Counted from the first letter of the stretch, positions 1-64,000 are shown. The stretch: DNA of 64,000 bases from Patescibacteria group bacterium (GCA_025057905.1 JANWUX010000001.1:20155-84154); one strand, 5' to 3'. Translations and numbers: made by a program. Notes: generated by a model not told the origin, from the sequence alone.

Positions 1-281
1 CAATTCCATGAGAGTTCAGAGATGAGATATGTGGACCGCCGACAGATACAAACACCTCACTGATTTTGTGACCGGCCATTCGTTCAGCTTTCTCGACACT
101 CTCTTCAACTGCTTCGGTCACTTCTCGTATGTCAACTATCAGGCCTTTTTTTACTCCTTGAGATGAGGAACTGTTAAAACCAATAATTTTTATTTCTTCG
201 GTGTCATTTGGCTTCACCGCTACCAAAGTGGCAATCTTACTGCTGCCAATATCAATCCCTGAGAGAACCAGCTGATTCATC
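1..281 (-). CDS. ftsA: Cell division protein FtsA, N-terminal part (gene runs off the window start)
   Basis: Own translation of the minus strand from the ATG at 281-279 gives MNQLVLSGIDIGSSKIATLVAV...GLIVDIREVTEAVEESVEKAERMAGHKISEVFVSVGG. This contains the actin-like phosphate-1 motif of FtsA. The gene lies directly after ftsQ, as in dcw clusters. Confidence 0.8.
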
Positions 282-300
282 GATATTAGCTAGGAATGAC

Positions 301-1056
301 CTAAAATTTAATGATCGGTTTATCAAATCTGAAATCCAGTTCGCGAAAAAATCTTCCATTTATTTTTAGTCTCTTATAAATGGTCTCAAACTTTGCCAAT
401 TGCTCATCGAGATTTTTTTCACTAGCAAAGATAAGTTTTGCTTCTTTTAGATTAAATACTATCACACTAATTCCTTCAATATCAACCGAGCTAACTTCTA
501 CGCCTATTTCGTTAATTTTTTTTAGAGCTTTGAGAGCGATGATTATCTCTCGAAAATCTACTGTCTCACCAACTTGAAAATCATCGAGATAAAGCGTTTG
601 GTAAAAATTTATCTGTGTCAGGTTATCTTCTAGGCTTTTTGAGGATTTTGATAAGACCCTGGCCCTAGCCGAGAGTTGAAAATATCCCCGATCAGCCCTT
701 AGAGAAGCAATGGGTTTGGCGATAACTGGCTTAACGATAATTTTATCCGGAAAAATTTTTTCTACTGTAATCTCTTCTAGTTGCGGATTTTTATCAAAAA
801 GAAAATCACTTGCCCTTTTTTCATTGATAAAGAAAATGACCTTATCCTCAAAAATATCCAGACCAGTCAATTTTCGATCATTAGACTCACCTTCTTCAAC
901 TGCGATCTTTTTTACCCTAAAAACTGTTGCTAAAAGCCCTACCAAACCAAAAAAAAAACTTATGAAGAGAAAAAGTATCAGCAATCTGATCATTAGCCGA
1001 CTAACTCGCCGGCTTGATTGAAGAAAGAATCTCATCGATGATTTTTTCAGTCGCAT
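301..1056 (-). CDS. ftsQ: FtsQ/DivIB-like cell division protein
   Basis: 251-aa ORF with a basic N-terminus, one TM helix (LLILFLFISFFFGLVGLLATVF), then a POTRA/FtsQ-type domain. It sits between murG and ftsA. The start is ambiguous (ATG at 1056, 1035 or 993). Confidence 0.6.
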   Translation of the reverse strand: MRLKKSSMRFFLQSSRRVSRLMIRLLILFLFISFFFGLVGLLATVFRVKKIAVEEGESNDRKLTGLDIFEDKVIFFINEKRASDFLFDKNPQLEEITVEKIFPDKIIVKPVIAKPIASLRADRGYFQLSARARVLSKSSKSLEDNLTQINFYQTLYLDDFQVGETVDFREIIIALKALKKINEIGVEVSSVDIEGISVIVFNLKEAKLIFASEKNLDEQLAKFETIYKRLKINGRFFRELDFRFDKPIIKF

Positions 1057-2122
1057 TAGGACGGCAGAGGGAGCTTAAATTTTTAAAATTTCTTTCATAG
1101 TGTTGAATATTGGCAATCATCTTCTCGATCAGAACCAAAAGTTTATCGCTTGACTCATCTTGGAAGAAAATTTCTCCGCAACCAGCTTGAGCAAAGATCT
1201 TGGCGTGAATTAGTTGTTCTTGGCCAGCTGACCAAGGCAGAGGAACAAGAATTGCTGGCTTTTTCAAAGCAATCAACTCAAAGAAAGTATTGGCGCCAGC
1301 TCGACTAACAACTAAATCAGCTAGCGAGTAGACATAACCAAGTTCGTCTTCAAAGAAATGTTTAAAAACAAAGTAGCGCTTCTGAAGCTCTTTTGGCAAG
1401 TGATCTCTTATCCTGGTAAGTCTCTCGAAGTCCTTGAATGTCGTTGTCTCGCCAGTTTGGTGAACAACTACAGTTGTTCTCAAAAGATCAGAAAGGATTT
1501 TTTCTATGTGAAGATTAATCGAGTGGCTTCCTAGACTCCCGCCGGTCACATAAACTAACGGGAAAGACTGGTATTTAATCTCAAATGGTTTTTTTTTAGG
1601 GAAAAAAATTGATTCCCTAATAGGATTACCGCTGAGGATTACTTTTTCTTTCGGAAAAGAATTCCTTGCCTCTTGGAAGGAAATAAAAATTTTTTTTGCC
1701 AAATAGCCTATAACTCTGTTGGCCAGGCCTGGTTTAGCTGTTTGTTCATGGGTAAAAATTGGCACTCCAAAAACAAATCCCCAAATGGCTACTGGTAAAG
1801 CTAGATAGCCTCCAAAAGAAAGAATCAGACTCGGTCTTTCCTTTAAAATGATAAAAAAAGATGAAAAAAAACCAAAAGGAATTTTAAGAAAACTTGCCCA
1901 AAGCCGTGGCGAAAAAGTTCGGGTTAGTCTGCCAGTGTTAAGATTGACAAACTTAATTTTTCGCCGAAAAATCTCCTTGTATTCAAGTGAAAAAGTTCTC
2001 TCTCCTTCTAGAGGGTATTTTCGACCAACAAAAACAATCTCAATCTCGGGGAATTTTTGTCTGAGTTTATCGATAACTGTTAATGCCGGGGATAAATGAC
2101 CACCAGTGATTAAGATTTTCAC
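1001..2122 (-). CDS. murG: UDP-GlcNAc:undecaprenyl-PP-MurNAc-pentapeptide GlcNAc transferase MurG
   Basis: 373 aa with MKILITGGHLSPAL, GGYLALP and VVSRAGANTFFELIALKKPAILVPLP (GT28 signature). dcw context. Confidence 0.9.
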   Translation of the reverse strand: MKILITGGHLSPALTVIDKLRQKFPEIEIVFVGRKYPLEGERTFSLEYKEIFRRKIKFVNLNTGRLTRTFSPRLWASFLKIPFGFFSSFFIILKERPSLILSFGGYLALPVAIWGFVFGVPIFTHEQTAKPGLANRVIGYLAKKIFISFQEARNSFPKEKVILSGNPIRESIFFPKKKPFEIKYQSFPLVYVTGGSLGSHSINLHIEKILSDLLRTTVVVHQTGETTTFKDFERLTRIRDHLPKELQKRYFVFKHFFEDELGYVYSLADLVVSRAGANTFFELIALKKPAILVPLPWSAGQEQLIHAKIFAQAGCGEIFFQDESSDKLLVLIEKMIANIQHYERNFKNLSSLCRPNATEKIIDEILSSIKPAS

Positions 2123-2137
2123 TTCAAAATATAAGAA

Positions 2138-3229
2138 TTAACTAACCTTAACTCTTTTTTCAATACTCAAGAGAATCCCTAAAAGTACGTAAGAAATCAC
2201 TAAGTGACTGCCACCATAAGAAATAAAAGGCAAAGGGACACCAGTCAGAGGAAACAAACCAACGACTCCTCCCAAATTGATTGTGATCTGAAGATTAAAA
2301 AAAGCAAAAATGCCGGTTGCAAGCAATTTAGCCAAAATATCTGGAGTCAGCCGAACTAGGTGATAAATTCTGTAAACAAAAATCAGATAGAGAAAAATAA
2401 CGACTAACCCACCGAAAAAACCATACTCTTCACCGATGATGGCGAAGATTGAGTCGGTATGAGCTTCGGGCAGGAAGAAATATTTTTGCCGAGAAATCCC
2501 AAATCCCTGCCCAAACAACCCACCTTGAGATAAAGAAATTTTGATCTGATTTATGTGATAGCCGATTCCAAGCGGATCAATGCTAGGATCAACGAAGGCA
2601 ATCAATCGATTAAGACGGTATGGTGCTGATTTAATGAGCAAAAAAAAGCCGGCTACGCCCAAGATGACTAAGGATACAAAATTTCCCAGACTCATTCCGG
2701 CCTGATAATAAATTATCATTGAGATCAAAAAAACAATTACAGCGGTGCCAACATCCGGCTGAAGAACAATCAATGAAATCAAAAGACTGATTAGAACTAC
2801 ATAAGAAAAAAAAACTCTCTTCGCTTTTCGACTAAACCAACAGGAAAGATAAACAATCACCGAAAACTTAGCCAGCTCAGTTGGCTGAAGATTGAAGAAA
2901 CCAAGATCTAACCAACGTCTGGCGCCGCCAGCCTGAAGGCCAATGCCGGGTATTAAGACAATCACCAGAAGAATAAAAGTAACAATCAAAGATATAAGCG
3001 CGATCAAATGAATCTTTCGATAATCAATGAGAGAAAAAACCACCATCAAGTTAATACCAATCAAAAGCCAAAGTAATTGAGCCTTAAAAAAATGAAAACT
3101 GTCATTGAATAAACTCGTGGCTTTAACTGCTGATGCCTCAAAAATAAAGATTAAACCGGCCAAAGATAATATCAAAGGAACGTAGATTAGAGGCAGAAAG
3201 AAGCGGTTTTTTACCAAAAGATTGACCAT
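2138..3229 (-). CDS. ftsW: SEDS-family peptidoglycan polymerase FtsW/RodA
   Basis: 363-aa polytopic membrane protein with RRWLDLGFFNLQPTELAKF and PEAHTDSIFAIIGEEYGFFGG. It sits between murD and murG. Confidence 0.9.
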   Translation of the reverse strand: MVNLLVKNRFFLPLIYVPLILSLAGLIFIFEASAVKATSLFNDSFHFFKAQLLWLLIGINLMVVFSLIDYRKIHLIALISLIVTFILLVIVLIPGIGLQAGGARRWLDLGFFNLQPTELAKFSVIVYLSCWFSRKAKRVFFSYVVLISLLISLIVLQPDVGTAVIVFLISMIIYYQAGMSLGNFVSLVILGVAGFFLLIKSAPYRLNRLIAFVDPSIDPLGIGYHINQIKISLSQGGLFGQGFGISRQKYFFLPEAHTDSIFAIIGEEYGFFGGLVVIFLYLIFVYRIYHLVRLTPDILAKLLATGIFAFFNLQITINLGGVVGLFPLTGVPLPFISYGGSHLVISYVLLGILLSIEKRVKVS

Positions 3230-3231
3230 TT

Positions 3232-4626
3232 TTAGCCTGAAATTACTTTTTTTACCAGCCGGTGAAACATCTCACCTCGATGGAACTCATTGCAAAACAT
3301 CGAGAATGAAGTTGCCCCTGGCGAAAACAAAATGCAAAACTGATTTTGATTATTTACTGATAAACTTGTCTTTTCCTCACTTGCAATCTGAAGAGCCTCC
3401 TGAATAGCCAACTCAAGATCATCATAAACTTCACGGCTAATTTTTTCTGGCATATGAGCTCTTAACTTTGGCAGAATCTCCTCTGTAAAGCTCCCTTTAA
3501 GAAAGACAATTTTTTTTACTTTTTCTAAGTGTTTAAGTAAGTCATCAACAGGAAGATTTTTTGAGTTTCCCCCAAGAATGAGAATTATTTTTTTGTCTTT
3601 AAATCTTTCAATAGCCTTAATTGTTGCTGTTGGTGTTGTTGAGGTGGCGTCGTTAACAAAAATCATGCTTCCCTGCTTATGGATAATCTCTTGCCTGTAG
3701 GGTAAGCCCTTAATTTTGGAAATGATCTCAATCGCTTTGCTTCTCGGCAGTTCAAGAACTTCGGCTACCTTGAAAGCGGCAGCTGCATTTTCGAGATTGT
3801 GATCACCTTGGAGATTCTTGAGACGAAGCGGATAATCTTTTTTTGAAAACCAGAAAACACCCGTCTTCCTCTCAGTTATTAGTGGTTCTAAGGCCCTGTT
3901 AGCCACAAGAAACTCAGTTGTCTTTTGGTAAAGATAAATCGCTTTTTTGTCGAATAAATAATCTTCCATATTTTTGTAATAGTCAAGGTGATCGGGATAG
4001 AAGTTGGTAAAAACAGCTAGATTTGGACTAATTTTCCTTCGATGAAAACCAGAGAGAGCCCATGAAGAAAGCTCAGCAACCAACCATGTCTGACTATCGG
4101 CGGTTTTTAAGAACTCAATAGTAGAGACGCCGGGAAAACCACCACCCAAAAGGACCTTAAAGCCCATCTTTTTGAGAAGATTAAAGATAAGGTAGGTAGT
4201 GGTTGACTTGCCTCTTGTTCCAGTGACACCAATGATTTTTCCAGGGAAGTGTTCAGAAACGAAGGCCATCTCCATTTCAATAGGAACACCCCGTCTTTGA
4301 GCCTCGACAATTAACGAAAGACTCCATGGGACGCTCGGTCCCTTGAAAATAACATCACAATTTAGAAAATCTTCGAGGCGATGGCCGCCCAATGAGAATT
4401 TTATGTTTTTGTAATTAGCCAACAATCTTATCGACGTCTCCAGCTCCTTCTCAGTTTTTTTGTCGCTAACAACCACCTGAGAGCCAAGCTCAGCAAAAAA
4501 ACGAGCGATTCCAACTCCACCGCCTTGATTCCCCAACCCAACGACTAGAATCTTTTTTCGGGAGTATTTCTCTCTTAGACTCTCCAGGAGAGCCATATAA
4601 TTATTATAGTTACTTAATGAAAGCAA
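3232..4626 (-). CDS. murD: UDP-MurNAc-L-Ala:D-Glu ligase MurD
   Basis: Mur ligase with N-domain VVGLGNQGGGVGIARFF, P-loop GVTGTRGKSTT and DHLDYY. It sits between mraY and ftsW. An alternative ATG at 4596 would remove the overlap with mraY. Confidence 0.9.
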   Translation of the reverse strand: MLSLSNYNNYMALLESLREKYSRKKILVVGLGNQGGGVGIARFFAELGSQVVVSDKKTEKELETSIRLLANYKNIKFSLGGHRLEDFLNCDVIFKGPSVPWSLSLIVEAQRRGVPIEMEMAFVSEHFPGKIIGVTGTRGKSTTTYLIFNLLKKMGFKVLLGGGFPGVSTIEFLKTADSQTWLVAELSSWALSGFHRRKISPNLAVFTNFYPDHLDYYKNMEDYLFDKKAIYLYQKTTEFLVANRALEPLITERKTGVFWFSKKDYPLRLKNLQGDHNLENAAAAFKVAEVLELPRSKAIEIISKIKGLPYRQEIIHKQGSMIFVNDATSTTPTATIKAIERFKDKKIILILGGNSKNLPVDDLLKHLEKVKKIVFLKGSFTEEILPKLRAHMPEKISREVYDDLELAIQEALQIASEEKTSLSVNNQNQFCILFSPGATSFSMFCNEFHRGEMFHRLVKKVISG

Positions 4627-5650
4627 TCATCAAACCAAAGATGACCAAAACAATTGAAATTAACCACAATCTCATAACAATCTTCGGCTCCTCCCACCCC
4701 TTGTGCTGAAGATAAAGATGAAGGGGGGCAACTGGAAAGATTTTTTTTCTAAGGATTTTCTTTCCAAGAATCTGGATCAGCGATGTCAAAACTTCAATAA
4801 CAAAAATTCCACCAATTATCGCCAAGGAAAAAATCTTTCCTAACAACAACCCAATGACTGCAAACGTAGCACCGAAAGCTAAAGCTCCGGCATCCCCCAT
4901 CATAATCCTCGAAGGCCAGATATTAAAGTACAAAAAACTAATCAGCCCGCCAAGCCAGGCAGCGATAAAAAGAGAGGTTGGGACATCAAGAATTGACCGG
5001 GCAATTACCCAAAAGCCAAGAAGGGAAAAACAGAGAATACCTGCTGCTAAACCATCAAGACCATCAGTAATGTTAACCGCGTTTGCAAAAGCGACAATAA
5101 TAAAAGCAGAAAAGAGAATGTAAAAATAACCAAGATCGAAGACCCCAACAAATGGCACATGAAGGAATTGAATCTTTAATTCGCTAAAAATCAACCACGA
5201 TATTATTAAAGAAAGGACCAACTGAATAAAAAACTTGTGAGACATTTTCAGACCAAAGATCCCGGTCTTCTTCCAGAAGAAAACTTTGTTTAGATCATCA
5301 ATTAAGCCCAAAAGACCAAAAGAAATAAAGGTAAAAAGAATTATCTTAATCTCAGAGGCAATCGATGGGTAGTTAGTAAGAATTTTTTGTCTCAAGAGCC
5401 AGTAAAAAAAGATAAAAAGAAAGAAGACAAGCGTTGTTGTAATCAAAATTAATATACCTCCTCCAATCGGCGTTCCTTGTTTGTGGCGATTAAACCTTTC
5501 AAAAACAGGTGTCGGCTTGTTAAGAACATCTCGGTAAGTTTGCTCTTGCCTTTTGAAGTTAATTTTGTAAAGGAAATTTATAAATGGAACAATCAAGAGA
5601 AAGTTGAGAATAAATGAAAAAATTACTGCAAAAAGATAAACAGAAATCAT
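4610..5650 (-). CDS. mraY: Phospho-MurNAc-pentapeptide translocase MraY
   Basis: 346-aa polytopic protein with the ANAVNITDGLDGLAAG and IMMGDAGALAFG motifs. Confidence 0.95.
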   Translation of the reverse strand: MISVYLFAVIFSFILNFLLIVPFINFLYKINFKRQEQTYRDVLNKPTPVFERFNRHKQGTPIGGGILILITTTLVFFLFIFFYWLLRQKILTNYPSIASEIKIILFTFISFGLLGLIDDLNKVFFWKKTGIFGLKMSHKFFIQLVLSLIISWLIFSELKIQFLHVPFVGVFDLGYFYILFSAFIIVAFANAVNITDGLDGLAAGILCFSLLGFWVIARSILDVPTSLFIAAWLGGLISFLYFNIWPSRIMMGDAGALAFGATFAVIGLLLGKIFSLAIIGGIFVIEVLTSLIQILGKKILRKKIFPVAPLHLYLQHKGWEEPKIVMRLWLISIVLVIFGLMIAFIK

Positions 5651-5656
5651 CAGATA

Positions 5657-6028
5657 CTAGCCAAAATAACCAATCAATTTTAGAATTTTAGGAATAAAGA
5701 TTATCAAGGCAATAATCGAGGCCCCAACCGCGTAGATGAGCATCGCTCCGGCGGCAACATCCTTGGCAATACGGATATCATCTCTAATTTTTTGATCAAT
5801 GGCATCAGTTGTTTGCTCAAGACTTGTGTTGATTGTTTCAACAACTAAACCTACGGTGATTAAAAAAAGAATGAGTAGAAATTCAAAATAAGAAACCTTA
5901 AAAAGAAAGCCAGTGACGAGTGATAAAATCGATAGCGAAAGATGAATTCTGAAGTTTGGTTGGGTTTTGAAAGCCCAGAATAGGCCATCAAGGGCGTGTT
6001 TGAATGAGATCTTGTGATATCTGATCAT
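5657..6028 (-). CDS. dgkA: Diacylglycerol/undecaprenol kinase (DAGK_prokar family)
   Basis: Small 3-TM protein with FKHALDGLFWAFKTQPNFRIH and VVETINTSLEQTTD. The start is taken at ATG 6028 (M23 of the 145-aa track ORF). Confidence 0.8.
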   Translation of the reverse strand: MIRYHKISFKHALDGLFWAFKTQPNFRIHLSLSILSLVTGFLFKVSYFEFLLILFLITVGLVVETINTSLEQTTDAIDQKIRDDIRIAKDVAAGAMLIYAVGASIIALIIFIPKILKLIGYFG

Positions 6029-6998
6029 AGAAAATTTTCTCGAGAACTCGAGCAAGTTTGCCACCATCGTGCCTAAGTATACTTCGATAGACAATATCTA
6101 CCTGGTTTTTTTCTATTTCTCGATTATCAACGAGATCCTCTCTAATTATCTGATATCCATCTTTTTCTCCTAAATCATCGATAACGACTGTCTCACGATG
6201 GCGCCTATAGGTGTCGATGATTTTTTTTGAGATTGAGCCATTATTAACCAGAATGATGTCAATCTTTCTTTTGAGATATTTTTCTAAATCAATCAAATGA
6301 TCAGAAGCAGTATATTCAGTTGTCTGACCAGCCTTGGTCATCAAATTCAAAATGTAAATTATTTTTGCCTTAGTTTGCAAGATTGCTTGAGAAATTCCCT
6401 CAACAAGCAAAACCGGAATAATACTAGTGTAAAGATCGCCTGGCCCGATAATTATAAAATCTGAATTAATTATTCTCTCGATGGCTTTTGGGTTGGCCTT
6501 GCCTGAAGGTTGAAGGTAAACCCTCTTGATTCTGGAGGTCTCATTAACATTCTCATCAATTAAGCCTTCACCGGTGATTTTTTTGCCACTTTCGAATTCG
6601 GCAACTAAATGAAGCCTTTGTAGGGTCACCGGAATTACCTCGCCTTCTGTTTGAAGAACATAGGCAGCCGTCTCAACCACTTGATCATAGCTTTGACAAA
6701 TTTTTTCTAAAGCGGCAATGAAGATATTGCCAAAATTATGACCTTTCAGATCACCATTTTCGAATCGATAAAGGAAAAGTTTTCGCCAAAGAATTGGAGC
6801 ATCAGAAAGAGCAACTAGGCATTGGCGAAGATCTCCTGGTGGCAGAACTCCAAGTTGATCTCTCAACTTCCCCGTCGATCCGCCCGAGTCCGTCATAGCA
6901 ACTACCACTCCTAGATCAATTGACGAAAGTTTCTTCAACCCAGAGAGAACAACAAAGGTTCCCGTCCCCCCCCCAATGACAGTAATTTTTTTCTTCAT
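5988..6998 (-). CDS. yvcK: YvcK/CofD-family protein (UPF0052; GlmR-like)
   Basis: 336 aa with VIGGGTGTFVVLSGLK and MTDSGGSTGKLRDQLGVLPPGDLRQC, which are hallmarks of the YvcK/CofD fold. Confidence 0.85.
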   Translation of the reverse strand: MKKKITVIGGGTGTFVVLSGLKKLSSIDLGVVVAMTDSGGSTGKLRDQLGVLPPGDLRQCLVALSDAPILWRKLFLYRFENGDLKGHNFGNIFIAALEKICQSYDQVVETAAYVLQTEGEVIPVTLQRLHLVAEFESGKKITGEGLIDENVNETSRIKRVYLQPSGKANPKAIERIINSDFIIIGPGDLYTSIIPVLLVEGISQAILQTKAKIIYILNLMTKAGQTTEYTASDHLIDLEKYLKRKIDIILVNNGSISKKIIDTYRRHRETVVIDDLGEKDGYQIIREDLVDNREIEKNQVDIVYRSILRHDGGKLARVLEKIFYDQISQDLIQTRP

Positions 6999-8272
6999 AT
7001 CATCTTGTTGTCAACGATTTGGCGATCTCGATAAAAAGCACGATCAGGCAAGTCTTGGCTAACTATCTCACCTGGCGCCACCCAAGTTTGTTTTCCAATC
7101 TTGACGCCAGGATAAAGCGTCGAGTTTACGCCTACTCTTGAGTTCTTCCCAAAAACCGCTCCCAATTTATGAAGATTAGTCTCGATTTTTTTGTTGCCAA
7201 CTGTTGATCTAACCACCTGATCGTCAAATCTAAGATTAGCCAAGTTGGCACCAGCTCCCACCATCACTCCATCAGCCAGAACCGAGTCACCGACATAGTT
7301 ACGATGAAGGAAAACCCGATTACCAAGATAAGATCGAGCTACTTCGGTGTAGGAACCAACAAGCGCGTCATCACCTATGTGACTTTCCCTTATGAGGGTA
7401 TAGTCTGCAATCACAGTGTTTTTACCAATATATGTTGGTCCAACGATCTTAACATAGTCACCTACAACAACCCCTTCTTCCAGGTAGACATTGCCGCTAA
7501 TTTTGGCTGTTTTAGAGACTTTAGCTGTTTTTCCAATGTAAGGTTTTTCAATTTCTTTGAGATAGCTTTTCATCATTGACAAAACATCCCATGGATACTT
7601 AAGACTGACCATCTCTCCTTGATAAACGAAAAACTCTCTCTCTAAAGAGGAATCAGCTAGAATGACATTAATTGCCTGCTCATAGATATCGTCAGTTTTG
7701 CCCCCAACTTTTTCAATGGCTTGAGTGATTAGTCGAAAATCACTGTAATAGTCAAGGACAAGTTTGATGTAATTGGATGGAATCTTGCTTTTAGCTGGTT
7801 TTTCAATGACCGAGTCAATTTGATTTTCTCGATTAAACTTAATGTACCCGCCAGGAAAATACTCATGAACTTTTTTACCAAAAAGAGCAATTCTTCTTGA
7901 TTGAGAGGTAGTGCTGGAAAGTTCGGCAATCACCGAAAAATTAATCTTATCGCAGGCATTAACAATTAAAACCTCACCACTGACTGCAGTTTTTAAGGTA
8001 TCAACTGCTCCAGCTTGACCTAGAAAGTGACTTCTTTGAAGATAAATTTTCACTTGTTTTGACAATCGATAATGATCAATTAGCCTTGTTACTTCGGAGA
8101 GATTTTTTTCATTTATGACTAAATGAACCTTTTCAGAGAATAAAACCAATTTTTTCAAGACATCAATCAAGAACGGTTTGCCAAAGAAAGGGAATATTAC
8201 TTTACTCTCCAGAGGCCAAAATCGGTCACTGTCACCTCCGGCCAAAACAATAATATTGTTAAGCTTTCTCAT
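6995..8272 (-). CDS. Sugar-1-phosphate nucleotidyltransferase with C-terminal left-handed beta-helix (GlmU-like bifunctional architecture)
   Basis: 425 aa. The N-terminal NTP-transferase motif is IVLAGGDSDRFWPL. The C-terminal hexapeptide repeats are IGKNTVIADYTLIRESHIGDDALVGSYTEV...GVMVGAGAN. The gene is embedded in the peptidoglycan cluster next to murA. Confidence 0.7.
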   Translation of the reverse strand: MRKLNNIIVLAGGDSDRFWPLESKVIFPFFGKPFLIDVLKKLVLFSEKVHLVINEKNLSEVTRLIDHYRLSKQVKIYLQRSHFLGQAGAVDTLKTAVSGEVLIVNACDKINFSVIAELSSTTSQSRRIALFGKKVHEYFPGGYIKFNRENQIDSVIEKPAKSKIPSNYIKLVLDYYSDFRLITQAIEKVGGKTDDIYEQAINVILADSSLEREFFVYQGEMVSLKYPWDVLSMMKSYLKEIEKPYIGKTAKVSKTAKISGNVYLEEGVVVGDYVKIVGPTYIGKNTVIADYTLIRESHIGDDALVGSYTEVARSYLGNRVFLHRNYVGDSVLADGVMVGAGANLANLRFDDQVVRSTVGNKKIETNLHKLGAVFGKNSRVGVNSTLYPGVKIGKQTWVAPGEIVSQDLPDRAFYRDRQIVDNKMI

Positions 8273-8302
8273 GACAATATTCTATCAGAAAATAGTCATT
8301 AT

Positions 8303-9634
8303 CTAGATCTTTCTTATTTCCGCTCCAAGATCTCTGGTTTTTTCAACAAAGTTCTCGTAACCTCGTTCGAGAATTGACACCTGGTGAATGATCGATTCCC
8401 CCTGACCTATCAGGGCGGCCACGGCCAAACTAGCGCCAGCTCGAAGATCTGTGATAGTCAAAACACCATTGTGAAGAGGTGTCGGACCAATGATTTCGAT
8501 TTTCTGATGGTAGATTTTATTGTGATCGTAATTGAAAAAATAATAATCTGACGGGTTTGGAACTTGATGAACAAGAAAGTTAATCTTGGCACCGAGTTTT
8601 TTCAATTCAGAAACGTAAGTAAATCGATTTTCAAAAACTCTTTCAATAATCTCCGACCTTCCCGAGGCTTGAGTCATTAAGACAGCCCAATTAGGTTGCC
8701 AATCAGTCATAAAACCAGGATGAATTGAGGTTTCAACTTGAGTTGCCCCTAAATTTCCATCTCTTCGAAAATAGATACCGTTCTTCCTTATCTCATAGGT
8801 GGCTCCGGTTTTCTTTAGCTGATCAATGAAAGACTCAATAACCTCAGGCTGAAGATTATCAATAAAAATCTCTCCACCTGTGCCCAGAGTCAGACAAATA
8901 AAGGTTACTGCCTCATTTCTGTCAGTTATAATCGAGTAGGGTCGGTGAAATTTAAGTCGGCTGACGCCAATGATCCTGATTCTTCGGCCGTCCCTTTCAA
9001 TTTTCGCTCCTGATTCGTTTAAAAATTTGATCAGATCATCTATCTCCGGCTCAGTAGCACAGTTATCCAAAATCACTTCCGAACCTGAAAGAATAGAAAT
9101 CATTATCATTAACTCCGTGCCTGTATGAGTTGGCTTCAAGAATCGATAGTAACCAGCTGGCTTTTTCGACATCTGAGCTTGATAGAATCCGGTCTTTGAG
9201 TCATAGCTCACCTTCACTCCTAAGCTCACCAGTCCATCAACAATTCGATCAATAGGGCGAGCGCCAATTCGACAACCACCTGGATTAGGTATGAAACACT
9301 TGCTAAATTTATAGAGAAGCGGAGCTAAAAGCATAAAAGAGACACGAATTTTTGATCCATGAAAAAGACTAACAACATTTTTATTCAATCCCCGTGGGTC
9401 AATTTCAAGAGTGTTTTTTTCGACAAAGACAGCTCTGCTTCCAAGAGAGTTAATTAAGTTGATAAGATCGATGACGTCATTAATCCTGGGAATATTTTTA
9501 AGAACAACTTTCTCCTCAAAAAGAAGAGAGGCAATTATCACCTTCAAAGCGACATTCTTAGCACCCGAGAGATTCAAGACACCTTTTAGTCGTCGACCAC
9601 CATTTACAAGATAACAATTTTCCATCCTAGGCAA
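8303..9634 (-). CDS. murA: UDP-GlcNAc 1-carboxyvinyltransferase MurA
   Basis: 443 aa with LNLSGAKNVALKVIIASLL and the active-site Cys loop GGCRIGARPIDR. Confidence 0.9.
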   Translation of the reverse strand: MPRMENCYLVNGGRRLKGVLNLSGAKNVALKVIIASLLFEEKVVLKNIPRINDVIDLINLINSLGSRAVFVEKNTLEIDPRGLNKNVVSLFHGSKIRVSFMLLAPLLYKFSKCFIPNPGGCRIGARPIDRIVDGLVSLGVKVSYDSKTGFYQAQMSKKPAGYYRFLKPTHTGTELMIMISILSGSEVILDNCATEPEIDDLIKFLNESGAKIERDGRRIRIIGVSRLKFHRPYSIITDRNEAVTFICLTLGTGGEIFIDNLQPEVIESFIDQLKKTGATYEIRKNGIYFRRDGNLGATQVETSIHPGFMTDWQPNWAVLMTQASGRSEIIERVFENRFTYVSELKKLGAKINFLVHQVPNPSDYYFFNYDHNKIYHQKIEIIGPTPLHNGVLTITDLRAGASLAVAALIGQGESIIHQVSILERGYENFVEKTRDLGAEIRKI

Positions 9635-10508
9635 GAATTACTTCTTCAATTAGATTAATTCCAAACTTGTCTCTTACTTTCTTTTTGATAATCGCAATTA
9701 GCTTGAGGAGATCCTCTTGTCTACCCTCACCTTCGTTGACGATAAAGTTAGCATGAACCGGTGAAACAAGAAGCTGACCAATCTTAAATCCCTTAAGGCC
9801 GACCTGATCAATAAGATATCCAGCAGAAATTCCCTCGTGGTTTTGAAAAAAACATCCGGAAGAAGCGACGCCATTAGGCTGAGTTTTTTTTCGGTAAGCC
9901 AAGGCAAAATTCCCTCTTTCTTTTAGCTTTTTTTTGTCATCCTTTCTCAGTCGAAAAATTGCCTCGACTAAGATCTCTTTAGTTTTTTGAAGAATAGAAA
10001 AATCATAAGCAAAAGAAAAATAATCTCGATCAACTCTTTTTAGATTACCCTTGTTGTTAATGAGGAGAGCCTCAATTAAGTGATCACCAAAGTAGCTAGG
10101 TGGCTTCGTCCATTTTGAGTTCATGTAAATGGCACCACCAATAGTTCCAGGAAGACCAAGATGATATTCAAGACCTCCCCACCCATGTTCAAGACTCTTC
10201 GCCACTAAAAGCGAGGCCGGATAACCAGAAGAGACTGAAACGATAACATGGTCGTTTTCTTGCGCTATTATTTTAATTTCTTGATAGTTATTCTTGACTA
10301 CTAGACCGTTGAAGACTTTCGAAACTGGGGCGATGTTGCTTCCTCCTCCGACAATTAACAATGGCAACTGGTTTTTCATCGAGTATTTTTTTACCTCAAA
10401 AAGATCCTCGGCAGTTCTTGCTTCAAAATAGTACTGGGCAACCGTCCTGATTCTTAAGGTAAAGAGATGAGTAATGTCTTTATTTTCTTGAATGGCTAAC
10501 TGAATCAT
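9627..10508 (-). CDS. murB: UDP-N-acetylenolpyruvoylglucosamine reductase MurB
   Basis: 293 aa with FAD-binding LLIVGGGSNI, GLPGTIGGAIYMN and SSGCFFQN. Confidence 0.9.
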   Translation of the reverse strand: MIQLAIQENKDITHLFTLRIRTVAQYYFEARTAEDLFEVKKYSMKNQLPLLIVGGGSNIAPVSKVFNGLVVKNNYQEIKIIAQENDHVIVSVSSGYPASLLVAKSLEHGWGGLEYHLGLPGTIGGAIYMNSKWTKPPSYFGDHLIEALLINNKGNLKRVDRDYFSFAYDFSILQKTKEILVEAIFRLRKDDKKKLKERGNFALAYRKKTQPNGVASSGCFFQNHEGISAGYLIDQVGLKGFKIGQLLVSPVHANFIVNEGEGRQEDLLKLIAIIKKKVRDKFGINLIEEVILA

Positions 10509-10514
10509 ATTAGA

Positions 10515-11918
10515 TTAGTGACCAATTTTAATTCTAAGTGTATCTGGCACAATTTTTTCGATCACCTTATAAACATCACCAGCGCCCATCGTGATTATTA
10601 TATCCTCCGCTCTCAGAATCAAGGTTAGCTGGTCTCTTAGAGATTCTTCGTTATCAATGAAGATGAGCTTTTTTTTACTCGGAACGACTAGCTTCTGAGA
10701 GGTTATTTGAAAATCTTCCTTTCTCTCTCTGGCCGAGGCAAAAATTGGCAGAATATAGGCAATATCTGCAAGTGATAAGCTTTCTCTAAAATTAGTCAAG
10801 AAGGCAACGGTTCTTGAGTACGTGTGAGGCTGAAAAATGACAATAATTCGGCGTTTTTTGAATCTTTGTCTGGCTGCTAGGATAGTTTTTTCAATCTCTT
10901 TTGGATGATGACCGTAGTCATCAAAAATCATTAGCCGGTTGATCTTTTTTACCAATTCAAATCTTCTTTTGGCACCGAGAAAATCTTTTAGGCTTGATTT
11001 GATTTGATTGGATGTGAAACCCAAGACATTTAAAAAGCTAATCACGGCCGTGGCGTTGAGAATGTTGTGGAGACCAAAAAGAGACAATTCAAACTCACCT
11101 AGGCCAGCAATCCGAAACCAACTCCCTGTCTCGGTGACGCGCCAGTTAACAATTCGATAATCAGCATCTTTGTTTGTTCCATAAGTAACTAGTCTTTCTG
11201 GTTTCACTAGACGGATGACTTCCCGAGTTGGTTTATCATCTAGGTTAACTACCAGTTTTCTTCCATCGAAAAAGCTGGTAAAGGTTTTTTTTACGGTGTC
11301 AATGTTGTCATAAACATCAGGATGATCATAATCAATATTCGTGTTTATAATCCAATCCGGAGTCAGTCTAAGGATCTTTGGCGTCATGTCATCAGGAGGC
11401 GAAACAGCATACTCATCTGCCTCGACGACAAAATACTTTTTCTCCTGACAATCACTCCCAAGAAATTCCGTTTTTTTGTCCTTAAAAGAAGGGGCGCCGA
11501 CCAGATAAGATGGCTTTTGATTCAAAAGGATAAGGGAATAGCTCAAAAGAGAAGCGGTCGTGGTTTTCCCATGGCAGCCAGAGACGGCAACCTTGATCGA
11601 AAAATCACTCCAAAGTTTATTGAAAAAATCAACTTGAGACATGATTTTTATGCCTTTTTTTTTGGCTTCTTGAACCAGAGGATTGGCAAAACCTTGATGA
11701 GCAGCTGAATAGATAAGCAGATCAACTTTCTCGGGCAGAAAATTAAACTGAGTCTGAAAATTAATTCGATGCTTCTTAAGAATTTCATCGGTAATAAATG
11801 TTTCTTTTACGTCAACACCAGTAACCCTCTTTCCAAGTTTTTTTAGAATTACGGCCAGATTAGCCATGGCCACTCCTTTGATTCCCAACAAAAAAATGAA
11901 TTGAAAGTCTTTAATCAT
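10515..11918 (-). CDS. murC: UDP-MurNAc:L-Ala ligase MurC
   Basis: 467-aa Mur ligase with N-domain GIKGVAMANLAVILKKLGKRVTGVD, P-loop VSGCHGKTTTASLL and DYDHPDVY. Confidence 0.9.
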   Translation of the reverse strand: MIKDFQFIFLLGIKGVAMANLAVILKKLGKRVTGVDVKETFITDEILKKHRINFQTQFNFLPEKVDLLIYSAAHQGFANPLVQEAKKKGIKIMSQVDFFNKLWSDFSIKVAVSGCHGKTTTASLLSYSLILLNQKPSYLVGAPSFKDKKTEFLGSDCQEKKYFVVEADEYAVSPPDDMTPKILRLTPDWIINTNIDYDHPDVYDNIDTVKKTFTSFFDGRKLVVNLDDKPTREVIRLVKPERLVTYGTNKDADYRIVNWRVTETGSWFRIAGLGEFELSLFGLHNILNATAVISFLNVLGFTSNQIKSSLKDFLGAKRRFELVKKINRLMIFDDYGHHPKEIEKTILAARQRFKKRRIIVIFQPHTYSRTVAFLTNFRESLSLADIAYILPIFASARERKEDFQITSQKLVVPSKKKLIFIDNEESLRDQLTLILRAEDIIITMGAGDVYKVIEKIVPDTLRIKIGH

Positions 11919-11927
11919 CGAAAAAAA

Positions 11928-11936
11928 ATTTTATCA
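11928..11936 (-). promoter_or_regulatory. Candidate extended -10 promoter of murC (TGATAAAAT), 9 nt upstream of the ATG
   Basis: The minus strand reads TGA-TAAAAT-TTTTTTTCG-ATG. No convincing -35 was found. Confidence 0.35.
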
Positions 11937-12195
11937 ATCAATACTAATTTTTTAAGCCTAAATGTAAGTAATTTGAGATATCAATCATTTTCATATTGAG
12001 TCAATAATTTCCCATCAAGAAGGTTGTCAGTCATAACCGTTATTTACTGGCAAAAAGTAAAAAAGAGCAAAGATTCTTTCGTTGGATAATTTTTCCACTT
12101 TCAGGTGTTTTTTTTGGGCAATTATTTGACTGTCTTGGTTGAAATGTGCTCGTTTTTTTTAATTTTTAATCTCAAAACTATGTTCTCCACAAGAG

Positions 12196-12951
12196 TTAAG
12201 TGGTTATAATCGCCACTGCCGAAATCATCTCACCTCGGTCATTTTTTTTTCTCTTTCTTAATCTCCGAAAGGAAAAAAATCTTTTTTTGTCGCAGGCGGT
12301 GCAGAAAGGAAAAAAATCAATGTTGTTTGGACTGATTCCCATCTCAATAATCAATGAGTAATTTAACTTTAATAAACAAAGATGCCACGATCCTTTTATC
12401 CACTGAAAAATCTCCTTAGAGTAAGTTTCAAACTCCTGGCGGAAATTGTGATACCGGTCTTCGTCGATATCATAACAGCACTGACCAATCGATGGGCCAA
12501 GGAGAACTTTAAGAGTCTCTCGATTAGCGCCAATTTTAAGAAGAGTATCAATCATTTTCTGAGGCAGTCTTTTGAGGCTGCCCCGCCATCCCTGGTGAGA
12601 AATTCCAATTAATGGTTTCTTTTCATCAAGATAGATTATCGGAAGACAATCGGCGCTGATGACGGTTAATACAACACCAGGCACTCCGGTAATCAAACCG
12701 TCAACGTTATCAACTTTCTCAATTAGAAAACTAGTTTGAAAGTGATCAACTATGACGATATTTGCCGAGTGAATTTGTTGAGGGACAATGATTTTCCTAA
12801 ATGTAATTTGATTCTGTCTTAAGAAAGTGATAAGTTTATTTTTCTGTCGGCCATCGCCAAAATTTCGAGTAAAGAACCCAGCGAAGAATTTCTCCTTATC
12901 AACAAAAGAAGAATAAAAAAACCTTTGATCTTTGTCGGAAAACAACATCAA
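12196..12951 (-). CDS. pgeF: YfiH/PgeF family (Cu-oxidase_4; peptidoglycan editing factor / purine nucleoside phosphorylase-like)
   Basis: 251 aa with VISADCLPIIYLD, GISHQGWRGS and CTACDKKRFFSFRR, which are the conserved His/Cys/His elements of YfiH. Its start abuts the murE stop. Confidence 0.85.
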   Translation of the reverse strand: MMLFSDKDQRFFYSSFVDKEKFFAGFFTRNFGDGRQKNKLITFLRQNQITFRKIIVPQQIHSANIVIVDHFQTSFLIEKVDNVDGLITGVPGVVLTVISADCLPIIYLDEKKPLIGISHQGWRGSLKRLPQKMIDTLLKIGANRETLKVLLGPSIGQCCYDIDEDRYHNFRQEFETYSKEIFQWIKGSWHLCLLKLNYSLIIEMGISPNNIDFFPFCTACDKKRFFSFRRLRKRKKNDRGEMISAVAIITT

Positions 12952-14148
12952 TCAAAAACTAATTTTTTTGATTATCTTTGATAAAACTCTCTTGACGGCT
13001 TCCTGATCACTCCATGGGTATTCAATTTTTCCTCGGCACAGACTCTTCTCGTGACCTTTACCGGTGATCAAAACGACATCGCCTTTTTTTGCCATCAGAA
13101 TAGCTTTTCTTATGGCCCTCTCTCGATTAATAATCACCTCATAGTTCGAATAGTTTTTTCTGAAACCAGAAATAATCTGCTGACAAATAAGTTTTGGATC
13201 CTCGGTCCGATAGTCCTCTTCGGTGAGAATGATAAAGTCGGCATACTGACTGGCGTACTGTCCCATCATCGATCGCTTTAATGAATCACGAAGGCCGGCC
13301 GATCCAAACACATGAACCAGCCTTCCGGACGAACCAAGGAATCTTTTTTTAACTTCTGGAAGAAGAACCCGAAAGGCATTTGGTGTGTGGGCAAAGTCAA
13401 CGATCACAGTAAACAAGTTTCTGTAGACAATTTCCAATCGACCAGAAGGTAAAGAAAAACTTTTCATCGCCGAAAGGATCTCCTCCTTGGCAAAACCTAA
13501 ACTTTCACAAGCCAGGAAAGCCGCGGCGTAATTGTACTGATTAAAAATAGCCAAGTTAGGAAAGTGTTTTCTTATCAAACCTAGCTTGGTTAGATAGTTT
13601 TTAGCTTTCTGTTTGACTGATTGACTAAGGAATGAGTATGACTGATCTTTTGGATTTAAAATAACGATCGTCGATGCCTTCAAGAGTTTTTCTTTAGCTT
13701 TGACGTAATTCTCATAAGTTCGATGATAATCAAGGTGCTCATGAGTGATGTTTGTTAACACACCGATAGCAAATTTGAGTCCCCAAACTCGGTTTTGGTC
13801 CAGAGCATGAGAGGTAGTTTCAAGAACGAAGTATTCATCGCCCTTTTCAACCGCTGATCTGAGAAATCTTTGAATGACGAAGGAAGATGGTGTTGTCACA
13901 TGTAGTCCAGTATCATAAACTCGATCACCAATTTGAGCAAAAATTGTCGTTACGAATGATACTTTTTTTTTAAGTGTTTTAAGAATGTGAGCAATCAGGG
14001 CTGTCGTCGTTGTTTTACCGTCAGTCCCGGTAACACCGATAAGAGTCAGCTTTTGTGAAGGAAAACGAAAGTAAATGTTGGCACCAATAGCTTCAAGAAG
14101 ATGGATAAAATTTTTCGCTTTTCTGAGAGTCATCATTCTCCAAAGCAA
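12952..14148 (-). CDS. murE: MurE-type Mur ligase lacking the N-terminal UDP-binding domain
   Basis: 398 aa. The P-loop GVTGTDGKTTT already lies at about residue 40. Other motifs are ETTSHALDQNRV, THEHLDYHRTYENYVKAK, VDFAHTPNAF, GSAGLRDSLKR and TEEDYRTEDP, all MurE-like. It occupies the canonical position after ftsI. Confidence 0.85.
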   Translation of the reverse strand: MLWRMMTLRKAKNFIHLLEAIGANIYFRFPSQKLTLIGVTGTDGKTTTTALIAHILKTLKKKVSFVTTIFAQIGDRVYDTGLHVTTPSSFVIQRFLRSAVEKGDEYFVLETTSHALDQNRVWGLKFAIGVLTNITHEHLDYHRTYENYVKAKEKLLKASTIVILNPKDQSYSFLSQSVKQKAKNYLTKLGLIRKHFPNLAIFNQYNYAAAFLACESLGFAKEEILSAMKSFSLPSGRLEIVYRNLFTVIVDFAHTPNAFRVLLPEVKKRFLGSSGRLVHVFGSAGLRDSLKRSMMGQYASQYADFIILTEEDYRTEDPKLICQQIISGFRKNYSNYEVIINRERAIRKAILMAKKGDVVLITGKGHEKSLCRGKIEYPWSDQEAVKRVLSKIIKKISF

Positions 14149-14152
14149 AAAC

Positions 14153-15808
14153 TCAATTTAAAAGATCATAATACACGATAAGCTCTTTAATAATATCAAA
14201 GAAAATTGGCGCTGCCGTCTCTGATCCCCAAGGCGAGGCTCTTGGCTCTTTTAGAGTAACAAGAATGATAATTTTTGGACTGTCAGCTGGGGCAAATCCG
14301 ATAAAGGAAGCGTTAGTTTTTGACGGATCATACTGACCACCGATTGGGACTTGGGCTGTTCCTGTTTTACCACCGATTTTTAGCCTCTCCGGTCGGTCCC
14401 AGTTAGCTTGGGAGTTCTCCACAGTTGCCACCAGCATCTTTTTTAGAATTTCACTAGTTAATTCAGAAAAGACTCGACGTTCTCTTTTTGGCTTTATTTT
14501 AATCTTCTCTTTTGTCGAGATGATTTCGTCGACAACATACGGCTTCATCAAATAGCCACCGTTGATCAAGCTAGCAAAAGCTCTAATCATGGCAATTGGT
14601 GTCACTGCAATTCCTTGGCCAAAAGAAACAGTGGCGTAGTCAATCTCATACCACCGATCTTTGGGCTTGATGACACTGATCGTTTCTCCCTGAAGATCAA
14701 TACCCGTCAGCTCATTGAAGCCAAGTTTAACAAGATACTGATAAAGTTTATCCTTCCCAAGTCTTTCACCAATGAAGACCATGCCAACGTTAGATGATTT
14801 TTCCAGAATTCTTGTCATCGTTATTTTCCCTTCATACTTATCGTCCCAAGTTTTGATTTGATAATGACCAATTTTGATCGGCCCGGTTTCCTCATATAGA
14901 TCCGTTGGTCGGATTTTCTTCTCTTCAATCGCTGCTGCCATAATCAAAGGCTTGAAAATTGAGCCAGGTTCATAGACCTCAGAAATCGCTGGATTACGAA
15001 AAAAATCCTCGGAAAAGAGATAATATTTTTCCAAGTCATAGTCGGGGAGGCACATTAGACTGACAACGGCCATTGTCTGGGGATTAGCGATGATAACACA
15101 GCCCTTCTTTGCTTGATATCTCTCAATTCCTTCGGCCAATCTTCTCTTGGCTATTTGTTGAATTGTTTTATCAAGAGTTAGAACCAAGTCTCGACCGTTT
15201 TCAGGATTTATGATGTTTTGAACGCCGGCAAAGATTGGTCGATTAAAAAAGTCTCTCTCTGATTCAATCAGACCAGGCATCCCAGCTAAATCCTGTTGGT
15301 AAAAGCCTTCAATCCCAAAATAACCAACATCATCTCCTTGAGAGTTTTTGCCGACAAAGCCAAGAAGATGAGCAGACAAAGATGATTCTGGATAGTATCG
15401 TTTCATTCTCTTTTCAAAGCCCAGACCTTTTAATTTTTCTTTTTCTAACTCAATTTTTGTCTCTTCATTGATTTCAGAAATCAGCGCCAGCCAGTCTTTG
15501 GTTGGATCGAATTTTGCCTCAAGCGATGCCTGAGATATGCTTAATTTCTCACTTAAAATTTTGAAAAGTCTGTCTTTGTCGACGATTTTCTTTGGCTCAA
15601 GGTAGAGAAGATAAGTATTTTGATTCAAGACCAGTGGCGTTTTTTTTATATCATAAATTTTTCCTCGCTGTGGGGACAACCTGATTGATCTTAGGTAAAG
15701 ATCATATCGAAAATCGTAGGGAAAAATTACTTGAAGAAAAAAAAGTTTAACAACAATCAAGAGAAAAAAAATCAAAAATATTAGAAAGAGAAACTTAGTT
15801 CTGGTCAT
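14153..15808 (-). CDS. ftsI: Class B penicillin-binding protein (FtsI/PBP2B-like transpeptidase)
   Basis: It has an N-terminal TM helix, then SxxK (GSIFKP), SxN (SSNVG) and KTG (GKTGTA). The start is taken at ATG 15808. The track ORF extends to 15838. Confidence 0.9.
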   Translation of the reverse strand: MTRTKFLFLIFLIFFLLIVVKLFFLQVIFPYDFRYDLYLRSIRLSPQRGKIYDIKKTPLVLNQNTYLLYLEPKKIVDKDRLFKILSEKLSISQASLEAKFDPTKDWLALISEINEETKIELEKEKLKGLGFEKRMKRYYPESSLSAHLLGFVGKNSQGDDVGYFGIEGFYQQDLAGMPGLIESERDFFNRPIFAGVQNIINPENGRDLVLTLDKTIQQIAKRRLAEGIERYQAKKGCVIIANPQTMAVVSLMCLPDYDLEKYYLFSEDFFRNPAISEVYEPGSIFKPLIMAAAIEEKKIRPTDLYEETGPIKIGHYQIKTWDDKYEGKITMTRILEKSSNVGMVFIGERLGKDKLYQYLVKLGFNELTGIDLQGETISVIKPKDRWYEIDYATVSFGQGIAVTPIAMIRAFASLINGGYLMKPYVVDEIISTKEKIKIKPKRERRVFSELTSEILKKMLVATVENSQANWDRPERLKIGGKTGTAQVPIGGQYDPSKTNASFIGFAPADSPKIIILVTLKEPRASPWGSETAAPIFFDIIKELIVYYDLLN

Positions 15809-16082
15809 TTTTATGATGGAGTGCGTATTTAATGTCATCCAAGTAGTAGACTTCGGCCTTTTTTACAAACCCCAAAAACTCAGTAAATTGTCTTGCATAA
15901 GCAAGGGATGAAAGTCTGGATAGATCCCTTTCTAAATTAATGTTTTCAGTTTGAAGATCAGTAATTTTTTTTTCATAAAAAGCAATCTCTTCTGCCAACT
16001 TAATTGACGAATAAAAAAAGACAACGTTCAAAACAACAAAGACAAAAATCAGACTACCAATGATTAAATTGAGTCTTTTCAT
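15795..16082 (-). CDS. ftsL: FtsL-like septum protein (single TM + coiled coil)
   Basis: 95 aa with TM LIIGSLIFVFVVLNVVFFY followed by the heptad-like KITDLQTENINLERDLSRL. It sits between rsmH and ftsI. Confidence 0.6.
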   Translation of the reverse strand: MKRLNLIIGSLIFVFVVLNVVFFYSSIKLAEEIAFYEKKITDLQTENINLERDLSRLSSLAYARQFTEFLGFVKKAEVYYLDDIKYALHHKNDQN

Positions 16083-16909
16083 ACAAGAATCGTTCTTAAC
16101 TTGGCACTTCTTTCATAGGAGAACAAGCCACTGATTGGTTTTTTGTCAATTAGAATTAGCTGATTATCTCGGATGAATTTTTTGACTATTCGGTCTTCGA
16201 GCGATTGAAAACTGATGACAACTATCCGACCACCTTTCTTAACTAATTTAAGTGCTCTCTGAAGGCCTTTTTTTAAATTTTCAAGCTCGTTGTTAACAAC
16301 AATTCTCAACGCCTGAAAAACCCTCGCATAGGTTTTCTGTGAAGAGTAACCTAGCGCCTGATCTATGGCTAAAATCAGGTCACCGACGCAGGCTATCTTT
16401 TTTCTCAATCTGACTATCGACAAGGCAATTTTTCTTGAATTTACCTCCTCACCAAACCTTGAGAAAATATTTTCAAGTTCTTCGACGGACGTTTTCTTAA
16501 TTAGCTCAAGGGCCGTCAAAGTCTGATCGGGATCAAGCCTCATGTCAAGAACTTCATTAGTTTTTTTGTAAGAAAAGCCTCTGCCGGAATTCTCGAGCTG
16601 ACCCATCGAAAGACCAAGATCGAAGATGACCCCATCAACCATGAAAAATTGATTGTTAACAGCAATCTTGTCAATTTCGGCAAAATTACCTTTAACGAGT
16701 TTAAGAGAGTCTCCAAACTGATGGAGAATTTTTTGATTAATGGCTCTCTTTACCTGATCAGGATCAAGGTCGATTCCCAACACTATCCCCCCACGCCTGA
16801 GAATTTCTTGACTGTGACCACCCTCGCCAAAAGTGGCATCGATGTAACGACCTCCTGACCGTACCATAAGCCTATCCATAACTTGATCTAAGAGAACAGG
16901 GTGGTGCAT
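16079..16909 (-). CDS. rsmH: 16S rRNA (cytosine1402-N4)-methyltransferase RsmH
   Basis: Motifs are MHHPVLLDQV, DATFGEGGHS, GIDLDP, FDLGLSMGQLE and SFQSLEDR. Confidence 0.95.
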   Translation of the reverse strand: MHHPVLLDQVMDRLMVRSGGRYIDATFGEGGHSQEILRRGGIVLGIDLDPDQVKRAINQKILHQFGDSLKLVKGNFAEIDKIAVNNQFFMVDGVIFDLGLSMGQLENSGRGFSYKKTNEVLDMRLDPDQTLTALELIKKTSVEELENIFSRFGEEVNSRKIALSIVRLRKKIACVGDLILAIDQALGYSSQKTYARVFQALRIVVNNELENLKKGLQRALKLVKKGGRIVVISFQSLEDRIVKKFIRDNQLILIDKKPISGLFSYERSAKLRTILV

Positions 16910-16920
16910 TGTTTATGACT

Positions 16921-17313
16921 TTAAAAATGTTTTTTTTGGTAAATTTGCCATTTTTTTGGATTCCAAATCTCAAAATGATCACCAACTCCAATGATTAAGG
17001 CCTGATTCTCAAGTTGAGCAAAAACAAGAAGATGCCTGGGGATAACAAATCTTCCCTGGGCGTCAATTTCTAAATAAACAATTGAAGAAAAAAGAAACCT
17101 TTGCCGAGGAAGATTATCTCTGTCGATTAAAGAAAAGTTAAAAAAGCTCCTAGCTCTTTTTTCCCAATCTTCTCGGTCATAGCCTGACAGACAATGATCA
17201 AAGCCTTTACTCAAGACAAAGGTATCGCCCTTGATTAGCTCTCGGATTTTTTTTGGCAAAACCAATCGGCCAGGTGAAGTGAAAGAAAGGCGATATTCAC
17301 CAAAAAAAACCAT
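16921..17313 (-). CDS. mraZ: Transcriptional regulator MraZ
   Basis: 130 aa with two SpoVT/AbrB-like halves (GRLVLPKKIRE and GRFVIPRHL). It is the first gene of the dcw cluster. Confidence 0.9.
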   Translation of the reverse strand: MVFFGEYRLSFTSPGRLVLPKKIRELIKGDTFVLSKGFDHCLSGYDREDWEKRARSFFNFSLIDRDNLPRQRFLFSSIVYLEIDAQGRFVIPRHLLVFAQLENQALIIGVGDHFEIWNPKKWQIYQKKHF

Positions 17314-17339
17314 ATAAAACCATTATTCACCAAAAAAAA
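17294..17339 (-). repeat. 16-nt direct repeat TTTTTTTTGGTGAATA (minus strand) x2, spaced 30 nt; candidate MraZ operator boxes
   Basis: The plus strand has tattcaccaaaaaaaa at 17294-17309 and again at 17324-17339. One copy covers mraZ codons 2-6. The other covers the spacer and -10 of the predicted mraZ promoter. Confidence 0.35.
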
Positions 17340-17350
17340 ACGATTGTCAA
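17322..17350 (-). promoter_or_regulatory. Candidate mraZ (dcw) promoter: -35 TTGACA, 17-nt spacer, -10 AATAAT, 8 nt to the ATG
   Basis: The minus strand reads TTGACA-ATCGTTTTTTTTTGGTG-AATAAT-GGTTTTAT-ATG. Confidence 0.5.
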
Positions 17351-17356
17351 GAAAAT

Positions 17357-17386
17357 TTCTCAATTTAAAGCCAAATTTCATATAAT
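17357..17386 (+). promoter_or_regulatory. Candidate murJ promoter: -35 TTCTCA, 18-nt spacer, -10 TATAAT, 9 nt to the ATG
   Basis: The plus strand has TATAAT at 17381-17386 and the ATG at 17396, with no Shine-Dalgarno sequence between them. It lies back-to-back with the mraZ promoter. Confidence 0.4.
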
Positions 17387-17395
17387 ATCAAAACA

Positions 17396-19024
17396 ATGAA
17401 TGAGCTCATAAAAAGAACCTCCAACCTAATCCTGGCTAGACAAACGAGTATTTTCTCTTCAGCTCTGATTATCTCCTCGATGATTTTTCTCACTTCAGTC
17501 TTCGGGTTTCTCCGATATCGAGTCCTAGCCAGCTATTTCTCCAAAGATCAGCTTGACGTATTCTTTGCCAGTTTCAAAATCCCTGATCTTATCTTTGAGA
17601 TTTTAGTCAATGGAACGCTGACAACTTCCCTTATATCCATCTACCTTCAGCAAAGAAGCAACCAAGAAGAGTTACGAACAAACATTTCTTCTCTTATCAA
17701 TTTGCTCCTACTCATTCTTGGCTTGCTCATTTTTCTCGTTTTAATTTTTCTTGAACCGATAATAAAACTAATCACGCCGGGATTCTTGCCTGAGAAAGCT
17801 CATCAGGTAACTCAGTTTGCCAGAGTACTTTTGGTTGGTCAGTTACCGTTCCTTATTCTTGGAAGCTTTCTATCTGCAATTAGCCAGGCAAACAAGATTT
17901 TTTTCCTCTCTGCCCTGGCGCCAGTCTTATTCAATCTCAGCATAATTGTCCTAACGCTCGTTTTTGGCAATAGGTATGGCCTGCTTGCTCCGATAATTGG
18001 TGTCGTCTCTGGAAGTTTTCTTCTTTTTCTGGTGCAAGTGCCTGTTGTTAGAAAGGTCAACCTTCAGTATCAGTTAGCGGTGAAAAAGACAAAGACTTTG
18101 ATCAATTTTTTTAAAATGGCCCTACCCAGGCTACTAACGGTGATCATTGGCCAAGTTGACGCTACCTTTGACCTGATCCTGGCCTCCTTCCTCAAGGCTG
18201 GCTCATACACCGTTTTTTATCTAGCTCAGCATCTTCAATTTTTGCCAGTTTCGGTTGTCGGCGTTGCTTTGGGACAAGCGTCATTACCCTATCTAGCCGA
18301 GACTTATCAGGAAAAAAAATTGAAAGCGCTGAAAGTAATTATTACTCAATCAATTCTAAACATATTTTTTATCATCGTTCCGATTACGACCTTCTTTATC
18401 TTCGCCCGAACTCCTTTGGTCAGACTTTTTTTTGGTGGCCAAAAATTTGATTGGCAAGCAACGAACGAGACTGCTCTGACGCTTTCACTGTTTTCTTTGG
18501 GGATGTCATTTCACGCTGTCTATTATCTGCTTACTCGAGTTTTTTACGCGATTGCCGATGCTTTTACTCCTTTCAAAGTTACCTTTCTCTCTACTCTTGT
18601 CAATATTCTTCTCAATTTTATTTTTGTTTTTGGTTATCGACTTCCCGTGGAGTTCTTGGGACTGTCGTTTTCAATTTCAATCACGTTAAGTTCGATTATC
18701 CTTTTTGTCATTCTTCATCGGAAACTTGAAGGTTTTGAAATCAGATCATTGATTATCGCCCTTGGAAAAATTATCTCTTGTGCTCTCGTTGCCAGTTTTG
18801 TTGCCTATTTTTTGATGAGATTTCTTGACGGCTTAATTTTCAATACCACGTTTTCGATAAATGTTTTTTTCCTTCTCCTAACCACGGCGATGATCTTCTT
18901 TTTTCTTTATCTATTGCTTTGCTGGCTGGTTGAGGTCAGGGAGATCTATCTCATTGGTAGAATAATAGTTAAAATGAGAGAATATCGAAAAAAAGTCGTT
19001 GAATTTTACAACCAGTATGAGTAA
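17396..19024 (+). CDS. murJ: Lipid II flippase MurJ (MviN/MOP family)
   Basis: 542 aa with about 14 TM helices. The N-terminus LARQTSIFSSALIISSMIFLTSVFGFLRYRVLASYF...DVFFASFKIPDL is typical of MurJ. Confidence 0.9.
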   Translation: MNELIKRTSNLILARQTSIFSSALIISSMIFLTSVFGFLRYRVLASYFSKDQLDVFFASFKIPDLIFEILVNGTLTTSLISIYLQQRSNQEELRTNISSLINLLLLILGLLIFLVLIFLEPIIKLITPGFLPEKAHQVTQFARVLLVGQLPFLILGSFLSAISQANKIFFLSALAPVLFNLSIIVLTLVFGNRYGLLAPIIGVVSGSFLLFLVQVPVVRKVNLQYQLAVKKTKTLINFFKMALPRLLTVIIGQVDATFDLILASFLKAGSYTVFYLAQHLQFLPVSVVGVALGQASLPYLAETYQEKKLKALKVIITQSILNIFFIIVPITTFFIFARTPLVRLFFGGQKFDWQATNETALTLSLFSLGMSFHAVYYLLTRVFYAIADAFTPFKVTFLSTLVNILLNFIFVFGYRLPVEFLGLSFSISITLSSIILFVILHRKLEGFEIRSLIIALGKIISCALVASFVAYFLMRFLDGLIFNTTFSINVFFLLLTTAMIFFFLYLLLCWLVEVREIYLIGRIIVKMREYRKKVVEFYNQYE

Positions 19025-20285
19025 GAATAACACTCCAGTCAAAATTGCCATTATCAAAGCGATTCAAAAAAAACTTCTGGGAAAAAAGTTGACTTATCGA
19101 GAGATCTACACAATAATGGACGAAATCGCCAAGGAGAATCTTGGCGATATTCTTACCACTTACTTTGTCGCTGCTTCCTTCAAAGAAGGTTACAGCCCAG
19201 AAGAACTTTACTATCTAACAAGAGCAATGGTTAAGACAGGAACAGAGTTGAAATTCAAAGGGATCGTTGCTGACAAACACTCTATTGGCGGAATAGCCGG
19301 CAGCCGAACAACGATGATCATCGTCCCTATCATCGCGGCGGCCGGCTTTAAAATCCCTAAAATCTCCTCCCGAGCAATCACCACCCCCGCTGGCACGGCT
19401 GATGCTATGGAGTCAATTGCCTGCGTCGAGTTTTCTCCCGAAGAAATTAAAAGAATTGTAAACAAAGTTGGTGGTTGCATTGCCTGGAATGGAAAACTAG
19501 GAATTGCGCCGGCCGATGATGTCATCATTCGAGTTGAAGAACCCCTTGCCTTTGAGTCTTTCGACAAAATTATTGTTTCCGTCATGGCCAAGAAGGTTGC
19601 TGTTGGCACCACTCATCTAGTTTTAGATGTTCCCATCGGAAAAACAGCCAAAATCCGGCGCTATGCCGATGCCAAGAAAGTAGCTCAAAAGTTAAAGGAT
19701 TTAGCCGAAAAGTTCAGAATAAAGGTAGACATCGATATCAACGAAATGCTTGAGCCAGCTGGTCGAGGGATTGGCCCAATTTTAGAAGCCAGAGATGTTC
19801 TGTACGTTTTGGAGCAGCATCGGGACCGGCCACTGAAACTTGAGACTAAAGCGCTAAGGCTAGCAGGAATGCTTCTTAACCTTTGTTATCAAGAAAAAAA
19901 ACTCATCCATCTAGACGGCGAAGAGGAGGCAATAAAAATCCTCAAATCAGGACAAGCTCTGAAGAAATTCCGCGAGATAGTCAGAGCCCAGAAAGGTGAT
20001 GAACAAATCTCCTCCCAAAGTTTAAGACTGGCTGATTTTAAAAAGGAAATTATTTCTCAAACCTCAGGTAAAATAAAAGATATTAACAATTACAATTTAA
20101 ACATAATCGCAAAGATTTTAGGTGCTCCCAGAGACAAGAAAGCTGGCATCTATCTTCTAAAAAAACTTGATCACAGTCTTGAACGAGGCGAACCTATGAT
20201 GACCTTTTACTCAAGCGACAGATACAAACTTAAAGAAGCCGAAGAAACGCTAAGAAATTTACCCATTTTTACAATCGAAAACTAA
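19017..20285 (+). CDS. AMP phosphorylase / thymidine phosphorylase family, archaeal-type
   Basis: The motif DKHSIGGIAGSRTTMIIVPIIAAAGFKIPKISSRAITTPAGTADAME resembles archaeal AMP phosphorylase (SSRAIT.PAGTAD) rather than bacterial DeoA (SGRGLGHTGGT). The start is taken at ATG 19017. The track ORF starts at TTG 18999. Confidence 0.75.
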   Translation: MSKNNTPVKIAIIKAIQKKLLGKKLTYREIYTIMDEIAKENLGDILTTYFVAASFKEGYSPEELYYLTRAMVKTGTELKFKGIVADKHSIGGIAGSRTTMIIVPIIAAAGFKIPKISSRAITTPAGTADAMESIACVEFSPEEIKRIVNKVGGCIAWNGKLGIAPADDVIIRVEEPLAFESFDKIIVSVMAKKVAVGTTHLVLDVPIGKTAKIRRYADAKKVAQKLKDLAEKFRIKVDIDINEMLEPAGRGIGPILEARDVLYVLEQHRDRPLKLETKALRLAGMLLNLCYQEKKLIHLDGEEEAIKILKSGQALKKFREIVRAQKGDEQISSQSLRLADFKKEIISQTSGKIKDINNYNLNIIAKILGAPRDKKAGIYLLKKLDHSLERGEPMMTFYSSDRYKLKEAEETLRNLPIFTIEN

Positions 20286-20287
20286 AG

Positions 20288-21253
20288 ATGAAAAAAACTT
20301 CTTTTTTTTTGTCTTTGTTTTTTTTCATTGGTCTTTCTTTTTCCTTTTTCTATTATCAAGGAACATTACCGGTAAACAAGAATAACAATCAACCGAAAAT
20401 CTTTGTTATATATCCTGGTCAGTCATTGGAAAAAATCATCGATAATCTAGCCAATGAAGAGCTTATAAGAAGCAAAATAGTCTTTTATCTTGTCGTCAAA
20501 CAACTAGGAATTGAGAAGAAAATTCAAGCCGGTGACTTTCGCCTTTCTCAATCAATGACTGCTTTTGAAATTGCCAGAACCCTTACCGATGGCAGAGTTG
20601 ATATCTGGGTAACTCTTATTGAAGGAACCCGGATTGAAGAAATGGCTAATGTTTTGAGTAAGAATTTCAATATTCAAGAGATTGAGTTCATCAAAAAAGC
20701 TAAAGAGGGCTATATGTTTCCTGACACCTATCTCATTCCCAAAAATGCCGATGTTGATACGATAATTACAATCCTCGAGTCTAACTATCGAAAAAAAGTT
20801 AATGAGAAGATTCTTAAAAAAGCAAGAGAAAAAGGACTTACAGAAAATCAGCTGATTACTCTTGCTTCCTTGGTCGAACGGGAGGCAAAAAAGTCAGAAG
20901 ACAGACAGAAAGTCGCTTCTGTCCTTCTTAAGCGAATCAGAAACAATTGGCCTCTCCAGGTCGATGCCACAGTTCAGTATGCCCTGGGTTATCAAGTCGA
21001 AGAAAAAACCTGGTGGAAAAAGAACCTTACGCTAGAGGATCTGAAGACTCAATCCCCATATAATACTTATCTCAACAAAGGCTTACCACCGACTCCAATC
21101 TGTAATCCTAGTCTTGATTCAATTAGGTCAGTGATAACCGCCGATGTCAACACTCCCTATTGGTACTACATCTCTGACAAACAAGGAAAAAAAATGTATT
21201 TTGCTACCACTCTAGAAGACCATCAAAAAAACATCAATAGATATCTTCGATAA
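20288..21253 (+). CDS. mltG: Endolytic murein transglycosylase MltG (YceG-like)
   Basis: It has an N-terminal TM helix, then MFPDTYLIP, LASLVEREAK, LQVDATVQYALG and SPYNTYLNKGLPPTPICNPS. Confidence 0.9.
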   Translation: MKKTSFFLSLFFFIGLSFSFFYYQGTLPVNKNNNQPKIFVIYPGQSLEKIIDNLANEELIRSKIVFYLVVKQLGIEKKIQAGDFRLSQSMTAFEIARTLTDGRVDIWVTLIEGTRIEEMANVLSKNFNIQEIEFIKKAKEGYMFPDTYLIPKNADVDTIITILESNYRKKVNEKILKKAREKGLTENQLITLASLVEREAKKSEDRQKVASVLLKRIRNNWPLQVDATVQYALGYQVEEKTWWKKNLTLEDLKTQSPYNTYLNKGLPPTPICNPSLDSIRSVITADVNTPYWYYISDKQGKKMYFATTLEDHQKNINRYLR

Positions 21254-21295
21254 GAGACTTAGCAAAATTCCAGCAGGTTAAAAAAATTTTTTAGT

Positions 21296-23503
21296 TTATC
21301 TTTGAAGATTGCTTTTTTCTTCTGGATGTCTTTTAATCACATCTCTTGGCTTAGAGCCTTCAGCCGGTCCAACATAGCCTTCAGCCTCCATTTGATCAAG
21401 GATTCTTGCCGCTCGAGCATAGCCTATTGACAAACGCCGTTGAAGAAGAGAAGCCGAGGCTTTATCTTGCTGCATTACTATTTCAAGGGCTTTGTCAAAA
21501 AGTGGATCTCTTTCAGTCTTCCCGCCGGAAAGGGAAGTGCCGATTTCTAACCTTGAGTTTATTTCCTGGTCGGTAATCTCTTGAGTATAGTTAACAGGTG
21601 GGTTCTTCTCCCTCAGAAACTTAACCAAATTGTGAACTTCCTTTTCACTGATAAACGGCCCTTGAATTCTAATTGGTTTTGCTCGATCAGGAGGTAGATA
21701 AAGCATGTCGCCTCGACCAAGAAGTTTCTCCGCACCAGGACTGTCAATTATAACTCGAGAATCAACCATCGAAGAAACATTGAAGGCGATTCTGGTTGGA
21801 ATATTGGCTTTCATCAGGCCAGTGATCACGTCAACCGATGGTCTTTGAGTTGCAAGAACTAAGTGAATACCCGTAGCTCTGGCCATCTGGGCAATTCGAG
21901 TGATCAATTCTTCAGCTTCGCTAGGCGCAAAAATCATTAAATCAGCTAACTCATCGATAACAAAAACAATGTATGGCTTTTTCTCTACTTCTTCAAGTTG
22001 ATTGTAACTATCAATGTTTCTTACTCCATACTGAGCAAATAGCTTATATCTTGCCTCCATCTCCGCTACGGTCCATTTCAGCGCCGAGATAATCTTTTCC
22101 GAGTCAACAATAACTGGAGCAAGAAGATGGGGAATATCGTTGTAGACTGAGAGTTCGACTCTTTTTGGATCAACAAGAATTAATCGAAGCTGATCCGGCC
22201 GAGTGCGAAACAGAAAGGTTGAAATCCAGGAGTTCAGGAGGACTGATTTACCTGAACCGGTTGCCCCCGCAATCAAGACATGAGGCATCCGTGAGATTGA
22301 ATCAGCCACTGGCTTTCCAGAAACATCTAAACCTAGAGGGACAACGAGCGGATCATCATTGGTGCTAAATATCTCTGAAGAAAGAATTCTTTTCTGAGTG
22401 ACGATCTCCGGTTTAAGATTTGGAATTTCTATTCCTACCAATGATCTTCCCGGAATCGGCGCCTCAATTCTCACCTGACCTGTAGGTGTAGCCAGTGACA
22501 GAGCTAGGTTATTAGCAAGAGCAGTGATTCGAGAAAGCTTCGTCCCCATAGCAATGGCAATAGCGTACTGCGTAACTGTTGGTCCTCGATTCACCTCCTC
22601 GACCCGGGCGCGAATACTGAAACTATCAAGCGTCTGTTCAATGATAGCAGAGTTCTTTTTGATATCGCCATAGTCAGCTTGATTTTCCTCGATGTCCGAC
22701 AAAATCGACATCGGCGGGAACACCCAGGAGAAAGGAGCTTTTTGGGAAATAACAAGAGGCTTTATTATCTTTGGTGGTCTCTCTTTCTCTGTCTCTGCTG
22801 CCATTTGAAAACTACTTATCGAAGAAGTTGGCCGGCCTTTTTTCATCGAAAGTGGACCTTCGCCTACAAATTTGTCCTCAATCAACTGCGTCTTGGAGTT
22901 TATGTTTTTTTCGTGAACTTTTTTTTCTTTCTCCTGAGACCTTCTAGTAAGCAAAGGCTTGATAGCCCTTCGATAAAGAAGACTGGAAAAAAAAACAACC
23001 ACTGATTGAGTTAATTTAAAGAGATAAACTAGAAAAGCATCAACTGAGGTATCGAGAAAGACAATCAGACCAATGAAAAAACTGATCAACAAAACTAATA
23101 CTGCCCCGACGGGAGAAAAGTAAAAAGTTAGGTTATCGGATATCAGTCTTCCTTTCTCCCCTAAACCAAACAATCCTAACAAAGAGATGAATATTATTAA
23201 CAGACCAAAAGTGACATTTGGTCGAATAAATTTGACTCTTTTGGTATTAAAGAAATGAAATGAAAAAAGGATGACAATTATCGGAAAAAAAATTGACAAG
23301 GCTCCAAATTCCCTTCGAAGGAGATTGTTGAAAAGATAAATAGAGATTCCTGAACCTTCTGGAGTGGCTGGTTGGGTAAAGGAGACGATCATAATTACCC
23401 CCATTCCTAGAAGGAATAAACCTATGATCTTAAAGATTGTTTGCTCATCGATATTAAAATGAATTGGTAGAATAGACCTTATAATTGATCTTCTTCTTGG
23501 CAT
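21296..23503 (-). CDS. ftsK: DNA translocase FtsK/SpoIIIE
   Basis: 735 aa with N-terminal TM segments, Walker A AGATGSGKS, Walker B VIDELADLM and a C-terminal gamma wHTH (ASASLLQRRLSIGYARAARILD). Confidence 0.9.
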   Translation of the reverse strand: MPRRRSIIRSILPIHFNIDEQTIFKIIGLFLLGMGVIMIVSFTQPATPEGSGISIYLFNNLLRREFGALSIFFPIIVILFSFHFFNTKRVKFIRPNVTFGLLIIFISLLGLFGLGEKGRLISDNLTFYFSPVGAVLVLLISFFIGLIVFLDTSVDAFLVYLFKLTQSVVVFFSSLLYRRAIKPLLTRRSQEKEKKVHEKNINSKTQLIEDKFVGEGPLSMKKGRPTSSISSFQMAAETEKERPPKIIKPLVISQKAPFSWVFPPMSILSDIEENQADYGDIKKNSAIIEQTLDSFSIRARVEEVNRGPTVTQYAIAIAMGTKLSRITALANNLALSLATPTGQVRIEAPIPGRSLVGIEIPNLKPEIVTQKRILSSEIFSTNDDPLVVPLGLDVSGKPVADSISRMPHVLIAGATGSGKSVLLNSWISTFLFRTRPDQLRLILVDPKRVELSVYNDIPHLLAPVIVDSEKIISALKWTVAEMEARYKLFAQYGVRNIDSYNQLEEVEKKPYIVFVIDELADLMIFAPSEAEELITRIAQMARATGIHLVLATQRPSVDVITGLMKANIPTRIAFNVSSMVDSRVIIDSPGAEKLLGRGDMLYLPPDRAKPIRIQGPFISEKEVHNLVKFLREKNPPVNYTQEITDQEINSRLEIGTSLSGGKTERDPLFDKALEIVMQQDKASASLLQRRLSIGYARAARILDQMEAEGYVGPAEGSKPRDVIKRHPEEKSNLQR

Positions 23504-23511
23504 ACAGACTG

Positions 23512-23540
23512 ATTTTAGAAGTAGTGGAATAAAAAATCAA
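23512..23540 (-). promoter_or_regulatory. Candidate ftsK promoter: -35 TTGATT, 17-nt spacer, -10 TAAAAT, 8 nt to the ATG
   Basis: The minus strand reads TTGATT-TTTTATTCCACTACTTC-TAAAAT-CAGTCTGT-ATG. Confidence 0.35.
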
Positions 23541-23553
23541 TGAAGAGAGATCA

Positions 23554-25641
23554 TTAAAAAAGCTCTAAATTAATTCGTCCCAAATCATCGATATGATAAA
23601 CCCTGACTCTAACTTTCTGACCGACCCGAAGAATATTGAAGGGATTTCTAACGAAGCCTCGTCCCATCTTAGAAACGTGAATTAGTCCTTCTCTGCCTGG
23701 AAGAATTTCTACAAAAGCGCCAAACTTGAGAATCCGCTTAACCTCGCCAACAAACTCATCCCCCACCTCGACTTTTCTGATAATGTTATTGACATACTCA
23801 ACTGCCTCATCAACTTTTTCTCGATCAAGACCACAAATCGTCACTCTCCCTTCTTCATCAACGTTGAAATCAACCTGAGTTCGACTAATTAGGGCTCTGA
23901 TGTTCTTCCCCCCGGGCCCGATAATTTCTCCGATTTTGTCAACAGGCGGTGTCAAGACGACTACCTTGGGTGCATACTGGGAAATTTCTCTTCTTGGCCT
24001 GTCAATGACTTTATTCATTGCCTCAAGAATTGCTAATCTTGCCTCTCGAGCTTGAATAAAGGTATCATGAATCATTTTTCTAGTTAAACCCTCATTTTTC
24101 ACATCGAGTTGGATGGCTGTAATTCCGGTTTTTGTCCCGGCTATTTTAAAGTCCATCTCTCCAGAAAAATCTTCAAGACCGATAATGTCGGTGAGAATCA
24201 CATAATCATCGTCACTTCGGCTCATTAAACCCATTGCCACCCCGGCAACTGGCTCTTTCAGGGGGACGCCAGCATCCATCAATGACAGAGATGATCCGCA
24301 AACACTTCCCATCGAAGATGAACCATTCTCGGAAAGAATTTCTGAGACAACCCGGATAGCATAGGGGAACTCTTCTTCTTTAGGAAGAACCGGTTCAATT
24401 GCTTTTTCCGCTAGGGCACCATGACCAATCGCCCTTCGTGAGGGAGAAGAAATTTTACCAACCTGGCCATATGAGTAAGGAGCGTCAGAGTAGTGATGAA
24501 TATAACGCTTAGCCACCTTCCCTTCTGGACCCTCAATCAGTTGTTCTAGAGTGATTGATCCTAGAGTGGTGATCGAAAGGATCTGAGTTTGGCCTCTTTG
24601 AAAAATTGCCGACCCGTGAGTTCGAGGAAGAACAGAGACTTCGATGTGAAGTTTCCTCATTTCATCAAATTTTCTTTTATCGGGTCGAAGATCTTTCTCC
24701 AAAATGCTTTTTCTTATCAGATCAAACTGGTATTTTCTGACGGCCGTGGTAATGAAACTTAGAGAATATCTTTGATTAAGATCCTGGTGAAGAGAAGTGA
24801 TTACTTCCTGGATGATCTTTTCTTCTTTGCCGGCAATCTGAATCGCTTCCTTTAATCCCAGATCAATCAGCGAAGCATATTTTTTTTCAATAAGTTGGAA
24901 GATTTCTGAGTAATCTGGTTCTGGTGGAGTCGTGTCTTTCGGTCTGCCAATTTCCTGAGCAATTTTTTTAAAAAACTCGATTATTCTCTTGCCTTCCCTC
25001 TTAGCCATCTCGATGCCATCTTCGATAATTTCTTCAGCAATCATTCTTGCCTTGGTTTCAATCATCAAGACTTTCTCTTTCGTCGTTGACACCAGGAGAT
25101 CAAGTGTTGAAAAATCTTCCTCGGTTTCAGTCGGATTTAGGATTAGTTGTGACTCGCCATTTTTTTCAAAACTAACGTAGCCAATTCTCAAAGTTGAGAT
25201 TGGACCTTTCCAAGGAACAGAAGAAACCGCCAGAGCCGCTGAAGTAGCCAAACAAGACAGGACCACTGGATCGTTAACTCCATCAATTGAAAGCAGAGTG
25301 ACAACAATCTGAACTTGTTTTTTGTAAGTCTTAGGAAAGAGAGGTCGAACTGACCTGTCAATTGCTCGACTGGTAAGAATTGCCTGATCAGAGGGTCGCC
25401 CTTCTCGTTTTACCCAGCGAGAGCCTTTGATTAACCCACCAGCATACAACTTCTCGACATACTCTACCGTTAAAGGAAAATGATCTATATCAGGACTCTC
25501 TTGTCCGACAGCCACAGTTACTAAAACTGCGGTGTCGCCTAGCTGGGCATAAACTGAAGTGTCAACAGCTTGAGCAAATTTGCCAAACTGAAGGAGTAAT
25601 TTTTGATCACCGATATCTAAGGAGTATTCGCGAATATCCAT
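23554..25641 (-). CDS. pnp: Polyribonucleotide nucleotidyltransferase (PNPase)
   Basis: 695 aa with two RNase PH domains, a KH domain (GPGGKNIRAL) and an S1 domain (GDEFVGEVKRILKFGAFVEILPGREGLIHVS). It is directly downstream of rpsO. Confidence 0.95.
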   Translation of the reverse strand: MDIREYSLDIGDQKLLLQFGKFAQAVDTSVYAQLGDTAVLVTVAVGQESPDIDHFPLTVEYVEKLYAGGLIKGSRWVKREGRPSDQAILTSRAIDRSVRPLFPKTYKKQVQIVVTLLSIDGVNDPVVLSCLATSAALAVSSVPWKGPISTLRIGYVSFEKNGESQLILNPTETEEDFSTLDLLVSTTKEKVLMIETKARMIAEEIIEDGIEMAKREGKRIIEFFKKIAQEIGRPKDTTPPEPDYSEIFQLIEKKYASLIDLGLKEAIQIAGKEEKIIQEVITSLHQDLNQRYSLSFITTAVRKYQFDLIRKSILEKDLRPDKRKFDEMRKLHIEVSVLPRTHGSAIFQRGQTQILSITTLGSITLEQLIEGPEGKVAKRYIHHYSDAPYSYGQVGKISSPSRRAIGHGALAEKAIEPVLPKEEEFPYAIRVVSEILSENGSSSMGSVCGSSLSLMDAGVPLKEPVAGVAMGLMSRSDDDYVILTDIIGLEDFSGEMDFKIAGTKTGITAIQLDVKNEGLTRKMIHDTFIQAREARLAILEAMNKVIDRPRREISQYAPKVVVLTPPVDKIGEIIGPGGKNIRALISRTQVDFNVDEEGRVTICGLDREKVDEAVEYVNNIIRKVEVGDEFVGEVKRILKFGAFVEILPGREGLIHVSKMGRGFVRNPFNILRVGQKVRVRVYHIDDLGRINLELF

Positions 25642-25656
25642 AAAAGAGATGCGCTG

Positions 25657-25926
25657 CTATTTCTTAAGATCCAATTTCTTGATTAACTCTTTGTACCGCT
25701 CCTCATCAAGGCGCTGAAGATAGTTAAGAATTCTCCTCCTTTTAGCAATTATCTTCAGCAAGCCCCTTCGAGAGTGATTATCTTTTTTGTTTTCGTCAAG
25801 ATGCTTAACTAACCTTTGAATTTTATAAGTAAGAAGAGCTACCTGAACTTCGGGCGAGCCGGTGTCGTTTTTCCCTCGGGAGAACAACTCGATTATTTTT
25901 TTCTTATCGTTAGGAAAAGTGGTCAT
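25657..25926 (-). CDS. rpsO: 30S ribosomal protein S15
   Basis: 89 aa from ATG 25926, with [22 protein letters not shown] and [27 protein letters not shown] 9 nt upstream supports this start over the 116-aa track ORF. Confidence 0.9.
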
Positions 25927-25935
25927 CTTTTTGAA

Positions 25936-25964
25936 ATTATAATAAATGGCGATGATCGTTGCAA
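25936..25964 (-). promoter_or_regulatory. Candidate rpsO-pnp promoter: -35 TTGCAA, 17-nt spacer, -10 TATAAT, 9 nt to the ATG
   Basis: The minus strand has TATAAT at 25941-25936, followed by TTCAAAAAG and then the ATG at 25926. Confidence 0.45.
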
Positions 25965-26227
25965 TATTAATTTTGCTTCTTCTGATTATTTTTATCATCA
26001 TCTTCATTCCCCCTTTTCATTGGTTGATCATTCTATCCTTAGTTAGTTTGATGAGCTGTCTCTTTTTTCTCTTTGCCAGATTGTTCATTAGAAGCCTTAA
26101 GTACTGTTTATTTGTTAGCTTGATTTTTTTTAGTCTTCTCTGTTTGATGGCTCTAAAAGCCGTTGAACCGGTAACCGTTATTCTCTTGATAATTTTTTTT
26201 TCCCTGATTTTTATTCTTATTAAGTAA
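25946..26227 (+). CDS. Hypothetical small hydrophobic protein (about 3 TM)
   Basis: This 93-aa ORF fills the otherwise empty 333-nt rpsO-metG divergent gap. It is very Ile/Leu/Phe-rich, which is also what a T-rich non-coding strand would give, and it overlaps the predicted rpsO promoter. Confidence 0.25.
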
Positions 26228-26259
26228 CTTCAACTTTGAGTATAATTTAACCTTAAACG

Positions 26260-27651
26260 ATGACCAAGCCATTCTACATTACAACGGCAATCCCCTACGT
26301 CAATGCTTCCCCTCATCTTGGTCATGCTCTTGAGTTTGTTCAGGCAGACGTTCTTGCTCGCTTTTACCGAACTCTCGGTCACAAAGTGATTACTCTCACT
26401 GGAAGTGATGAAAATGCTCTGAAAAATGTTCAGGCCGCCGAGAGAGATCACATAACTCCAAAAGAATTAGTCGACAAAAACTCTCAGTTATTTTTAAAAC
26501 TCACCAAAGAGCTCAAGACTCATTTTGATGTCTTTCAGCGAACAACTAGTGACGTTCATGTTAAATCTTGCCAAGATTTATGGCTACGATGCCAAAAGGA
26601 TATTTATAAAAAGAATTATCAAGGTCGCTACTGTGTCGGCTGCGAAGCTTTCTATAGTGACGATGAACTTTTGGCTGGTGAGTGTCCAGAACATCCAGGA
26701 AAAAAGCTTGAGATTGTCGGAGAGGAGAATTATTTTTTTCGACTTTCTCGCTATCATGACCAACTTATTGAAATCCTTTCCACGGACAAAATTAGGATCA
26801 TTCCAGAGAAGAGAAAAAACGAGATTCTTTCTTTCCTAAAAAAACCTCTTCAGGACATCAGTATTTCTCGCACCATCACCCGAGCAAGGAACTGGGGGAT
26901 TCCTGTTCCAAATGATCCAAGCCAGCGAATCTACGTCTGGTTTGATGCCTTGAATGCCTACCGATCAGGAGTTAGCGATGATGTTTGGCCAGCTGATATT
27001 CACATCATTGGCAAAGGCATTGTTCGGTTTCACGCCGTCTACTGGCCAGCTTTCCTGATTTCAGCAAATCTGCCATTGCCAAAAATAATCTTTGTTCATG
27101 GCTATTTCACTGTCAATGGTAAAAAAATGTCAAAAACACTCGGCAATGTGGTCGATCCCCTTGTCATTATCAATCGCTATGGAGCTGATTGTCTTAGATA
27201 CTACATGCTAAAAGAAATTTCTCCTTTTGATGATGGTGATTTTTCTCTAAAAAGACTGGAAGAGATTTACCAAGCTGACCTTGCTAACGAGCTTGGCAAT
27301 CTAGTCTTGCGATTGACCACCCTGGCCGAGAAGGACAAACTTTATCTTGAAGACACTCAAGCGCTGACCATTGATGAAGATATTAGCCAACATTTAAAAA
27401 GTTTCGAGTTTAATCTTGCTATAGAATCTCTTTGGAGAAAAATCAAGAGACTTAACAAAAAACTTGATGAGTTCTCGCCTTGGAGGAAAGCAAAAAAAGA
27501 AAGAGAGTATTTCCTTAAGGAGAGCCTGATTGATCTAAAGGAGATCGGTTTTAATCTTCAACCTTTTCTCCCGGAAACCGCCAACAAAATCCAAAAAACA
27601 ATCAAAGGCAAAATTAGAAAAACTCCCCCACTGTTTCCGAAGAGTGAATGA
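26260..27651 (+). CDS. metG: Methionyl-tRNA synthetase
   Basis: The HIGH region is PYVNASPHLGHA, the KMSKS motif is GKKMSKTLGN, and the Zn knuckle is CVGCEAF...CPEHPG. Confidence 0.95.
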   Translation: MTKPFYITTAIPYVNASPHLGHALEFVQADVLARFYRTLGHKVITLTGSDENALKNVQAAERDHITPKELVDKNSQLFLKLTKELKTHFDVFQRTTSDVHVKSCQDLWLRCQKDIYKKNYQGRYCVGCEAFYSDDELLAGECPEHPGKKLEIVGEENYFFRLSRYHDQLIEILSTDKIRIIPEKRKNEILSFLKKPLQDISISRTITRARNWGIPVPNDPSQRIYVWFDALNAYRSGVSDDVWPADIHIIGKGIVRFHAVYWPAFLISANLPLPKIIFVHGYFTVNGKKMSKTLGNVVDPLVIINRYGADCLRYYMLKEISPFDDGDFSLKRLEEIYQADLANELGNLVLRLTTLAEKDKLYLEDTQALTIDEDISQHLKSFEFNLAIESLWRKIKRLNKKLDEFSPWRKAKKEREYFLKESLIDLKEIGFNLQPFLPETANKIQKTIKGKIRKTPPLFPKSE

Positions 27652-29849
27652 GATTGGCAATTAATTTTCAAAGAGACCGCCTGAAAAAACTTTTCATTCT
27701 TGCCAGTCTGATTTTTCTTGCTGGGTTATTTTTTTATTTACTTTATGATCTACCCAATCCATACCAACTAAGAAATTTTCAAAGAACACCCTTATCAACG
27801 AAGATCTATGATCGAAACGGAAAACTACTCTATCAGATCTACCGAGATCAAAATCGAGTTCCTATAAAACTCAAGGATTTACCAAAACATGTCTCTCAAG
27901 CTACAATCGCCATTGAGGATAAAGATTTCTACAAGCACGGCGGTGTCTCCTTTTTTGGCGGAATCGCTCGAGCAGTAAAGGAAACATTGCTCACCGGAAA
28001 AATTCAAGGAGGCTCAACAATTACTCAACAGTTAGTGAAGACCGCTCTTCTTAGTCCCGAAAGAACAATTAGAAGAAAGGTGAGGGAAATTGTTTTGGCC
28101 CTTTGGGTTGAGCAAATTTACACTAAAGACGAGATTTTAGAAATGTATCTAAACCAGGTTCCTTTCGGAGGATCTGCCTATGGCATTGAGCAGGCCAGCC
28201 AGATGTATTTCAAGAAATCAGCCCGGGATCTTTCGCTAAACGAAGCTGCTCTTTTGACTGGTCTGCCTCAGGCTCCATCTCTCTACTCCCCATATCATAA
28301 TCCTGAACTTGCTCTAAGAAGGAAGAATCAAGTCCTCAAACGCATGCTCGAGGACGGCTATATTGACGAAAAGACTTATAGGGAAAACGTCAACAAAAGA
28401 GTTGAGGTAAAACCGCCGACAAATCAGATCAAAGCTCCTCATTTTGTTTTTCATGTCAGAAAAATCCTTGAGGAGAAGTATGGAGTCGAGACCGTCGAAG
28501 AGGAAGGTCTCCGAGTCATCACAACTCTTGATTTAGAAATTCAGCAAGAGGCAGAAAAAATTCTTAAAGAAGAACTAGAGAAAATTCGACACCTCAATGT
28601 TACTAATGGAGCGATTCTGGTTACTCGACCACCGACAGGAGAAATCTTGGCAATGGTCGGGTCGGTTGACTACTTTGCCACTGGCAGCGGTGCTTTCAAT
28701 GTCACCACAGCTCTTCGACAACCAGGTTCAGCGATTAAGCCGCTCAACTACGCCGTCGGCATTGATCGAAAACTAGTGACAGCGGCAACGATTTTTATCG
28801 ATCAACCAACTTGTTTTATCAGTCCCGGCCAACCTAGAGCTTATTGTCCAGTTAATTATGACGGTAAATTTCACGGCCCAGTAAGTCTTCGATTTGCTTT
28901 AGGTAACTCCTACAATATCCCCGCCGTAAAAATGTTGGCGATAAACGGTGTCAGAGAGTTCATCGCCTCGGCTTCCGCTTTTGGAATTACATCCTTCAAG
29001 GATCCGAGCAACTACGGGCTATCGCTAGCCTTAGGTGGAGGTGAGGTGAGAATGACAGAACTCGCCCAAGCCTTTTCGGCTTTTGCCAATCTCGGAAAGG
29101 TAAAGCCGCTAACGGAAATCATAAAGATAACCGACAAGTTTGGAAATACGCTTGATGAGTTAAAGGATCCAAACTTTTTTCGTGAGGTAAAAAAACCACT
29201 AAGGGGCCCCAGTTATCTGTCAATTTCTGGCAGACAAGTAATCTCGGAAGAGACGGCGTTTATCATTTCTCACACTCTTCTTGATAGAAATGCCCGAATA
29301 GCAGCTTTTGGAGAGTCATCATTTCTCAACATTTCCGGTAAGGCCGTTTCGGTCAAAACTGGAACTACCGATGATAAAAGGGATAACTGGACTATTGGTT
29401 TTACCCCAAATTTTCTCGTTGCCGTATGGGTTGGTAACAACGACAATTCGCCTATGGATCCTTACTTAACCTCAGGTATGACCGGTGCCGCACCAATCTG
29501 GAACCGGGTCATGAGTTTTGTCCTAAAAAATCAACCAGACCTTTGGCCGATAAAACCGGCCAGTGTGATTGGCCGACAGGTCTGCTGGGACTCCGGTGAT
29601 CTTGCAATAAAAAAAGAAGACGGCACCGAAACCTGCCCCTCCCGATTTGAATACTTCATAAAGGGAACCGAGCCAGCTCAATCGAGTGTTTTCAAACAGA
29701 TTATTCCCGTAACCAAAGATGACAAATTAGCCCCTCCCAATTGGCCAGAAGTCGAGATGAAGGAAAAAACGATTATTCGCGATATGTTTGGGATTTACTG
29801 TCTTGATTGCAATAATGAAAGTCAACATTATCAATTAGTCAGAATATAA
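27648..29849 (+). CDS. Class A penicillin-binding protein (PBP1A-type glycosyltransferase/transpeptidase)
   Basis: It has an N-terminal TM helix, GT51 motifs (IAIEDKDFYKHGG, GGSTITQQLVK), and the transpeptidase motifs SxxK (GSAIKP), SxN (NSYN) and KTG (VKTGTT). Confidence 0.9.
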   Translation: MRLAINFQRDRLKKLFILASLIFLAGLFFYLLYDLPNPYQLRNFQRTPLSTKIYDRNGKLLYQIYRDQNRVPIKLKDLPKHVSQATIAIEDKDFYKHGGVSFFGGIARAVKETLLTGKIQGGSTITQQLVKTALLSPERTIRRKVREIVLALWVEQIYTKDEILEMYLNQVPFGGSAYGIEQASQMYFKKSARDLSLNEAALLTGLPQAPSLYSPYHNPELALRRKNQVLKRMLEDGYIDEKTYRENVNKRVEVKPPTNQIKAPHFVFHVRKILEEKYGVETVEEEGLRVITTLDLEIQQEAEKILKEELEKIRHLNVTNGAILVTRPPTGEILAMVGSVDYFATGSGAFNVTTALRQPGSAIKPLNYAVGIDRKLVTAATIFIDQPTCFISPGQPRAYCPVNYDGKFHGPVSLRFALGNSYNIPAVKMLAINGVREFIASASAFGITSFKDPSNYGLSLALGGGEVRMTELAQAFSAFANLGKVKPLTEIIKITDKFGNTLDELKDPNFFREVKKPLRGPSYLSISGRQVISEETAFIISHTLLDRNARIAAFGESSFLNISGKAVSVKTGTTDDKRDNWTIGFTPNFLVAVWVGNNDNSPMDPYLTSGMTGAAPIWNRVMSFVLKNQPDLWPIKPASVIGRQVCWDSGDLAIKKEDGTETCPSRFEYFIKGTEPAQSSVFKQIIPVTKDDKLAPPNWPEVEMKEKTIIRDMFGIYCLDCNNESQHYQLVRI

Positions 29850-29856
29850 GAAAGAG

Positions 29857-30339
29857 ATGATTGTCGTCATTCAAAGAGTAATTGAGGCAGAAGTGAGAGT
29901 TGAAAATAAATTATTTTCGAAGATAGGCAGAGGCTACCTTGTTCTTGTCGGCTTTTGCAAGCAGGACACCAAAAATGTTGTTATAAAGATGGCTGAGAAG
30001 ATTGCTAACTTAAGAATCATGGCTGACCAACATGGAAAAATGAACCTAAATCTTCTTCAGGCGAGCGGTGAACTTCTCCTCGTCTCTCAGTTTACTCTCT
30101 GTGCTGACACTTCCCAGCGCCGGCCCTCGTTTCTCAACGCTCTTGAAGAAACTAAGGCACTTGATCTTTACAAATTGCTTATTAAAAGCCTTCTTGAAAG
30201 AGGAATCAAGGTTAAAACTGGCCATTTTGGCCACTACATGGAGATAAGACTCATTAATGACGGACCAGTAACGATAATTCTTAACAGCAAAAACTTTAAG
30301 TTGCAAGACTATCAAGACCAATTAAGTCCTTGTGGCTGA
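29857..30339 (+). CDS. dtd: D-aminoacyl-tRNA deacylase
   Basis: Motifs are MIVVIQRV, LLVSQFTL and GHFGHYMEI..NDGPVTI. Confidence 0.9.
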   Translation: MIVVIQRVIEAEVRVENKLFSKIGRGYLVLVGFCKQDTKNVVIKMAEKIANLRIMADQHGKMNLNLLQASGELLLVSQFTLCADTSQRRPSFLNALEETKALDLYKLLIKSLLERGIKVKTGHFGHYMEIRLINDGPVTIILNSKNFKLQDYQDQLSPCG

Positions 30340-31681
30340 AATTTAAAATTAAATTTTTGAAGTCACAAGCCAAGTTTTTAAACCCCAAAGAAAAAAAGCA
30401 ATCAGATAACTTGAAACTTTAAAACCTATAGGATAAAATTATAAGAAAGATTATATTCCAGAGAAAACACGAGAATAAAGAAATTCCTCAATTTTTGCTT
30501 TGGTTCTACCCTATCAACTTGACACTTTGCTTGATTATCTCAGCAGGAGTTAATCCCCTTATTTCCCTTGGTCCTTTCACTATTCTCTTAACCAAATTCT
30601 CTTTCTTTGGCTTCTAAGGAAGTTGATTTCTCAAGTTATTGCTCGATAATTTCGAGAAAAATCTTTAAAAGATTGATCAGACACTGGTGGAAAAAATTCA
30701 AATGACAAGGGTTCTGTCTTTTTTGATTTCTTTGAGGATTAATTTAAAAAAACAATCAAACCCTATATCAAAAAGCTCAGTGAGGTTGATTCTAAAGTTT
30801 TATCTATTTAATCAAAAATCAAAGAACAAACACTTTCATTGACTGATGAACCAGGAATAGAAAGAGAGAGAAAGTTTTTTTTAAAGCTAACCAAAAAATC
30901 ATTGAAAAACACCAAATTGATGTCGCAAATTGCCATTCAATTAAAAAATCATCAAAAAAGGATAAGAAAAACCCTTGGATGAGAACATGATCACTGATGG
31001 GATTTAGTCACTGATCGAGAAGTTAAATTTTGAGATCAAAGAAAACCGCTAACGTCGTCGCCCTGCCGGTTCGTGGTTAATTTTCAAGAGCAATAATTTC
31101 GGCCGCCATGAAACTTCTTTTTCTGAGGATTAGAAGGAAACTTTTTTCTTATCTCTAAAGAAAGAGGTATCAAGGCCAAGGTCACCACCGTTGCTGAAGA
31201 GAAGGTAATTGTCATCGGCGACTTCATCAACGACAAAAAAATCCAAAACATTGTGTTTGGCAATCACGATCAACATCAAACCAGATACCAAGAAAAAAAT
31301 GCCGATTCCTTCGCCTCAAATACGATCACCGTCACTAATCAAAAGTTTGCTTTAATATTTCAACTCTTTGTTTTGACAAAAAGAATCAATCGCATGAATC
31401 TAAAAAACTTTTCCAAATTTTTGTGCCTATAATATCCTGAATTTTCTTGATTCACTTATCATTTCGATTGATTTTGGCTTGATTTATCCTTTCTTCAATC
31501 TGTGGGTTGCCGTAGTTGCAGCCAATGCCTTCTTGAACCTGAAAGACTGACTGAAACTTAACAAATCCTTTTAGTGGAGCAACAACTATCTCGGTTAACT
31601 TCTTTAACTTTAAGAACTATATCCTCTCAGCAGAGAAGTGAGCTCAATTTGATAAAATTACAGAAAAGGACAAGCGAGAAA
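30340..31681. other. 1.3-kb region without any ORF of 60 aa or longer (possible decayed gene remnants or ncRNA)
   Basis: The six-frame track is empty here except for the GTG-extended 5' end of trpS. Only short stop-free stretches are present (see findings). Confidence 0.5.
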
Positions 31682-32659
31682 ATGAAACAACGGGTACTTT
31701 CAGGAATTAGAGCCACCGGAAAACTCCATCTGGGCAATTATCTTGGCGCTGTCAAGGGAATGATTGAACTTCAGAACAATCCAAACTATGAATGCTTCTA
31801 CATGGTGGCTGATGCTCACACGATAACCACTCCCTTTGATCCCAGCTCCCTTCGTCAAAACCAGCGAGAGATTATTATTGAGTACTTAGCTATCGGTCTT
31901 AATCCAGAAAAATCAACTCTTTTTATACAGTCAAGAGTTCCAGAGCATTTTGAACTAGCTTTTTACCTTTCCTCGGTTGTTTCAATTGCTCGGATGCAAC
32001 ACCTGCCTACGTACAAAGAAAAAGTGAAGCAATATCCCGAAAGCAACACGATGGCTCTCTTAAACTACCCAGTCTTGATGGCGGCAGATATCCTTGTTTA
32101 TAAAGCTAACCTCGTTCCCGTTGGCATTGACCAGGAACCTCATCTGGAGGTTGCCAGGGAGATTGTTCGAAAACTGAATCAGATCTATGGCACTGACCTT
32201 CCAGAGCCAAGAAGATTTACTACTCTAGGTCATTATGTCCCTTCTCTTAAAGGGGAAGGAAAAATGAGTAAGTCGGTTGAAGGAAGCTACATCAATCTAA
32301 CCGACTCTCTCGAGGAGATTCGAAGAAAAATCAGAAGCATTCCGACAGCTATGGTCGCTGGCGGTCCAATTATCGGTGGTATAAAAACCCTTTTCTTGCT
32401 GGCAAAGCTATTCCTTTCGGAAACTAACTACCAAAAATTTAAGGAAGATTATCATCGAGGAAGACTTCAATTTGTAACAATCAAAGACACTTTGGCTGAG
32501 GCAATCTATCAAGAACTTAGGCCGATTCAGGAGAGAGTAAAGCAATTAAAAAAAAATCAGAGTTATGTCGACAAAGTTATTGAGAATGGTTGTCAGAAAG
32601 CTCGAGTCGTTGCTCAAGCAACACTAAGTGAAATCAAGAAAAAAATGGGATTTCTCTAA
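31682..32659 (+). CDS. trpS: Tryptophanyl-tRNA synthetase
   Basis: Taken from ATG 31682 (MKQRVLSGIRATGKLHLGNYLG). The HIGH-type motif is HLGN and the KMSKS motif is GKMSKS. The track ORF starts at an upstream GTG. Confidence 0.95.
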   Translation: MKQRVLSGIRATGKLHLGNYLGAVKGMIELQNNPNYECFYMVADAHTITTPFDPSSLRQNQREIIIEYLAIGLNPEKSTLFIQSRVPEHFELAFYLSSVVSIARMQHLPTYKEKVKQYPESNTMALLNYPVLMAADILVYKANLVPVGIDQEPHLEVAREIVRKLNQIYGTDLPEPRRFTTLGHYVPSLKGEGKMSKSVEGSYINLTDSLEEIRRKIRSIPTAMVAGGPIIGGIKTLFLLAKLFLSETNYQKFKEDYHRGRLQFVTIKDTLAEAIYQELRPIQERVKQLKKNQSYVDKVIENGCQKARVVAQATLSEIKKKMGFL

Positions 32660-32663
32660 AACA

Positions 32664-33923
32664 ATGACTCAATCACTAACCGAGAGACTTCGACCAAAGA
32701 CACTCAACGAGTTTATCGGCCAGGAGCATCTTATTGGCGAAAAGGGAGTGATAAGAAAAATGGTCAAGGAGGGAAAGATTGTCTCAATGATTCTTTGGGG
32801 ACCACCAGGATCAGGAAAGACTACTTTAGCTCGATTAATTGGCCAACATCTTGGAGCTGATTTTGTCTCTCTTTCAGGAATAAATCAAATAACCGCTGAC
32901 TTAAAAAAAATTATCAAAAGACAAAAGGAAACAAGTCTTTTTTCAAAAAAGACCATAATTGTTTTTATTGACGAAATTCATCGACTTAACAAAACTCAAC
33001 AAACTTTTTTTCTACCACTAATTGAAGAAGGTGAGATCGTTCTCATTGGGGCAACGACAGAGAATCCTGGATTTGAGATCATTCCTCCCCTTCTCTCCCG
33101 TTGTCAAGTTTATAAACTTCGCTCTCTTGAAGATCAAGAGATCAAGAAAATCATCAGCCAAGGACTTCAGCTTTTCCCTGATCATCAAATTGACAAGAGA
33201 GCCCTACAGTTTTTGATTAGTTTTTCTTGCGGGGATGCTCGAAAAGCGATTAATGCTTTGGAATTGGCAGTCAACCTGTCAAGAAAAATAGATTTGGAAA
33301 CAATCAAAAAAGCCATTCAGATAAAAACCATTTCCTACGATAAAAACGGCGATCTCCACTACGATACTTTCTCCGCCTTTATCAAGTCAATGCGAGGCTG
33401 TAATCCCGATGCTACTCTTCATTATTTGGCCCGAATGATCAAAGCTGGCGAAGACCCAGTAATTATTGCTCGGCGAATGGTTATTTTTGCCAGTGAGGAC
33501 ATTGGCAATGCCCAACCAACGGCTCTGATTTTAGCAACTACCTGTCTCGAAGCTGTTCAAATGATCGGAATGCCCGAGGCAGCCTTGATATTAGCTCAGA
33601 CCGCTACCTATTTGGCCTGCGCCCAAAAGTCGATTGCTGTCACGACTGGCCTTCAAGAAGCATTGAAAGATCTAGAAACCATCAATCCTGGTTCAATTCC
33701 CCTTCATTTAAGAAATCAGAAAAATCTTCTCGATCAGCAGCTTGGTTTTGATCAAGGTCACATTCGCTATCAGTGGCTGATTGAGAAACTCACCGGCAAA
33801 AAAGTTAACCAAGAATATCTGCCGGAAAACTTGAGAGACAAGATATGCTACATAAAAGATTGGGATGAGAATTATCCTAAAAAAGATGGTCAATCTTCCT
33901 CATCATCTGGCGATAATTCCTGA
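32664..33923 (+). CDS. rarA: Replication-associated recombination protein A (RarA/MgsA AAA+ ATPase)
   Basis: Walker A is GPPGSGKTTLA and Walker B is FIDEIHRLNK. A MgsA-type C-terminal domain is present. The start is taken at ATG 32664. Confidence 0.9.
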   Translation: MTQSLTERLRPKTLNEFIGQEHLIGEKGVIRKMVKEGKIVSMILWGPPGSGKTTLARLIGQHLGADFVSLSGINQITADLKKIIKRQKETSLFSKKTIIVFIDEIHRLNKTQQTFFLPLIEEGEIVLIGATTENPGFEIIPPLLSRCQVYKLRSLEDQEIKKIISQGLQLFPDHQIDKRALQFLISFSCGDARKAINALELAVNLSRKIDLETIKKAIQIKTISYDKNGDLHYDTFSAFIKSMRGCNPDATLHYLARMIKAGEDPVIIARRMVIFASEDIGNAQPTALILATTCLEAVQMIGMPEAALILAQTATYLACAQKSIAVTTGLQEALKDLETINPGSIPLHLRNQKNLLDQQLGFDQGHIRYQWLIEKLTGKKVNQEYLPENLRDKICYIKDWDENYPKKDGQSSSSSGDNS

Positions 33924-34566
33924 TGGCAATCGAAGATGGGCAAAAGAGAAAGGTTTGCCAATCTCTCGTGGTCATCAAGAAGGTCTAGAAAATCTCAAAA
34001 AACTTGCCAGCTTCATTTTTAGTTTGAAAATTCCCATCTTAACCGTCTGGGGATTTTCAACAGAGAACTGGGAACGAACCAAAAAAGAGATTTATTATCT
34101 GATGAAGATTTTCCGTCAGGCAATCGACATTTACCTTGAAGAGGCAATTCAAAAAAAAATAAGACTCATTCACCTGGGCAGAAAAGATAGAATTGATCAA
34201 AAACTTCGAGAAAAAATTATCGAGGCAGAGGTAGTGACTCAAAAGTTTACTGAGAGATTTTTATGCTTTGCCCTTGATTACGGAGGTCGGGATGAGATAA
34301 TTAGAGCCATAAGAAAAATTGGTGACCCAAACCATATTGATGAAAAAAAATTTAGTCAACTTCTCGATACCTCTCAACTTCCCTATCCTAACCCTGATCT
34401 AATCATTAGAACCGGAAAAGAAAAACGGCTTTCAGGTTTCATGCTCTGGCAGTCGAATTACGCCGAGTTATATTTCTGCGACAAGTACTTTCCCGACTTC
34501 GATGAAAAAGAACTCAAGAAAGCCCTTGATGATTATCAAAGACGCCGAAGAAGATTTGGGCAATAA
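33865..34566 (+). CDS. uppS: Undecaprenyl-diphosphate synthase (cis-prenyltransferase)
   Basis: Motifs are HLAIIPDGNRRWA and DLIIRTGKEKRLSGFMLWQSNYAELYF. An alternative ATG lies at 33886. Confidence 0.9.
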   Translation: MRIILKKMVNLPHHLAIIPDGNRRWAKEKGLPISRGHQEGLENLKKLASFIFSLKIPILTVWGFSTENWERTKKEIYYLMKIFRQAIDIYLEEAIQKKIRLIHLGRKDRIDQKLREKIIEAEVVTQKFTERFLCFALDYGGRDEIIRAIRKIGDPNHIDEKKFSQLLDTSQLPYPNPDLIIRTGKEKRLSGFMLWQSNYAELYFCDKYFPDFDEKELKKALDDYQRRRRRFGQ

Positions 34567-34568
34567 TC

Positions 34569-35372
34569 TCACTCAATTCGGGTGCCAACAACTGTTTTTC
34601 CCTCAAACAGCTTGACCAGATTATTGTTTTTATTGGCATTGAAAATGAAAGAAGAGATACCAAACTCTTCGGCGATCTTCAGTGACTCCTTGATTTTGTG
34701 AAGAATCCCTCCTGTGACATCAAATTTTTTCACTGACCAAATTATTTTTTTCTTTATTTCAGGAAAATTCTCTTGGTTAATTTTTTCTATCACCTTTCCC
34801 TTTTCATCATATATTCCGTCAACATCAGAACAGTAGATTATTTGATCAACTGAATAACCTCGTCTCAGGAGTTCTTTTGTCAATTCTCTGAAAATTTTTT
34901 CTGTCGAAAAGATCACTGAGTCAATAGCCATGTCAAAAATAATGTCACCAAATACAATACCAACAATTTCTCTTTCAAGACAACAAATCAGAGGCTCGAT
35001 GAAGATTTTCTTTCTCTTTTGATTTTTTGAGATTAAAAAAGATGCCGGTGGAAGTGAGAAACTGGGTACCCCTTCAGCTAACAGTTTCTCAAGAATGGCC
35101 AGATTCAACTTCCTGACAAAAAAGCTAATTTCACAAAATCCAAATCTGGAGAAACCTGTCAACAAGGCATTTTTTTTGTGTTTTAAGGCAAAATAGTGAC
35201 CAAACGAACCGGCGCCGTTGCCAATAATCAGTCTTAGAGAGGGGTGGTTTTTTTTGATCTGAGAAATCTGGTGACAAAGGTTTTCAACCTGGGAGAAGTT
35301 TATCGCCTGTGGCCGATCTTTATCGGTGATGACACTTCCTCCAAACTTCAAGAGATAGATTGTTTTTTTCAT
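34569..35372 (-). CDS. Isopentenyl phosphate kinase (amino-acid-kinase fold)
   Basis: 267 aa with LLKFGGSVITDK, GNGAGSFGH, CSDVDGIYD, FDVTGGILHKI and FNANKNNNLVKLFEGKTVVGTRI. These match the archaeal IPK pattern (KLGGS, GGG.FGH, DVTGG, FNG.K.NN). Confidence 0.75.
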   Translation of the reverse strand: MKKTIYLLKFGGSVITDKDRPQAINFSQVENLCHQISQIKKNHPSLRLIIGNGAGSFGHYFALKHKKNALLTGFSRFGFCEISFFVRKLNLAILEKLLAEGVPSFSLPPASFLISKNQKRKKIFIEPLICCLEREIVGIVFGDIIFDMAIDSVIFSTEKIFRELTKELLRRGYSVDQIIYCSDVDGIYDEKGKVIEKINQENFPEIKKKIIWSVKKFDVTGGILHKIKESLKIAEEFGISSFIFNANKNNNLVKLFEGKTVVGTRIE

Positions 35373-35924
35373 TCACTCTCTTTTTATCTGCCAAAAATTC
35401 GCCCCTGCCAGATCCCAAGGTAGTCGCCGTTCATCGGGCCGATCCGGATTGAACTGACGATCGACAAAGTAAATCACCGTTGCTTCCTTCTGAGAAACAT
35501 TAGCAACACCATGGGCAACTCCTCGAGGAATGTAAACAAGTTTCGATTGACCGGCACCCATGATAATTTTCATTTTCAGATTCCTGGTTGGCGATTTTTT
35601 CCGAAGATCCCACAAACCCAAAAAAAGATGATCCTCCGGTGGAACATACCAGATGTCTTCTTGTGAGTAATGAAGGTGCCAGGCTTTTATCGCCCCAGGA
35701 ACAATCTTAGATCGATTAATTTGTCGAAGATTAAACCCCGGAAATAGATCACTTATCCCACCCTCGCTTAAACGAAGCAGTTCCTCAAAAGTACCGTCCT
35801 CACCGCTCAGGAGCCGAAGGCCAACAATCTTCACCCCCTCAATCACCGGCTTTTTTGAGTAGTCTTGAAGGGTAATTTTTTCTATTACCTCTCCAAGAAT
35901 ATCCCGATCAGTCAGATTGTTCAT
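35373..35924 (-). CDS. dTDP-4-dehydrorhamnose 3,5-epimerase-like cupin (RmlC family)
   Basis: 183 aa with AWHLHYSQEDIWYV and YIPRGVAHGVAN. Confidence 0.75.
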   Translation of the reverse strand: MNNLTDRDILGEVIEKITLQDYSKKPVIEGVKIVGLRLLSGEDGTFEELLRLSEGGISDLFPGFNLRQINRSKIVPGAIKAWHLHYSQEDIWYVPPEDHLFLGLWDLRKKSPTRNLKMKIIMGAGQSKLVYIPRGVAHGVANVSQKEATVIYFVDRQFNPDRPDERRLPWDLAGANFWQIKRE

Positions 35925-35943
35925 TTTTTTCTGTTTTTGCCTG

Positions 35944-36015
35944 TGCTAGCAGAGGGACTCGAACCCCCGACCCGTCGCTTATGAAACGACTGCTCTGCCA
36001 CTGAGCTATGCTAGC
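35944..36015 (-). tRNA. tRNA-Met (anticodon CAU), elongator-type or possibly tRNA-Ile2 precursor; no encoded CCA
   Basis: The minus strand reads GCTAGCA-TA-GCTC-AGTGGC-AGAGC-A-GTCGT-TTCATAA-GCGAC-GGGTC-GGGGG-TTCGAGT-CCCTC-TGCTAGC-A. This forms a clean cloverleaf with a G1:C72 pair and no GGG/CCC in the anticodon stem, so it is not an initiator. Confidence 0.85.
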
Positions 36016-36064
36016 TCTCTGGATCTAACTATTATATAATAAAGCAAAGCCCAAAGCCATCCAA

Positions 36065-36967
36065 ATGAAGAAAAAAATCAGCCAAACTGACCTGTCAATA
36101 ATTATCGTTTCTTATAACACCAAGAAGCTTACCCAAGAGTGTCTGGTATCGGTTGATCGTTCCCTCCGCTGCTCAAAAATCAATTATGAACTCATTGTCG
36201 TTGATAATCATTCAACTGACGGCTCAGTAGAGATACTCAAAAAATATTTGTTAAAAAAAAGCAATACTAACCAGTTAATCTGTTTGCCAGAGAACTTAGG
36301 TTTTGGTCGGGCCAACAACTTGGCCGTCAAGAAAGCCAAAGGTCGCTATCTACTCTTTTTAAACTCAGACACAATCATTCTTGATCGAGCTATAGAAAAA
36401 ATGTTTGCTTTATACAAAGACAATGAGAACAAGATTAATTTTCTCGGACCAAAACTTCTCAACAACGATCTCTCCCCACAACCCTCAGCGGCTCACTTTT
36501 TTCGATTGCCAGTCGTCTTTGCCGCTCTCTTTCTTAAAGGTGATTATTGGGGACTGACACGATTTTCTCCATCGAAACTAGAAAAGGTTGACTGGGTATC
36601 CGGAGCCTGTCTATTGACCAAAAAAGAGTACTTTGAACAGCTTGGAGGTTTTGATGAGAAAATTTTTATGTATATGGAAGAGGTGGATCTTTTATATCGA
36701 GCAAGAAAACTAAGTTGGAATACCTACTTCTATCCTACCGCAAAGGTCATTCATCTTGGCTTTGCCTCCTCGGGCAAAAAAACCGTCCCGATTCTCCAGG
36801 TTTACCGAGGCCTGGTTTTTTTTTATCAGAAACACTATTCAAAGCTGTCCCTCTTCATTCTTCGACTCCTTTTAAGACTTAAAGCCATGATTGCTCTCGT
36901 TGTTGGTAAACTAAGAAAAGATGACTATCTTGTCAAAACTTATGAAAGAGCTTGGCAAATTGTTTAA
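36065..36967 (+). CDS. Family 2 glycosyltransferase
   Basis: Motifs are SIIIVSYNTKK, VVDNHSTDGS, FLNSDT and GGFDEKIFMYMEEVDL. Confidence 0.85.
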   Translation: MKKKISQTDLSIIIVSYNTKKLTQECLVSVDRSLRCSKINYELIVVDNHSTDGSVEILKKYLLKKSNTNQLICLPENLGFGRANNLAVKKAKGRYLLFLNSDTIILDRAIEKMFALYKDNENKINFLGPKLLNNDLSPQPSAAHFFRLPVVFAALFLKGDYWGLTRFSPSKLEKVDWVSGACLLTKKEYFEQLGGFDEKIFMYMEEVDLLYRARKLSWNTYFYPTAKVIHLGFASSGKKTVPILQVYRGLVFFYQKHYSKLSLFILRLLLRLKAMIALVVGKLRKDDYLVKTYERAWQIV

Positions 36968-38495
36968 AATCATTGACAACAATCTTCTTCGATGGTTGTT
37001 TATTGGTTTTATTTTTATTGTTCCCCTTTGGCCAAAGCTGCCTCTTCGGATGATCAACTACACTTATATTGCCATCAGAGCCGAAGATCTCTATCTCAGT
37101 CTTCTTGCGGCTGTTTTTCTGATCCAGGTAATTAGGCGAAGAGTCTCTCTAAACAGGCAGTTTTTGATTCTATTTCTTATTTTTTGGTTCTTTGTCTTTC
37201 TTTCTTTTGCTTGGAATACCTTTGTCACCAAGACAATTGAACATCTTCATCTTGGCCTGCTTCATTCTCTAAGACGCGTTGAGTACATGATCGTTTTTTT
37301 TATTGGTCTTTCTCTTATCAAAAACAAAAATGACTTCTTTCAGATGATGAGATACTTTTTTGTTGCCATCTTTCTAGTTTGTCTTTATGGCCTAGGCCAG
37401 AAATTCCTTAACTTCCCAGCTGTTCAAACAATGAATCCTGAATATGCCAAAGGCTATTTGCTTTATTTAACACCTGAAGCTCGGATCTCTTCCACCTTTG
37501 CTGGTCACTATGATCTAGCCTCCTATCTTGTTTTTTTTATCCCACTAGTTCTTAGCTTTTACCTTTTTAGAAATCAGCGTCGGTATCTGGCGCTTTTTTT
37601 TCTGTGTTTATTGATTCTTATCTACACTGTCTCCCGGATTTCCTTCATTGCTTATATTCTGACTGTTTTTTCATTTTTGATTCTTCTCAAGAAATTTCGG
37701 CTATCTTTAACTATCTTTGTTCTCACCGTCATTTTGATAACGGCTACTGGAGAGATGACTGAGAGATTTTTGAGAACTTTTCAGATCAGAACTATCTTGG
37801 TTGATGAAAAAACTGGTGCTGTCTATATTGGCCAAAAAATCACCACAAAAGAACTGCCCGCCGGGACATTTTACCTCAAGCTGGGTCAACAGGAGCAAAA
37901 GGCTTTAGCAAAGATAAAACAAGAAATAAAAAAAGTGCCAAACCGAAACAAGGAGGAATTTAACATTGAAACCTTTAAACAAGAGATCATCCAAAAAAAA
38001 ATTCAGGAAGCTGCTGCAACTGGAAAAATCACCGAAGAAAAAAAAGAGGTGTACATCGCCACTCTTTCGGCTAACATCAAGCCGGTTAATACCATAGTTT
38101 CCGACATCTCTTTTGCCACTCGTCTCCAGATCGAGTGGCCAAGAGCCATAAACGCCTTGATGAAAAATCCTTTTTTGGGCACTGGCCCCTCGTCTCTGAC
38201 TGAAGCCACCGACAATGACTATCTTCGTTGGCTGGGTGAGTTTGGTCTTTTGGGAACTTTAAGTTTTTTCCTGATTTTGTTCTTCATCTTAAAAGAAACA
38301 TTTCTATCTTTAAAAAACAAATTTCAAGACCAAAATCTTCTTCTAGCCGGCTTTGCCTTCGGTCTGGGTGCCCTTCTTGTCAATGCCACCTACATTGATG
38401 TTTTTGAGGCCTCCAAGGTTGCCTTCACTTTTTGGATGATAGCTGGCCTTTTAGTAGGTTTTAGAAAATTAGCTATAAAAAATGAAAGTCATTGA
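36921..38495 (+). CDS. O-antigen ligase/polymerase-like membrane protein (Wzy_C family) with a long charged insert
   Basis: 524-aa polytopic protein. The Wzy_C-like loop is ATRLQIEWPRAINALMKNPFLGTGPSSLTEATDNDYLRWLGEFGLLG. A Lys/Glu-rich insert of about 130 aa (residues about 285-410) precedes it. Confidence 0.6.
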   Translation: MTILSKLMKELGKLFKIIDNNLLRWLFIGFIFIVPLWPKLPLRMINYTYIAIRAEDLYLSLLAAVFLIQVIRRRVSLNRQFLILFLIFWFFVFLSFAWNTFVTKTIEHLHLGLLHSLRRVEYMIVFFIGLSLIKNKNDFFQMMRYFFVAIFLVCLYGLGQKFLNFPAVQTMNPEYAKGYLLYLTPEARISSTFAGHYDLASYLVFFIPLVLSFYLFRNQRRYLALFFLCLLILIYTVSRISFIAYILTVFSFLILLKKFRLSLTIFVLTVILITATGEMTERFLRTFQIRTILVDEKTGAVYIGQKITTKELPAGTFYLKLGQQEQKALAKIKQEIKKVPNRNKEEFNIETFKQEIIQKKIQEAAATGKITEEKKEVYIATLSANIKPVNTIVSDISFATRLQIEWPRAINALMKNPFLGTGPSSLTEATDNDYLRWLGEFGLLGTLSFFLILFFILKETFLSLKNKFQDQNLLLAGFAFGLGALLVNATYIDVFEASKVAFTFWMIAGLLVGFRKLAIKNESH

Positions 38496-39924
38496 CTATT
38501 TTCTGGTTAGTCTTATTATTTTCCTCGGTTTGCTCTTTCGTTTTTATAAAATTGATATTCCCTTAGCTGATTTTCATTCCTGGCGCCAGACCGATACCGC
38601 CGCTGTCGCCAAAATCTTCCTTCAAGAAGACTTCAATCTTCTTAAACCAAGATATTTTGATCTCTCGAGCATTCAATCAGGGAAAGAGAATCCCCAGGGA
38701 TGGCGGATGGTTGAATTTCCAGTCTACAACGCTATCTTTGCCTTTCTTCACAAGAATTTATCATTTATCTCGCTTGAGATTTGGGGAAGACTAACATCAA
38801 TTTTCTTCAGTCTTGTGATTATTTTTCTCGTTTATTATTTTTTGCTAAAGGAAAAGAATCGATGGGCTGCAGTTTTTGGAGCTCTTGTTTATGCCATTAT
38901 GCCCTTTTTTGTTTTCTATAGTCGGGTGATTCTTCCGGAAACAACCGCTCTTGGTTTTTCGGTACTGGCGATATTCTTTCTCTATCTTTTCAACCAGCGC
39001 CGAGCTAAAGGAATATTTTTAAATATTATTCTTTACTGCCTGTCAGCGATTTTTTTTAGCCTTGGATTGCTTGCCAAACCAACAACTATTTTTTTCATTT
39101 TTCCTCTTCTTTACCTCTTTTTTAAGCGAGAAGGATTAACTTTTCTTAGAAAATTATCTTTTTACTTCTATGTTCTTCTTTCCTTGACGCCATTTTTTCT
39201 TTGGCGACTACACATCAGGAATTTCCCAGAGGGCATTCCGGCTAGTGACTGGTTGATCGCCAGTGCCCACACCCCGGCAGGACTGGAATCAATCTTCTTT
39301 CGGCCAGCATTCTTCCGCTGGATTTTTTTGGAGCGAATCAACAACTTGATTCTTGGTGGCTACCTGAGTTTTTTCCTGATTTTGGGAATAATCAGCCGAG
39401 CAAAAAAGAAGTTTCTTCATTCATTTTTGGTTGCTTCCCTTGGTTATCTTTTCACTTTTCAGGGAGGTAATGTTCAGCACGACTATTACCAAACTTTAAT
39501 CTTGCCAACCCTGGCCATCTTCTGTGGCTTAGGAGTGGCTTTTATTCTTGAAAACAGAAAAGTTTTTAGTCCCTTTCTTGCTGGCTTGATGATTTTCTTT
39601 ATCATCTGCGCTTCTTGGGCTTTTTCTTTTTTTGAGGTCAGAAATCATTATCACTATTCAGTTTCACTAATTCAGCAAGCTAACTTAATTAAAACTCTTA
39701 CCGCGCCGGAGAGCAAGATTGTTGTTGATAGATTTGGCGACACCACTCTTTTATACCTCTCGGAACGAAAAGGAGCTCCAGCAATTTACAAAGATCCAGA
39801 AACCTTAAAAAAACTTGGCTATCAGTTCCTGGCGACTTCCAACAGACAGACAATTGAAGAACTAAAGAAAAAATACCCTGTGATTTTCGAAAATGAAAAT
39901 TTTTCTCTGTTTAAGCTTCAATGA
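38482..39924 (+). CDS. GT-C fold glycosyltransferase (ArnT/PMT_2-like)
   Basis: 480 aa with about 11-12 TM helices. The first loop, DFHSWRQTDTAAVAK, is typical of the ArnT/dolichyl-phosphate-mannose transferase family. Confidence 0.6.
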   Translation: MKVIDYFLVSLIIFLGLLFRFYKIDIPLADFHSWRQTDTAAVAKIFLQEDFNLLKPRYFDLSSIQSGKENPQGWRMVEFPVYNAIFAFLHKNLSFISLEIWGRLTSIFFSLVIIFLVYYFLLKEKNRWAAVFGALVYAIMPFFVFYSRVILPETTALGFSVLAIFFLYLFNQRRAKGIFLNIILYCLSAIFFSLGLLAKPTTIFFIFPLLYLFFKREGLTFLRKLSFYFYVLLSLTPFFLWRLHIRNFPEGIPASDWLIASAHTPAGLESIFFRPAFFRWIFLERINNLILGGYLSFFLILGIISRAKKKFLHSFLVASLGYLFTFQGGNVQHDYYQTLILPTLAIFCGLGVAFILENRKVFSPFLAGLMIFFIICASWAFSFFEVRNHYHYSVSLIQQANLIKTLTAPESKIVVDRFGDTTLLYLSERKGAPAIYKDPETLKKLGYQFLATSNRQTIEELKKKYPVIFENENFSLFKLQ

Positions 39925-41135
39925 AAATCCTCATGCTAACTCCTTACGTTCCCTATCCTCCGTCTTCAGGGGGACAGATAAGAACCTTTAATCTCCTCAA
40001 GTACCTTTCCAAAAGTCACCAAGTTCATCTTGTGTGCCTGTACAAAAGTGATCAAGAGAAAAACTATCAGAAAAATCTTCAATCTTTGTGCAAAAAGATC
40101 TATTTTTGTCGCCGGTCGTCAAGGCCGTTTACGATCTCTAACGTTTTCAAAGCCATCTTTTCGACTTCACCGTTTCTGGTTGTCAGAAATTATTCTAAAG
40201 AGGCAAGAGACTTGTTAAAAACTCTCCTTGCCAAAGAAAACTTCGATATCATTCATGCGGAAACTTTTTACGTTATGCCCCACCTGCCAGAAACAACGAT
40301 TCCGATATTTCTTTTGGAACAAACAATTGAGTACCGAGTCTATCAGCATTTTGTCAACTCTCTCCCTTTTTTTGTCCGATGGCTTTTTTCTCTTGACATC
40401 AACAAACTCAAAAATACAGAAATTCACTTTTGGAAAAAGGCGACCAAAGTGGGCACTGTTTCTGAAGAAGATGCCAGAATCATTAGCTCTCACCTTCCAG
40501 CCATCATGCCCGTTATCGTTCCAAATGGCGCCGGTGAGGATCTTTTTGTAAAAAAACTGCTGGAAAAAGATTTTAGTCAGCCAATCGCTCTTTTTGTCGG
40601 CAACTTTTCCTGGCTTCAGAATATTGAGGCAGCCTGGTATCTGATCGAAAAAATCTACCCCATTGCAAAAAAAACCACTAATTTTAAGTTCATCATTGCC
40701 GGCCAGAATTTATCTCACAAACTGACTCAAAAAAGTGAGGAGAAATTATTGATTCTTAATATAAACTCAAACAACCAAAAGCTGATTAAAAAACTTTATG
40801 ACCAAGCAACGGTATTTATCGCCCCGATCTTTGGTCCGGGCGGAACTCGTCTCAAGATTTTGGGAGCCATGGCCACTGGTCTACCTATCATTTCAACAAA
40901 GATTGGCGTCAATGGCTTGGAAGTAAAAGCAGACCAGGAAGTGCTCTTGGCCGAAACTCCAGAAGAGTTTGTAAGTCAAATGATGAAAATCATCATAGAT
41001 AAAGATCTTTATCAAAAAGTAAGAATAAATGCTCATAATCTTGTCAAGAAAAAGTACAGCTGGCCCCTAATTGCCGATCGGCTTGAGGGAGTCTACTATA
41101 ATATCAAGTATGAAAATTGGCGTCGACGGGAATGA
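39921..41135 (+). CDS. Family 4 (GT-B) glycosyltransferase
   Basis: 404 aa with MKILMLTPYVPYPPSSGGQIR and the C-terminal donor-binding region GGTRLKILGAMATGLPIIST. Confidence 0.8.
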   Translation: MKILMLTPYVPYPPSSGGQIRTFNLLKYLSKSHQVHLVCLYKSDQEKNYQKNLQSLCKKIYFCRRSSRPFTISNVFKAIFSTSPFLVVRNYSKEARDLLKTLLAKENFDIIHAETFYVMPHLPETTIPIFLLEQTIEYRVYQHFVNSLPFFVRWLFSLDINKLKNTEIHFWKKATKVGTVSEEDARIISSHLPAIMPVIVPNGAGEDLFVKKLLEKDFSQPIALFVGNFSWLQNIEAAWYLIEKIYPIAKKTTNFKFIIAGQNLSHKLTQKSEEKLLILNINSNNQKLIKKLYDQATVFIAPIFGPGGTRLKILGAMATGLPIISTKIGVNGLEVKADQEVLLAETPEEFVSQMMKIIIDKDLYQKVRINAHNLVKKKYSWPLIADRLEGVYYNIKYENWRRRE

Positions 41136-42228
41136 GGCCAATGTCGAAGAAAAAGTTGGTGTCTCCGTCTACACCCTCAATCTTTTAAAATACTTTCGCC
41201 AGAGAGCTAAAAAAGAGCTTCAGTTTACCGTCTATCTCAAATCTTATCCCAGAAAAGACTTGCCGGCCTCCTCTCCTTTCTTTCGCTATGAAGTTATCAA
41301 GGGAAAATGTCTTTGGTCGCAGGTTTTTTTGCCGATAGCTCTTTTTCGAAAAAAAGAACTTGACGTCTTCTTCTCACCCGCTCATTACCTACCTAGATTT
41401 TTGTCCTTTCCCAGCGTTGTCACCATTCATGATCTTTCCTTCATCTTCTACCCCAAAGATTTCTTGATCAAAGATCTAATTCAGCTTCGCCATTGGACAA
41501 GCTATTCAGTCAGAAAAGCAACAAAAGTAATCGCCGTCTCTCAAACAACTAAAAAAGATCTGCTGAGAGTCTACCGTTTACCAGAAAAAAAAATTCAAGT
41601 TATTTACAACGGCTTTGAAAAGAGACCAAACGGTAAGTCTGAAGAATTAATTCTCAAAGATCGTCGCCGAAGATTACGACCTTTCCTTCTCTATGTCGGA
41701 ACGCTTCAGCCAAGAAAAAACCTATCCGCTCTAATTCTTGCTTTTGAAAAACTCAAATATCTTTACCCGGAGTTTGAACTAATCATTGCCGGCAAAAAAG
41801 GCTGGCTCTATCATAAGATATTCACTCTTGTTAGCCAACTTGGCTTGGAAAAAGACGTATACTTCACTGACTACATTAGCGACAATCAGCTCATTTACCT
41901 TTATAAAAATGCCTTTTGTTTTGTCCTGCCCTCTTTTTATGAGGGATTTGGAATTCCGATTCTTGAGGCAATGAGCTATGGTTGTCCAGTAATTGCCTCT
42001 TTCAGTTCATCACTGCCGGAAGTTGGCGCCGATGCCTGCCTTTATTTTGACCCAACCAATCCTTTAAGTTTGTTTGAGAAAATAAAATCTTTGATTGAAC
42101 AGCCAGCTCTGAGGGAAACGCTGATCAAGAAAGGCTATCAACGAGTTAAGGAATTTTCTTGGGAAAAGTGCGGTCAGGTAACATTAACAGCAATCATTGA
42201 GACTGTCAAAGGAAAAAAAACCTCATAA
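41110..42228 (+). CDS. Family 4 (GT-B) glycosyltransferase
   Basis: Taken from ATG 41110 (MKIGVDGNEA). Motifs are GTLQPRKNL and PSFYEGFGIPILEAMSYGCPVIAS. Confidence 0.8.
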   Translation: MKIGVDGNEANVEEKVGVSVYTLNLLKYFRQRAKKELQFTVYLKSYPRKDLPASSPFFRYEVIKGKCLWSQVFLPIALFRKKELDVFFSPAHYLPRFLSFPSVVTIHDLSFIFYPKDFLIKDLIQLRHWTSYSVRKATKVIAVSQTTKKDLLRVYRLPEKKIQVIYNGFEKRPNGKSEELILKDRRRRLRPFLLYVGTLQPRKNLSALILAFEKLKYLYPEFELIIAGKKGWLYHKIFTLVSQLGLEKDVYFTDYISDNQLIYLYKNAFCFVLPSFYEGFGIPILEAMSYGCPVIASFSSSLPEVGADACLYFDPTNPLSLFEKIKSLIEQPALRETLIKKGYQRVKEFSWEKCGQVTLTAIIETVKGKKTS

Positions 42229-42236
42229 TCAAATCA

Positions 42237-43211
42237 ATGATCAGTCAAGTTCAATCTCATCCTCTTCAATCAGAGTTTTGGGCCAAGGTTCGAAATCAGT
42301 TAGGGGTAGCGACCAAAAGAGTTAATGGTCTTCTTCTATCGATCCATCCTTTACCTCTAATAGATTATCGAGTAGGCTACCTGCCTCGATCAAAACTACC
42401 TTCAGCCGATGCCTTAAGAAAAATTTATCAGTTTGGAAGAGAATCAAAATTAATTTTTGTAAAGCTCGAACCCTATGAAGAAAAGAGCGTCGTTGATAGT
42501 GACCGGTGGTTGGAAGAGCTAAGATCTAGATATCATCTAGAAATCGTTCGCTCACGCCATTCTCTCTTTCCTCAATGGACTCAGATTCTCGATTTAAGAA
42601 AAACTGAGGTAGAGTTACTAAAAAACATGCATCCTAAAACTCGCTATAACATCCGGCTCGCCCAGAGAAAAGGGGTGATTGTTAAAGAGATGTCTAATGA
42701 AACTGGCTTTAAGATTTTTACTGATCTTTATTTTCAAACCAGCCGCCGTCAGGGTTACTTTGGCCACAACAAGGTTTATCATCAGGTCGTCTGGGCTAAC
42801 CTCAAAGGAAAGATTACTCACATCTTGGTGGCTTTTTTTAATGACTATCCTTTGGCGGCCTTTCAAATTTGGATTTATGAGAATGTTGCCTACTATGTTT
42901 ATGGAGGCAGCTCAAAAGAGCATCGAAATCTAATGGGCTCGAACTTGCTGATGTGGGAGGCAGTCAGATTTGCCAAGGCCAAAGGAGCAAAGATGTTTGA
43001 TCTGTGGGGATCTCTGCCCCCGGACTATCACCCAGATCATCCCTGGGCAGGCTTTACCCGGTTTAAGAGCGGTTATGGAACAACCTTTATCGAGCTAGTA
43101 GGCAGTTTTGATCTGATTATTAGGAAAAATCTTTATCGTTTTTTTTCTCTTAGTTTTCAATTTAGGAACTTGATTCTTAAAAAGATCGGTCACCAACTGA
43201 GCTTTTCCTAG
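42237..43211 (+). CDS. FemAB-family peptidoglycan bridge-forming aminoacyl transferase
   Basis: 324 aa with HPKTRYNIRLAQRKGV, YYVYGGSS and GAKMFDLWG, in a GNAT-like twin-domain pattern. Confidence 0.7.
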   Translation: MISQVQSHPLQSEFWAKVRNQLGVATKRVNGLLLSIHPLPLIDYRVGYLPRSKLPSADALRKIYQFGRESKLIFVKLEPYEEKSVVDSDRWLEELRSRYHLEIVRSRHSLFPQWTQILDLRKTEVELLKNMHPKTRYNIRLAQRKGVIVKEMSNETGFKIFTDLYFQTSRRQGYFGHNKVYHQVVWANLKGKITHILVAFFNDYPLAAFQIWIYENVAYYVYGGSSKEHRNLMGSNLLMWEAVRFAKAKGAKMFDLWGSLPPDYHPDHPWAGFTRFKSGYGTTFIELVGSFDLIIRKNLYRFFSLSFQFRNLILKKIGHQLSFS

Positions 43212-45564
43212 AAACAATCGCTTCTTTTAAAGCCACCTTCAAAACCTGATCAACATGGGTGACATAAACAAACTTAAGATCTTCAAGAACATACGACGGA
43301 ATGTCCTCTAAATCTTTCTTGTTGTCTTTGGGAAGAATCACAGTTTTGATTCCGGCTCGGTGAGCGGCAATCACCTTTTCTTTCACCCCGCCGATTTCAA
43401 GAACTCGGCCCCGAAGAGTAATCTCCCCAGTCATCGCCACCCTTCTGTCAGTCGAAATCTTCGTCAAAGCTGAAACCATTGCTGTCACGATGGCTAATCC
43501 AGCCGACGGTCCATCTTTGGGGACCGCACCTTCAGGGACATGAACGTGGAGGTCAATTTTTTGAAATAATTTTTCCGGAAGGTTAAATTGCTGATAGCGG
43601 GAGCGAATATAAGAAAGAGCTGCTTGACATGACTCTTTCATCACCTCGCCTAAATGACCAGTAAGGGTTAGACCGCCTTTTCCTGGCATGACAACCACTT
43701 CAATGAAAAGAATATCGCCGCCGGCCTGGGTCCAGGCTAAGCCCGTGGCAATACCCACATTGTCTCTTTCCTCAATCATTTGAGAGGAGTATTTGTATGG
43801 ACCCAGGAACTTAGTTAGATTGTTGGCGGTGACGATTTTCCGCTGATATTTTTTCTCAACGATGCCCCGGGCAACTTTCCTCATAATCGTCCCAATCTGT
43901 CTTTCTAGCTCTCTGACCCCGGCCTCACGCGTGTAGCGGCGAATAAGATTTTTTATTGCCTTACCAGTGATCTTGAGTTCTTTCTCGTTGAGGCCGTTAA
44001 CTTCCAGTTGCTTGCGTATCAGGTAGCTTTTGGCAATGTGAAACTTTTCATCTTCAGTGTAGCCGGGGAAATTAATCACTTCTAGCCTATCAAGAAGCGC
44101 CGGTGGTATAGTGTCAAGAATATTAGCGGTGGTGATGAAGAAAACCTCTGACAAATCAAAAGGCACCTCCAAATAATGATCCGAGAATGAATGATTTTGT
44201 TCCGGATCTAGAGCTTCAAGAAGTGCTGCTGAGGGATCGCCCCGGTAATCCCGACCAATCTTGTCAATTTCATCCAGCATAAAGACTGGATTTTTTGTCC
44301 CGACCTGCTTTATCCCTTGAATGATTCGACCAGGCAAGGCACCAACATAAGTTCGGCGATGACCCCGAATCTCTGCTTCATCTCTTATTCCACCTAAAGA
44401 GACTTTGACGAACTTTCTTCCGAGAGCTCTAGCAATTGACCTTCCCAGAGAAGTTTTACCGACGCCTGGTGGGCCAACAAAACAGATAATAGTCGGCTGT
44501 CTTGTCTTTTTAAGGTCTTTGCGATTTTTTTTTAGCTCAAGAACTGCTAAATACTCGAGAATTCTCTCTTTTACTTTTTTTAGACCGTAGTGATCCTCAT
44601 TGAGAATTTTTTCAGCTTTATTGATATCAATCTTGCTTGCCGAAGAAATCGACCAGGGAAGTTCAATCAGCCAATCGAGGTAAGTTCGAATATAAGAGGT
44701 TTCCGGATTAAATTGAGACATTTGGCGAAGTCGTTTCAACTCTTTCATCGCTTTCTTTTCTACCTCAGTCGGCATCTTGGCTTTTTTTATCTTCTCTTCG
44801 TACTCATTTATCTCTTTCTGGTCTTCTTTCTCCCCTAATTCTTCCTCGATCATCCTCATCTTTTCTCGAAGAATGTTCTCTCTAATCCCCTGCTCAAATC
44901 TTTTTTGAGTTTTTGAGGACAGCTTCTGTTCAATCTCAAGAATCTTGACTTCCCGGCTTAGATAGTCAACCTCTTTCTTTAGCCGCTCATTTATATCACT
45001 TTCCTCAAGAAGCTTCTGTCTCTCATGAGGTTTAATATCAAGGACCACAGCCATTTGATTAGCAAAGATTGCTGGATTATTGATATTAAGAAGGTTCATC
45101 AAAAAAACAAAATCAATCGATTTACCAAGATTAATTGCTTCTTTGATCTTGGACGAGAGAAACTTAACCATCGCCTCAACTTCTTCATCGACCTTCAGAT
45201 TATCCTTGACAATCTCAAAGCTACCTTCAAAATAATCATCTTCCCGGGTAAAGTTTACTAGCTTGACCTTCTCTAGACCTTTGACTAAGGTATTTATCTC
45301 TCCCTTCTCGCCGTAGGCGACTTTTTCTATAGAAACTAAAACACCGATTTGATAAAGATCTTCTTTCTTGGGATTTTCCTGCTCGGGATTTTTTTGAAGG
45401 AGAAGAACGAGTTTTTTTTCTCCCTTGAGAGCCTGATTGATTGCGTTGACACTCTTGGGACGGCCAAAAACAAGGACGTTTTCTGTACCTGGGAAAACAA
45501 CTGTGTCACGAACGGCTGAAATCAAAAAAACAGATCTCTGTGGCGCTCCAAGTAAAAATGACAT
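43177..45564 (-). CDS. lon: ATP-dependent Lon protease (LonA)
   Basis: 795 aa with a LON N-domain, Walker A GPPGVGKTS, Walker B FMLDEIDK and the protease Ser motif DGPSAGLAI. Confidence 0.95.
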   Translation of the reverse strand: MSFLLGAPQRSVFLISAVRDTVVFPGTENVLVFGRPKSVNAINQALKGEKKLVLLLQKNPEQENPKKEDLYQIGVLVSIEKVAYGEKGEINTLVKGLEKVKLVNFTREDDYFEGSFEIVKDNLKVDEEVEAMVKFLSSKIKEAINLGKSIDFVFLMNLLNINNPAIFANQMAVVLDIKPHERQKLLEESDINERLKKEVDYLSREVKILEIEQKLSSKTQKRFEQGIRENILREKMRMIEEELGEKEDQKEINEYEEKIKKAKMPTEVEKKAMKELKRLRQMSQFNPETSYIRTYLDWLIELPWSISSASKIDINKAEKILNEDHYGLKKVKERILEYLAVLELKKNRKDLKKTRQPTIICFVGPPGVGKTSLGRSIARALGRKFVKVSLGGIRDEAEIRGHRRTYVGALPGRIIQGIKQVGTKNPVFMLDEIDKIGRDYRGDPSAALLEALDPEQNHSFSDHYLEVPFDLSEVFFITTANILDTIPPALLDRLEVINFPGYTEDEKFHIAKSYLIRKQLEVNGLNEKELKITGKAIKNLIRRYTREAGVRELERQIGTIMRKVARGIVEKKYQRKIVTANNLTKFLGPYKYSSQMIEERDNVGIATGLAWTQAGGDILFIEVVVMPGKGGLTLTGHLGEVMKESCQAALSYIRSRYQQFNLPEKLFQKIDLHVHVPEGAVPKDGPSAGLAIVTAMVSALTKISTDRRVAMTGEITLRGRVLEIGGVKEKVIAAHRAGIKTVILPKDNKKDLEDIPSYVLEDLKFVYVTHVDQVLKVALKEAIVSRKSSVGDRSF

Positions 45565-45568
45565 GTTT

Positions 45569-45595
45569 TTAGCAGTATAACAAATTATCTGCTAA
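45569..45595. promoter_or_regulatory. CIRCE-like inverted repeat TTAGCAGTA-N9-ATCTGCTAA overlapping the lon promoter
   Basis: The arms TTAGCAG/CTGCTAA form a perfect 7-bp inverted repeat. The outer hexamers and the 9+9+9 geometry equal the CIRCE consensus TTAGCACTC-N9-GAGTGCTAA. The element lies 5-31 nt upstream of the lon ATG. Confidence 0.4.
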
Positions 45596-45602
45596 TTGTC
45601 AA
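45574..45602 (-). promoter_or_regulatory. Candidate lon promoter: -35 TTGACA, 17-nt spacer, -10 TATACT, 9 nt to the ATG
   Basis: The minus strand reads TTGACA-ATTAGCAGATAATTTGT-TATACT-GCTAAAAAC-ATG. Confidence 0.55.
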
Positions 45603-45690
45603 GTTAATTTTCTATAGGATATTCTCATAGTTAATTTAGGTTGTTTAATCACACCAAACAAAAAAAATGTTCAAAATTTTAACCTAAATT

Positions 45691-46545
45691 TCATTGGAAA
45701 AGATTTATCAGTCTGTCTAAATCTTTAAATTTTTCTTTTTCGATAAGAGGGACATCATCACTAAACTGGGGTAATTGATCGTGAAATGTTGGTTTTTCTA
45801 CTTGATAAATAATTCCCAATGGATACTTCTCCTCATTGTTCTCTAAACACTTTTTCAGAGCTAGACGATAGTCATCTTTGGTATGATCAAGACTAAGCTT
45901 GTAAGTGCGCTGAAAGTAGTACTCGTACGTGTTGACTTTGTTGAAAGTGATGCATGGTTGAAGAATGTTGACCAAAGAAAAACCACGATGACGAATTGCT
46001 AACTTAATTATCTCAATTAAATGAATAAGATCGCCAGAGAAGGCCTGAGCGACAAAAGTGGCTCCTTGGGTAAGAGCCAAAGCCAAAGGATTTATCGGTA
46101 TCTCAATCATTCCTTGCGGCGTTGATTTTGATTTAAAACCTTTAGGTGAAGTTGGAGCTGACTGGCCGGTGGTTAGTCCATAGACACTATTGTCGTGAAC
46201 AAGGACTGTGATATCGTGATTACCTCGGCAAGCATGAAGAAAATGATTGCCACCCTCGCCATAACAGTCTCCATCACCAACAATGGCAATCACCGGCAGT
46301 CGATGGTTGGCAAGCTTAACACCAATAGCATTGGGTAGAGCTCGGCCATGAAGAGAGTGAATCGCATAGGCATTAACGAAGTCATTCATATTACCACTGC
46401 AACCAACTCCAAAAACGATGACGACTTTATCAGGTGAATAACCCAGATCAACCAGAGCTTTTTTGATTGCCTGACCAATTGGCCAGTTGCCACAGCCGGG
46501 ACACCAAGTTGGCGGGTAACCGGCAAATTCCTGAATCGTTGTCAT
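45691..46545 (-). CDS. 2-oxoacid:ferredoxin oxidoreductase, beta (TPP-binding) subunit
   Basis: Motifs are WCPGCGNW and the TPP motif GDGDCYGEGGNH. Confidence 0.9.
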   Translation of the reverse strand: MTTIQEFAGYPPTWCPGCGNWPIGQAIKKALVDLGYSPDKVVIVFGVGCSGNMNDFVNAYAIHSLHGRALPNAIGVKLANHRLPVIAIVGDGDCYGEGGNHFLHACRGNHDITVLVHDNSVYGLTTGQSAPTSPKGFKSKSTPQGMIEIPINPLALALTQGATFVAQAFSGDLIHLIEIIKLAIRHRGFSLVNILQPCITFNKVNTYEYYFQRTYKLSLDHTKDDYRLALKKCLENNEEKYPLGIIYQVEKPTFHDQLPQFSDDVPLIEKEKFKDLDRLINLFQ

Positions 46546-46562
46546 ACGACCTTCAATCTATT

Positions 46563-48299
46563 TTAACTAAAAAAGCCAAAAATATCGCCAACCTCAATCG
46601 GCCGGCCGTCATATCGAAGAATCTTTTCCTCGACGATCACCCCTGTCTCCATGGCCAACAACTTGCCAAACTGAGCCCAGGAATTGTTTTCAACAAGAAT
46701 GTATCTTTTGTTGGAAGAAAATAACTGCCTCACTTTCTCTCTGTCCAAAGGATAAAGATGCGTGAAGTGGTAAAAGCCTGTTGTTAGTCCTTTATCTCTA
46801 AGAAGACGCTGAGCCTCAAGAATCGTCCCCTTATTTGCTCCCCAGGAGACAAAGACAATCTCCGCCTCTTGACTACCATAAAACTTTGGCAAGAAAAAGT
46901 CTCTGGCAAGATAAGTTATCCATTTTCTGTTTCTTTTGTCAACCTGATCTTTTCTAGGCTTGGCCTCTTCAGTTGTGTGACCATCTTCAAGATGTTCGTA
47001 TGAGTTAGCCTGGTAAAAAAAGCCAGAAGTTCCAGGAATGAGTCTCTCAGAGATGCCATCATCCGTGACCTGATATCTCAAAAAATTCCTTGGCAAAGAA
47101 GAGGGTAACGAAGTTGTACCGTTGAGATTCAGCTTGCCTCGGTTGACGTGGTATTGAAAGAGAATCTCCTCAACCTTTTTTTTTCTTAAGCTTCGATGGC
47201 CCTCAGATAGATACATATCTGACAGAACAATCACTGGTGTTTGATAGTAATCAGTCAAGTCAAAGGCTTTGAGGGTCAGTTCGAGCATCTCTTCTTGATC
47301 ACCTGGGGCAAGAACAATCTTTGGAAACTCACCGTGGCCGGCAAAACAAGCAAACAATAGGTCTCCTTGTTCGGTCCAGGTCGGCATTCCAGTCGCCGGT
47401 CCGGGCCGAGAGGCGAGAAAAATAACGATTGGTATCTCGGCCACCCCGGCGAAAGAGATGCTTTCGACCATTAAAGAAAAACCACCGCCGGAGGTACCTA
47501 CCGCTGACCGGACCCCGGCAAAGGAAGCACCAAGAGCCGTGTTAATGACCGAGATCTCATCTTCCGCGTGGCGAACAATCATTTTTGTCTCGCTCTGCCA
47601 GGAAGCTAGAGTTGACAAAACCGACGAGGATGGTGTCATCGGGTAAGAAGCATACAATCGGCAATCGGCCGCCACTGCTGCAAGAGAAAAGCTATCATTA
47701 CCCGAAAGAACCAGTTGAGCCTCTTTGGACTCTCTTTCTTTTAAGTAGTCTTTTATTAAGTGAGAGTAGTTCTCCTTAACGAAGTTAAAACCTGCGTGAG
47801 CAAAACTTTGATTGAAAAAAATCACTTTTTCGCCCTTCTTCAAAAATTGCTCTCTAATTAGGTCATCCAGTATGACCAAATTACCGCCGACAAGAGCCAG
47901 AAGAGCTCCAAGAGCGATGGTGTTTTTCATCACTACCTTGCCTTTTAGCTCATCAATGATCTTTTTGAATGGCACCTTTACCTTAATAAATGGCGCCTCA
48001 AAATTGAACTCATCACCGTCAAAAATAACCGCGCTTTCTGAATGAAGAAGATGTCTTTGTTTATTAAAGGTGTCTTCATTGAGACAAACAAGAAAGTCAA
48101 CTTGTTTCTTAAGAGCAGTGATTGGTTGATCCGAGAAGGTGATTTCGTAAGCATTGTGGCCACCCCGAATTAGAGAGGGGTACTCAATATAATCGACGAT
48201 ATGATAGCCAGAACGGGCAGCCACCTTGGAGAAAAGCAAGCCGGTCGTCATAATTCCAAAGCCGGCCTCGCCACCGATTTTTACTGAGAGGGTTGCCAT
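46563..48299 (-). CDS. 2-oxoacid:ferredoxin oxidoreductase, fused gamma-alpha subunit
   Basis: 578 aa. An N-terminal gamma-type domain (KIGGEAGFGIMTTG) is followed by the alpha pyrimidine-binding domain (YPMTPSS...). Confidence 0.9.
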   Translation of the reverse strand: MATLSVKIGGEAGFGIMTTGLLFSKVAARSGYHIVDYIEYPSLIRGGHNAYEITFSDQPITALKKQVDFLVCLNEDTFNKQRHLLHSESAVIFDGDEFNFEAPFIKVKVPFKKIIDELKGKVVMKNTIALGALLALVGGNLVILDDLIREQFLKKGEKVIFFNQSFAHAGFNFVKENYSHLIKDYLKERESKEAQLVLSGNDSFSLAAVAADCRLYASYPMTPSSSVLSTLASWQSETKMIVRHAEDEISVINTALGASFAGVRSAVGTSGGGFSLMVESISFAGVAEIPIVIFLASRPGPATGMPTWTEQGDLLFACFAGHGEFPKIVLAPGDQEEMLELTLKAFDLTDYYQTPVIVLSDMYLSEGHRSLRKKKVEEILFQYHVNRGKLNLNGTTSLPSSLPRNFLRYQVTDDGISERLIPGTSGFFYQANSYEHLEDGHTTEEAKPRKDQVDKRNRKWITYLARDFFLPKFYGSQEAEIVFVSWGANKGTILEAQRLLRDKGLTTGFYHFTHLYPLDREKVRQLFSSNKRYILVENNSWAQFGKLLAMETGVIVEEKILRYDGRPIEVGDIFGFFS

Positions 48300-48304
48300 C
48301 TTGT

Positions 48305-48580
48305 TTATTCCTTGGGATAGATTCGATTCCCTTTTTCGTCCTCAATAATGATCGCTGAGACAGGACAGGCTTTAGCTGCATCAATAATCGTCTCAATCTT
48401 CTCCTGATCAGCCGTCTTGAGAATCACGGCCTTGGCTTCTGAATCAAGAGCAAAGGTTTTTTCCGAGACAGCTACACAGGTGGCCGCCCCGATGCACAAG
48501 GATCGATCAACATAAACAATGTAGCCCCGAGTTTTAACTGGACCTGAAGGTTTTTTCGAATCAAAAAGATTGTTAGTCAT
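48305..48580 (-). CDS. Small ferredoxin (single-cluster type)
   Basis: 91 aa from ATG 48580, with VDRSLCIGAATCVAVSEKTF and AAKACPVSAI. The start overlaps the sufU stop (TAATG). Confidence 0.7.
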   Translation of the reverse strand: MTNNLFDSKKPSGPVKTRGYIVYVDRSLCIGAATCVAVSEKTFALDSEAKAVILKTADQEKIETIIDAAKACPVSAIIIEDEKGNRIYPKE

Positions 48581-48948
48581 TATTTGTTTGAGGAAACTTT
48601 TAACCTTGAAACTGCTTCGAGTATCAAAAGAGCGCATTTTAATCTTGTCGGTCCAATCTCAATCCCTAGCATCTTAATAATAAAGTCTTTGGTAACTTTT
48701 TTCAAATATGAAACACTTTTACCTTTTAAAAACTCGGTAACCATCGAGGCCGAGGCAATTGACAAAGCACACCCTTTTCCGGAAAACTTTATCTTCTGGA
48801 TCTTTGAACCACTGACCATTAGGTAAACAGCCAGCTCATCACCACAAAAGGGGTTGGCGGCCTGAGAAAAGTGAGTCGGCTGATCAAGCCGGCCGAAGTT
48901 TCGGGGATAACGATAGTGATCTAGAATAAGCTCACTGTAAAGATTCAT
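48580..48948 (-). CDS. sufU: Fe-S cluster scaffold SufU/IscU-like
   Basis: 122 aa with NPFCGDEL, GKGCALSIASASM and PTRLKCALL (three-Cys scaffold). Confidence 0.85.
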   Translation of the reverse strand: MNLYSELILDHYRYPRNFGRLDQPTHFSQAANPFCGDELAVYLMVSGSKIQKIKFSGKGCALSIASASMVTEFLKGKSVSYLKKVTKDFIIKMLGIEIGPTRLKCALLILEAVSRLKVSSNK

Positions 48949-50177
48949 TTACCAAGAAGAGTTTCAACTTTCTTAAGGCCATCAATCAAGTGTTCTATAT
49001 CCTCAAGATCATTGTAAAGATAAAAACTCACTCGCGTGGTCGCCAGCTGTCCAAGACGCTGATGAAGCGGCATGGCGCAGTGATGGCCAGCGCGAACGGC
49101 AATACCCTGCTTATCCAAAATCGAGGCAATATCATGAGGATGAAAGTTGCTGAAAGTGAATGAGATTATCCCGGCTCTTTTTTCCGGATCAGCCGGGCCA
49201 AAGATGGTGATTTTCTTATCAAACGTCTCTTTTAGTCTTCTTAGAGCCATTGTTGTCAAGGTCCGCTCATGATCAGCGATTTTTTTTAGACCGATCTTTT
49301 TCAAATACCTAATCGCCTCACCCAAACCAATCACCTCGCCAATAGCCGGCGTTCCGGCTTCAAACTTATGCGGCGGTTTCTTGAAGGTTGTTTTTTTGAT
49401 TGTCACCGTCTCGATCATCTCTCCACCGAAGTTAAAAGGAAAGATCTCCTTGAGAATCTCTTTCTTCCCCCAAAGAACGCCAACACCGGTTGGCCCAAGC
49501 ATTTTGTGAGAAGAAAAAGCCAAAAAATCGGCGCCAAGATCTCTAACATTAACCTCTTGATGAGGAACCGCCTGGGCGGCATCAACAACATTAATAATCT
49601 TTGAGTTGACCTTTTTGACCAACTTAAAAATTTTTAAGACTGGATTGATCGTTCCCAAGACATTGGAAACAAGAACCAACGAAACAATCTTGGTTCTTCT
49701 GGTAATAAGCGGGGCGAGTTTTTTTTCTAAATTATCATGACACTCAAGAAAACCTTGGTCGTCAATATTGAGAATTTTTAGCTTGGCGCCGGTTTCGCTG
49801 GCAAGCGCCTGCCAGGGAACAAAATTAGCGTGATGCTCCATGATTGAAAGAATAATCTCGTCGTCTTTGTCGATGATCTTTCTTCCCAAACTGTAGGCAA
49901 CTAGATTTATCGCCTCTGTCGTGTTTCGGGTAAAAATAATCTCGTCTTTATCTCCACCAATAAGTTCCGCTACTAACCTTCGAGCGGTCTCAAACTCATC
50001 TGTCGCTTTCTCGGAGATCCGGTAGACGCCACGAAAAACATTGGCTGAGTAAGCAGAGTAGTACTCGGTGATTTTTTCAATGACTGACTTTGGCTTAAGC
50101 GAGGTGGCGGCCGAATCAAGGTAAATCAAGCCAGGATTGTTCTTGAAAACAGGAAAATCTTTCTTTGTGGCCAACAT
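48945..50177 (-). CDS. sufS: Cysteine desulfurase SufS
   Basis: Motifs are IYLDSAATS, HHANFVPW, SSHKMLGPTGVG (PLP Lys) and RAGHHCAMPL (catalytic Cys). Confidence 0.95.
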   Translation of the reverse strand: MLATKKDFPVFKNNPGLIYLDSAATSLKPKSVIEKITEYYSAYSANVFRGVYRISEKATDEFETARRLVAELIGGDKDEIIFTRNTTEAINLVAYSLGRKIIDKDDEIILSIMEHHANFVPWQALASETGAKLKILNIDDQGFLECHDNLEKKLAPLITRRTKIVSLVLVSNVLGTINPVLKIFKLVKKVNSKIINVVDAAQAVPHQEVNVRDLGADFLAFSSHKMLGPTGVGVLWGKKEILKEIFPFNFGGEMIETVTIKKTTFKKPPHKFEAGTPAIGEVIGLGEAIRYLKKIGLKKIADHERTLTTMALRRLKETFDKKITIFGPADPEKRAGIISFTFSNFHPHDIASILDKQGIAVRAGHHCAMPLHQRLGQLATTRVSFYLYNDLEDIEHLIDGLKKVETLLGK

Positions 50178-50183
50178 GATCAG

Positions 50184-50765
50184 CTAAGGTTTTTGATTAA
50201 CAATCTGATCTATCTTTTGCCTAACTTCCTCGATGAATCCGTCAACCAGGAGCTGTTTAGCTTTATTTAGACTCAAGCCACGAGTCATCAAGTAGAAAAT
50301 CTCTTCCTCATTTAAAAAACCAGTGGTTGAGCCGTGAGTGCAGAAAACATCATTGGCCAAGATCTCGAGATTGGGATTGGACTCAACCTTCGCTTGAGAA
50401 GAAAGAACCAAGTTTTGATTTTTCTGGTAAGCGTGAGACTTCTGAGCTTGTTTTTCGATCCGTATTAGACCATCATAGACAAACCGAGCCTGATCATAAA
50501 AAACTCCCTTAATGAGAAGATTTGATCGTGAATTGGGCGCCCGATGATGCTGGATAGTTTGAACCTGAAACACAGACTGATTTTTTCCCAAGTAAAGTCC
50601 ATAAATATTCACTTCAACTTCCGACGCTTTCAAATCAACCACGAGTCTACCAGAGAAGTTTTCAAACCAAACCACATAACTCTTCCCCTCCTTATCAAAG
50701 ACTAAATAATAATCCTGGTTTTTTTTCAGGTGAATAACTTCCGGTTCTTCTTTAGCAATAATCAT
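50184..50765 (-). CDS. sufD: Minimal SufD-like protein (SufB/D beta-helix core only)
   Basis: 193 aa with HHRAPNSRSNLLIKGV, NPNLEILANDVFCTHGSTTG and FYLMTRGL. This is less than half the usual SufD length. Confidence 0.7.
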   Translation of the reverse strand: MIIAKEEPEVIHLKKNQDYYLVFDKEGKSYVVWFENFSGRLVVDLKASEVEVNIYGLYLGKNQSVFQVQTIQHHRAPNSRSNLLIKGVFYDQARFVYDGLIRIEKQAQKSHAYQKNQNLVLSSQAKVESNPNLEILANDVFCTHGSTTGFLNEEEIFYLMTRGLSLNKAKQLLVDGFIEEVRQKIDQIVNQKP

Positions 50766-50791
50766 AAATTAAGATAGACGAAGATAATCAT

Positions 50792-52189
50792 CTAGCCGAC
50801 TGAACCAGACATCTCCAGGTTGATAAGACGATTAAGTTCAATTGAGTACTCAAGGGGAATTTCTTTAGTCACTGGTTCAATAAAACCATTAACCAAAAGC
50901 CCCTCGGCCTCAGCTTTTTTGATTCCCCGCGATTGAAGATAAAAGAGCTTCTCCTCGCCCAATCTCTCAACCGTCGCCTCGTGCTGAATAAAGGTTTTCC
51001 AGGTTTCAATCTTCATGGTCGGGTAGGTGTCCGAGCGAGATCTCTCATCAAGAATCAAGGCATCACAGCTGACATACGAAAACGAGAACTCAGCTCGCGG
51101 TGAAACATAGACCAAGCCTCGATAAGAGGTTCGACCACCTCGGCCGGCAATTGATTTGGAAATAATTCTCGAAGAGGTTTCTGGTGCCAGATGAATCATC
51201 TTTGCCCCAGCATCCTGAAGCTGATTTTCCGAAGCATAAGCAATCGACAAAACCTCTCCCCGGGCTTTTCTGCCGGCAAGGATGCATGAAGGATACTTCA
51301 TTGTTACTCTGCTGCCGATGTTGCAATCAACCCACTCCATTACCGCCTCTTCCTCAACCTTGGCTCTTTTGGTGACTAGATTGTAGACATTTTTACTCCA
51401 GTTTTGAACGGTGGTGTACCTAACTCTGGCGCCTTTCTTGACAATAATCTCAACAACGGCAGCATGAAGCGAGTCACTTGTGTAAATTGGCGCCGTACAC
51501 CCTTCAATGTAGTGAACATAGCTCCCTTCCTCGGCGATGATAAGAGTTCTTTCAAACTGGCCAAAATTCTTGGCGTTAATTCGAAAATAAGCCTGAAGGG
51601 GAAGCGAAACCTTGACTCCGGTTGGAACATAAACAAACGATCCGCCTGACCAGACGGCACTGTTAAGAGAGGCGAATTTGTTATCGTGAGGAGAAACGAC
51701 GGTGCCGAAGTATTCTTTGACAATCTTCGGGTAGTCTCTGACGGCCGTGTCCATGTCAACAAAAATCACTCCCTGGCGGGCCAGTTCTTTTTGAATACTT
51801 TTGTAAACGACTTCCGACTCATACTGGGCCGAGACTCCAGCCAGAAACTTTTTTTCTGCCTCAGGAACACCGATCTTATCATAGGTCTCCTTTATTTCCC
51901 TCGGCAATTCGTCCCAGGTTTTTTTTTGGTCTTCAGTCGGCTTTATGTAGTAATAAATGTCATCAAAGTTAATCCCAGAGAGATCTGCCCCCCAGCTTGG
52001 CAAAGGTCTTTTTTTAAAAGCCTGATAAGCCTTAAGCCGAAACTCAGTCATCCAGACCGGCTCTTTTTTAAAATAAGAAATCTCTTTGACAATATCACTA
52101 TCCAGCCCCTTTCTTGTCTTAAAGACATATTTTTCTGGCATCGAGAAGCCGTATCGATAATCGAAATGAAGACTTTGATTGTCAGTCAT
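50792..52189 (-). CDS. sufB: Fe-S cluster assembly protein SufB
   Basis: Motifs are GSYVHYIEGCTAP and RGLVYVSPRA, with the C-terminal FYLQSRGI. The start is taken at ATG 52189, 1 nt after the sufC stop. The track ORF extends to 52222. Confidence 0.95.
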   Translation of the reverse strand: MTDNQSLHFDYRYGFSMPEKYVFKTRKGLDSDIVKEISYFKKEPVWMTEFRLKAYQAFKKRPLPSWGADLSGINFDDIYYYIKPTEDQKKTWDELPREIKETYDKIGVPEAEKKFLAGVSAQYESEVVYKSIQKELARQGVIFVDMDTAVRDYPKIVKEYFGTVVSPHDNKFASLNSAVWSGGSFVYVPTGVKVSLPLQAYFRINAKNFGQFERTLIIAEEGSYVHYIEGCTAPIYTSDSLHAAVVEIIVKKGARVRYTTVQNWSKNVYNLVTKRAKVEEEAVMEWVDCNIGSRVTMKYPSCILAGRKARGEVLSIAYASENQLQDAGAKMIHLAPETSSRIISKSIAGRGGRTSYRGLVYVSPRAEFSFSYVSCDALILDERSRSDTYPTMKIETWKTFIQHEATVERLGEEKLFYLQSRGIKKAEAEGLLVNGFIEPVTKEIPLEYSIELNRLINLEMSGSVG

Positions 52190-52190
52190 T

Positions 52191-52904
52191 TTAGCGATAA
52201 AACTGGTAACCCTTATCTTCAATCTCGGCCACTAACTCCTGACCGCCTTCTCTCTTTATCTGACCATCAATGATCACCAAAACCTTGTCTGGATTGATAT
52301 ATCTGAGGATCCGCGAGTAGTGAGTGATAAGAACAATGGTCCTTCCTTTCTTAAACTCTTCAAGAAATCTGCCAATTGATTTCAAGGCATCAATGTCAAC
52401 ACCGGTGTCAATTTCATCAAGAATAACAAACTTTGGCTTAATGACGGCTGCCTGAAGCATCTCAAGCTTCTTTCTCTCGCCTCCAGAGGCACCCTCGTTA
52501 AGAGAACGGCTAAGAAGTTCTTTTTTTACGTGAAGCTTCTTGGCAACAGCCTCAATCTCCTTTTTAAGACTCAGGGGATCAGCCTCCTCTCCCAGCGACA
52601 ATCTCAGCAGTTGAAAAGCATTGACGCCATTGAGAGAAAGTGGCGTCTGAAAAGAAAGAAACATCCCTTTCTTAGCCCGTTTATCAGGCGAAAGGTCAGT
52701 TATGTCCTCCTCGCAAAAATAGATTTTCGAGCCCTCTTCTAGTTGATAGGCCGGGTGGCCGGCCAAAGCATAGGCAAAGGTCGATTTTCCTGAGCCATTT
52801 GGACCCATAAGACAGTAGACTCTGTCGGGCTCAAAAGTGAACTTAATGTTCTTGAGAATTACCTTATCCCCAATCTTAACGGTAAAATTATCCAGACGAA
52901 TCAT
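52191..52904 (-). CDS. sufC: Fe-S cluster assembly ATPase SufC
   Basis: The ABC motifs are GPNGSGKST, LNEGASGGERKK and ILDEIDTG. An AAGGAG Shine-Dalgarno sequence lies upstream. Confidence 0.95.
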   Translation of the reverse strand: MIRLDNFTVKIGDKVILKNIKFTFEPDRVYCLMGPNGSGKSTFAYALAGHPAYQLEEGSKIYFCEEDITDLSPDKRAKKGMFLSFQTPLSLNGVNAFQLLRLSLGEEADPLSLKKEIEAVAKKLHVKKELLSRSLNEGASGGERKKLEMLQAAVIKPKFVILDEIDTGVDIDALKSIGRFLEEFKKGRTIVLITHYSRILRYINPDKVLVIIDGQIKREGGQELVAEIEDKGYQFYR

Positions 52905-52908
52905 AAAA

Positions 52909-53039
52909 CTAAATAATCTCCTTCAATTTGTAACTCTTCATATTGTCAATGATGATTTGTCGAAGTTTTCACTGAAAAAGATCCCGATGCTGGCAGACTG
53001 ATTCATAAGGACAAAAATAGCCCAGCTGACCACAGTCTG
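52909..53039 (-). pseudogene. Out-of-frame and stop-interrupted C-terminal remnant of the Rrf2 regulator (Cys-x6-Cys-x5-Cys-x-His segment plus terminal helix)
   Basis: Own translation one frame off from the wHTH ORF gives TDCGQLGYFCPYESVCQHRDLFQ-TGA-KLRQIIIDNMKSYKLKEII-TAG. The frame is restored by adding one T to the T6 run at 53042-53047. Confidence 0.55.
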
Positions 53040-53303
53040 TTAAAAAACATCTTTTTCAAAAATCTCCAAATAGTCATAAATTGTCATCTTGGCTACTTTG
53101 TCAGTAAGGCGATAGCCACCGCTTTTTGCTACAGCGCTCTCCAGCAGACCTTCTTTTTTTAGGATGTTGGCGATTCTCGCTAAAAACCGCCAGGGAGGAT
53201 TGGTTTTTCTAACAATCGATGACAAAGAGACATAATTATTCCTGTTCTTCAAAAAAGACAAAAGGATCAGTCCGTAATCAGACTGCTTGGAAATTCTTAA
53301 CAT
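53040..53303 (-). CDS. Rrf2-family winged-helix regulator, truncated (DNA-binding domain only)
   Basis: 87 aa from ATG 53303: MLRISKQSDYGLILLSFLKN...ANILKKEGLLESAVAKSGGYRL. It sits immediately upstream of the suf operon. The 135-aa track ORF is an N-terminal over-extension. Confidence 0.7.
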   Translation of the reverse strand: MLRISKQSDYGLILLSFLKNRNNYVSLSSIVRKTNPPWRFLARIANILKKEGLLESAVAKSGGYRLTDKVAKMTIYDYLEIFEKDVF

Positions 53304-53358
53304 ATACCTTTCTAGTAAAAGTTTAATCGAGAAGATCAAAAAAAACAATCCTTTCCGA

Positions 53359-54429
53359 CTAGAGAAGCAGGCGTGGTTGACGATCGAGAGTTTGGGGATC
53401 AGCAATAAACTTCCCCTGAAGCGCTTTGTAGTAGCCAACAACTCCAATCATCGCCGCGTTGTCACCGGTAAGATAAGGATACGAAGGAAATAAAACATCG
53501 CCCTGATATTTCTTGGCCAAGCCTCGAAAGAGAGTCCGAAGGTAGCGGTTAGCCGAGACCCCACCAACCAAACAAAGATTTTTGATTCCGGTTTCTCTAA
53601 TTGCTCGCTCTGTTTTTTTGACAAGAGTCTCAAATACTGCCTGCTGGAAAGAAGAAGTCAGTTGGTAAAGGTCTGTCTTTTTTTCGATGATGAAGGTCGT
53701 TGAGAAGGAATACCTCTGCTTGAGGTAATAATAGAAGGATGTTTTTAAGCCAGAGAAGGAAAAGTCAAGCTGGTTAGTTTTTAGCATGGGTCTTGGGAAT
53801 CGGTGAAAATCTTGGTTGTTGACCTGTTTGGCAAGTCTCTCAATCACTGGTCCACCAGGATAGCCTAAACCAAGTAGCTTAGCTGCCTTATCCAAAGCCT
53901 CACCAGCGGCATCATCGACTGTCTCGCCAAGCATCTGATAGCTAAGATGATCATTAAAAACAACTAAGTTTGTATGTCCGCCAGACGCGACCAAGACCAG
54001 ATAAGGGAACCGAAACTCTCTTTCTGGTTTCCCGGTTCGGTTTTGGACAAAAGGTGAGTAAAGGTGCCCTTCGAGGTGATTTATGGCAATCAGTTTTTTT
54101 TCGTATTTGGCTGACAGTTCTTTTGCCTTTTTTATTCCCACTTCCAAAGCAACAGCCAGCCCTGGTCCCTGGGTGACGGCAACGAAGCCGATCTTTGCCA
54201 GACTAAAACCTGAGTCTTTGAGTCTAAGCTTTCTCACTGCCTCTTCAATGACAAAATCAATTTTCTCCTCGTGAGCTCTTTTTGCCAGAGACGGAACCAC
54301 CCCACCCCACTTTTTGTGAATCAAAGCTTGTGAATAAATAACATTTGAAAGAACTCGCCTGCCTTCAGTGATTGCCACGGCTGTCTCATCACAGGAAGTA
54401 TCAATTGCAAGGATTCTTATCATCGACAT
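53359..54429 (-). CDS. tsaD: tRNA N6-adenosine threonylcarbamoyltransferase TsaD
   Basis: Motifs are ILAIDTSCDETAVAI, INHLEGH, SGGHT and VGGVSAN. The start is at ATG 54429 or 54423. Confidence 0.9.
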   Translation of the reverse strand: MSMIRILAIDTSCDETAVAITEGRRVLSNVIYSQALIHKKWGGVVPSLAKRAHEEKIDFVIEEAVRKLRLKDSGFSLAKIGFVAVTQGPGLAVALEVGIKKAKELSAKYEKKLIAINHLEGHLYSPFVQNRTGKPEREFRFPYLVLVASGGHTNLVVFNDHLSYQMLGETVDDAAGEALDKAAKLLGLGYPGGPVIERLAKQVNNQDFHRFPRPMLKTNQLDFSFSGLKTSFYYYLKQRYSFSTTFIIEKKTDLYQLTSSFQQAVFETLVKKTERAIRETGIKNLCLVGGVSANRYLRTLFRGLAKKYQGDVLFPSYPYLTGDNAAMIGVVGYYKALQGKFIADPQTLDRQPRLLL

Positions 54430-55156
54430 CAGAATAAATTTTGACCTGACCAAGTCCCATACTGGTTTTCATTCCCAGACCAAAAAAACTTAGTGCCTCA
54501 ATATCAGCTGATCTGCTTTCAAGAGAGATTTTCATCCAACCATAAGCGCCGTAGTAGGTAGAAAAAGGTTTGAGATCAACTTTTCTTGTCTCAAGTTTCT
54601 TTTCCAGAATCTTGAACTCTGGAAGAAAATAGATAACCTGACCCCGGTAAATCTCTTTCTGATGGTCGTAAAAGGAGTTTTTAATCGTTTCTTCTGAGGG
54701 ATTTAGGTTGTATTGATTGTTTTTTCTAAAAACTAGCGGGGTGATTGTCTTGATTATTATATTTTTGGCGTTTACTTTTTGTCGATGAGTTTTTTCGTAA
54801 AAAAATCTTTGTTTTGCCAACGTGGGAGGCAAAGAGTTGTCTTGTCTGAGATAGATTTTTTTTATTAGAAAATCTTTTCTGATGGTGATTTTTTTTTCAT
54901 TAAGGAGTGCTGAAAGAAAAAGCGAGGAGACTTCCTCGTCAAGAAGATTAAAAGTAACAAAAACTCGCTCTTTGATAATAAAGGGCGGAACCAGAGTGAA
55001 CGGTTTTTTTACATTCTTTTGATGATATTTGGTGGCTTTGGTGGGGAAACTGGTCTCGATTGTTCTTAAAAAACAGCTGTAGGTCTCATAGCCAAGAAAC
55101 TCTTTTCTGACTAGATCGATATCGCCATCAAGTTCGAGAATGATTTTTCTGAGCAT
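54401..55156 (-). CDS. cas6: CRISPR repeat endoribonuclease Cas6
   Basis: 251-aa RAMP protein with the C-terminal glycine-rich loop FFGLGMKTSMGLGQV. It sits directly after cas2. Confidence 0.8.
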   Translation of the reverse strand: MLRKIILELDGDIDLVRKEFLGYETYSCFLRTIETSFPTKATKYHQKNVKKPFTLVPPFIIKERVFVTFNLLDEEVSSLFLSALLNEKKITIRKDFLIKKIYLRQDNSLPPTLAKQRFFYEKTHRQKVNAKNIIIKTITPLVFRKNNQYNLNPSEETIKNSFYDHQKEIYRGQVIYFLPEFKILEKKLETRKVDLKPFSTYYGAYGWMKISLESRSADIEALSFFGLGMKTSMGLGQVKIYSDVDDKNPCN

Positions 55157-55163
55157 CTTTGAA

Positions 55164-55457
55164 TTAAAGAATGTCGTAAGCTGTCAATTTTACCGCAGGC
55201 AGATGAAAAATCTTGTAAAAACAGTTTTCACAGAGTATTGATAAACCAAGTTTGTCCTCATTCTTTTTTATCTTTTTGAAGTAATCAACAATTCTATTCT
55301 TATCCTTATGATCTATGAAGATTAGGAAAACGCTTTTTTGAATTCTGTTACCAAACTTTCTGAGAAATCTTGCTAGCTTGTTTCTCCTAGCATCGTCTTC
55401 AATGTCGTAGAAACACAGGTATTTACTTTTCCTTTTCTTTAAGAGAATCTTTTTCAT
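55164..55457 (-). CDS. cas2: CRISPR adaptation protein Cas2
   Basis: 97 aa with YLCFYDIEDDARRNKLARFLRKFGNRIQKSVFL. Confidence 0.9.
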   Translation of the reverse strand: MKKILLKKRKSKYLCFYDIEDDARRNKLARFLRKFGNRIQKSVFLIFIDHKDKNRIVDYFKKIKKNEDKLGLSILCENCFYKIFHLPAVKLTAYDIL

Positions 55458-56394
55458 CTTGAATAAATTTTACAACTGAGTTTAAGAGCCTATCCATCTT
55501 TTGGATAAATTTCTGATTTTCGATGAACCTCTTTTGAAATTGATAGAAAAATAACCTGATTGCATTCTCTTTAATAAGAACTTTATTTTCTTTTCTTTCA
55601 AAATCATTCTCATTAATCATCTTTAGATTTATCAAATTTAAAACAAGTCGATCAACAAATGGGCGAAAGGGCTCAATTATATCTAAAGACAGATTTTCTC
55701 TTCGGTATTGATTCTGATGGAAGAAGCTAATGTAAGGATCGAGATTTTTGGCGACTATGAACCCTGTAGCCAAGTTCACAAGAAGAGTATATCCAAAGCT
55801 AAGCAGTGAGTTAATTTCATCTGTCGGTGGATAGTGAGATCTTTTTATAAACCTAAAAGCTGGATTTATTATTAACTGACTAAAAACTTCATAATACTCT
55901 TTTTGGACTATTCCCTCAAGACCACGCGCCTGACTGACGTCACTTAGAGAATCAATTTTTTCTATGTGGCAATCAACTCTGTTGACGAAATTCTCGTAGA
56001 GGTCAATCTTCTTTTGATTCTTAGCGCTAGTGTAGATAACCTCTCTTTGCGAGTTTATTTTATTCCTGAGGAGATTTTTCGATAACCTTAATCTCTTTTT
56101 CTCGTTTTTGAAAACTTCGTACTGGGAGTACTTAAGAAAAATGTTTTTTTGATCAATTGAGACAAGACTGCCGATATAATCTCCAAGCGCAGATAGAAAA
56201 ATAACTCTTATCTGATTTTTCAGGAAAAATTTTAGAGCTTGAGTGGTCAAAAAAATATTCCCGAAAACAAAAATGTTCTCAATCAGCAGGCTGGGGTAGT
56301 CTTTAACCAGACCTTGAGGTGTCTCAACATACACTCTTCCATCTTTTATTCCTACCTTGGAGCCCTGAGAAACTAAATAGAGATTCATTCTCAA
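55423..56394 (-). CDS. cas1: CRISPR integrase Cas1
   Basis: 323 aa with an N-terminal beta domain (LYLVSQGSKVGIKDGRVYVE), then SLLSFGYTLLVNL and DIIEPFRPFVDRLVL. There is no fused RT or Cas4 domain. Confidence 0.9.
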   Translation of the reverse strand: MRMNLYLVSQGSKVGIKDGRVYVETPQGLVKDYPSLLIENIFVFGNIFLTTQALKFFLKNQIRVIFLSALGDYIGSLVSIDQKNIFLKYSQYEVFKNEKKRLRLSKNLLRNKINSQREVIYTSAKNQKKIDLYENFVNRVDCHIEKIDSLSDVSQARGLEGIVQKEYYEVFSQLIINPAFRFIKRSHYPPTDEINSLLSFGYTLLVNLATGFIVAKNLDPYISFFHQNQYRRENLSLDIIEPFRPFVDRLVLNLINLKMINENDFERKENKVLIKENAIRLFFYQFQKRFIENQKFIQKMDRLLNSVVKFIQDEKDSLKEKEK

Positions 56395-56817
56395 GAAACA
56401 ATTTGCTAGCTAGGCAAAAAGGCCATCGTTAAATTGAGGTACCTTGATCAAAATTTACCGTTTTATATAAAAAAAATTTTCAGATCAAAAAAAGTCTCTT
56501 TTCGGTAGATCAAAACCTATTAATGGCACTTTTGTCAACGATAACTCAGAAAGACTCAAACTCTTAAGAAAGAAGTCTCCTGATTTCACTTTTGATGCTC
56601 TTTTGAAGAGATTTACAAATAAACATATCCTAAAAACCAGCAAACAAACCCAGATTTTCGGAGACATTACCTCCTTGTTCTTCTCTTTCTTAAATCATAT
56701 CAGAATAAAATCTTGTCCATCACAAATCTCCTTTTCAAATTTCCAAGAGAAAAAAAGATTTTTAATTCTCAACAAATTCCCTGAAAAAATCAGATGATAA
56801 AGCAATCATCCTAAAAA

Positions 56818-58350
56818 TTCTCAATCCCTTAATTGGTTTTTTAATCTTCATCCAACTTCAAAAATTGAGCTTGGAATTCCCAAGTCAAAATGGTCTCAAT
56901 CCCTTAATTGGTTTTTTAATCTTCTTCTAAAAATTAAAAATTTTTTAAAAAAAGAAAGGAGGTGAAAGTCTCAATCCCTTAATTGGTTTTTTAATCTTCA
57001 TCTTATCAAAAGCTATATACGAAAATAGGCTGGATGAAAGTCTCAATCCCTTAATTGGTTTTTTAATCTTCATCTTAAAAAAAATGGAAGCAAAAGAAAA
57101 AGTCATTCAAACTTTGTCTCAATCCCTTAATTGGTTTTTTAATCTTCATCTGTTAGACGAGAAAACTCCAAAAGAAAAGGTTAAAAGAAGGTCTCAATCC
57201 CTTAATTGGTTTTTTAATCTTCATCTATCAAAAAAGAGCGTTCCTCTTGTTTTTATTGGCAAAAATTGTCTCAATCCCTTAATTGGTTTTTTAATCTTCA
57301 TCTTATTCTCCAAGCTTAATAAAGAATATCCTATTGATAAGTCTCAATCCCTTAATTGGTTTTTTAATCTTCATCAAATTTTTTATTCTGCAAAAGAAGT
57401 TGCCGAGATTTTAAAAGTCTCAATCCCTTAATTGGTTTTTTAATCTTCATCTATAATTTTCATGTGTCAAGGTGTTTCGTTTTTATGATAAAAGTCTCAA
57501 TCCCTTAATTGGTTTTTTAATCTTCATCTTAAAAATTATGACGACGCAACTAAAATTAATCCAAAAGAATGTCTCAATCCCTTAATTGGTTTTTTAATCT
57601 TCATCTAAAAAACACTGATCTTGGTATCCCAAAATCAAAATGTCTCAATCCCTTAATTGGTTTTTTAATCTTCATCTAAAAAACAGTATATTCTTGATGA
57701 GTTAAAAAGAAGGTCTCAATCCCTTAATTGGTTTTTTAATCTTCATCTCTATAAAAAAATAGGAAAAATAAAAGGGTTGCTTAAAATTGGTCTCAATCCC
57801 TTAATTGGTTTTTTAATCTTCATCTAAAAAAGTTAAAATCAAAAGGCTTTGGCACGGATTTGCTTGTCTCAATCCCTTAATTGGTTTTTTAATCTTCATC
57901 AAAATAGTATTGATGCTTGGAATTTTCATTTAGTTAATAATTGTCTCAATCCCTTAATTGGTTTTTTAATCTTCATCTTAAAATTTTCTAAAATTGAGGA
58001 GGATTATTTTAAAAAGTCTCAATCCCTTAATTGGTTTTTTAATCTTCATCCTGTTTATTAAGGTTTAGAGTAAAACATCAACTATAAAAAAAGTCTCAAT
58101 CCCTTAATTGGTTTTTTAATCTTCATCCAGGTTAATCAAAAACTACCATTATCAAAAGCTATATACGAAAAGTCTCAATCCCTTAATTGGTTTTTTAATC
58201 TTCATCGTTTTTTTTATTAACAAAGATAAAGAGATGATAAAAGAGTCTCAATCCCTTAATTGGTTTTTTAATCTTCATCTGTAAAAAACCTTAGGATTTA
58301 CACATGTGTAAAATAGTCTCAATCCCTTAATTGGTTTTTTAATCTTCATC
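56818..58350 (-). CRISPR. CRISPR array: 21 repeats of 35 nt, 20 spacers of 36-44 nt; inferred transcription on the minus strand
   Basis: The plus-strand repeat is GTCTCAATCCCTTAATTGGTTTTTTAATCTTCATC. Repeats start at 56818, 56893, 56968, 57040, 57116, 57191, 57268, 57341, 57417, 57494, 57571, 57642, 57713, 57790, 57866, 57943, 58016, 58093, 58172, 58245 and 58316. R1 (G1T) and R2 (A33T) are the only variants. The reverse complement ends in ATTGAGAC. Confidence 0.97.
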
Positions 58351-58444
58351 TGTCTCTTACTTTAAAGCCTCAAAAAGAACCAAAAAAGTAAAACTCAGAT
58401 AACCTGGTCAATAACCAAAATTGTAAAGGTGCAAAAGAGTGAAT
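58351..58444 (-). promoter_or_regulatory. Putative CRISPR leader (94 nt between the csm6 stop and the first, perfect repeat)
   Basis: The call rests on position relative to the inferred array polarity. Only a weak promoter candidate is present (TTGACC at 58411-58406, with no good -10), so read-through from csm6 is possible. Confidence 0.4.
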
Positions 58445-59695
58445 TTATCCAAAAAAAGCCTCAAGACTCAAATTGTTTGGATACCAAAAGTAAAGATCTT
58501 TCTTGTAGCCGAAGTATCTCATTATTATCTCACTTCTTAGCTTCATCACCTCTTGGATATCTTCTTCCTGCGGAATGTAGTAGCCATGACCAAAAATGCT
58601 GTTATTTCTCTTGTGAATGAGACTGTTAATAATTTTTTCTTCGAAGTGAGAGAAGAAATTAATCTGATATTTCTTCAACAAATCAATCTTTCCGGAAATT
58701 GGCAGTGGCTTCTCTTCCGACTTGACAAAACAACGAAGCGTGATCCCGCCATCAAGAGCAACAAAAAAGTCCTTTTTTTTCAGTTTTTTTGTTTTTTTGA
58801 CAATGAGCCAGCTAAAAAGGTTATCCAGGAAATTTACGAACAACGGTAGCACTTCATTCTTTTGCTCTCTTAGGTTGTAGATTAAAGTTAAGTCATAAAA
58901 GTAAAAAACTTGAGTCGCCAGGCCTTCAAGAACATTCTCAACATTTACCTGAAGATCCTTTTTCTCTCCAGAGATCAGCTCAATGTGGTTATAGATTTGG
59001 TCTTTGTTTCTCTTTAAAAAATCATCACTGGTAATTTTCATTGTCATCATTGCATTTTTAACTGAGCTGCCAACACTCTCATTAAGTCCTCCTTTACAGA
59101 AATTTTCAAAGTAATCGAGAAATGATCTGATTTCACTTTTTAGATAATCAAAGAGAAGCTCTTTCACCTCGCCAAACTTAAACTGTCTTAATAGTTCCTG
59201 GGCCTTTTTTCGATACAAAGCAAGATAAATTGCCCGACTCTCTATTTCGATAATATCCTCCGGATGCATCACTATCCTGCCTTGGGTATTATCGCGTGTG
59301 CCTGATATATAAATCATTTTGTCAAATCGTTGAGACTCAATTGCCCAAAGAGCCAGGCTGGCCGAGATCGGTTTTGTTCCGTAGGTAAAGTCAACAATCA
59401 CTTTCCACTCTCCCTCAAGATCAATAATTTTCTGCCCCAGTTTCTTGTCTAACTCGTCGATAATTTTCCTCATATTCTCAACTTCCTCAAGAAAAATCTC
59501 CTCAATCTCAATCTCGCCGGGATACTCTCTGCTGACGATTTCTTTAATCGCTTGAAAATTGTTTTTTACCTTTGGGTTGCTAGTTGTTAAATAAATGGCT
59601 TTTTTGGGATTAAATGACTCTATGACAAACTTAAACGATTTTGGAATATTCTCATGAGCACCGACGGTTGAGATTAGCAAAGTTTTCTTAAGCAT
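58445..59695 (-). CDS. csm6: Csm6/Csx1-family CARF-HEPN ribonuclease
   Basis: 416 aa. The N-terminal CARF motifs are LLISTVG and DFTYGTKPISASL. The C-terminal HEPN motif is an R-x6-H, HKRNNSIFGHG. Confidence 0.8.
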   Translation of the reverse strand: MLKKTLLISTVGAHENIPKSFKFVIESFNPKKAIYLTTSNPKVKNNFQAIKEIVSREYPGEIEIEEIFLEEVENMRKIIDELDKKLGQKIIDLEGEWKVIVDFTYGTKPISASLALWAIESQRFDKMIYISGTRDNTQGRIVMHPEDIIEIESRAIYLALYRKKAQELLRQFKFGEVKELLFDYLKSEIRSFLDYFENFCKGGLNESVGSSVKNAMMTMKITSDDFLKRNKDQIYNHIELISGEKKDLQVNVENVLEGLATQVFYFYDLTLIYNLREQKNEVLPLFVNFLDNLFSWLIVKKTKKLKKKDFFVALDGGITLRCFVKSEEKPLPISGKIDLLKKYQINFFSHFEEKIINSLIHKRNNSIFGHGYYIPQEEDIQEVMKLRSEIIMRYFGYKKDLYFWYPNNLSLEAFFG

Positions 59696-60593
59696 ACTGA
59701 AAGTAGAAAGGGATAGTTACAGTGATCTGAACAAACTCTGGGCATCGGTAGCTGACCTGATTGATTACTTTTCCGATTATTTCCTTATTTTTTTTTGATC
59801 GAAAGACAGCTCCCTCTTCGACAAGAACGATTTTTCTTTTGAAGGGATTTTTCTGGGCGTAGATATCTCCTATTTTTGGGTGTTTAATCTTAAGATCAAA
59901 AAAGAGTGGTTCATAAGCCTCTTTTTCTTGAGGGTGAGGATTAAAGTGGGAGGTAGCGATAAAATGATCTCCTTGAGATGATAGCTTTCTGGTCGCTTGA
60001 ACATTGAGAATTTTAAGTTGGTTGTATCCAACCGATTTTTTCTTCCCTAAAAAAAACTCGACTCCTTCGTCAAGTGAACGAAATATTTCCTCCAGAATTG
60101 CCTGGTCATCTTCTCTAACTCTCAGATACAAGGACAGCCTGGTTTTTGGTGCCAGTCCCTCAACAAAAAAGAGAAGTTTCTGATCGATATTATTGTGAAA
60201 TCTAAGGATTGCCGACAAAAGATCATCTTTTTTTGTCAAGGCAAGAAAATCTGCCGGGGTTTTTGATGGCAAATTGCTGAAGAATTCTATTGGCAAATAA
60301 CGAATTTTTTTTAATTTCTTTCTTAGATCCTTGTTTATGCTTTGATTGTTTTTTTGGTCATTCTCGCCAAGTTTTTCGGTGAGAAAATTGGAATTAATTG
60401 GCAAATAATCACAGGGCAACAGACTCGAAAAAGCAAAAGGCGGGTTATCGTTCTTAAATTTCTCAAGAAGGTAAACAAATAACTCCTTATTTCTTAAAGA
60501 GAGAGAATATAAGATCCAGCCATTAAACGTGTCGGCCGAGAAAACTGAGGTTAACGGTGAAAGCGCCTTTAAAGTCACCTGATAATCTTTCAT
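59688..60593 (-). CDS. csm4: Csm4 (Cas5-family RAMP subunit)
   Basis: 301 aa with SADTFNGWILYSL (compare sDTLFSAL of Csm4/Cmr3), DYLPIN, KKLKKIRYLP and the glycine loop FLGKKKSVGYNQL. Confidence 0.65.
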   Translation of the reverse strand: MKDYQVTLKALSPLTSVFSADTFNGWILYSLSLRNKELFVYLLEKFKNDNPPFAFSSLLPCDYLPINSNFLTEKLGENDQKNNQSINKDLRKKLKKIRYLPIEFFSNLPSKTPADFLALTKKDDLLSAILRFHNNIDQKLLFFVEGLAPKTRLSLYLRVREDDQAILEEIFRSLDEGVEFFLGKKKSVGYNQLKILNVQATRKLSSQGDHFIATSHFNPHPQEKEAYEPLFFDLKIKHPKIGDIYAQKNPFKRKIVLVEEGAVFRSKKNKEIIGKVINQVSYRCPEFVQITVTIPFYFQYA

Positions 60594-61561
60594 TAGTTAA
60601 CAATCTCCAAACTGACAACCCCAAGAGGATCTCTAAAGTTATGACTGAAATAAGTTTTCGGATGTTTATGATCAACTATGATGGTTTTACCGTGCAAATC
60701 TCTTATTATTTGGTCTCTTTCAACCGAGAGTGACCCAAATCCAAGAAGCATGATTAAAGCCTTGCTTGTTTTGATCTTTTCAATGAGCTCTTGACTAAAA
60801 TTTTGCGAATAGGGACGATTGAATTTCCTCTTTTTTCGAAGAACAATCTTACCGCCTTCAAGAAAAAATTTCTCTAAAAATGACTCGATGTCGAAATTGT
60901 TAACTGAGGTATCGGTCTGAAAAAAAATCTCTCCCTCTGCTGTGCCATCAACTAACTGAACCATGATTGATGGCCCCTGTTTTCTTTGACCGTTGTTGAC
61001 TCCGATACGTTTAATTTTTTCGATCCAGGAACTCTTTTCTTTAAAGTAAAAATCTGAAAAACCTATCTTGGATCTTAATTCTTGAAGCTTCATTTTATCG
61101 CTTAGATTGAGATATCTTGACAACAGATCAAAAAAGGCGCCCTTGATCGATGAGCCGGGGATAAATACCTCCTTCTTGTTTGTTGTTATGTCCAGATAGT
61201 CCATAAATTTTTGTATATTAGCTGTTCTAAGACGATATTTTTCTTCTTCTTTTAACCTTAGATCAAGCCTGTTTCGGATTAAGTTTTCTTTCTCCAGATA
61301 CTTTGAATTACTTTGATAAAAAGATTGAATTTCCTGTATAAATGAATCATCACCCTTGCTGCGACCCTGACTATGAAAGAAGGTATCGATGATTCGAAAA
61401 AGTTCGGCTCTGAGGGATTTTCTTGAGAAAAGACCATCGAAATCTACCAAATATAGACTATCGTTGCTTATAAAAAATTCATAGTCGTAAAAGTAGTTGC
61501 CGGAGAAGATGTGAAGGGGTGTGAGAGTCCTCAATCTAAGAGCAAACTTCTTCTTCATCAT
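60593..61561 (-). CDS. csm5: Csm5-like (Cas7-family RAMP subunit)
   Basis: 322 aa with TLTPLHIFSG, YDYEFFISNDSLYLVDFDGL, FIPGSSIKGAFFDLL and LLGFGS. Confidence 0.6.
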   Translation of the reverse strand: MMKKKFALRLRTLTPLHIFSGNYFYDYEFFISNDSLYLVDFDGLFSRKSLRAELFRIIDTFFHSQGRSKGDDSFIQEIQSFYQSNSKYLEKENLIRNRLDLRLKEEEKYRLRTANIQKFMDYLDITTNKKEVFIPGSSIKGAFFDLLSRYLNLSDKMKLQELRSKIGFSDFYFKEKSSWIEKIKRIGVNNGQRKQGPSIMVQLVDGTAEGEIFFQTDTSVNNFDIESFLEKFFLEGGKIVLRKKRKFNRPYSQNFSQELIEKIKTSKALIMLLGFGSLSVERDQIIRDLHGKTIIVDHKHPKTYFSHNFRDPLGVVSLEIVN

Positions 61562-61575
61562 AAGGGTGGTAAATC

Positions 61576-62175
61576 TTAAATTTCTTCAATCTCAACTTTG
61601 CCATACCCCCTAGACCCTGAGCCACCTAGATAGTCAGACTCCAAAAGTTTCACTCCATCATTCCAAAGGTTGAAGTATTCATCCTTTTTTTTCAAATCCT
61701 CATCATCAAGAAATCTAAAAACCACCTCCAGAATAAACTCGTAGTTAACTGGAACCCTTTCAATAAACCTTGGATGAGTCTTGTCTTTACCAATTAAAAC
61801 TTCAGCTTTTTCTTCTGTGATTCTTTCACCGCTCTTTATTTTTTTAGAGAGCTTATCTCTCAATTTCTCATCCACGAAAGCATCCCTAACTAGGATAATA
61901 GTGGGCACTCTATTAATTTCGGCTGAGGCTGTTAAGTCCTCATTTTTTGAACCAAAGAGTTTATTTATAAGGTTCATTTTTTCAGGATAATTCTTTTCGA
62001 GCAAAAATTTAATCTTTCCTTTGATTGAAGATCCTGGAATATAGGGAATTCCCGTTTCGAACTCTTTAACTACGGGTTGATCCATTTCTCCAATCTCAAA
62101 AGAGTCTTTTTCAGCACCAATATGAAGTCCGGTTTTAACAACAATTCTGTATTTTTTGATATAGTACCTGTTCAT
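61576..62175 (-). CDS. csm3: Csm3 (Cas7 backbone subunit, RNA-cleaving)
   Basis: 199 aa with TGLHIGAEKD, IGEMDQPVV (the catalytic Asp position), PYIPGSSIKGKIKFLLEK and LGGSGSRGYGKV. Confidence 0.9.
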   Translation of the reverse strand: MNRYYIKKYRIVVKTGLHIGAEKDSFEIGEMDQPVVKEFETGIPYIPGSSIKGKIKFLLEKNYPEKMNLINKLFGSKNEDLTASAEINRVPTIILVRDAFVDEKLRDKLSKKIKSGERITEEKAEVLIGKDKTHPRFIERVPVNYEFILEVVFRFLDDEDLKKKDEYFNLWNDGVKLLESDYLGGSGSRGYGKVEIEEI

Positions 62176-62191
62176 GTCTTTATCTGCTTTA

Positions 62192-62644
62192 CTAGTAATT
62201 TATAATATAGATCTGATTTAACGCGTTTTTAAATGCAGTCATTATTTTTTTTAGGATTGTCAATTTTTCCGTCTCGTTCGTCTGAAGTTTAACAAGATAC
62301 TCACAATCCTTGATAAACATCTGCCCCAATTCATTAATCTTTTCTGAAAATCTAAAAAGTTCAGACCTTCTCTCCTTTTTTCTTTGGTATTCGAGCTTGA
62401 TGATAGCCATTTTTATCCGGTATTTTAACTCTTCTACAAACTCTTCACTATACTCTGAAGGCAGGTTTATCAAATGAATTCTGAATAAATCGGTGCATTT
62501 TCTCGATTGGTGGTGTTTTCCAATTATTTGTTTATTTTCTCGGTAATATTCTCTTACATCATCTAAAACTCTTTCGTCCTCAAGCCAGTTATTATTTATT
62601 TTTTTAATGAAAAAGAAACCCTCCTCATTCATAGCCCTTTTCAT
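62192..62644 (-). CDS. csm2: Csm2-like small subunit (Cas11)
   Basis: 150-aa, Lys/Glu-rich protein predicted to be all-helical. It sits between cas10 and csm3. The assignment rests on position and size only. Confidence 0.55.
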   Translation of the reverse strand: MKRAMNEEGFFFIKKINNNWLEDERVLDDVREYYRENKQIIGKHHQSRKCTDLFRIHLINLPSEYSEEFVEELKYRIKMAIIKLEYQRKKERRSELFRFSEKINELGQMFIKDCEYLVKLQTNETEKLTILKKIMTAFKNALNQIYIINY

Positions 62645-64000
62645 TGTTCTCTTCGGTACAGAAGAGCCAAATTTGTAACTGATTTTAGATTATCTCTCAA
62701 AAAAATAAAACTCTCCTCCTCAAATCTTTTTGAAAGAAAATCTTCGAAAAATTTATCAAAAAGATTAACAATTTCATTGTGACTCTCTTGATTTTTTGCC
62801 TCAATCGAACTTTTATGTTTATCAATCAATCTCAAGTTTCTCTTAAATAGATAAATCATCTTATAAAAACTGTTTGCCATATTGTAATTCATATTAGGAT
62901 TTCTGATATAGTCAGCTAACTTAAATATTTTATAAATAAAAGAACTGGAAATAGTCTCAGTTTTGCCGATAAGCTTTCCTAATTGATAAATCTTAAAAAA
63001 CACATCATAGGCCTCTGTTGAGAACAAAAAAGAAAACTTATTCTTACCCTGATTCTTTGCTTGCATCAATTTCTCCTCAACTTGGTCAACAATTAAATAA
63101 ACCGGGGTATCGGCTTTGGCAATTACCGCCCCTGAGGAAAAATGAAGGTACGGGTTTTTACAGACAAACTCATCAAACTCACCTTTCATCTCAAATAGAA
63201 AATTTAAAGCTTTGTCCCAAGCTCCCACCAAGAATAGATCATCGCCTCCTGAAAAAACAAGATAAAGAGATTCCTGATACTTCTTCTCTATCAGCAACGG
63301 CAAGTAGTTCTGGAAGAAAAGATTAATTCTTCGGGAGAAGTGAAGTTTGTCCGTAATCTTGGTGTATTTTCTATTTCTCTTGTCTTCAGTGAACTCTTTG
63401 GATTTTGCTTCCCTAAAAGAAAACCCTCTTTCAAGAATCGACGACATGTCATCAACATCAGCCTTTAAATACAAGAGAAGTTTGGCCCCAGATGACTTTT
63501 GAGCAATCTCTTCAAAAGAAAGATACCTTCCTTCTTGTTGAGGCTGATTTATCTTGTAGAAGATCGTCTTTGAGGGATAATTGAAGAAAAAAGGCTTTCC
63601 TTGAGTAAGTTGATCTCTCAGGTTTTCCAATGGTTTAAAGAAAAAATACCGATTACTTAGGCTACCGGATTCAGTTCTGCTAAAAAAAAGATTTAGATGA
63701 ACCTCATCAACGAAATTCTTAAAGTCGTCAATTAACTTCTCAGTGTCAAGTGAGAAATAATCTCCCCTTCTAATCTTTTGGGAAAGAGTGAGAATAAACA
63801 GACAGTCAGAGCAAACAGTTATCTCAAACTCGGGAATCACGTTTTTCTTACCGTAGACCTGGCAAATGTCGCACTGACCAAGTTCCTCAAGATTAATCTC
63901 CTTGGGAATCTGGTCATTGAGTTGGCTAATCTCAAAAAGAACCTGGCGATTTAGTGTTGGTCTTATTTTAAGCCTCTTGAAGTCGAAGAAATCGTCCTCA
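62641..64000 (-). CDS. cas10: Cas10/Csm1, C-terminal about 450 aa (gene continues beyond window end)
   Basis: The frame is open from 64000 (own translation: ...EELGQCDICQVYGKKNVIPEFEITVCSDC, a four-Cys Zn finger). The cyclase/Palm2 motif is VFSGGDDLFLVGAW. The track ORF start at 63840 is an internal GTG. Confidence 0.85.
   Translation of the reverse strand, partial: EDDFFDFKRLKIRPTLNRQVLFEISQLNDQIPKEINLEELGQCDICQVYGKKNVIPEFEITVCSDCLFILTLSQKIRRGDYFSLDTEKLIDDFKNFVDEVHLNLFFSRTESGSLSNRYFFFKPLENLRDQLTQGKPFFFNYPSKTIFYKINQPQQEGRYLSFEEIAQKSSGAKLLLYLKADVDDMSSILERGFSFREAKSKEFTEDKRNRKYTKITDKLHFSRRINLFFQNYLPLLIEKKYQESLYLVFSGGDDLFLVGAWDKALNFLFEMKGEFDEFVCKNPYLHFSSGAVIAKADTPVYLIVDQVEEKLMQAKNQGKNKFSFLFSTEAYDVFFKIYQLGKLIGKTETISSSFIYKIFKLADYIRNPNMNYNMANSFYKMIYLFKRNLRLIDKHKSSIEAKNQESHNEIVNLFDKFFEDFLSKRFEEESFIFLRDNLKSVTNLALLYRREQ

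Follow-up and report, generated by a model that had tools for sequence, protein, structure and literature searches.

Organization of the locus

In the 64,000-nucleotide stretch of Patescibacteria group bacterium DNA analysed here (the window), a single string of minus-strand genes at the high-coordinate end encodes, in order, cas10, a candidate csm2 small subunit, csm3, csm5, csm4 and a CARF–HEPN protein, followed by a CRISPR array and then cas1, cas2 and cas6. An initial annotation of the same DNA had proposed this layout, and we confirmed every element at its coordinates there, on that strand and in that order. All nine reading frames are intact. When the proteins were typed with profile hidden Markov models (HMMs; Pfam, NCBIfam and PADLOC), seven gave clean assignments, Csm5 fell near the threshold and the small subunit was unmatched.

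The window end cuts cas10 (62641..64000 and beyond, minus strand), leaving its C-terminal 452 codons. The gene runs about 1.08 kb further, and we took the full 811-residue protein from an identical public contig that reaches past the window end (L001:7569-10004). The Csm1 model TIGR02578 scores 206 bits on the window fragment; for all 811 residues the score rises to 372.6 bits (cut-off 170), against 41.2 bits for the Cmr2 model (cut-off 79.4). The zinc-finger cysteines and GGDD motif recognized in the initial annotation are visible in the window fragment, and the HD motif, for which extension of the contig had been proposed, was found in the recovered N terminus. The HD pair (H15 D16), the four cysteines (C402, C405, C422 and C425) and G610-G611-D612-D613 are invariant in an alignment of eight sequences of the clade. 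The nearest relatives of this Cas10 are from the CPR; identity is 32% to a Roizmanbacteria Cas10 (L006) and about 25% to non-CPR homologues. Another Cas10 of the CPR III-A clade lies on a 1.7-kb contig (L005) that is binned as Caldisericota.

Three RAMP genes follow downstream. The product of csm3 (61576..62175, minus strand; 199 amino acids), the Cas7 backbone and RNase subunit, scores 159.9 bits against TIGR02582 (cut-off 90), and its GEMDQPV motif places an aspartate at residue 32, which we take to be equivalent to the catalytic Asp32 of Staphylococcus epidermidis. The Cas5 subunit gene csm4 (59688..60593, minus strand; 301 amino acids), annotated as hypothetical in GenBank, reaches 70.3 bits with TIGR01903 (cut-off 55), and its product matches the PADLOC Csm4 model over its full length (E = 4.4e-35). 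Preceding it is the probable csm5 (60593..61561, minus strand; 322 amino acids). The name csm5 given in the initial annotation draws support from six PADLOC Csm5 models, which match down to E = 6.4e-16, and from orthologues at the equivalent position in two related loci (L004 and L085), but the NCBIfam model TIGR01899 scores 34.1 bits, just under its cut-off of 38.3, and aligns only to the N-terminal ~140 residues. The csm3–csm5–csm4 order is specific to the CPR III-A clade; three other loci that we tested have csm3–csm4.

Between cas10 and csm3 lies a gene for a 150-amino-acid protein (62192..62644, minus strand) that is probably a highly divergent Csm2/Cas11 small subunit, judging from its position, helicity and a profile–profile match. 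This is as the initial annotation had it, but HMM support is absent from Pfam, NCBIfam and PADLOC, and only three relatives occur among 1.84 billion representatives. Of 58 open reading frames that occupy the corresponding place in other III-A loci, 53 are Csm2 (PF03750), and hhalign matches the small subunit to the alignment of these 58 with 76% probability (E = 2.4e-5). A single-sequence AlphaFold model is all-helical at low confidence (pLDDT 51); Foldseek searches of the PDB with this model returned generic helical bundles only, and PDB sequence searches with the single sequence and with a four-sequence profile gave no meaningful match. This divergent candidate Csm2 is specific to the CPR III-A clade.

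The CARF–HEPN gene (58445..59695, minus strand; 416 amino acids) encodes an ancillary RNase of the Csm6/Csx1 superfamily. Its product matches the PADLOC CARF_HEPN (E = 1.2e-24) and Csx1/Csm6 (E = 6.7e-19) models and, weakly, the Pfam Csm6 HEPN domain; a search against PDB sequences gave no match. Proteins of this kind carry a D-x-T-x-x-x-K motif in the N-terminal CARF domain and an R-x(4-6)-H motif in the C-terminal HEPN domain. The corresponding DFTYGTK and RNNSIFGH are both kept in the L004 orthologue. The gene had initially been called csm6. Its membership of the Csm6/Csx1 superfamily stands, but neither curated model reaches its cut-off (no match to the Csm6 equivalog TIGR02672; 31.8 bits against 83.9 for TIGR02710), and the protein is better described as a CARF–HEPN protein of that superfamily than as Csm6.

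Beyond the array, cas1 (55423..56394, minus strand) scores 233.5 bits with TIGR00287 (cut-off 71.7) and 267.9 bits with Pfam Cas_Cas1; its true start is likely to be the ATG at 56388, giving the 321-residue protein called in an identical contig (L082). It is followed by cas2 (55164..55457, minus strand; 97 amino acids; TIGR01573, 48.9 bits, cut-off 24.5) and cas6 (54401..55156, minus strand; 251 amino acids; TIGR01877, 67.3 bits, cut-off 58.65), so that all three names proposed initially are borne out above curated cut-offs. Cas6 has the glycine-rich loop GLGMKTSMGLG, and the catalytic or ligand-binding motifs that we checked in Cas10, Csm3, Cas6 and the CARF–HEPN protein are present. The last seven codons and stop codon of cas6 overlap the first 23 nt of the next gene, tsaD.

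Assignment to subtype III-A

The type III-A call made in the initial annotation is supported by Csm1, Csm3 and Csm4 scores above curated cut-offs. The locus might instead belong to subtype III-D or III-B and resemble a Csm system only superficially: several of the matching PADLOC models are labelled as shared between III-A and III-D, the gene order departs from the canonical csm3–csm4–csm5 and the Csm2 HMMs fail on the small subunit. However, Cas10 lies far above the Csm1 equivalog cut-off, with Cmr2 below its own, and contains an HD domain; the Csm3 and Csm4 equivalogs also exceed their cut-offs, and the small subunit aligns with Csm2 profiles. Every Cmr match, in NCBIfam and PADLOC, is below its own cut-off and weaker than the corresponding Csm match. 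No III-D-only model is among the best matches, and the PADLOC III-D-only Cas7 models are far weaker on Csm3 than the Csm3 models are. Membership of another type III subtype is therefore very improbable.

CRISPR array and spacers

The array (56818..58350, minus strand) comprises exactly 21 repeats of 35 nt, the number initially annotated, with 20 spacers of 36–44 nt; the minus-strand repeat is GATGAAGATTAAAAAACCAATTAAGGGATTGAGAC. Nineteen repeats are identical, and each of the two cas1-proximal repeats has one mismatch. Because these degenerate repeats mark the far end of the array, we place the putative leader beside the CARF–HEPN gene, in the 94 nt between its stop codon and the first repeat (58351..58444, minus strand). 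A promoter and terminator scan of leader and array yielded no significant promoter, and the counts did not exceed those from shuffled sequence. Folding gives the repeat essentially no structure (z-score about -1), and the repeat reaches the Rfam gathering threshold for no CRISPR repeat family; read on the minus strand, its orientation gives ...AUUGAGAC as the 3' handle, and its 3' 23 nt are common to the repeat of the L004 array.

Spacers 3 and 18 have 23 nt in common and, on sequence grounds, derive from overlapping protospacers; as they lie at opposite ends of the array, they point to repeated acquisition. The spacers are also pyrimidine-rich in the crRNA sense, both here (17/20, p = 0.003) and in L004 (26/36, p = 0.011), and several read as a Shine–Dalgarno sequence plus ATG on the opposite strand. 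Since the sense strands of host genes have almost no A-over-T skew, host-like composition does not account for this strand bias, which is only partly explained, and the argument from it hinges on the composition of the targets. Four exact-match scans of IMG/VR (with the core shared by spacers 3 and 18, the spacer 14 core, the spacer 9 core and the conserved 3' half of the repeat) and two scans of JGI metagenomes (a spacer core and the repeat) found nothing, and no spacer has a self-target in the window or in the retrieved loci.

Host and insertion site

Several lines of evidence support the Patescibacteria/CPR host that the initial annotation had suggested. Identical proteins are deposited in GenBank under ‘Patescibacteria group bacterium’; the named best relatives of the PNPase (66–78% identity) are all Patescibacteria, Microgenomates or Roizmanbacteria; and the synteny of tsaCE, ftsH and suf is common to a contig with a Roizmanbacteria-named protein and to other CPR-like contigs. 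A thermal-spring provenance of several relatives is likely from the names of their metagenome-assembled genomes (MAGs).

The cassette, of about 10.7 kb, lies exactly between tsaC/tsaE and tsaD, co-directional members of one t6A gene cluster. Its downstream boundary is tsaD (53359..54423, minus strand), itself outside the system. On the other side, beyond the window, an identical contig carries housekeeping genes: a tsaC/tsaE fusion, ftsH, a 5'–3' exonuclease gene, glmS and secA. Three relatives without CRISPR (L084, L086 and L087) have tsaC/tsaE abutting tsaD, with a 4-nt overlap in two, and another organism (L085) has a cassette at the same site, with the same tsaCE–cas10 junction and, as far as the contig reaches, the same effector gene order. 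We conclude from this synteny that the cassette was inserted between tsaCE and tsaD; its borders show no target-site duplication. The cas10 gene at the L085 junction is frameshifted.

In principle, chimeric assembly or misbinning could have joined a foreign CRISPR locus to a CPR genome, and the Caldisericota bin of contig L005 with its Cas10 gene does attest to binning noise. Against this, CPR housekeeping genes adjoin the cassette on either side without a break, also in a 100% identical independent Logan assembly; cas6 runs 23 nt into tsaD; the different organism L085 has the same tsaCE–cas10 junction; and the closest Cas10 relatives are themselves from the CPR. An artefactual origin is thus scarcely credible. 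Taken as a whole, the locus is in our judgement, with a probability of roughly 85%, a complete, chromosomal type III-A (Csm) CRISPR–Cas system in a Microgenomates/Roizmanbacteria-like CPR bacterium.

Predicted function and activity

By analogy with characterized families, minus-strand transcription of the array would proceed from the putative leader beside the CARF–HEPN gene, and Cas6 would cut the repeats 8 nt from their 3' end, leaving a 5' handle AUUGAGAC on each crRNA, on which Cas10, Csm2, Csm3, Csm4 and Csm5 would assemble. Binding of a complementary transcript is expected to trigger RNA cleavage by Csm3 (Asp32) and to activate both the HD nuclease and the GGDD cyclase of Cas10; cyclic oligoadenylate made by the cyclase would then switch on the CARF–HEPN RNase. 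Cas1–Cas2 presumably add new spacers at the leader end.

The initial annotation considered the system active rather than relict. This is plausible, given intact motifs, uniform repeats, two overlapping spacers and the spacer strand bias, but none of the six collection scans turned up a protospacer, so activity is something we infer. A relict would have kept its frames while losing interference and adaptation, carried along within a co-directional string of housekeeping genes; this would fit the want of a target for any spacer tested and of a clear leader promoter, the frameshifted cas10 at the same site in L085 and the degenerate III-A locus described in some Roizmanbacteria (PMC6509639). Nine intact frames, the motifs present in Cas10, Csm3, Cas6 and the CARF–HEPN protein and the 19 identical repeats of 21 all speak against decay, as do overlapping spacers at opposite array ends, which suggest repeated acquisition, and a strand bias that fits selection for function. 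We regard a relict as distinctly unlikely.

A further-reaching reading, which we consider unlikely, is that of a III-A lineage restricted to Microgenomates, with a vertically kept t6A-cluster cassette, a profile-evading Cas11 and strand-biased, AT-rich (24% GC) arrays enriched in translation-start regions. If true, this would mean either that selection for antisense crRNAs is unusually strong or that acquisition is orientation-aware without a reverse transcriptase.

Relation to known systems

CRISPR–Cas systems are largely absent from the CPR (PMC4742961). The rarity noted in the initial annotation is real, but such systems are already in the literature: type III-A was reported in 2019 from hot-spring Roizmanbacteria, degenerate in some (PMC6509639), and other CPR bacteria have nine-gene type III operons of subtypes III-A and III-B (PMC10746230). 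Type III-A in the CPR, uncommon as it is, has been published before, and GenBank carries a partial annotation; an intact locus of ordinary appearance is therefore a sound but modest finding.

The hot-spring Candidatus Roizmanbacteria systems (Chen et al. 2019, PMC6509639) belong to the same Microgenomates lineage and subtype as ours, and some of those genomes include an adaptation module. The present MAG is not among the genomes of that account and, as far as its accessible portion extends, the tsaCE/tsaD insertion and csm5–csm4 order do not appear there; here III-A is also the sole system seen within the 64-kb window, and neither CasY nor I-B occurs nearby. The closest architectural counterpart, L004 (KatS3mg092; Patescibacteria group bacterium, BPJE01000001), has an identical arrangement of nine genes plus array, protein identities of 29–58% and a spacer strand bias of the same sign. 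It differs in lacking the tsaCE/tsaD flanks and in its array of 39 repeats, where one spacer occurs in three copies and variant repeats form a block at the distal end.

With the III-A systems of S. epidermidis, Streptococcus thermophilus and Thermus thermophilus, the locus has in common Cas10 (HD, zinc finger and GGDD), Csm3 and Csm4, Csm2 and Csm5 as probable assignments, Cas6, a CARF–HEPN effector and Cas1–Cas2. Likewise, the 3' end of its 35-nt repeat would yield an 8-nt AUUGA(A/G)AC-type handle, and its spacers are 36–44 nt long. In contrast to these canonical systems, csm5 rather than csm4 follows csm3, the candidate Csm2 is missed by PF03750 and every other profile, the CARF–HEPN protein has no match to the Csm6 equivalog TIGR02672, and cas6 comes last, after cas1–cas2. 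The insertion site between tsaCE and tsaD, the csm3–csm5–csm4 order and the divergent putative Csm2 are new here.

The locus leaves knowledge of the type III mechanism and the known distribution of CRISPR in the CPR unchanged. It adds a clean, complete example of a III-A clade that is small and confined to the CPR, together with a defined insertion site and empty-site relatives for comparison, and it allows three genes listed as hypothetical in GenBank to be named (csm2, as a probable assignment, csm4 and the CARF–HEPN gene). In a radiation that mostly does without CRISPR–Cas, each intact multi-subunit system helps to explain the phage resistance of these tiny symbionts.

A complete type III-A locus on one strand

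From the right edge of the window down to position 54401, the ORF list and translations give minus-strand genes without a break except for the repeat array. GC content is about 42% in the suf region and falls to 30–36% over the CRISPR–Cas locus. The nine proteins were typed with the models of NCBIfam, Pfam and PADLOC. Together with the ORFs and the repeat finders, this typing bore out the initial annotation of a single minus-strand type III-A string with an array and adaptation genes. The III-A subtype also held: the Cas10 fragment in the window scores 206 bits against the III-A Csm1 equivalog (cut-off 170) and falls below the Cmr2 cut-off, and Csm3 (159.9 bits versus 90) and Csm4 (70.3 versus 55) exceed their NCBIfam cut-offs. 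Cas1, Cas2 and Cas6 each exceed their own curated cut-offs; Cas6 has the glycine-rich loop GLGMKTSMGLG, and Asp32 of Csm3 lies within GEMDQPV. The 322-amino-acid protein encoded between csm3 and csm4 scores 34.1 bits for Csm5, slightly below the NCBIfam cut-off of 38.3, and is matched by six PADLOC Csm5 models (best E = 6.4e-16). The 416-amino-acid protein, initially named Csm6, is a CARF–HEPN protein (PADLOC E = 1.2e-24; Csx1/Csm6 model, 6.7e-19) but falls below the cut-offs of the Csm6 and TIGR02710 equivalogs. It shares the CARF motif DFTYGTK and the HEPN motif RNNSIFGH with the KatS3mg092 (L004) orthologue.

The initial annotation had proposed extending the contig to reach the Cas10 N terminus and a possible HD domain. 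An exact-protein look-up returned a 22-kb Logan contig (L001, run SRR15826901) that is 100% identical to the window across the aligned 2-kb overlap and extends beyond its end. Full-length Cas10 has 811 amino acids, with FHDLGKF at residues 14–20, four zinc-finger cysteines and SGGDD, and scores 372.6 bits against the Csm1 model. Aligning it with the seven nearest relatives showed no variation at H15, D16, H34, H81, D104, the zinc-finger cysteines or GGDD.

The 150-amino-acid protein proposed as Csm2 has no HMM match in NCBIfam, Pfam or PADLOC and none among PDB sequences, and phmmer, run exhaustively over 1.84 billion representative proteins, brought up only three relatives. For comparison we turned to 58 other III-A loci and took the ORF that immediately follows cas10, which in 53 cases is a PF03750 Csm2. 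Seven small proteins of the CPR clade were built into a profile, which aligned with this set at 76% probability (E = 2.4e-5, 64 columns), pairing QvRK...YQxxR of the CPR clade with SQlR...AYaxGR of the canonical proteins. The single-sequence model is all-helical and of low confidence, and a fold search with it was uninformative, so we call the protein only a probable, highly divergent Csm2: position and the profile–profile match favour that name, although no HMM library recognizes it.

A cassette between tsaC/tsaE and tsaD

Upstream of cas10, L001 encodes a tsaC/tsaE fusion, ftsH, a 5'–3' exonuclease, glmS and secA. A search for homologues of the fusion protein (TsaCE) yielded four genomic contexts. 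Three relatives lack CRISPR at this site: L084 (TsaCE 60% identical; the contig stops inside tsaD), L086 (54%) and L087 (51%; its protein is filed under Ca. Roizmanbacteria GW2011 at NCBI). In all three, ftsH, the 5'–3' exonuclease and tsaC/tsaE are present, and tsaD comes immediately after tsaC/tsaE. L086 and L087 also have glmS, with sufC-sufB-sufD-sufS downstream, and show a 4-nt overlap between tsaCE and tsaD. This gene string recurs in the window, except that cas genes and array, about 10.7 kb in all, lie precisely at the tsaCE–tsaD boundary. By this synteny, the cassette was either gained as a discrete unit or lost from the others, at a junction of housekeeping genes that is conserved.

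The borders are seamless. The last seven codons and stop of cas6 overlap the first 23 nt of tsaD (window 54401–54423), and cas10 starts just 33 nt after the stop codon of tsaC/tsaE (L001:7535-7569). Inspection of the borders for target-site duplications, direct repeats and mobile-element genes found none. The tsaCE–cas10 and cas6–tsaD junctions rule out a chimeric assembly.

The fourth context, L085 (TsaCE 60%), carries a cassette at the same site with Cas proteins 41–72% identical to those of the window, and the cassette has been kept long enough to diverge about as much as its flanking genes. In L085:1768-4142 (Logan SRR23854656_1289), a frame change near residue 378 splits cas10 into ORFs of 370 and 352 amino acids, and csm3 is called as only 121 amino acids; this copy is either decaying or misassembled. 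By contrast, cas10 of the Microgenomates Kamch4336 contig (L002) comes after sufC-sufB-sufD. The Kamch4336 SufB (L002:545-3034) matches window SufB in two blocks (75–81% identity) split by about 1.08 kb that is absent from the window and may be an intein or other insertion.

Array and spacers

Repeat finders place 21 copies of a 35-nt unit (plus strand, GTCTCAATCCCTTAATTGGTTTTTTAATCTTCATC) at 56818–58350, separated by 20 spacers of 36–44 nt. Nineteen repeats are identical, and the two nearest cas1 have one substitution each. Because these degenerate repeats sit at the cas1 end, the leader is predicted to be the 94 nt adjoining the CARF–HEPN gene. On the cas-gene strand, ATTGAGAC closes the repeats of both the window and L004. 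The 8-nt crRNA handle is expected to derive from it, which fixes the minus strand as the direction of array transcription; Cas6-processed crRNAs from that strand would be expected to start 5' with AUUGAGAC. The gap from the last repeat to cas1 is unusually long (423 nt), and a search of it for degenerate repeats found none. A 60-amino-acid ORF lies in this gap (56485–56667, minus strand), preceded by AAGGAGGT; as judged by consecutive protein accessions, it has no GenBank annotation.

Spacers 3 and 18 have 23 nt in common, which fits acquisition on separate occasions from a pair of overlapping protospacers with an offset of 21 nt. The spacers have 24% GC, against about 39% in the host, and are A-rich on the plus strand (A 0.45, T 0.30). 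Read in the crRNA sense, 17 of the 20 contain more T than A (p = 0.003), with the same sign in 26 of 36 L004 spacers (p = 0.011), and several window spacers look like a Shine–Dalgarno sequence with an ATG on the opposite strand. Type III interference needs crRNAs antisense to mRNAs, and the bias would fit selection for such crRNAs. In host genes the A-over-T skew is close to nil, so this reading hinges on the composition of the targets, with an acquisition bias as the alternative. About half of the spacers within 56853–58315 end, in the crRNA sense, in a T-run then A or AA beside the downstream repeat; this end and the low GC may stem from a motif used in acquisition or trimming, or from A-rich translation-start regions being preferred.

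Six collection scans returned no protospacer, and a promoter scan detected no convincing one for the array. The view that the system is active rather than relict is thus likely but unproven.

Host and relatives of the system

The host was initially assigned to Patescibacteria/CPR, and both the GenBank name and the relatives of its PNPase agree. The identical GenBank proteins, MCS7092882–MCS7092890, belong to a 'Patescibacteria group bacterium' MAG, where a contig of 351,509 nt encodes them; PNPase is 66–78% identical to its best relatives, and the named ones are all Patescibacteria, Microgenomates or Roizmanbacteria. PGAP names Cas10/Csm1 (III-A), Csm3, a RAMP protein, Cas2 and Cas6, and leaves csm2, csm4 and the CARF–HEPN gene 'hypothetical'.

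Elsewhere in the window lie ordinary housekeeping genes (ftsK, lon, PBPs, murJ, murA, murC, metG, trpS, sufS and a short sufD). SufD (50184–50765, minus strand) has 193 amino acids and matches only the C-terminal half of the SufD model; as the same form (188–197 amino acids) occurs in L086 and L087, it is a lineage trait, not a truncation. Two adjacent large ORFs at 36921–39924 (plus strand; 524 and 480 amino acids) have no NCBIfam match at E = 1e-5 and adjoin a glycosyltransferase cluster and a FemAB-like gene. A cas1–cas2 fragment from run SRR25904939 (L083, Logan SRR25904939_337571) is 99.35% identical to window 55110–56343 (7 mismatches, 1 indel), so a second sample contains a near-identical strain, whose cas1 the indel may disrupt.

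The Cas10 homologues of highest identity all come from CPR, namely Kamch4336 (49% identity), two Patescibacteria MAGs (38% each) and a Roizmanbacteria MAG (32%), except one on a 1.7-kb contig (L005, JBAMLT010000019.1; 44%) whose binning as Caldisericota is probably an error. Beyond CPR, identity falls to about 25% (Desulfofundulus, WOR-3, Aquificota and others). L004 (BPJE01000001) has exactly the architecture of the window locus, with proteins 29–58% identical, and its 35-nt repeat has its 3' 23 nt, ...AAAACCAATTAAGGGATTGAGAC, in common with the window repeat. The L004 array (L004:16498-19356) differs in having 39 repeats, with spacer TAACCTCATTTAATGGTTTAATTATTGCCTCTTATAAA occurring three times and six variant repeats (2 substitutions) as a block at the distal end. 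The csm3-csm5-csm4 order of the window, L004 and L085 is clade-specific; two non-CPR loci and one Moraniibacteria locus have csm3-csm4 instead.

The rarity of CRISPR–Cas in CPR genomes, noted initially, agrees with passages of PMC4742961, and type III-A in CPR is already published: according to passages of Chen et al. 2019 (PMC6509639), it occurs in all 11 clade-2 hot-spring Roizmanbacteria genomes, some with Cas1–Cas2 and some degenerate. Nine-gene type III operons (III-A and III-B) are described in other CPR in passages of a 2023 study (PMC10746230). Relative to the GenBank annotation and these passages, the additions are modest: an insertion site between tsaCE and tsaD, along with relatives whose site is empty; a gene order particular to the clade; a Csm2 that profiles miss; and names for csm4 and the CARF–HEPN gene. 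The CRISPR–Cas locus is a further, well-preserved member of the known CPR type III-A group.
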